A DNA stretch of 21,496 nt from the IMG/VR virus record IMGVR_UViG_3300027673_000002, positions 62,001-83,496 of that record. One strand, written 5' to 3'. Made by a program: the position numbers and the translations under genes. The notes beneath the pieces are model-generated. The model worked only from the letters and a program-made list of their open reading frames with translations. It was not told the DNA's origin and made no database searches. Shown in pieces: positions 1 to 21,496 of this stretch; positions within the stretch are counted from its first letter, which is position 1; each line of letters opens with the position of its first letter. This DNA comes from an uncultured virus (IMG/VR IMGVR_UViG_3300027673_000002). Its lineage: Duplodnaviria; Heunggongvirae; Uroviricota; Caudoviricetes.

Positions 1-2
1 CT

Positions 3-212
3 GTCAACTCCAATGCATTCGCTGTAGCACAAGAACTTAAACAAGAAATTGCAGACCGAATTTGTGAGTATGGTACGGTTTCTAAATGGTTGCACGAAAC
101 CCACGGTGTATCTTATGAAGATATGACTGAAGATCGGATGCTTTTCTATCGGTATCGCTGGTTGCGTCAAATGGCCGTAGAGGCGTTCAACGAAGAAAAT
201 AATAACCTTTAA
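3..212 (+). CDS. 3' end of a hypothetical phage protein (truncated by window start)
   Basis: Frame 3 is open from the window start (VNSNAFAVAQELKQEIADRICEYG...RYRWLRQMAVEAFNEENNNL) to TAA at 210-212, directly followed by a promoter cassette. Confidence 0.75.
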   Translation, partial: VNSNAFAVAQELKQEIADRICEYGTVSKWLHETHGVSYEDMTEDRMLFYRYRWLRQMAVEAFNEENNNL

Positions 213-281
213 TTTTACTCAAGTATCTGAAAACCTAGGCTTTTCTGTTATACTAGAGGTTCTTTCAGCAACAACAGGAGT
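213..281 (+). promoter_or_regulatory. Promoter/RBS cassette, type A copy 1
   Basis: TCAAGTA at 219-225, extended -10 TGnTATACT at 246-254, ACAGGAG RBS at 274-280 before ATG 287. Closely similar to 1876-1940. Confidence 0.75.
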
Positions 282-286
282 TCATT

Positions 287-526
287 ATGCAAGTAGAGAT
301 TAGTCCAGAAAAAAGAAAGTTTGAACCTGTCAAACTTAGTATTACTTTTGAGAGTGAGCAAGAACTTAAAGTGTTTCATGCTATGATCAAAGCAGATTCT
401 CGCATCCCTAATAAGTTGCGTGACGACAGGGATTTGACTAGCTACGAAAGTGAGATTCTTGCAAAAATTATGTGGAAGCTTCACCTTAGCATTAACAGTC
501 TGAAAGGAAAATCAATCGATGCCTAA
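287..526 (+). CDS. Hypothetical protein (79 aa)
   Basis: ACAGGAG RBS and own promoter; overlaps the next ORF. Confidence 0.8.
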   Translation: MQVEISPEKRKFEPVKLSITFESEQELKVFHAMIKADSRIPNKLRDDRDLTSYESEILAKIMWKLHLSINSLKGKSIDA

Positions 527-902
527 GTTTAAGGTTGGTGATATTGTTGTGCGGAAATCGCATACTTGTAAACAAATAAACGAAGCCGGACAATGTGTTG
601 CTGAGTGCAAAGTTGGAGATATATGCGAAGTGCTATCGGTTGATAGCTACTATCCATTTCTAATCTCGGTTCGACCTCTATTCTCTGAAAACGTAATCTC
701 GAAATGTGTTGAACACTATTTCGAACTGCGTAAAGAGATTCATTTGAATAAAGCTGTAAAAGTACCACAAAGCATGATTGATTTGCTCGAAGGTGCTAAA
801 CAAAAGCTAATTCAGGAACGAGTCGAATTAGCTAGTAAAATTCTGGCTCTTGGTAAAGAGATAGAACAGTACGACGAAGTAATCAATTCTTTGAAAGGTT
901 AA
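519..902 (+). CDS. Hypothetical protein, SH3/KOW-like N-terminus plus C-terminal coiled coil
   Basis: KFKVGDIVVR start is typical of phage SH3-like folds; heptad-like LEGAKQKLIQERVELASKILALGKEIEQY; AAGGA RBS. Confidence 0.8.
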   Translation: MPKFKVGDIVVRKSHTCKQINEAGQCVAECKVGDICEVLSVDSYYPFLISVRPLFSENVISKCVEHYFELRKEIHLNKAVKVPQSMIDLLEGAKQKLIQERVELASKILALGKEIEQYDEVINSLKG

Positions 903-904
903 AT

Positions 905-1498
905 ATGTCTAAATATCAAGCTGGTGATACCGTAGTTCGTTCGTGGGGTGATACGAATGCACGATTAGAAGATTCAGAAGGTAATTGCGTTTATTACATT
1001 ACCATTAAGGTAGGTGACGAATTTATTGTGCATAGTGTAGATTGGGTTAGTGATACTGTGGACCTTTTTCATAATACCAAAAAAGATCATGTGATTAAAG
1101 GTTGCACTGCTAGTTACTTTAAACTCAAGGAAAAAGAGGAAAAAGAGGAAACCAAGCAAATGACTACACCAAAAAAAATTGTTACGGTTCGTTCTCGTGT
1201 GTCTTCTGATGATAATTCTTCAACAGATCGAATTACTCAAATAAAGACCCTTCGTGAAAGTTGTGGTTATGGTTTGAGAGAGGCTAAAGATATTTGCGAT
1301 AAAATCTATTACAACAACCAAGCAAAAGTTGAAGTAGAACTTCTACCCACCGTGGTTATGCGAGACTTCAATAAGTATTTTGAAATTATTGGAGGAGATG
1401 GTGCGTTTAATCTGAACGATAAACTCAAGACTCTGGCTATTGAAGCACTTCAGGCTGGTGATGTACAGGCAGCTAAGACTGTGTTGAGTATGCTTTAA
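905..1498 (+). CDS. SH3-like domain fused to a ribosomal protein L7/L12 C-terminal-like domain
   Basis: KYQAGDTVVR N-terminus; RITQIKTLRESCGYGLREAKDICD resembles the bL12 CTD motif KIxVIKxVRxxTGLGLKEAKDLVE. Confidence 0.7.
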   Translation: MSKYQAGDTVVRSWGDTNARLEDSEGNCVYYITIKVGDEFIVHSVDWVSDTVDLFHNTKKDHVIKGCTASYFKLKEKEEKEETKQMTTPKKIVTVRSRVSSDDNSSTDRITQIKTLRESCGYGLREAKDICDKIYYNNQAKVEVELLPTVVMRDFNKYFEIIGGDGAFNLNDKLKTLAIEALQAGDVQAAKTVLSML

Positions 1499-1500
1499 TA

Positions 1501-1576
1501 CCTGAGTATTTTGTAGGGTTTTCGTAGAAAGTTCAGAAACCGTGTATACTTGAGGCTTCAGCAACACAAACAGGAG
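1501..1576 (+). promoter_or_regulatory. Promoter/RBS cassette, type B copy 1
   Basis: GAGTATTTTGT starting at 1504, TATACT at 1545-1550, ACAGGAG RBS at 1570-1576. Closely similar to 2255-2326. Confidence 0.7.
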
Positions 1577-1584
1577 CTAGTACT

Positions 1585-1860
1585 ATGAATACCCTGCACA
1601 TTGAAACTAACCACGGTTTTGTTGAGCTTGAGAACTTCCACATTGAGCATAAGCCTCGCACATGGGGTGATTGTAAAGGCACATATGCTGTGGCAGTTGG
1701 TACGGTCAAAGCCAGTGTAGAAACCTCTCGTCTCTTCCATGCTAGTTCTAGCCGTGAGGTATACCCAAAGGGTACTGTGGTGGAGTGCGCTGTGTACAAC
1801 ATGCCTTATTGCACCGATAAAGAGAAAGATACGTGGTTCGTGTCTACCGTTAGCTTCTGA
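1585..1860 (+). CDS. Hypothetical protein (91 aa)
   Basis: ACAGGAG RBS, promoter cassette, phage-like codon usage. Confidence 0.8.
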   Translation: MNTLHIETNHGFVELENFHIEHKPRTWGDCKGTYAVAVGTVKASVETSRLFHASSSREVYPKGTVVECAVYNMPYCTDKEKDTWFVSTVSF

Positions 1861-1863
1861 AAT

Positions 1864-1907
1864 AAAATCCCTGTATTTTAGTCAAGTACTAAGATGCAGG
1901 GATTTTT
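1864..1907 (+). terminator. Hairpin/terminator overlapping promoter cassette type A copy 2
   Basis: 18-bp stem AAAATCCCTGTATTTTAG / CTAAGATGCAGGGATTTT with two G-U pairs, loop TCAAGTA, ending in a T-run just after the stop at 1860. Confidence 0.6.
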
Positions 1908-1940
1908 CTGTTATACTATAGGTTCTTTTAAACACAGGAG
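1876..1940 (+). promoter_or_regulatory. Promoter/RBS cassette, type A copy 2
   Basis: TCAAGTA at 1882-1888, TGnTATACT at 1909-1917 (same 30-nt offset as copy 1), ACAGGAG at 1934-1940. Confidence 0.75.
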
Positions 1941-1945
1941 TAGTC

Positions 1946-2197
1946 ATGAATCAATTCTCTAAACTTACTACTGCACAAAGCGTAGCAATCCCTCTCGGTA
2001 GCATTATTCGTGCGTTGTACATTGGCAGTGAACCCTGCATATGCATGGTTACTGACTCCAGACTCAAGTATGGTGGTAAGGTTGGGTATACTTGTATGCT
2101 TATGCATGACATGAAGCTTTCTTTTCGCAAAGAAGTCTATAAAAAAGGTATGAGTATTGGTATCAATAACACTGAGGTTCTGGAAATTCTTGAGTAA
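1946..2197 (+). CDS. Hypothetical protein (83 aa)
   Basis: ACAGGAG RBS and promoter cassette. Confidence 0.75.
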   Translation: MNQFSKLTTAQSVAIPLGSIIRALYIGSEPCICMVTDSRLKYGGKVGYTCMLMHDMKLSFRKEVYKKGMSIGINNTEVLEILE

Positions 2198-2293
2198 TTT
2201 TGTAAGGATTTCTAGAAATCTTGCAGAAATTTACCAGAAATTTCCGAATAATTTCCGAGTATTTTGTGGGATTTTCTGGAAATTCTCAGAAAT
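2178..2293. repeat. Degenerate ~11-bp tandem repeat (TTYnnnGAAAT-like) with phased A/T tracts
   Basis: About ten units, e.g. tttctagaaat, cttgcagaaat, ttaccagaaat, ttccgaataat, ttccgagtatt, ttctggaaatt. Confidence 0.7.
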
Positions 2294-2326
2294 CGGTTAT
2301 ACTAGAGGCTCATCAACGCACAGGAG
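2255..2326 (+). promoter_or_regulatory. Promoter/RBS cassette, type B copy 2
   Basis: GAGTATTTTGT starting at 2257, TATACT at 2298-2303 (same 41-nt offset as copy 1), ACAGGAG at 2320-2326. Confidence 0.7.
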
Positions 2327-2332
2327 TTCATC

Positions 2333-2758
2333 ATGGCATTCATTACCAAAGCAGAAGTCAAAGCTAAGAACGAAGCACTGAAGGCTATCAATAAGAAGTA
2401 CGGTGTTACTGCTCGTTTCTCTGGTAGCAACAGCAGTTCTTTGGATTTCAAAGCTACCAAGGGAAGTATTGATTTCATGAGCAATTGGTACGAGACTGTA
2501 AAAGCTTCTGCATTTAACCATGATAATATCGAAGAGAATTACAACTACGTAAAGAAGTACGGTAATCTGAAAGTTAACCATTACTACATGGACCGTGCGT
2601 TTTCTGGTATTGCATTGGAATACCTGCGTGAAGTCTACACTATCATGCTAGATGGTCATTCTGATGATTCGGATATCATGACTGATTACTTCAATTGCTC
2701 ATGGTACAACAGTATGCAGATTGGTGAGTGGAACAAACCCTATGTATTGGTAGCTTAA
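2333..2758 (+). CDS. Conserved phage protein with DxSDxMTDYF motif
   Basis: KKYGV...GSIDF...VNHYY...DDSDIMTDYF...IGEWNKPY matches a widespread phage early-protein family recognised from memory. Confidence 0.85.
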   Translation: MAFITKAEVKAKNEALKAINKKYGVTARFSGSNSSSLDFKATKGSIDFMSNWYETVKASAFNHDNIEENYNYVKKYGNLKVNHYYMDRAFSGIALEYLREVYTIMLDGHSDDSDIMTDYFNCSWYNSMQIGEWNKPYVLVA

Positions 2759-2777
2759 TATGCCTTCTGGAGTACCT

Positions 2778-2951
2778 ATGATTAGTATTCTATACCTTGA
2801 TAACAATACACAGATGTGGGTTATTCTTCCTAATTCACCAGAGTTTAAATCCGAATCTGAAGCTCTGGAATACATGGTTAAACGAAAGCTTACTAGGTTG
2901 ACATTTAAGTTTGTAAATAAGCTAAACGCTGATAGTTCTGCGGAATCCTGA
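2778..2951 (+). CDS. Hypothetical protein (57 aa; start re-assigned from 2760)
   Basis: GGAG at 2769-2772 precedes ATG 2778. Confidence 0.55.
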   Translation: MISILYLDNNTQMWVILPNSPEFKSESEALEYMVKRKLTRLTFKFVNKLNADSSAES

Positions 2952-3030
2952 TAGCTCAAGGTTTAATTGCAAATTCATTTACGGAATCCTGCGAGTAAAA
3001 TTGCAAATAGAAAAACGGAAACCTGCGAGT
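2941..3030 (+). repeat. 34-bp direct repeat (2 copies plus a partial third)
   Basis: AATTGCAAAT at 2965 and 2999; ACGGAAWCCTGCGAGT at 2981 and 3015; CGGAATCCTG also at 2941. Confidence 0.8.
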
Positions 3031-3066
3031 TCGAAGCAATTGAGCAGGTTCAAGGATAAATTTAAT

Positions 3067-3088
3067 ACCCGCCTAGTGCGGGTTTTTT
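3067..3088 (+). terminator. Rho-independent terminator
   Basis: ACCCGC-ctagt-GCGGGT followed by a T run. Confidence 0.85.
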
Positions 3089-3094
3089 ATTGAG

Positions 3095-3202
3095 TTAAAT
3101 ATTCGAATATACGAATATACGAATATGCATATATACGTATATAAGCAATCTTGAATATAAGCATATAAGCAATCGCAAATATAATCAGGCGCTTATATTC
3201 GT
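3095..3202. repeat. 8-bp periodic tandem repeat (CGAATATA-like)
   Basis: cgaatata cgaatata cgaatatg catatata cgtatata agcaatct tgaatata agcatata agcaatcg caaatata. Confidence 0.8.
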
Positions 3203-3622
3203 CATTGGTTATATAAATAGCTGTGCATATTAATTACATTGGCAATTAATTAATTAATCGATTAATTAGCTATTAATTGTTTCTGCAATTCCGAATTAAA
3301 AGCAAATAATTAGTTTATTCAATTGTTTATTCTGGAATTCCGAAACTAAATATTGCATACGGTATTAATCAATTAATCAATCAGCACTCAAAACCCTATT
3401 AATTCACCAATAGGTTTTATCAATAGCGCCTGGCGGGCAATAGATTTTAACTAATTAGTTGGCTTTTATAACCATTGCCTGATTTTTCAATTCTCTACTA
3501 AAGCATAGGGTTATATAACCCTGCAATTTACTAGGGTATTATTTTGTGATATAAGCTGGCAATAGCTTTTTACAATTGTATCCTGGCGTTTGATCAATAA
3601 AAGCTATAACCTATAGGTCAAA

Positions 3623-3716
3623 AGTTATCCACAGCCTATCATGAGTTATGCACAGTTTGTTCTACCCCTAGGGGTAAGCGTATCTGTGCATAAGTACGGA
3701 TTTTCTGTGGAAAACT
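3623..3716. promoter_or_regulatory. Four DnaA boxes in dyad symmetry around a 14-bp palindrome
   Basis: TTATCCACA 3625-3633 and TTATGCACA 3646-3654 on +; TGTGCATAA 3685-3693 and TGTGGAAAA 3706-3714 (reverse). All match TTWTNCACA. Centre TACCCCTAGGGGTA at 3663-3676. Confidence 0.85.
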
Positions 3717-3822
3717 AGCATCACAGCAGGGATATCTTTTTTTAATATCAAGGTATGCCCACGGCAAAAAACGCCCCAAAAGCCCGTTTAAGCCCCTTAC
3801 TGAGCCTTTTCGTATTATGAAA

Positions 3823-3838
3823 TGGTACGTTAGTTGCT
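3823..3838 (+). promoter_or_regulatory. Sigma54 (RpoN) -24/-12 motif
   Basis: TGGTACG-ttag-TTGCT versus consensus TGGCACG-N4-TTGCW; GG-N10-GC spacing is exact. Confidence 0.65.
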
Positions 3839-3876
3839 ACGCGTACGGGCGCGCATTCGCGCATTCTTTCCAGTCT

Positions 3877-3896
3877 GCAAATGAGAATAATTCTCA
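3877..3896. promoter_or_regulatory. Fur box (7-1-7)
   Basis: GCAAA-TGAGAAT-A-ATTCTCA, a perfect 7-1-7 inverted repeat at 3882-3896 close to TGATAAT-N-ATTATCA. Confidence 0.7.
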
Positions 3897-3959
3897 CCAG
3901 GCGGACGTTGTATTTTTACAACCAATAACCCTTGATTTTAGTCAACTAAAAATAAAAGC

Positions 3960-3988
3960 TTGCAAGGCAGTCTAGATACCTTCACAAT
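3960..3988 (+). promoter_or_regulatory. Sigma70 promoter for the 4044-6318 operon
   Basis: TTGCAA (3960-3965), 17 nt, CACAAT (3983-3988), with an A-rich UP-like tract upstream. Confidence 0.6.
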
Positions 3989-4043
3989 TGAACCCATCGG
4001 TTAAGCAATAACGCAAACCGAAACAACCCAAAGGTAAAGCATT

Positions 4044-4208
4044 ATGAAAACTGCAATTCATCCCGAAGCATTCCACGCTATCCGCGCAGCACAAAATAAG
4101 ACAAACTGGGGTTCCTATGCTGCAATGCGATACATCCAAAAGCGTAACGTTAACCCTGCATTGTATCGATTGGCGCAGCAACTGGAGAATGCACGTAAAA
4201 TCAAATAA
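4044..4208 (+). CDS. Small basic early protein (54 aa, not in ORF track)
   Basis: AAGGT RBS; MKTAIHPEAFHAIRAAQNKTNWGSYAAMRYIQKRNVNPALYRLAQQLENARKIK; first ORF after the promoter. Confidence 0.75.
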   Translation: MKTAIHPEAFHAIRAAQNKTNWGSYAAMRYIQKRNVNPALYRLAQQLENARKIK

Positions 4209-4210
4209 AT

Positions 4211-4266
4211 AGAATTATCTGATAATGCATTAATTACTAGTGCATTATCGGGCTAATTCTGGCCGA
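4211..4266 (+). other. Intergenic RNA hairpin copy 1 (putative RNase III processing site)
   Basis: About 22-bp stem with G-U pairs and a bulged C, 5-nt loop, followed by GGCCGA. Confidence 0.7.
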
Positions 4267-4286
4267 AAACCAATCAAGGTAATATC

Positions 4287-4514
4287 ATGAAATATCAGTC
4301 TACCCAATACCACAATCTGCAAACCATCGAAAACAATCCGCCCAAAATTGGTCAATGGGTAAAGATGGATAGCGGTATTCGTGGGCAATATCTAGGTAAA
4401 ACGAATTCCGGCGCGATTGTCATTCGCTGGCAAAATGGGAATTTTGGTACAGTAGCCGATACAAAATCCAATCATTATTTGCGCCGCTTCGCCGTTGTAA
4501 ATGGTTCCAAATAA
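4287..4514 (+). CDS. Hypothetical protein (75 aa, SH3-like)
   Basis: AAGGT RBS; IGQWVKMDSGIRGQYLG beta-rich pattern. Confidence 0.8.
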   Translation: MKYQSTQYHNLQTIENNPPKIGQWVKMDSGIRGQYLGKTNSGAIVIRWQNGNFGTVADTKSNHYLRRFAVVNGSK

Positions 4515-4528
4515 TCAAGGGTAATTAA

Positions 4529-4738
4529 ATGCGCATTGTTTCTGTAATCAATCGTTCGCTGGGTTGTAAGGCAAAAGTTTATTACAACTCGGAATATTCC
4601 GAATACGTTGTAAAATACTGGGATTGTGATGGAGTTCAATTGTCCGAGAGTACATTCTATTACACCGACGACAAAGATGATGCAATTAGCACTGCGCATC
4701 GGGAATTGGATTTCATGATCGAGAGGGAGACAATCTAA
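4529..4738 (+). CDS. Hypothetical phage early protein (69 aa)
   Basis: AAGGGT RBS; the AKVYYNSEYSEYVVK...YYTDDKDDAISTA pattern is common in phage early regions. Confidence 0.8.
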   Translation: MRIVSVINRSLGCKAKVYYNSEYSEYVVKYWDCDGVQLSESTFYYTDDKDDAISTAHRELDFMIERETI

Positions 4739-4792
4739 ATTTATCTGATAGGGCATTAGATAATAGTGCCTTATCGGGCTAATTTTGGCCGA
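4737..4792 (+). other. Intergenic RNA hairpin copy 2 (putative RNase III processing site)
   Basis: Homologue of 4211-4266 with compensatory changes. Confidence 0.7.
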
Positions 4793-4810
4793 TAATCCCT
4801 AGGGGTTAAA

Positions 4811-5179
4811 ATGTCTGCATTCCTATGCTCTGATGTTCATTTTTCTGTAATCGCTCACCACATTGGCAACAGACTAGCACTAAACCTAGAAACTATGCAG
4901 TCCATAGCCAATGAACTAAAAAGGATAAACATCCAATCGGTGAATTATCGATACAACGAAAAATCACGCATTACTAAATGCAAATTTGGCTTGCCTGAAA
5001 ATCACGCTAAACTAACAGCGCATGATATCCTGAAAATAATCGACTGCTATCTATATCAAGCCTGCGAAAATCACAATAACGCACAATGGCAAATTGTGAA
5101 CAATGCCCTACAGCACGAAAAATCCATATTGGTGCAACTAGGGGCTAATGCTAAATTGTCTAACATCTGGAGTATCTGA
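4811..5179 (+). CDS. Conserved phage hypothetical protein (122 aa)
   Basis: AGGGG RBS; MSAF...H, NxxSVNYRY and CYxYQACE motifs of a widespread phage family. Confidence 0.85.
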   Translation: MSAFLCSDVHFSVIAHHIGNRLALNLETMQSIANELKRINIQSVNYRYNEKSRITKCKFGLPENHAKLTAHDILKIIDCYLYQACENHNNAQWQIVNNALQHEKSILVQLGANAKLSNIWSI

Positions 5180-5181
5180 GA

Positions 5182-5493
5182 ATGAATAATAAACTTATTA
5201 CACGTAAAGAATATATGGAGAATTCTTCAGAATTGCACCATGTTTATTATTCTCAATTTTGTAATGAAGCAATAATCCGAATGGTTAAGCTTCACTTTCC
5301 CAAGGATTTACAGAATTATGAATTGCACCAATGGGATAAATTCTCAGATATGACGCGAGGTTTAATCGATATAAAAATCTGGAAACAAGCAAATGAATAT
5401 ACAGTTCCGGGTTTTTATCCTTGGAGTCTTTCTGACAATGTGTGCATTCTTAAAGCGGCGCATAAGATAATAAAGGAAACGAACAATGCCTAA
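5182..5493 (+). CDS. Hypothetical protein (103 aa)
   Basis: GGAG RBS; tightly coupled to both neighbours. Confidence 0.8.
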   Translation: MNNKLITRKEYMENSSELHHVYYSQFCNEAIIRMVKLHFPKDLQNYELHQWDKFSDMTRGLIDIKIWKQANEYTVPGFYPWSLSDNVCILKAAHKIIKETNNA

Positions 5494-6241
5494 AATCAAT
5501 AAACACAAAACCCCGGAATCCGGCATTATCTATCAAGGTCCGTCATTGATTGACGGTGCGCCGATTGTTTGCATTGTCGTCGCAAAATCAGACAATCGCA
5601 AAACTGGCAACATGGTTCAAACGTATATACTACGCTCGGATATAGACCCTATAGCGGCAAATAGAACGGGCGCGGATTATTCCATCTGTGGGAATTGTAA
5701 GCATAGGGGTAAGGCACAGCCTACAGATACAGGTAAGGGGCTAGCCATTGGCCGGACCTGCTATGTAAACATAGGGCAAGGCGTAGGGTCAGTGTATCGG
5801 GCTTTTCGTAATGGTTCTTACCCTATGCTAAGCCCCGAGCAAGCCACCAGAATGGGTTCGGGGCGAATGATTCGACTGGGAACGTATGGCGATGCATCGG
5901 CGGTGCCTAGCGAAGCTCTAAAGCCCCTTTTAAGCGCCGCAAAAGGCCATACCGCATACACGCACCAGTCGGGCCTGCTGGGTTCATCGGTTGACCTAAG
6001 CGCATTTATGGTTTCCGCCGATAGTGAAGCCGAAGCTTTGCAATGGCACGCTATGGGGAAGCGTACTTTCCGGGTTATTCCAATTGCAGATTCTAATAAG
6101 CCCCTATTGCAGAATGAGATAATGTGTCCGAATAGTACAAAGGGGATAGAATGCATTGATTGTCGGTTATGCAATGGTGGGAAAGTCGGGAAGTCTATTG
6201 CGATAGTAGCCCACGGTCCCACCGCTGGTAAATTCAAATAA
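5486..6241 (+). CDS. Cys-rich GP88/DUF7227-like protein (putative Fe-S, radical-SAM-like)
   Basis: SxNxKTG, CGNC...CY, RLGTYGD, AYTHQ and C-terminal CP...CIDCRLC motifs; family name recalled from memory. Confidence 0.7.
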   Translation: MPKINKHKTPESGIIYQGPSLIDGAPIVCIVVAKSDNRKTGNMVQTYILRSDIDPIAANRTGADYSICGNCKHRGKAQPTDTGKGLAIGRTCYVNIGQGVGSVYRAFRNGSYPMLSPEQATRMGSGRMIRLGTYGDASAVPSEALKPLLSAAKGHTAYTHQSGLLGSSVDLSAFMVSADSEAEALQWHAMGKRTFRVIPIADSNKPLLQNEIMCPNSTKGIECIDCRLCNGGKVGKSIAIVAHGPTAGKFK

Positions 6242-6261
6242 ACAAAAGGGGCAAATAAACA

Positions 6262-6318
6262 ATGATCGAATTACTCGCAATAATCGCCCTAATAGCAATA
6301 GCCATTAACCGACGTTAA
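6262..6318 (+). CDS. 18-aa hydrophobic peptide MIELLAIIALIAIAINRR
   Basis: AGGGG RBS at 6247-6251; lies between the GP88-like stop and the operon terminator. Confidence 0.55.
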   Translation: MIELLAIIALIAIAINRR

Positions 6319-6334
6319 TTAACCCCTATTTAAT

Positions 6335-6361
6335 AAGCCCGACTAATAATCGGGCTTTTTT
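6335..6361 (+). terminator. Rho-independent terminator
   Basis: AAGCCCGA-ctaataa-TCGGGCTT running into a T tract. Confidence 0.85.
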
Positions 6362-6711
6362 ATTGCCTATTAAATAACAGTGTTATACGTGCAATTAATA
6401 TATCGTATTGGCGCCTGGCGTTTAATTGATTTATATAATCGGGCATTCTAATAGCCTTTTAATTCGCTTTTAATTAATGCACGCTAATAGCGCCAGGGCT
6501 AATAGGCGTAATCAATCGTTATGATATTTTAATATCGTATAGCTATCGGGGCGGGGCGGTTGTATACCAGACTAAGCACCCATGCCAATTTTCGTTAAAA
6601 ACGACCTAAATTAAACACCCATTTAACGAAAATAAATCATTTCAATAATAAACAAAGCGCAAACAACGCAATAACAACTGCTCCAAAAGCTGTTATAACC
6701 TGCACAAAAGG

Positions 6712-6811
6712 CTCAGGAAGGTATCTAAAACGCTCTCAGTGCAATTTATTTTGAAAGTTAGTACCCAGATAGGTACAAAGCATAAAAACGCCTCAAAACG
6801 CGTTTAAATCG
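6712..6811 (-). repeat. ~100-bp dispersed element, copy A (gyrase-site-like)
   Basis: Reverse complement aligns block by block with 9547-9656. Confidence 0.7.
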
Positions 6812-6838
6812 GTCTTGTGATACTTGATATTTGGACGT

Positions 6839-6868
6839 AAAAAAAACCCCAAGCAGTTACGCTTAGGG
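6839..6868 (-). terminator. Rho-independent terminator of the clpP-phoH operon
   Basis: Minus strand reads CCCTAAGC-gtaact-GCTTGGGG followed by T8. Confidence 0.85.
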
Positions 6869-6883
6869 ATATTTCTATAATTT

Positions 6884-7540
6884 TTATTTTGCAGGTTCTT
6901 GGTTAGTACCTACTGACTTTTTAATTTTTTTAAGTTCTTTTTCTAGCAACTTAGCTCGTTTCTCAAGTCTAGACTGAACTTCTTCAGCTTGAAACCAAAT
7001 TTCACGACCCATTAAAACTTCAGCTAACTCCTGAGCAGTAAGGAAACCATTATACGCTTCGGCCATAATACGCTTACAACGCTGGTCTACATACGAAGCG
7101 TGAGAGATTACGTCTGATTGCTTACCAAATGACCCAAAGGATGCACTATGAATCATCATGCTACTATATGGTGAGATTTGAATACTAGGACTATACAGAG
7201 CAATAATACTTGCAGAACTAGCTGCTACACCATCAATGTTAACGTGTACTTCCGCTTCTGTGTTACGAATAGCATTTACAATAGCCATAGCTCCATCTAA
7301 ATCGCCACCGTATGAGTTGATATTTAGAATCAAACCGTCATTTTCTGTTAATGAACCAATGGTTTGAATTAGTGGTCTATAGTACTTTGGTTCCCGTATC
7401 TCTTCGTCAAGGTACGCTTTAATTAACCTACGCTGTAGCGTATTCTCGAAGAAAGGTAAGTGAATATTCATTGCATGCATGGGCATTTGCTCCTCTTCTT
7501 CTTCGTCGTTTAAGTTGATATTTTGTCGAGTCTTCATCAA
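6884..7540 (-). CDS. ClpP-like serine protease (S14 family)
   Basis: LNINSYGG, AASSAS (catalytic Ser), MMIH (catalytic His). Confidence 0.9.
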   Translation of the reverse strand: MMKTRQNINLNDEEEEEQMPMHAMNIHLPFFENTLQRRLIKAYLDEEIREPKYYRPLIQTIGSLTENDGLILNINSYGGDLDGAMAIVNAIRNTEAEVHVNIDGVAASSASIIALYSPSIQISPYSSMMIHSASFGSFGKQSDVISHASYVDQRCKRIMAEAYNGFLTAQELAEVLMGREIWFQAEEVQSRLEKRAKLLEKELKKIKKSVGTNQEPAK

Positions 7541-8289
7541 TTGATTCCTTTCTTTTCGTCCCTGACCAAATTGACTATAAATTTCTTTACAGCATCAGAT
7601 CGCACAATGTCGTCTACACTATTGAAATCAATATGACCGAATACATCCTGCATTCCGTGTCGCTCAATAAAATGAGCTAACCAAGCTAATCCGCTTTGCT
7701 CTTTTAGTTCAGACTGTCTTACGTCACCAGCTAATACCAAAGTGCTATTTCTACCCATGCGAGTAACCAATTTGATTACCTCGTCTTTGGTTAAATCGGA
7801 TGATTCCTCACAAAGCATGAAAGCGTCATTGACTGATAAACCTTTGACTACTTCCAGTGGAAGAAACTCAATATCTTGCTGTGCTAGAGCAATCTCAAAA
7901 GCTGCATGACCTAGGCGTTCTTTAAGAATACTAACCACAGGAGCTAACCAAACTTGCATTTTCTCGGTATGAGAACCAGTAAAGAAACCTACTGATTTAC
8001 TAGAACTGATAGCTGGCCTAGTAATGATAATTTTGTTAATCAGACCTAGTTTGAACTTATCAGCAGCAAGTACCGTAGGTACATAAGATTTGGATGTACC
8101 AGCAAAACCCGTTGCTACTACGATTGGCTTCTCTTCGAGCATCTTGATATAAGTCGCTTGCTTTTGATTGAGTGGTCGTAATGGATTGAGCTTTACCGTT
8201 TCTTCTCTTTCGGTTTTGAACTTTTCCTTAATCCGAGTAGGATCACGGCGTTCACCTTTCATTCGTTGGGTTTGCTTTGCTTGCTGCAT
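7537..8289 (-). CDS. phoH: PhoH-like ATPase
   Basis: PLNQKQ Q-motif, Walker A GFAGTSKS, IIITRP, TRMG, GDVRQ, DIVRS. Confidence 0.9.
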   Translation of the reverse strand: MQQAKQTQRMKGERRDPTRIKEKFKTEREETVKLNPLRPLNQKQATYIKMLEEKPIVVATGFAGTSKSYVPTVLAADKFKLGLINKIIITRPAISSSKSVGFFTGSHTEKMQVWLAPVVSILKERLGHAAFEIALAQQDIEFLPLEVVKGLSVNDAFMLCEESSDLTKDEVIKLVTRMGRNSTLVLAGDVRQSELKEQSGLAWLAHFIERHGMQDVFGHIDFNSVDDIVRSDAVKKFIVNLVRDEKKGIN

Positions 8290-8293
8290 AGAA

Positions 8294-8554
8294 TCAGGCA
8301 GTTTCGGTTGCAGTTTCTGGATCAGAACCTTCTTCTTTTACTTCTACAGGAGCTTCAACTTTATCAGATTTAGTCTTTTTAGCTTTAGCTTCTTTTTCTA
8401 CTTTTACGAAACCAATTTCGTAGATATTACCGTACACAGCAGGGCAGGTTTTTACATCATCTACATCAATCGTGTAACCATCTTTGAAATGCTGTTCTAG
8501 GACTTGACAGAACTCAACAAGAGAGTAAGCTTGAACTGTTTTAATTTCTTTCAT
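8294..8554 (-). CDS. Hypothetical protein (86 aa)
   Basis: AAGGAG RBS; first gene of the minus-strand operon. Confidence 0.85.
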   Translation of the reverse strand: MKEIKTVQAYSLVEFCQVLEQHFKDGYTIDVDDVKTCPAVYGNIYEIGFVKVEKEAKAKKTKSDKVEAPVEVKEEGSDPETATETA

Positions 8555-8591
8555 TTGGACTCCTTAAGGTTTGTGTTAACTAACAAGGTGA

Positions 8592-8620
8592 ATTATAGCA
8601 CAACCGACGCAGAAAAGCAA
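8592..8620 (-). promoter_or_regulatory. Sigma70 promoter (leftward)
   Basis: TTGCTT-17-TATAAT with extended TG on the minus strand. Confidence 0.75.
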
Positions 8621-8657
8621 ACGTTATATACCTCTTAGCAATATTTTCTAAGTACTA

Positions 8658-8686
8658 TTGACATTTTGTGCTTTGTGTGATACCCT
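8658..8686 (+). promoter_or_regulatory. Sigma70 promoter (rightward)
   Basis: TTGACA (8658-8663), 17 nt ending in TGn, TACCCT (8681-8686). Confidence 0.6.
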
Positions 8687-9037
8687 ATAAATAATATACG
8701 TATATTATATACATAATAACGCTAGTAACATTAGTAATAATACACGTTTAAACATACATATCATGTTAACGATTCCAATAGTAATATAGTTATTTAAAAC
8801 GTATATAGAAACTAAACTATAACTAACGTTATAAATATTGGATACGCGCACGAAGCAGAAAAGCTATCTTTGAGCTAATTCGTAAAACTTAATTCTTTTC
8901 TCTCTTGCTGGCTCACCCTAGTAGCGTTAATAGATTCTTAAGCTGCAATCCAATTGTGTCCTAAGCTGAAAGCGCAAACTCAAAACCAATTAACGAACGT
9001 ATAACGCTCATTACAACTTACGTATCCGAAAGATTTT

Positions 9038-9544
9038 ATGAAAGAACCTAACTACCTCAAAGAAATAAAAGAACTCATTGAGTTTGTGTCCGAGAAAGGA
9101 ACTTTCTTTCTCTTACGCAACAACGCTCGTTACCGTCAGCTATTCCCAGACGAAGACGGATACTTGATATTTTTCAGAAATAACAAAAAGTACAAACTTA
9201 AGGCTAGCAAGGTAGCTTATGAACTTGGAAATAATTCTATTGTGTCCAAAGATCATGTAATCCTGCATCGTAATCTTGATTTTGAAGACTACCGACTAAT
9301 CAACTTACGAAAAATCACAAAGAACCAATTCGCGCTGATCAAGGAAGCACACAAGAACCTAAACGGAGCTTTGAAACTCCTACCGCATCATCAGGATGTG
9401 TTCTCCTACGTACTGCATTGGAGAGAAAACGGAAAAGATAGATCGCAAGTCATCCAAGATATCGTACCTGCTCGTAAACAACTCGTAAGATTGCAGTTAA
9501 AATACGCTAAGATTCTGAGTACGTATTGCCTGTTCGATATCTAA
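9038..9544 (+). CDS. Degenerate HNH (HNH_3-type) protein with AP2-like C-terminus
   Basis: ASKVAYELGNNSIVSKDHVILHRNLDFEDYRLINLRKIT aligns with HRLAWE...IDHxNGxxxDNRxxNL. Confidence 0.7.
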   Translation: MKEPNYLKEIKELIEFVSEKGTFFLLRNNARYRQLFPDEDGYLIFFRNNKKYKLKASKVAYELGNNSIVSKDHVILHRNLDFEDYRLINLRKITKNQFALIKEAHKNLNGALKLLPHHQDVFSYVLHWRENGKDRSQVIQDIVPARKQLVRLQLKYAKILSTYCLFDI

Positions 9545-9546
9545 AT

Positions 9547-9656
9547 CGATTTAAACGCCCTACAAGGCGTTTTTACACCCTCTGGCTACCTACCCATCAA
9601 CTTTCGTAGAAAACCGCGTATACGTCGATCTGATGCGTTCTAGAGGTATTCCTGAG
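9547..9656 (+). repeat. ~110-bp dispersed element, copy B (gyrase-site-like)
   Basis: CGATTTAAACGC, AGGCGTTTTTA, AACTTTC, GCGTTYTAGA and TTCCTGAG blocks shared with the reverse complement of 6712-6811. Confidence 0.7.
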
Positions 9657-9726
9657 TCGCATGAAAGCTGTATGTTCTTACCTAAGATCAATTCTATTGA
9701 TATTTAGATAAATTCATTGATTCTTC

Positions 9727-9755
9727 TTGATATTGGATATTTACTATGCTATAAT
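9727..9755 (+). promoter_or_regulatory. Sigma70 promoter
   Basis: TTGATA-17-TATAAT with extended TG. Confidence 0.8.
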
Positions 9756-9761
9756 TAGCAA

Positions 9762-9960
9762 ATCAAGTAAATTTAAAGCACTAATCAATAGTAAAATACC
9801 TCATTAAGCGAGTTATGACTGCTTCGATACTACCTTGTTTTAAATATTGCTTGATGTAAACCTTTTGGATTCGTTAGCACTTTCCCTCCTTTAATGCTAG
9901 CTTTTACCAAAGCTGGATTAGTAACCAGCGACTATTTGGTTCCTAGGGTTTGTACTAGGA
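9762..9960 (+). ncRNA. Putative structured leader / small RNA
   Basis: Begins near the predicted +1; long stem 9762-9855 plus further hairpins at 9875-9899, 9912-9929 and 9941-9960. Confidence 0.45.
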
Positions 9961-9984
9961 TTTAGTAAAAAGGAATAAATAATA

Positions 9985-10176
9985 ATGAAATGCTTTAGTT
10001 GCGGAGCTTACTTCAGACAACACCCTTACAACAGAACTAACCAGTGCGATGGATGCTCTGGATTTGATGCTGGAATGGATGATGAAATGCAAGTTGAGAT
10101 TGAACTACTCAGGAATAAGTCAGGTAGAACACAACCTGTAATTTCTGAAGATAGAGGTCTTGACAGCTACGACTAG
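9985..10176 (+). CDS. Small Zn-ribbon-like protein (63 aa)
   Basis: CFSC...CDGC; AAGGA RBS. Confidence 0.75.
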   Translation: MKCFSCGAYFRQHPYNRTNQCDGCSGFDAGMDDEMQVEIELLRNKSGRTQPVISEDRGLDSYD

Positions 10177-10188
10177 TTGGTATATAAT
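10160..10188 (+). promoter_or_regulatory. Consensus sigma70 promoter for the tRNA cluster
   Basis: TTGACA (10160-10165), 17 nt, TATAAT (10183-10188). Confidence 0.9.
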
Positions 10189-10196
10189 TATTTTTC

Positions 10197-10271
10197 GCTC
10201 TTAAAGCATTATGGGTGATGCACCGGCTTTGTAACCCGGAGAACTTAGTTCAACTCTATGTGAGAGCACCA
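10197..10271 (+). tRNA. tRNA-Thr(TGT)
   Basis: Acceptor GCTCTTA/TGAGAGC, anticodon loop TTTGTAA, T-loop TTCAACT, encoded CCA. Confidence 0.85.
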
Positions 10272-10328
10272 ATGTCTGCAATAACCGTCTTTACACGATC
10301 TAAGGACTGTTATTACAGACATATTCAT

Positions 10329-10404
10329 TGCGGGATAGCTCAGTGGTAGAGCAGTGGATTCATAATCCAAAGGTCGTTGGTTCGAACCCAACTCGTCGCA
10401 ACCA
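10329..10404 (+). tRNA. tRNA-Met(CAT), fMet-like body
   Basis: Anticodon loop TTCATAA, GTTGG-TTCGAAC-CCAAC T-arm, CCA; one extra nucleotide in the 3' acceptor strand. Confidence 0.85.
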
Positions 10405-10517
10405 GAAACAAAGTTTCGCAGTTGACTTCTGCGAAGCGCAACCATAAAATCGTAGGTTGGAATAATAGTTACTTAACTCCGCGAAAGTCGAGCAGTAAAC
10501 ACCAACCGAATTAACAT

Positions 10518-10594
10518 GGGTCAGTAGCTCAAATGGGAGAGCAGGTGCCTTGCAAGCATCAGGTTGTCGGTTCGATTCCGACCTGTATCCACCA
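10518..10594 (+). tRNA. tRNA-Ala(TGC)
   Basis: GGTGC-CTTGCAA-GCATC; G3-U70 wobble; CCA; one extra nucleotide in the 3' acceptor strand. Confidence 0.9.
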
Positions 10595-10600
10595 AAAACT

Positions 10601-10679
10601 GGCCCTGTCGTCTACGTAGGTTTTAGGACGCCAGCCTTTCACGTTGGAAAATCGGGTTCGACTCCCGATGGGGCTACCA
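10601..10679 (+). tRNA. tRNA-Glu(TTC)
   Basis: CCAGC-CTTTCAC-GTTGG; TCGGG-TTCGACT-CCCGA; CCA. Confidence 0.85.
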
Positions 10680-10684
10680 AAATT

Positions 10685-10762
10685 CTGTATATAGGCTAGC
10701 TTGGTTAAGTCACCTGATTTGGGGTCAGGAAGTCGGTGGTTCGAACCCATCTATACAGACCA
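10685..10762 (+). tRNA. tRNA-Pro(TGG)
   Basis: CTGTATA/TATACAG acceptor; CCTGA-TTTGGGG-TCAGG; CCA. Confidence 0.9.
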
Positions 10763-10768
10763 AATAAC

Positions 10769-10845
10769 GCGATTGTGACGGAATTGGTATACGTACTTGC
10801 CTTAGAAGCAAGGTTCTTAGAGTTCGAGTCTCTACTATCGCACCA
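10769..10845 (+). tRNA. tRNA-Leu(TAG) with short variable loop
   Basis: CTTGC-CTTAGAA-GCAAG; TAGAG-TTCGAGT-CTCTA; A73 and CCA. Confidence 0.85.
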
Positions 10846-10883
10846 GTCAAATTAAAATTCTAACTAAATCTAAAGGATTTAAA

Positions 10884-11123
10884 ATGCAAGTAAAAGAGTA
10901 CTACCAAGACCCGGTTAACGGTAACGTAGAGATTGAGTTTTCTAACGGTGATCAGAAAAATTACAACCTACAAGAAGTAGCTGTAGTTAAAACAGACAGT
11001 AATGGAGTTGCCACCGGTCTAATTGGTCCACAGGGTAAAGACTTTCTGGTTATTTCTGCATTACTCCCGGTAGACGCCGATGGCCGCCCGGACGGCACCA
11101 TCTACATTCAAACGGCGGCCTAA
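10884..11123 (+). CDS. Small putative virion adapter protein (79 aa)
   Basis: AAGGA RBS; C-terminal VISALLPVDADGRPDGTIYIQT resembles fibre hinge/docking motifs; last ~50 nt are GC-rich. Confidence 0.7.
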   Translation: MQVKEYYQDPVNGNVEIEFSNGDQKNYNLQEVAVVKTDSNGVATGLIGPQGKDFLVISALLPVDADGRPDGTIYIQTAA

Positions 11124-11126
11124 GCC

Positions 11127-13364
11127 ATGAGCATCAAGGTCAAGCAAGGCGGCGCGTATGCCGACATCGTGGGGGCTTTCGTCAAGCAGGGCGGCACGTA
11201 CGGCGCCGCGTCTGTGTTTGCGAAAGTCGCTGGGGCTTATCAGGCTGTGGGAGGTGGGGGCGCGCCGCCCCTGCCGACTGTGGCCGAAATTCTCGCAACC
11301 TACGGCGCTGACGCTCATATGTGGATTGCCGGTGTTGGCGAGGTCAATGGCTTCGATGCCGAGAACTGGCTGAACAGCAACTTCACGGGCACCGCAGCCG
11401 TCGGGTCCACTGTTGGCTCAGTGGGTAATGTCGCAGAAGGCGTGGTCACTTTGTCTCAAGGTACTGCGGGCAGCAGGCCCACGCTTCGTCAGTCGGCGGC
11501 AGTTTTTGGCTGGGAGTTCGACGGCATCGACGACGTGCTGACCATGAGCGCCGCGCCGTTCAGCTTCCCGAACGATGTCACCTGCATCTTAGGGGCGACT
11601 CCTACAACGCACACCACTGACAAAACGCTGTTTTCTCTGCGAGGAGCAACAAGCCGCTTTGAGATAACTCACACCACATCAAATCGATTCCGCTTTAATT
11701 GGAACATCCCAAGCGGATCTTTTATTACGCCACCAGAGGTGGTCGTTGACCAGCCCGCCGTTGTCACGTGCATCAACCTCACTAACAATGTGCAAATGCG
11801 TGTGAATGGCGGTGGCGTCGGAGATAACTTCCTCGCAACGCCCACTTTCACTACAAACCAGAACCATATAGGAGCAACCAACGGCGGATCGTTTGGTTCT
11901 CGATATAAAGGGCAAATTCACTGCGTCATCTTGATTCGAGCCCAAGTAACTTTTCAGGAGTTGAAAGTCCTTGAGCAGTTTGCGGCGGTGCTGTCTGGCG
12001 CAACAATATCGCAGCAAGGAGTTCCCACCTACTTCGAAACAGCGCCCTTGCTTGCTGGCCTGATGGGTAACTACACTACTTCTGGTGCACGCTACCCTTT
12101 GTACCGAGATGAATCGGCTTTGTTTTTAAATATAAAAGCGGAGCGTGCGACGTTGTTTTGCCGGGCGGGAGACACGACCCCTTATCTAGTCATGGTTGAC
12201 CGTTTGGATTTTCCAAATTGGACATTGCCTTCCGTTCTTGATCAGTCAGGAGCAGTCACGACAAACCCAGGCGACATTCGAAAAATTGATTTGTTCAATG
12301 GCGAAAACCTAGAGCGTCAAGTCTTGCTGTTTTCCGAGAACTCCGATTTTGGACAGAGCCTTGGAAGCGACGAAGGAAAGCTGCTTGCCCTCTACGGTGA
12401 AAATGTGAGTGTGTCTCCGGTCGGCACGCGCTACTACTGCGCCGACCCGGCATTTCCCGGAGTCATAACTAACCCGACGCTGCCCAATTCGGGCAAGTTG
12501 CCGAACTTCCCGCAGTTGACCAATGGCGCCCAGTGGAGTCCCGGTCGGCACGTCGGCAGTGTGCATTTCCGCGCACGTTTCACAGAAATGTACATCTTTT
12601 GCGCTAACAGTCAAGTTGAGGTGTCGGTTGATGGCCAGCCATTTCAAAGGTATTCGCTAACACCGGAATACACGATAGTCACCAGATCACAAAATTGGCG
12701 CAAGCTACCAATAACGGGAAACGGCACTGTACAGAGCGTCATCATTTCTGGGTCTGGCAGTTTCAGCGGAAACGGCGTGGACGGCGTGATAACGGGGGTT
12801 TTGCTCACGGGGCCGGGGCACGAGGTTCTGGCTCCCGCAGGCACCCGTCGGCACGTTGTTCAGTTTGGAGCTTCGCAGACTGAAGGCGTAGAGGCGCAGG
12901 GTTTGATTGACCTGCACTTAGCGCAAGATCGTTTGCCGATATATGCCCTGTCTGCTGGGGAAGCGGGAAGAAGTGTTAGGCAGGCTGTCGAAGACGCAAA
13001 CGGGTTTGATGCGTGGGCGGCGCAAGTCACCAGCAAAGACATACTACTGATTTCCCTTGGCATCAACGACGTTACGGACGACAACGTCTTTCAGTCGAAC
13101 TACGAGCTTCTGATTTCAAAGGCTTTGGCTGCTGGCTTTAACCGCGTGCTTTGCCAAGGGCTGGGGTTTCCACCCAGCGGATGGGCTGGCAGAAATAGCC
13201 GCATTGCTGCTGCTGTTGCCAACGCGGCGAACCCCAATGTTCTCTACATGAACATTGATTCATGGGCGGGCGATTACGGGCCTGTGGGTGTCCACCCCAC
13301 ACGCGACGGCTACTTGCTTAAAGCGCAGTACATGGTGGATCAATACGCTTCGTTTTTCGTATGA
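11127..13364 (+). CDS. Putative virion spike/adhesin: LamG-like lectin domain plus C-terminal SGNH/GDSL esterase
   Basis: N-terminal KVKQGGAY-type repeats; QGTAGSRPTL...FDGIDDVL (LamG-like); VQFGASQTEG, LGIND and GVHP (SGNH blocks I, III, V). Confidence 0.75.
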   Translation: MSIKVKQGGAYADIVGAFVKQGGTYGAASVFAKVAGAYQAVGGGGAPPLPTVAEILATYGADAHMWIAGVGEVNGFDAENWLNSNFTGTAAVGSTVGSVGNVAEGVVTLSQGTAGSRPTLRQSAAVFGWEFDGIDDVLTMSAAPFSFPNDVTCILGATPTTHTTDKTLFSLRGATSRFEITHTTSNRFRFNWNIPSGSFITPPEVVVDQPAVVTCINLTNNVQMRVNGGGVGDNFLATPTFTTNQNHIGATNGGSFGSRYKGQIHCVILIRAQVTFQELKVLEQFAAVLSGATISQQGVPTYFETAPLLAGLMGNYTTSGARYPLYRDESALFLNIKAERATLFCRAGDTTPYLVMVDRLDFPNWTLPSVLDQSGAVTTNPGDIRKIDLFNGENLERQVLLFSENSDFGQSLGSDEGKLLALYGENVSVSPVGTRYYCADPAFPGVITNPTLPNSGKLPNFPQLTNGAQWSPGRHVGSVHFRARFTEMYIFCANSQVEVSVDGQPFQRYSLTPEYTIVTRSQNWRKLPITGNGTVQSVIISGSGSFSGNGVDGVITGVLLTGPGHEVLAPAGTRRHVVQFGASQTEGVEAQGLIDLHLAQDRLPIYALSAGEAGRSVRQAVEDANGFDAWAAQVTSKDILLISLGINDVTDDNVFQSNYELLISKALAAGFNRVLCQGLGFPPSGWAGRNSRIAAAVANAANPNVLYMNIDSWAGDYGPVGVHPTRDGYLLKAQYMVDQYASFFV

Positions 13365-13438
13365 CCCTCCTATCCATCTGGCTGATCTGCGCCCTGATCG
13401 TGTGCCGGTTCTTCTGGTGTGCGAGTGGGAGGCGGTAA
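13361..13438 (+). CDS. 25-aa hydrophobic peptide MTLLSIWLICALIVCRFFWCASGRR
   Basis: ATGA overlap with the spike-gene stop; one TM-like stretch and a basic C-terminus; same GC-rich composition as the spike gene. Confidence 0.5.
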   Translation: MTLLSIWLICALIVCRFFWCASGRR

Positions 13439-13463
13439 TCTCTAAAGATCACCTACCTTAGTG

Positions 13464-13624
13464 ACCGAGTTGTTTCGGTTAAAACATCCCTCGGTGACGC
13501 GAAGCGAGGTAACAAAGGGCTTACTAACCCTTGGGCAACTACCGCCATTGGTTGTCGTAAATGAGCGCCTGTTCAGTACGCGGTGAAGGGGAAACGTTCA
13601 CGCTGGAATCGTAACCAGCTTTTA
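13464..13624 (+). ncRNA. Putative structured RNA upstream of terS
   Basis: Successive stems ACCGAG/CTCGGT (enclosing TGTTT/AAACA), AAGGG/CCCTT, GCAACTA/TGGTTGT, GTGAA/TTCAC, GCTGG/CCAGC. Confidence 0.45.
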
Positions 13625-13670
13625 TTCGTATGTGCTAATATTAGCTTATACAAATATTAAGGAGAATAAT

Positions 13671-14030
13671 ATGTTCGAAAAAGGTAAATCGGGTAACCCC
13701 AAAGGTAGACCCAAAAAGAGTGAATCCTTCGGTGATTCTCTGACAAATAGACAATTAAAAGAACGAGAACTACTAATGCTCCTTCGTAAGATTAAGCCGC
13801 ACGTAGCTGAAGCTATTATGTCCGCTGCTAAAATTATGAAGGATTCTAGCGCATCGCATCAAAGTCAGCTAAAAGCAGCTACTGTTTTACTAGATCACTA
13901 TCGTCGCCTAACCTTAGACCTTTACGATGGCGCTGACCCTGATGAAGAAGGTGAAGAAATCCAGCAGCAGAACGCTCCTGTGTTTTCACTGCGAGTTCTA
14001 GATTCAGATTCTGAGGATAAGGCTGCTTAA
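13671..14030 (+). CDS. terS: Terminase small subunit (DUF5681-type N-terminus); start re-assigned from 13632
   Basis: AAGGAG RBS before ATG 13671; FEKGKSGNPKGRPK motif; TAATG overlap with terL. Confidence 0.75.
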   Translation: MFEKGKSGNPKGRPKKSESFGDSLTNRQLKERELLMLLRKIKPHVAEAIMSAAKIMKDSSASHQSQLKAATVLLDHYRRLTLDLYDGADPDEEGEEIQQQNAPVFSLRVLDSDSEDKAA

Positions 14031-15535
14031 TGAAAAGAAAAGCAAACCCTCAAACATCGCAAAAGCAAGATGTAGTGTTTGCACCAGCTTCTCCTGCACA
14101 GGAACAATTCTTAAATAGTGATTCCGACATTACTTTTTATGGTGGGGCGGCTGGGGCTGGCAAATCGCTATGCTTACTTGGTTCTTTTTTGAAGTTCTGT
14201 CATCACCCTCGTACCCGTGGGGTAATATTTAGAAAAACAACAAAGCAAATCTCTAACCCCGGTGGTTTATTTGACTCTGCTGTTAACTTGTTCAAAAAGG
14301 TAGACCCTAAAATAAGAATCAAAGCTCGTGATCTTGAGATTATATTCTCAAGTGGAGCGGAGTTAAAATTCGCTTACCTTGACTCACCTAAAGACAAGTA
14401 CAACTTTCAAGGTGCTGAATTAACCTTCATTGGATTTGATGAAATCCAGCAACTCACAGAAGATAACGTAATGTATCTTCTATCTCGTCTTCGTTCTACT
14501 AGCGTAGACTACAAGAAGCAAGTTGTAGCTACAGGTAACCCTGACTATGATAGCTTTATTCGTCATTGGGTTGAGTTTGCTCTAGATGAACGCGGTATCC
14601 CTATTCGTAAAGATGTATATCCTACTCGCTACATGATTCAAGTAGCTGGTGGTAAGATCGAATGGAGAGACACTAAAGAAGAGCTTGAGGAAATCTACGG
14701 TAAGGGTGATGAAAGCGGCATTCTGTCGTTTAAATTCATTCCCGGTACTATCTACGATAATCCTCCGCTGATGAAAGCAGACCCAACTTACATTTCTAAG
14801 TTGAAGTCTCTTCCTCGCGTTGAAATGGAAAGACTATTGCTAGGTTCTTGGTATGCAAGACCCGAAGCTTCTGGACTGTGGAAGCGAGAGTGGTGTCAGA
14901 TTGTCAAGCATCCAAACGGTAGAGCGAAACAAAGAGTTCGAGCATGGGACTTGGCTTTTACTAAACCATCGGAGCAATACCCTAACCCTGACTGGACTAG
15001 AGGTGTTTTAATCTCTAAAGACCCTTCTAAAGTTTATACTGTAGAAGATGTTCGGAGTATGCGAGATAGGGTTCATGAAGTTGAACGCTTAATCTTCGAG
15101 ACAGCTATCTCTGATGGTCAGGACGTGGTGATTAGTATACCACAAGACCCCGCTGCCGCTGCTGGAGCTTATGCAAAAGACCTGCAACGTAAGTTATCAG
15201 AAATGGGATTTACTGTCAGGTTGTCTAAGCCCGTTAAGTCCAAAGTAACTAGGTTTGCTCCTTTCAGTAGTTTAACTCAAGCTGGCTTCGTCAATGTCGT
15301 AGAAGCCGATTGGAATAAAGCTTTCTTTGATGAGTTAGAAGTATTCGATGGTGATCCTAAGAAAAAGGACGATATCTGTGATTGTTGCTCGGATTGTATG
15401 CTTATCTTAAACAGAGAAATGCTACTACCTGCTTTTAATTTACCAACTGATTTTACTACAACCGCTAACTTCGGTTTTCAAAATACAGACTTACCCGTAG
15501 ATATGGTTGCGGGTTTACCAAACGGATTTAACTAA
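14030..15535 (+). CDS. terL: Terminase large subunit
   Basis: Walker A GGAAGAGKS, Walker B IGFDE, coupling motif ATGNP, nuclease AWDLA...KDDICD. Confidence 0.95.
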   Translation: MKRKANPQTSQKQDVVFAPASPAQEQFLNSDSDITFYGGAAGAGKSLCLLGSFLKFCHHPRTRGVIFRKTTKQISNPGGLFDSAVNLFKKVDPKIRIKARDLEIIFSSGAELKFAYLDSPKDKYNFQGAELTFIGFDEIQQLTEDNVMYLLSRLRSTSVDYKKQVVATGNPDYDSFIRHWVEFALDERGIPIRKDVYPTRYMIQVAGGKIEWRDTKEELEEIYGKGDESGILSFKFIPGTIYDNPPLMKADPTYISKLKSLPRVEMERLLLGSWYARPEASGLWKREWCQIVKHPNGRAKQRVRAWDLAFTKPSEQYPNPDWTRGVLISKDPSKVYTVEDVRSMRDRVHEVERLIFETAISDGQDVVISIPQDPAAAAGAYAKDLQRKLSEMGFTVRLSKPVKSKVTRFAPFSSLTQAGFVNVVEADWNKAFFDELEVFDGDPKKKDDICDCCSDCMLILNREMLLPAFNLPTDFTTTANFGFQNTDLPVDMVAGLPNGFN

Positions 15536-15546
15536 GGAGTGCTTTA

Positions 15547-17010
15547 ATGCCTACTGCTAGAAATAGACAAGCTCTTAGCGATGAGAAATTAGAAAGATTT
15601 AAACTAGGAGAAACTGGTTATTCCGGACTTAGTATTTTCAACGGTGTATCCAAAGATGAGTTAAAGCGAGAGCTTACTTGGCCTCATAGTATTAAGACAT
15701 ACAAACAAATGTCTTATCATAGTACTATTACTTCAGCTTTGACTCTTTTTGAAAATATTATTGGTAAGGTTGACTTCAAAGTTATCCCACCAGTTAATGC
15801 AACTGAGGAAGAAAAAAATCAAGCCAGAATTATATCTGAAATGATGCATGACATGGACCACACGTTCAGTGACTTCATTAAAGAGGTACTGAGTATGAAC
15901 GTGTATGGTTTTTCCGTGCATGAGAAAGTATTCCGTAGACGATTAAAGGAAAGCGGTAGTAAATACAATGATGGTTTAATTGGTTGGAAAAAGTTACCAA
16001 TTAGAAACCAAGAAAGTATTGAAAAGTTCATCTTTTCGGATGATGGTAATGAAATTCTAGGTGTTAAACAAAACCTTACAATGATTAGCGACTCTTATAG
16101 TCGGTTTACAAACCGATTAGTTAAAGAGGTTAGCTTGCCGATTAAAAAGGTTTTGCTTTTCCGCGCAGGTAGGCACAAAGGTGACCCCTTCGGTAAATCC
16201 ATGCTTCGTGATGCGTACCTAGCTTGGCGTTATCTTACTGCTCTAGAAGAGATTGAAGCTAATGGTGTAGCACGCGACCTGCAAGGTATGCCTGTTATCA
16301 AGATTCCTCCTCAGTACATGTCTGCTGATGCTAGTCCAGAACAAAAGGCTATTTACGAATACTACAAAAACGTAATCCGTAATATTCAGATGAATAGTCA
16401 GTCTGGTTTGATTCTTCCTCAAGCTTTTGATCCCGAGACAAGGCAACCACTGTTTGATATTAGTCTACTATCTACAGAAGGTAAAAAGAACTTTGACACC
16501 ACAAAGGTTAAAGACTACTACAAGAATTTGATTTACACCAGCATGTTTGCTGATATTCTTCAACTAGGTCAAGGTCAGACAGGTTCATTTGCGCTAGGTC
16601 AGTTGAAAAACAGTCTTACTGGTTCTGCTGCTGAAGCAATGCTTCGTAGTATCATGGACGTAATCAATAATGACTTGATTCGTATGACTTATGAATTGAA
16701 TAATTGGGATACTTCTAGAATGTCTATGATTGATTTTGATAATCTAGAAACAGTTGACCTAGAAGCGTTCTCTAAAGCAATTCAGCGTTATGCGTCTGTA
16801 TCTGGTTTAGAAATGGATCGCCCTGCTCTGAATCGAATCCGTGAAAGCGTAGGTATTGATAAGCTTCCTGATGATGCTGAGCCGATGCTTGAGTATTTAC
16901 CTAATTATTCAAGCAGATCGGGTGATGGTATGACTACACCGGGTGAAGGTACTAGTACTGAGGTGTCCGGAGAAGATACCTCAAGTAATAACTTAGAGAA
17001 TTCTGGTTAA
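15547..17010 (+). CDS. Portal protein (DUF935/rV5-like)
   Basis: Follows terL; YGFSVHEKVF, PFGKSMLRDAY, GVARDLQGMP, GSFAL motifs. Confidence 0.9.
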   Translation: MPTARNRQALSDEKLERFKLGETGYSGLSIFNGVSKDELKRELTWPHSIKTYKQMSYHSTITSALTLFENIIGKVDFKVIPPVNATEEEKNQARIISEMMHDMDHTFSDFIKEVLSMNVYGFSVHEKVFRRRLKESGSKYNDGLIGWKKLPIRNQESIEKFIFSDDGNEILGVKQNLTMISDSYSRFTNRLVKEVSLPIKKVLLFRAGRHKGDPFGKSMLRDAYLAWRYLTALEEIEANGVARDLQGMPVIKIPPQYMSADASPEQKAIYEYYKNVIRNIQMNSQSGLILPQAFDPETRQPLFDISLLSTEGKKNFDTTKVKDYYKNLIYTSMFADILQLGQGQTGSFALGQLKNSLTGSAAEAMLRSIMDVINNDLIRMTYELNNWDTSRMSMIDFDNLETVDLEAFSKAIQRYASVSGLEMDRPALNRIRESVGIDKLPDDAEPMLEYLPNYSSRSGDGMTTPGEGTSTEVSGEDTSSNNLENSG

Positions 17011-17014
17011 ATCC

Positions 17015-17043
17015 TTGAAACTGTAATATTTATATGCTATAAT
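17015..17043 (+). promoter_or_regulatory. Sigma70 promoter after portal
   Basis: TTGAAA-17-TATAAT with extended TG. Confidence 0.8.
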
Positions 17044-17051
17044 TGTAAAAT

Positions 17052-17077
17052 ACCCTGCCTTTAATCCGGCAGGGTTT
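17052..17077 (+). terminator. GC-rich hairpin (terminator for upstream operon or 5' leader stem)
   Basis: ACCCTGCC-tttaatcc-GGCAGGGT with only a short T run. Confidence 0.5.
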
Positions 17078-17098
17078 CCTGTTATTAGAAAGACCAAG

Positions 17099-17455
17099 AT
17101 GCCAGCAGCAAAATACGACTTATATATCGAACAAGGTGTTCCTTTTAAAGAAACCTTAGTTTTACAGGATGACAATGCTCAACCATTAAACCTAACAGGT
17201 TATTCTGCTCGTATGCAGATTAGACCTTTTGTTAGTTCAAATGTTGTGCTGGTTGACGCCTCTACTCTAAATTCTAAAATTGAGATTGAAGCACTTGACG
17301 GTATTGTCAAAATAGAACTTTCTGAATCAGACACGGAATTACTAATTTTCACTAGCTCTGTTTACGATTTAGAGTTAGTGAATAATCTAGGTGAAACAAT
17401 TAGACTAATCGAAGGTAAAGTTATAGTATCTTTGCAAGTTACTAGGGGGGTATAA
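17099..17455 (+). CDS. Virion Ig-like adapter (LtfC/BppU-like)
   Basis: YDLYIEQG..F, PLNLTGYSARMQIR, YDLEL...RLIEGKVIVS pattern. Confidence 0.75.
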   Translation: MPAAKYDLYIEQGVPFKETLVLQDDNAQPLNLTGYSARMQIRPFVSSNVVLVDASTLNSKIEIEALDGIVKIELSESDTELLIFTSSVYDLELVNNLGETIRLIEGKVIVSLQVTRGV

Positions 17456-17934
17456 TGATTGGTATAACCATCAGAAACAACCAGAGTACTAATATTGAGA
17501 TAACTACAACTGGTCCTAAGATAGTAACACCGGTTCAGAATCCACCCGTTGTAATACCACAACCGGTAATCTCCAAGATATTCGAGTGGAGAGGGTTTTG
17601 GCAATCGTCTGTAACTTACGAAAAAGATGATGTAGTTTTCTTTCAAGGTTCTTCTTTTATTTGTGTAGTTTCTCACATTTCAACATCTTCATTTGATTCT
17701 CAGTTTTGGGAACTAATGGCTCAAGGTGCAAGTGCATCTGATTCTTTCTATTTGCACGAACAACCAAGTGCCTCGGATAGTTGGGTGATTGATCATAATC
17801 TAGGTAAATACCCTAGTGTAACAATTGTGGATTCTTCAAACGAAGAATGCGAAGGTAACGTTCTTCACGTTAGCTTAAATAGAGTAATCGTTTCATTTTC
17901 TGCGGCATTCAGTGGCCGTGCATTCCTAAATTAA
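17455..17934 (+). CDS. Virion protein with CBM5/12-like module and HNLG domain
   Basis: WRGFWQSSVTYEKDDVVFFQGSSFIC; HEQ..ASDSWVIDHNLGKYPSV...FSGRAFLN. Confidence 0.75.
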   Translation: MIGITIRNNQSTNIEITTTGPKIVTPVQNPPVVIPQPVISKIFEWRGFWQSSVTYEKDDVVFFQGSSFICVVSHISTSSFDSQFWELMAQGASASDSFYLHEQPSASDSWVIDHNLGKYPSVTIVDSSNEECEGNVLHVSLNRVIVSFSAAFSGRAFLN

Positions 17935-17946
17935 AAGGAGCCATAA

Positions 17947-18930
17947 ATGGCAAAGAAGTTTTTAGTCAGTATTGACCTAGCCCGTAATGAAATTCAAAAC
18001 GCAGTAGCTCAAGTACTAGCTGCTGCGCCCGGTAGTCCTGTTCCCGGTCAGTTTTACTACAACAGTACAACGGGTCGATTTGAATTCAGAGGTGCGTCCG
18101 CTTGGATTGACCCAACTGCTCGTTCTAACCATACAGGTACTCAGACAGCTAGTACTATTTCCGACTTTGATACTCAGGTACGTACAAACCGTCTAGATCA
18201 ATTAGCGGCTCCAACTGCTGCTCTTTCTGTAAACAACCAGCGGATTACTAACCTAGCAACACCTACATCTGACTCCGACGCGGCTACCAAAGGTTATGTA
18301 GATGCATTGGTTAACGGTACAGATTGGAAACAAAGCGTTCGTGTAGCTACTACAGCAAACATTACGCTATCTGGTCTACAAACTATTGATGGGGTTTCAG
18401 TATTAGCTGGTGACCGGGTATTAGTTAAGAATCAAACTACCGGTAACCAAAACGGTATTTATGTAGCTGCATCTGGTGCATGGACTCGCTCTACTGACGC
18501 AGACGCTAACGCTGAAGTTACTGCGGGTCTAGCTGTAATGGTTACCGAAGGTACTTCTCAAGCGGATACTCAGTGGGTTCTGGCTACAAACGATCCTATT
18601 GTAATCGGTACAACCGCTCTTACATTTAACCAAATTGGTGCGGGTTCTTCGTTTACTCAGGGTAACGGTATCAATATCGCTGGTAACGTAATTAGCGTAG
18701 ACACAGCAGTAGTTGTACGCAAATTTGCCCAAACTTTCGGTAACGGCTCAGCAACAAGTTTTGCTTTGACTCACAACCTTAACACTCTTGACGTTCAGGT
18801 TCAAATTTACGAAGTAGCCACTGGTGAAACTGTAGAGTGCGATGTTACCCGTAACAGTGTAAACCAAGTCACTGTTGTTACGGCTGTAGCCCCAACTAGC
18901 AACTCCCTTCGTGCTGTAGTTCAGGGGTAA
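17947..18930 (+). CDS. Fibre protein (head/tail fibre)
   Basis: NLATPTSDSDAATKGYVD, WKQSVRVATTANITLSGLQTIDGV...GDRVLVKNQ...NGIY, C-terminal THNLNT domain; AAGGAG RBS. Confidence 0.85.
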   Translation: MAKKFLVSIDLARNEIQNAVAQVLAAAPGSPVPGQFYYNSTTGRFEFRGASAWIDPTARSNHTGTQTASTISDFDTQVRTNRLDQLAAPTAALSVNNQRITNLATPTSDSDAATKGYVDALVNGTDWKQSVRVATTANITLSGLQTIDGVSVLAGDRVLVKNQTTGNQNGIYVAASGAWTRSTDADANAEVTAGLAVMVTEGTSQADTQWVLATNDPIVIGTTALTFNQIGAGSSFTQGNGINIAGNVISVDTAVVVRKFAQTFGNGSATSFALTHNLNTLDVQVQIYEVATGETVECDVTRNSVNQVTVVTAVAPTSNSLRAVVQG

Positions 18931-18934
18931 TTAA

Positions 18935-19159
18935 ATGCCTAGAGACTTAAGCTTTAGACAACCACCTTCTCTTGCTGTAGCTGAGAATGCAAACACTCCT
19001 GTAGCTTCTATTGGTTCTGAAATATGGAGTACCGTTAGTAATAAAAAACTAGTTTGGAATGGTTCAGCTTGGGTCGATGCAATGGGTGTAAGTATTACGG
19101 TATCGACAACAGCACCACCTAATCCCGTCTTAAACCAATTATGGTTAGACATATCCTAA
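18935..19159 (+). CDS. Small fibre-associated protein (74 aa)
   Basis: GSEIWS...LVWNGSAW and VSTTAPPNPVLNQLWLD hinge motifs. Confidence 0.75.
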   Translation: MPRDLSFRQPPSLAVAENANTPVASIGSEIWSTVSNKKLVWNGSAWVDAMGVSITVSTTAPPNPVLNQLWLDIS

Positions 19160-19183
19160 TTGAAGATAAGCATTGGAGAATAA

Positions 19184-20020
19184 ATGGCAATTACAAACCG
19201 TGATCAGTTAATTGACGCATTAGCTAATGGAGCTAGTCGTATTGTTTTAGATAAAGCAAGTTTGTCTAACCAAGTTGCGGGTAGAATGTGCTCCTTATGG
19301 AGAGCTACAGGTCAACCGGCGCAGGCTGCAATTCCAACTGCTGCGCAACTTTGTACTAACAACTTAACTGGCGCTGTTCAGTTTGCTCAACAAACAGCAC
19401 CCTCTTTGAGTTATATTGCTCAGATAGCAGTTTTGGCTTCTAACAGTGCAATGTCTTGGGAAATTCATGATAGATTAGCTCACATGGGCGGTCTTGTTTT
19501 GAACGTCACCACCCTACAAACTACGAACCTACCTTTAGATTTAGAAGCTCTTGCTGTACCTTCTGAAAGAATTGGCGATTCAAACTATGGTGACGTACAA
19601 ACTTGGTTGGAAGTATACACAGACGGTGGCGCTACTGCTTCCAACGCTACTATTAACGTGACTTTTGATGATAACTCTACTGCTAACTTAAACACTTTAG
19701 CTGTTGGTGGTACTATTAGAGTTGGACATATGTTTTCAATTGACGCACTTCGTACACCGGCACAGCAAGGATTGAATATTAAGAGAATAAATAGTGTACA
19801 ACTATCCGCTAGTACTGGTACGGCTGGTAACTTTGGATTTACTTTTACTCGACCTCGTGCATATGTACCCACCCAATTAGCAAACTTAACGCAAACTTAT
19901 GATTGGGCACAATTAGGTTTACCCGCTGTACCGAATGGCAGTTGTTTACAATTTATGGTAGTTCCAAGTACAACCTCAAGCGGTACACTTCGAGGTGGCG
20001 GCAAGATTATTCACGGTTAA
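19184..20020 (+). CDS. Putative virion structural protein (278 aa)
   Basis: GGAG RBS; Ala/Thr/Gly-rich beta protein inside the fibre cassette. Confidence 0.75.
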   Translation: MAITNRDQLIDALANGASRIVLDKASLSNQVAGRMCSLWRATGQPAQAAIPTAAQLCTNNLTGAVQFAQQTAPSLSYIAQIAVLASNSAMSWEIHDRLAHMGGLVLNVTTLQTTNLPLDLEALAVPSERIGDSNYGDVQTWLEVYTDGGATASNATINVTFDDNSTANLNTLAVGGTIRVGHMFSIDALRTPAQQGLNIKRINSVQLSASTGTAGNFGFTFTRPRAYVPTQLANLTQTYDWAQLGLPAVPNGSCLQFMVVPSTTSSGTLRGGGKIIHG

Positions 20021-20032
20021 ACAGGAGATATT

Positions 20033-20503
20033 ATGCGAGTTTTACTAATTAAAGATAATCTAGTTGAGAATGTTATTTTCGCAGACAGTGTAGTTCGGGC
20101 ACAGAGTTTTTATCCGGGTTATATTGTCATGGAACAAACCGAACAACTTAACTCAGTTGGTCCGGGTTGGATTTATGATATTTCCGTAAACGAATTTTCT
20201 CCACCTGTAGTTGTTGAATTACCTCAAGACCGCAAAGTTACTCGCCTTGCTTTCCTTAATCGTTTCACAGACTCTGAAGCTATTTCAATTGACTTACTTT
20301 CAATTGGAGCTACTGTTCAAGCAGCAACTATGCGTAGATACATGCAAAAAGTAAATGCTGCTACTTTTATCGATCTAGATAGCGAAGAAACTAGAATGGG
20401 TGTAATGCAGTTAGAAGCTTTGGGTGTGATTGCACAAGGTAGGGCTTTAGAAATTCTAGATAATCCTGTACAACAAAACGAACGACCATCGGGGGTAATA
20501 TAA
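20033..20503 (+). CDS. Putative fibre assembly chaperone
   Basis: VENVI...GPGWIYD..F..P and VTRLAFLNRFT..E...RALEIL motifs of tail-fibre-assembly-like proteins; AGGAG RBS. Confidence 0.7.
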   Translation: MRVLLIKDNLVENVIFADSVVRAQSFYPGYIVMEQTEQLNSVGPGWIYDISVNEFSPPVVVELPQDRKVTRLAFLNRFTDSEAISIDLLSIGATVQAATMRRYMQKVNAATFIDLDSEETRMGVMQLEALGVIAQGRALEILDNPVQQNERPSGVI

Positions 20504-21441
20504 TGGCATTAGGTGGAAACGTATTGCGACAGCACGTTGTCGAGTTCATTCGGGGCACTGGCATCGTGACCGATGGCGTGGTGGATGCGACCAGCCTGAA
20601 CGGACCTTGGTCTTGGCAGGTGCCGGATGGGGTTGTAGACGTGTTCTTGGATGGTTGCGGCCCCGGCGCTGGTGGTGGTGGTGGATGGAATACTGGTATT
20701 TCTTTATCTGGGGCAGGTGGCGGTGGTAGCGGTCAGGTGGTACAGGGTCTAAGAATGACCGTATTACCTAACTCTATTTTAGCAGTTACGGTTGCTCCCG
20801 GTGGGTTAGGTGGAGCAGCCGGTGTTGTACCAGCCGATCCCGGCAATGTGGTTATATCTGGTTTTCTACCGGGCACACCTTTGGCTGGTATGAATGAATC
20901 ACCTAATTTAAGTACTCTTTTTTTAAGAGGTGGAAGTGCAGGTATTACTAGTTCTTCTTCAGGTGGTGAAGGGGGTAAAGCGGGTTCTGGTAGGTTTGAC
21001 TTTGGTATGGAATCAGCCAAATTAGGTCCAGCAAATGCCGCAACTGCTGATAATGGAGCAAGTACAGGTAACGTTGCTTCTTTTACTATGGGGCAATCTT
21101 TTACGTATGGTCACGGTGCTGCTGCTGGAGGTAATGCTTCAACAACAGGTTCAGTAGCTGGTGGTCGAGGCGGCGCATTAGAGTTCAGAGGTTCATTATT
21201 TTGGACGAGTGGTATTGCATCAACTAGATCGTTAGGTGATACAACAGGTACAGTTTCTCGTGGTGGTGGTGGTGACGGAGGTAGTACTTATTTTGGACTT
21301 GGTGGTAAAGGCGGCAACGGTGGCGCACCCGGAGGTAACGCAACCGGCTACGGTGCAGGCGGCGGCGGGGGTGGTGGTGGTGCAGCAGGCGGTAACGGCT
21401 CAGATGGCTACGTCCGCTTCATATACTGGAGCATGGACTGA
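20503..21441 (+). CDS. Glycine-rich fibre/adhesin protein
   Basis: WQVPDGV...GAGGGGG...GGGGSG...GGNGSDGYVRFIYW glycine-rich domain. Confidence 0.85.
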   Translation: MALGGNVLRQHVVEFIRGTGIVTDGVVDATSLNGPWSWQVPDGVVDVFLDGCGPGAGGGGGWNTGISLSGAGGGGSGQVVQGLRMTVLPNSILAVTVAPGGLGGAAGVVPADPGNVVISGFLPGTPLAGMNESPNLSTLFLRGGSAGITSSSSGGEGGKAGSGRFDFGMESAKLGPANAATADNGASTGNVASFTMGQSFTYGHGAAAGGNASTTGSVAGGRGGALEFRGSLFWTSGIASTRSLGDTTGTVSRGGGGDGGSTYFGLGGKGGNGGAPGGNATGYGAGGGGGGGGAAGGNGSDGYVRFIYWSMD

Positions 21442-21496
21442 TGGCACTAATACAAACATACGCCGGTGAGGCACTCGTGGGTTCAACCGAACTGGA
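21441..21496 (+). CDS. 5' end of next structural ORF (truncated)
   Basis: TGATG overlap; MALIQTYAGEALVGSTEL is open to the window end. Confidence 0.6.
   Translation, partial: MALIQTYAGEALVGSTEL

Follow-up and report, generated by a model that had tools for sequence, protein, structure and literature searches.

Layout of the non-coding region

The window, by which we mean the whole stretch of 21,496 nucleotides analyzed here, is the final 21.5 kb of an 83.5-kb viral contig that was circularly assembled with a 127-bp end overlap. Between a block of small plus-strand genes, which is closed by an intrinsic terminator, and an operon of six genes lies the biggest intergenic gap of the 83-kb genome, 1020 bp long when ORFs of 60 or more amino acids are called greedily. 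The original prediction described about 900 bp with no ORF, filled with binding motifs for many different host proteins. There is indeed no long ORF, but ORFs of 46 to 52 amino acids overlap the region; likewise, the listed motif sequences sit where they were placed, but only some of them exceed chance. The features discussed below are as follows.

3067..3092, plus strand: intrinsic terminator, stem ACCCGC...GCGGGT followed by a T-run; left border of the region
3082..3381, unstranded: AT-rich left half, candidate unwinding element (nearest-neighbor energy; GC 0.29)
3139..3556, unstranded: iteron ATATAAGC at 3139, 3155, 3163, 3191 (minus strand), and 3549 (8-mer count)
3407..3573, plus strand: direct repeat GGCAATAG-N-TTTTWAC at 3436 and 3558, variant CCAATAGGTTTTATC at 3407 (repeat family D6)
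3507..3522, unstranded: perfect 16-bp palindrome AGGGTTATATAACCCT, with a counterpart in relative L004
3623..3716, unstranded: four-box DnaA array, two rightward and two leftward boxes around CCCCTAGGGG (consensus match)
3715..3822, plus strand: 108-bp spacer with A/T tracts (alignment A3)
3823..3837, plus strand: sigma-54-type -24/-12 element TGGTAC-GTTAG-TTGC (consensus match, one mismatch)
3838..3866, plus strand: GC-rich, partly alternating CG tract TACGCGTACGGGCGCGCATTCGCGC, directly after the -12 element
3879..3922, unstranded: two dyads, candidate operators, AAATGAGAAT-A-ATTCTCA and GTTGTA-TTTT-TACAAC (inverted repeats)
3960..3988, plus strand: weak sigma-70-like promoter TTGCAA-N17-CACAAT (8 of 12 consensus positions), preceding the operon
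4044..6241, plus strand: six-gene operon downstream of the region (54, 75, 69, 122, 103, and 251 amino acids)
6758..6809, plus strand: second occurrence of the spacer block, inside the non-coding gap that follows (6242-6883)

The conserved members of the operon are the 75-amino-acid protein (phrog_21585) and the 251-amino-acid protein (DUF7227, phrog_2554); its first ORF shows no conservation among relatives. The 251-amino-acid protein was considered as a possible initiator; its AF2 model (pLDDT 85) had no PDB fold match at an E value of ≤0.001. The phage encodes a T7-gp4-like primase-helicase, a ligase, and an HU-like protein (Pfam matches) as well as PolA, and no DnaA gene was found in its genome. 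Among 50,697 phage records, a near-mode nucleotide search with the region matched none and a distant-mode search found only a 39-nt terminator-like match, and an Rfam search of the region returned nothing but sub-threshold AT-hairpin noise.

DnaA boxes, iterons, and palindromes

All four matches to TTWTNCACA in the window fall within 90 bp (3625-3714). They lie at 3625 (+), 3646 (+), 3685 (-), and 3706 (-) and are symmetric, as had been predicted, with 3669.5, the center of CCCCTAGGGG, as the exact mirror point. The box at 3625 is the perfect TTATCCACA and the sole perfect site in the genome, where 20 sites have at most one mismatch. When IMG/VR was scanned for exactly this arrangement of boxes, no other contig was found.

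To the left of the array, 3082-3381 is the lowest-stability 300 bp in the genome, effectively tied with 8539-8838; seen from the first DnaA box, it begins about 240 bp away. Easy melting is common in AT-rich intergenic DNA. The 8-bp periodicity noticed earlier proved to be a tandem repeat of 5.8 copies (3098-3143). Drinking-water runs X2 to X4 contain only small portions of the stretch; in run X2, one contig of a related strain omits 32 bp (4 × 8) at 3129-3162, and comparison with this run shows that 3247-3381 differs at 3 of 135 bases in the close relative, versus 5 to 17% in coding pieces. The same half carries most copies of the 8-mer ATATAAGC, which occurs five times in the region and is absent from the remaining 82 kb, so that the region holds at least three direct repeats specific to it, as iteron-type replicons do at their origins. 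No second cluster of ATATAAGC was found in the window, and PHROG and Pfam family scans of the flanking genes revealed no Rep/initiator-type gene beside the iterons. The 8-mer is also repeated upstream of the DnaA array in the related Limnohabitans phage DC31 (three copies), L131 (four), G003 (four), and L179 (nine), and it was not found in four other relatives (L134, G004, G005, and G006), a pattern expected if a phage protein and its site co-evolve.

Inverted repeats are strongly enriched. With arms of at least 7 bp, 10 dyads were observed versus 0.75 in shuffles (about 13-fold), and none of 300 shuffles reached 10. Both predicted palindromes are perfect, the 18-bp one at 3251-3268 (TAATTAATCGATTAATTA) and the 16-bp one AGGGTTATATAACCCT, which is resembled by AGGTTTATATAATAACCCT-N-ATTTACTAGG in the syntenic gap of L004. 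The three LysR/OxyR-type boxes fared differently. ATAG-N7-CWAW occurs seven times versus 3.9 expected, a count reached by 9 of 100 shuffles, and the three predicted copies are not dyads but direct repeats of the longer word GGCAATAG-N-TTTTWAC, which with up to two mismatches has three matches in the window, two of them inside the region, versus 0.23 expected. The LysR label thus finds no support.

These statistics bear on one rival explanation, a chance build-up of low-information motifs in AT-rich spacer DNA. Taken individually, the sigma-54, LysR-type, and Fur-type matches are at or near chance, and a sigma-70 scan gave fewer promoter-like sites than shuffles (1 versus 7.5). However, the clustering of boxes, the excess of palindromes, and the exclusivity of the iterons exceed chance, and the recurrence of the ordered module in relatives, described below, already contradicts this explanation, to which we give practically no weight. 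The claim that this is not ordinary promoter DNA is supported, in that the region carries a dense, selected set of protein-binding-type sites. At the same time, naming sites such as Fur, LysR, or gyrase from consensus alone is misleading in AT-rich phage DNA.

The -24/-12 element and its surroundings

The predicted sigma-54 motif, TGGTACGTTAGTTGC, reads TGGTAC-N5-TTGCT and so has one mismatch to TGGCAC-N5-TTGCW, and 1.19 such matches are expected per window; what sets it apart is its conservation in relatives. When GG-N10-GC is kept and at most one mismatch is allowed, it is the single match in the genome. In alignment A3 of nine modules, the TGG.A and TTGC columns are invariant, and the last DnaA box plus ACTTTTT is also conserved. 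The consensus is perfect in DC31, L131, G005, G004, and L123. In this lineage the element lies about 200 to 290 nt upstream of the first ATG. Neither an activator ATPase (PF00158) nor sigma-54 is encoded by the phage.

The spacer between the array and this element contains the conserved block AAAAAACGCCCCAAAAGCCCGTTTAA (about 3766-3791), with A-tracts about 10 to 11 bp apart. The five spacer lengths, 76, 89, 99, 108, and 110 bp, all come to between 2.5 and 5.0 bp modulo 10.5, a hint that the helical face has been preserved. The IHF consensus WATCARNNNNTTR occurred in none of the 10 spacers, which were scanned on their own. In the second copy of the block, 6758-6807 is 74.5% identical to 3742-3791 over 51 nt, and in the module of the relative G004 all 26 bases of 6784-6809 recur in the spacer. 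The stretch at 3751-3810 that had been called gyrase-site-like coincides with the conserved A-tract spacer.

On the other side of the element, the alternating purine/pyrimidine tract of the original prediction is GC-rich and partly alternating, but its unbroken run is just 10 nt (3838-3847). It is able to form the hairpin GCGCGC-ATTC-GCGC, and CGCGTGCGCGTGCG-type tracts occupy the equivalent position in relatives and also occur in the unrelated modules L248, L370, and L379. A structured RNA in the 200 nt past the -24/-12 element was rejected (consensus fold of -3.2 kcal/mol with one compensatory pair).

The GTTGTA-N4-TACAAC dyad was recovered at 3907-3922 as predicted. In the case of the Fur box, the 7-1-7 dyad TGAGAAT-A-ATTCTCA at 3882-3896 is real but the label is not supported: no site comes within three mismatches of the 19-mer Fur consensus GATAATGATAATCATTATC, and the best one agrees with it at 14 of 19 positions. 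AAATGAGAA aligns with AAATGAGAAAC-AAAGTTTACA of the relatives, and near-identical dyads of the form AATGAGAAT-N-ATTC are found in L004, L081, and L083 and also in L208 and L342. The recurrence of conserved G/C at mirrored dyad positions in other phages points to a protein other than Fur. Closer to the gene, CACAAT of the sigma-70-like promoter aligns with TATAAT or TACAAT in relatives and forms a separate conserved -10 box; the promoter escapes a consensus scan because only 8 of 12 positions match.

Together, these features could be read purely as an enhancer-type promoter, in which the array is an upstream activating sequence joined by a bent spacer to a host sigma-54 promoter, with the sigma-70 promoter as a backup, the dyads as control, and no role in replication. 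The layout of an array, a 76- to 110-bp bent spacer, and a -24/-12 element corresponds to the textbook sigma-54 architecture, and the near-constant phasing of the spacers and the element's standing as the sole GG-N10-GC site of the genome agree with it. So do the unrelated contigs L208 and L238, where a perfect TGGCAC-N5-TTGC, with DnaA boxes upstream, precedes the first ATG of an operon by about 45 nt. On the other hand, sigma-54 requires an activator ATPase, and neither PF00158 nor sigma-54 is encoded; the spacers have no IHF consensus, the element is far from the first ATG with the conserved -10 box closer, the fixed-spacing test in IMG/VR described below was weak, and the iterons and the AT-rich half are left unexplained. 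We consider this explanation unlikely. A more daring variant, which we regard as very unlikely, makes the DnaA-box array itself the enhancer: DnaA-ATP on the opposed arrays, together with the phased bent spacer, would license an activator-less -24/-12 promoter, either by DnaA-driven unwinding or by supercoil transfer, and the CG tract beside the -12 element might provide a distorted junction. We know of no case in which DnaA acts as a sigma-54 activator. If true, this variant would couple early transcription of the phage, the priming of its replication, or both to the replication-initiation state of the host.

Conservation of the module in related phages

We identified 10 syntenic relatives through terminase or flanking-gene synteny, independently of motifs. 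Loci L390 and L391 (G007 and G009) are truncated by contig ends and were excluded from the counts, and 69 of the 80 terminase loci stop short of the syntenic gene and are thus uninformative about the module. Single-protein locus searches with the 141-amino-acid gene and the ClpP-like gene yielded no relatives. The lineage consists of freshwater and wastewater phages, with DC31 and Curvibacter phage P26059A as cultured members.

An ordered module was found in eight of the 10 relatives (DC31, L123, L131, L134, G003, G004, G005, and G006), and a clear DnaA array was missing in the other two (G002 and L004). In order, it starts with iterons and opposed DnaA-box arrays, continues past a 76- to 110-bp A-tract spacer with TGGYAY-N5-TTGC and an alternating CG tract, and ends with a dyad ahead of the early operon. 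In each of the eight, an opposed array of three to seven boxes is followed 76 to 110 bp further on by TGGCAY-N5-(T/A)TGC. The order is retained in DNA that is otherwise unalignable, and L123 and P26059A carry the whole module in the opposite orientation with respect to the genes around it. Three site types of the original prediction, namely, its DnaA boxes, its sigma-54-type motif, and its 7-1-7 dyad, have counterparts at matching places in relatives. A lack of such conservation had been named as refuting that prediction and is not what we see. In DC31-type relatives the boxes are head-to-tail and 2-bp spaced.

Outside the lineage, the sequence-unrelated contigs L081, L083, L208, L238, L248, L342, L370, and L379 carry a three-part set of DnaA boxes, TGGCAC-N5-TTGC, and the AATGAGAAT-N-ATTC dyad. 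A search of 596 Gb of bacterial genomes with the refined module pattern gave two matches, about chance level by our estimate; on this account we rejected the idea that the module stems from host chromosomes, and, as far as these pattern searches reach, the module is phage-specific. A universal fixed spacing between DnaA boxes and sigma-54-type elements across phages was not supported against a control spacing. In IMG/VR, 106 stretches had a spacing of 95 to 125 bp versus 50 at 295 to 325 bp, with box clusters in 11 of 80 versus 8 of 50, and families of related contigs account for both results.

The number of sites in some of these phages raises the question of a decoy, i.e., an amplified array that titrates host DnaA in the manner of datA, and possibly sigma-54 holoenzyme, and thereby shuts down host initiation or nitrogen/stress regulons. 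datA uses an IHF site, and such a site is missing from the spacers here. High-affinity perfect boxes number five in DC31 and at least nine in L248, L370, and L379, and the arrays of 7 to 10 alternating sigma-54-like sites in L080 to L083 are implausible as promoters. Moreover, sigma-54 holoenzyme is reported to bind promoters stably while inactive (PMC4591121). However, in the window just one box is perfect and the lone -24/-12 site is imperfect, and elements so strictly ordered and spaced, each in a single copy, suggest an assembled complex rather than a sponge. A decoy is therefore quite unlikely in our view.

A candidate replication origin fused with operon control

We tentatively favor, at slightly less than even confidence, the reading that this phage, which is lytic and DC31/Pakpunavirus-like, carries here a composite and conserved module of cis-acting control, in which a replication origin is fused with the regulatory DNA of a conserved, putatively early operon. 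Host DnaA would oligomerize across both opposed arrays, a phage protein would bind the iterons, and the AT-rich left half would open; the phage's own T7-gp4-like primase-helicase and PolA might then take over at the opened origin. Transcription from the -24/-12 element, or a stable closed complex there, over the CG tract could activate or prime the origin or gate the operon, with the two dyads acting as operators. Such an origin/promoter module fits the fixed order of elements at least as well as the generic landing pad of the original prediction.

Several observations argue for an origin. All four boxes of the window lie symmetrically within 90 bp and include the only perfect box of the genome, the module recurs in 8 of 10 relatives, ATATAAGC is confined to the region, the left half is the least stable DNA, and the phage has its own primase-helicase without a DnaA gene. 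The small divergence of 3247-3381 in the close relative, the precedent of phage PseuGesM_254 discussed below, and the phage-specific nature of the module point in the same direction. Against it, the only turns of the cumulative GC skew, near 20 and 54 kb, coincide with strand switches, and there is none at the module, though skew is weak evidence in phages. The origin predicted for PseuGes_254 lies at a different gap, no Rep gene accompanies the iterons, G002 and L004 are without a clear array, 8539-8838 is equally unstable, the sigma-54 activator is not encoded, and the -24 element has a mismatch and is chance-expected when taken alone.

A fixed module of a DnaA array plus a -24/-12 element, conserved through a freshwater and wastewater phage lineage, raises two questions, namely, whether replication of a lytic phage is initiated by host DnaA and what fires a sigma-54 promoter for which no activator is evident. 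A need for host DnaA is not usually assumed for lytic phages that have a replisome of their own, and hardly any sigma-54-type promoters are known from phages. A full-text literature search on sigma-54/RpoN-dependent phage promoters returned nothing on the subject, and one on DnaA boxes in phage genomes returned just a T5 preprint and one Ori-Finder prediction. Since DC31 and P26059A are cultured, these questions can be answered at the bench.

Comparison with known systems

In bacterial oriC, an unwinding element accompanies two arrays of DnaA sites that face each other. The module shares with it opposed box arrays and a nearby AT-rich repeated element, here a candidate for unwinding, but differs in having no dnaA/dnaN context and no GC-skew switch, and its pattern is essentially missing from bacterial genomes. 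Iteron replicons such as P1 oriR, F oriS, RK2 oriV, and pSC101 also carry DnaA boxes. Like the region, they combine these with iterons and AT-rich DNA, and in both cases a GC-rich segment precedes a promoter that has dyads as its operators or, in the phage, candidate operators. The second iteron cluster of DC31, on the far side of the operon, resembles incA or incC. In contrast to these replicons, the phage studied here has no recognizable Rep gene, no second cluster in the window, and its own primase-helicase and polymerase.

Among enhancer-dependent sigma-54 promoters, glnAp2 and pspA resemble the module in having GG-N10-GC in a TGGCAC/TTGC context, a multi-site array about 80 to 200 bp upstream, and bent DNA in between. 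Here, however, DnaA boxes and not the sites of a known activator lie upstream, the spacers lack an IHF consensus, and the phage has no activator gene.

A phage precedent for the origin that we favor is Pseudomonas phage vB_PseuGesM_254, a related myovirus of similar size, in which an intergenic region with AT repeats and DnaA boxes, found by Ori-Finder and situated away from the 628-bp terminal repeats, has been proposed as the origin (PMC11512268). That origin, a prediction only, is placed there in a divergent gap adjoining the primase/helicase gene, whereas the gene blocks on either side of the module point in the same direction, and the counterpart of that divergent gap, at 54.2-54.6 kb, is 11 kb away.

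The genome ends offer a further explanation, in which the region is an entry element in or beside a direct terminal repeat, similar to the T5 injection stop or to the left end of T7-type genomes. The model of the original prediction belongs here, with host proteins, e.g., membrane-bound DnaA, pausing, anchoring, or shielding the incoming DNA. The terminase groups with those of Pakpunavirus/PaP1-type phages, whose terminal repeats are reported to be 1.2 kb long (PMC12846349; PMC3652863). The PaP1 terminus falls between a plus-strand block of small genes and a minus-strand block with a protease, which by synteny would place the terminus here at the module gap or at 6242-6883, and homologues of the 251-amino-acid gene lie 0.1 to 5 kb from the record end in many of the 30 phage records listed. 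However, the PaP1 ends have no DnaA-box cluster (0 to 2 sites with one mismatch in 26 and 13.7 kb), the inverted module in L123 and P26059A is awkward for a polar entry signal, and publications on two isolated relatives report no termini. In the source run, a contig of 15,355 nt with one depth figure covers 1500-6500 without a break or joint, though it is uninformative for repeats, ends, and doubled coverage. Overall, we judge an entry element to be unlikely.

The T5 parallel itself is published, as the original prediction had it: an untranslated repeat region with eight DnaA boxes is proposed there to stop injection (Davison, bioRxiv 10.1101/866236). T5 Repeat Region 3 and our region are each about 1 kb of untranslated DNA full of direct repeats, inverted repeats, and palindromes, with DnaA boxes in close pairs and inverted layout and with conservation above that of neighboring ORFs. 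The T5 region is stated to lie inside a mapped 10-kb terminal repeat beside A1/A2, names that did not appear in our PHROG or Pfam scans, and, unlike here, no -24/-12 element or CG tract is reported for it. The T5 mechanism is itself a proposal, for which the module provides a concrete comparison.

Setting of the non-coding region

The window covers bases 62001-83496 of an 83,496-bp IMG/VR viral contig with a GC content of 41%. The contig has a 127-bp end overlap, which reflects a circular assembly, not mapped termini. Pfam matches in the genome include a T7-gp4-like primase-helicase, DNA ligase, RNR, an HU-like protein, and a Gad1 homologue. Genes of the window itself include those for PhoH, a ClpP-like protease, terminase, and portal, along with six tRNAs. 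For the terminase, identity is 60% with the protein of Limnohabitans phage DC31 and 47% with those of Pakpunavirus phages such as PaP1. No intergenic gap of the genome is larger than the region (1020 bp), which has these flanks:

3067-3092, + strand: terminator closing a block of small + strand genes (left flank)
4044-6241, + strand: six-gene operon (right flank)

For the operon's Cys-rich 251-aa protein (5486-6241; DUF7227, phrog_2554), AF2 gives a confident model (pLDDT 85), and no PDB fold matched it at E <= 0.001. In many phage records, including those of mycobacteriophages, Gordonia phages, and roseophages, its homologues are no more than a few kb from a record end. Elsewhere, the Gad1 homologue (Gabija anti-defence; PF25705, E 1e-52; genome 53166-54212, - strand; 13166-14212 in locus L175) is the first gene of a - strand block and adjoins a divergent gap at 54.2-54.6 kb. 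A 745-aa ORF directly before the terminase gene (11127-13364) is without a PHROG match and may be a recently acquired gene (GC 0.53-0.56 versus 0.41 for the rest of the genome).

Motifs in the region

The original prediction took the region for a possible landing pad for host proteins during DNA ejection, and all the sequences that it listed were found where it had placed them. Its symmetric DnaA boxes hold: the window's TTWTNCACA sites number four, all within 3625-3714 and in exact mirror symmetry about the CCCCTAGGGG centre. Only 20 DnaA-type sites with at most one mismatch occur in the 83-kb genome, and the sole perfect box is in the region. Iteron ATATAAGC is present in five copies there and in none elsewhere in the genome. 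The region has 10 dyads whose arms are 7 or longer, versus 0.75 in dinucleotide shuffles (10 reached by 0/300). Chance is an extremely improbable account of the region. Single motifs fared less well. The sigma-54 match exists but is at chance level when taken alone (1.19 expected per window), and the alternating purine/pyrimidine tract has an unbroken run of just 10 nt. The supposed LysR/OxyR-type boxes (ATAG-N7-CWAW, 7 versus 3.9 expected) actually belong to a longer direct repeat, and the Fur box matches at only 14/19 positions.

A structured RNA was rejected for the region by a computed check, as was a host chromosomal element, the refined pattern giving 2 matches in 596 Gb, about chance by estimate.

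Conservation of the module in relatives

We located relatives through three genes (terminase, the 251-aa gene, and a conserved ~80-aa gene); only 11 of 80 terminase loci reached the syntenic gene, the remaining 69 being uninformative. Ten readable relatives were found independently of motifs (DC31 and phage contig loci L123, L131, L134, G002, G003, G004, G005, G006, and L004), eight of which carry an opposed array of 3 to 7 DnaA boxes and then a -24/-12-type element. G002 has two distant boxes without a clear array, and L004 has no box.

DC31 is syntenic with the window: its 141-aa gene precedes a gap of 931 bp, after which come small genes and a 253-aa gene, then the protease and PhoH genes (opposite strand), tRNAs, and terminase. 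The DC31 gap is not alignable with that of the window by BLAST and has the same anatomy: direct repeats, five perfect DnaA boxes (three forward, two in reverse), a spacer of 110 bp, a TGGCAC-AGATT-TTGC without mismatch, and then CGCGTGCGCGTGCG. In L123 the entire unit is inverted with its internal 110-bp spacing retained. Curvibacter phage P26059A, found by box-region similarity, has an inverted and weaker form of the module that lacks a -24/-12 match.

In an alignment of nine modules, the TGG.A and TTGC columns are invariant, and the last box plus ACTTTTT, the AAAACG..TTAAA block, and the CG tract are also conserved. AAATGAGAA follows ~40 nt downstream, where the window's 7-1-7 "Fur box" aligns, and the -10 box of a sigma-70-like promoter before the operon aligns with TATAAT in relatives. 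The spacers measure 76, 89, 99, 108, and 110 bp, with A-tracts ~10 to 11 bp apart; the IHF consensus was found in 0/10 spacers scanned. Their lengths fall within 2.5 to 5.0 bp modulo 10.5, which suggests, without proving, a preserved helical face.

The iterons differ by sub-lineage, with ATATAAGC in the window phage, DC31, L131, G003, and locus L179 but none in L134, G004, G005, and G006, whose upstream sequence carries CAGTCA-containing repeats in its place. Low-depth contigs of a close strain in sequencing run X2 have lost 32 bp (4 x 8) from the tandem array and differ at only 3/135 bases over 3247-3381, versus 5 to 17% in coding pieces.

Similar arrangements in other phage contigs

Upstream of 251-aa-gene homologues, four loci carry sigma-54-like arrays of 5 to 9 sites, in alternating orientation and ~20 bp apart. 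Some sites pair face-to-face (TGGCAC-N5-TTGC-N5-GCAA-N5-GTGCCA), and the arrays resemble promoters less than they do a sponge or palindromes for protein binding. Four further loci, unrelated to the window in sequence, have 6 to >10 DnaA boxes and, ~100 to 125 bp later, sigma-54-type elements, next followed in L248, L370, and L379 by a GCGTGTGCGCGTG-type tract; their architecture is the same as that of the window's module. The dyad AATGAGAAT-N-ATTC(T/G)C, a poor match to the Fur consensus, recurs in divergent contigs beside sigma-54-like sites or DnaA boxes.

Module-like features in other phage contig loci
TGGCAYG-N4-CTTGC arrays: L080 5616-5811; L081 4176-4369; L082 69-464; L083 3065-3337
DnaA boxes with sigma-54-type elements: L248 1236-1660; L370 246-660 (reverse strand); L379 159-680 (reverse strand); L238 1344-1640
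Dyad AATGAGAAT-N-ATTC(T/G)C: L004 4740; L081 4406; L083 3254, 3280; L342 ~85-170

Locus L208 (1355-1680) and ~19 similar IMG/VR contigs share a box-to-element gap of 101 bp, a AATGAGAATCATTCGCA dyad, and three DnaA boxes in reverse orientation; a perfect TGGCACACTGTTTGC stands ~45 nt before an operon's first ATG. The region could be purely an enhancer-type promoter, as a perfect -24/-12 element ~45 nt before an operon, with DnaA boxes upstream, in L208 and L238 would fit. We consider this unlikely, and a general spacing rule is weakened by a control: IMG/VR stretches numbered 106 at 95-125 bp versus 50 at 295-325 bp, with box clusters in 11/80 versus 8/50, both sets being dominated by families of related contigs.

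A second gap and the genome ends

The next non-coding gap (6242-6883) separates the 251-aa gene from the ClpP-like gene, which is convergent with it. This gap has the words GCGCCTGGCG and ATCAAT in common with the region, and the spacer block is present in it as a second copy; 6784-6809 is identical at 26/26 positions to the module spacer of G004. The equivalent DC31 gap carries TTATATAAGC iterons. The operon thus has related non-coding elements on both sides.

Synteny with PaP1 allows a terminus at either gap, and the T5 untranslated repeat region contains inverted DnaA-box pairs, according to the available part of bioRxiv 10.1101/866236. However, the PaP1 ends lack a DnaA-box cluster and the module can be inverted, and a genome-end or T5-iss-like element seems quite doubtful.

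A candidate origin fused to operon control

The reading that we favour, tentatively, is an origin of replication joined to the sequences that control the conserved operon. It draws on the layout, which is of the origin type: phage-specific iterons in the genome's least stable DNA, a pair of opposed DnaA arrays, a putative bend, a tightly conserved promoter-like element with a GC-rich tract directly after it, dyads, and the sigma-70-like promoter. (A second AT-rich intergenic stretch, 8539-8838, in the gap that precedes the PhoH/ClpP operon, is as unstable as the region's left half.) In this scheme, host DnaA would act with a phage protein that binds the iterons to melt the DNA, giving access to the phage's own primase-helicase. 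The -24/-12 element would influence the origin or the operon through transcription or through a holoenzyme parked there. Counting against an origin are the lack of a GC-skew signal at the region in the genome, of a recognisable initiator gene, and of a sigma-54 activator, and the missing array in two relatives. No phage-encoded DnaA, DnaA DNA-binding domain, sigma-54, or sigma-54 activator was found in the genome; thus, the readers of the boxes and the -24/-12 element would be host-derived or unrecognised. That the region acts as a decoy or titrates such readers is improbable.

The literature searched yielded no case in which opposed DnaA arrays are coupled in conserved form to a putatively bent spacer, a -24/-12 element, and a CG tract. 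Two cultured relatives, DC31 and P26059A, make the module reading testable. P1 is a known case of DnaA boxes in phage non-coding DNA, and the region's layout resembles those of iteron plasmids and oriC. Such boxes are also known from T5 (bioRxiv 10.1101/866236, in part) and from a prediction for the related phage vB_PseuGesM_254. In the available part of PMC11512268, the latter has an origin, predicted by Ori-Finder and containing AT repeats as well as DnaA boxes, at a distance from its 628-bp terminal repeats. That predicted origin adjoins a primase/helicase gene, whereas the window's region does not; it is a published precedent for a predicted origin of this composition in a related phage.
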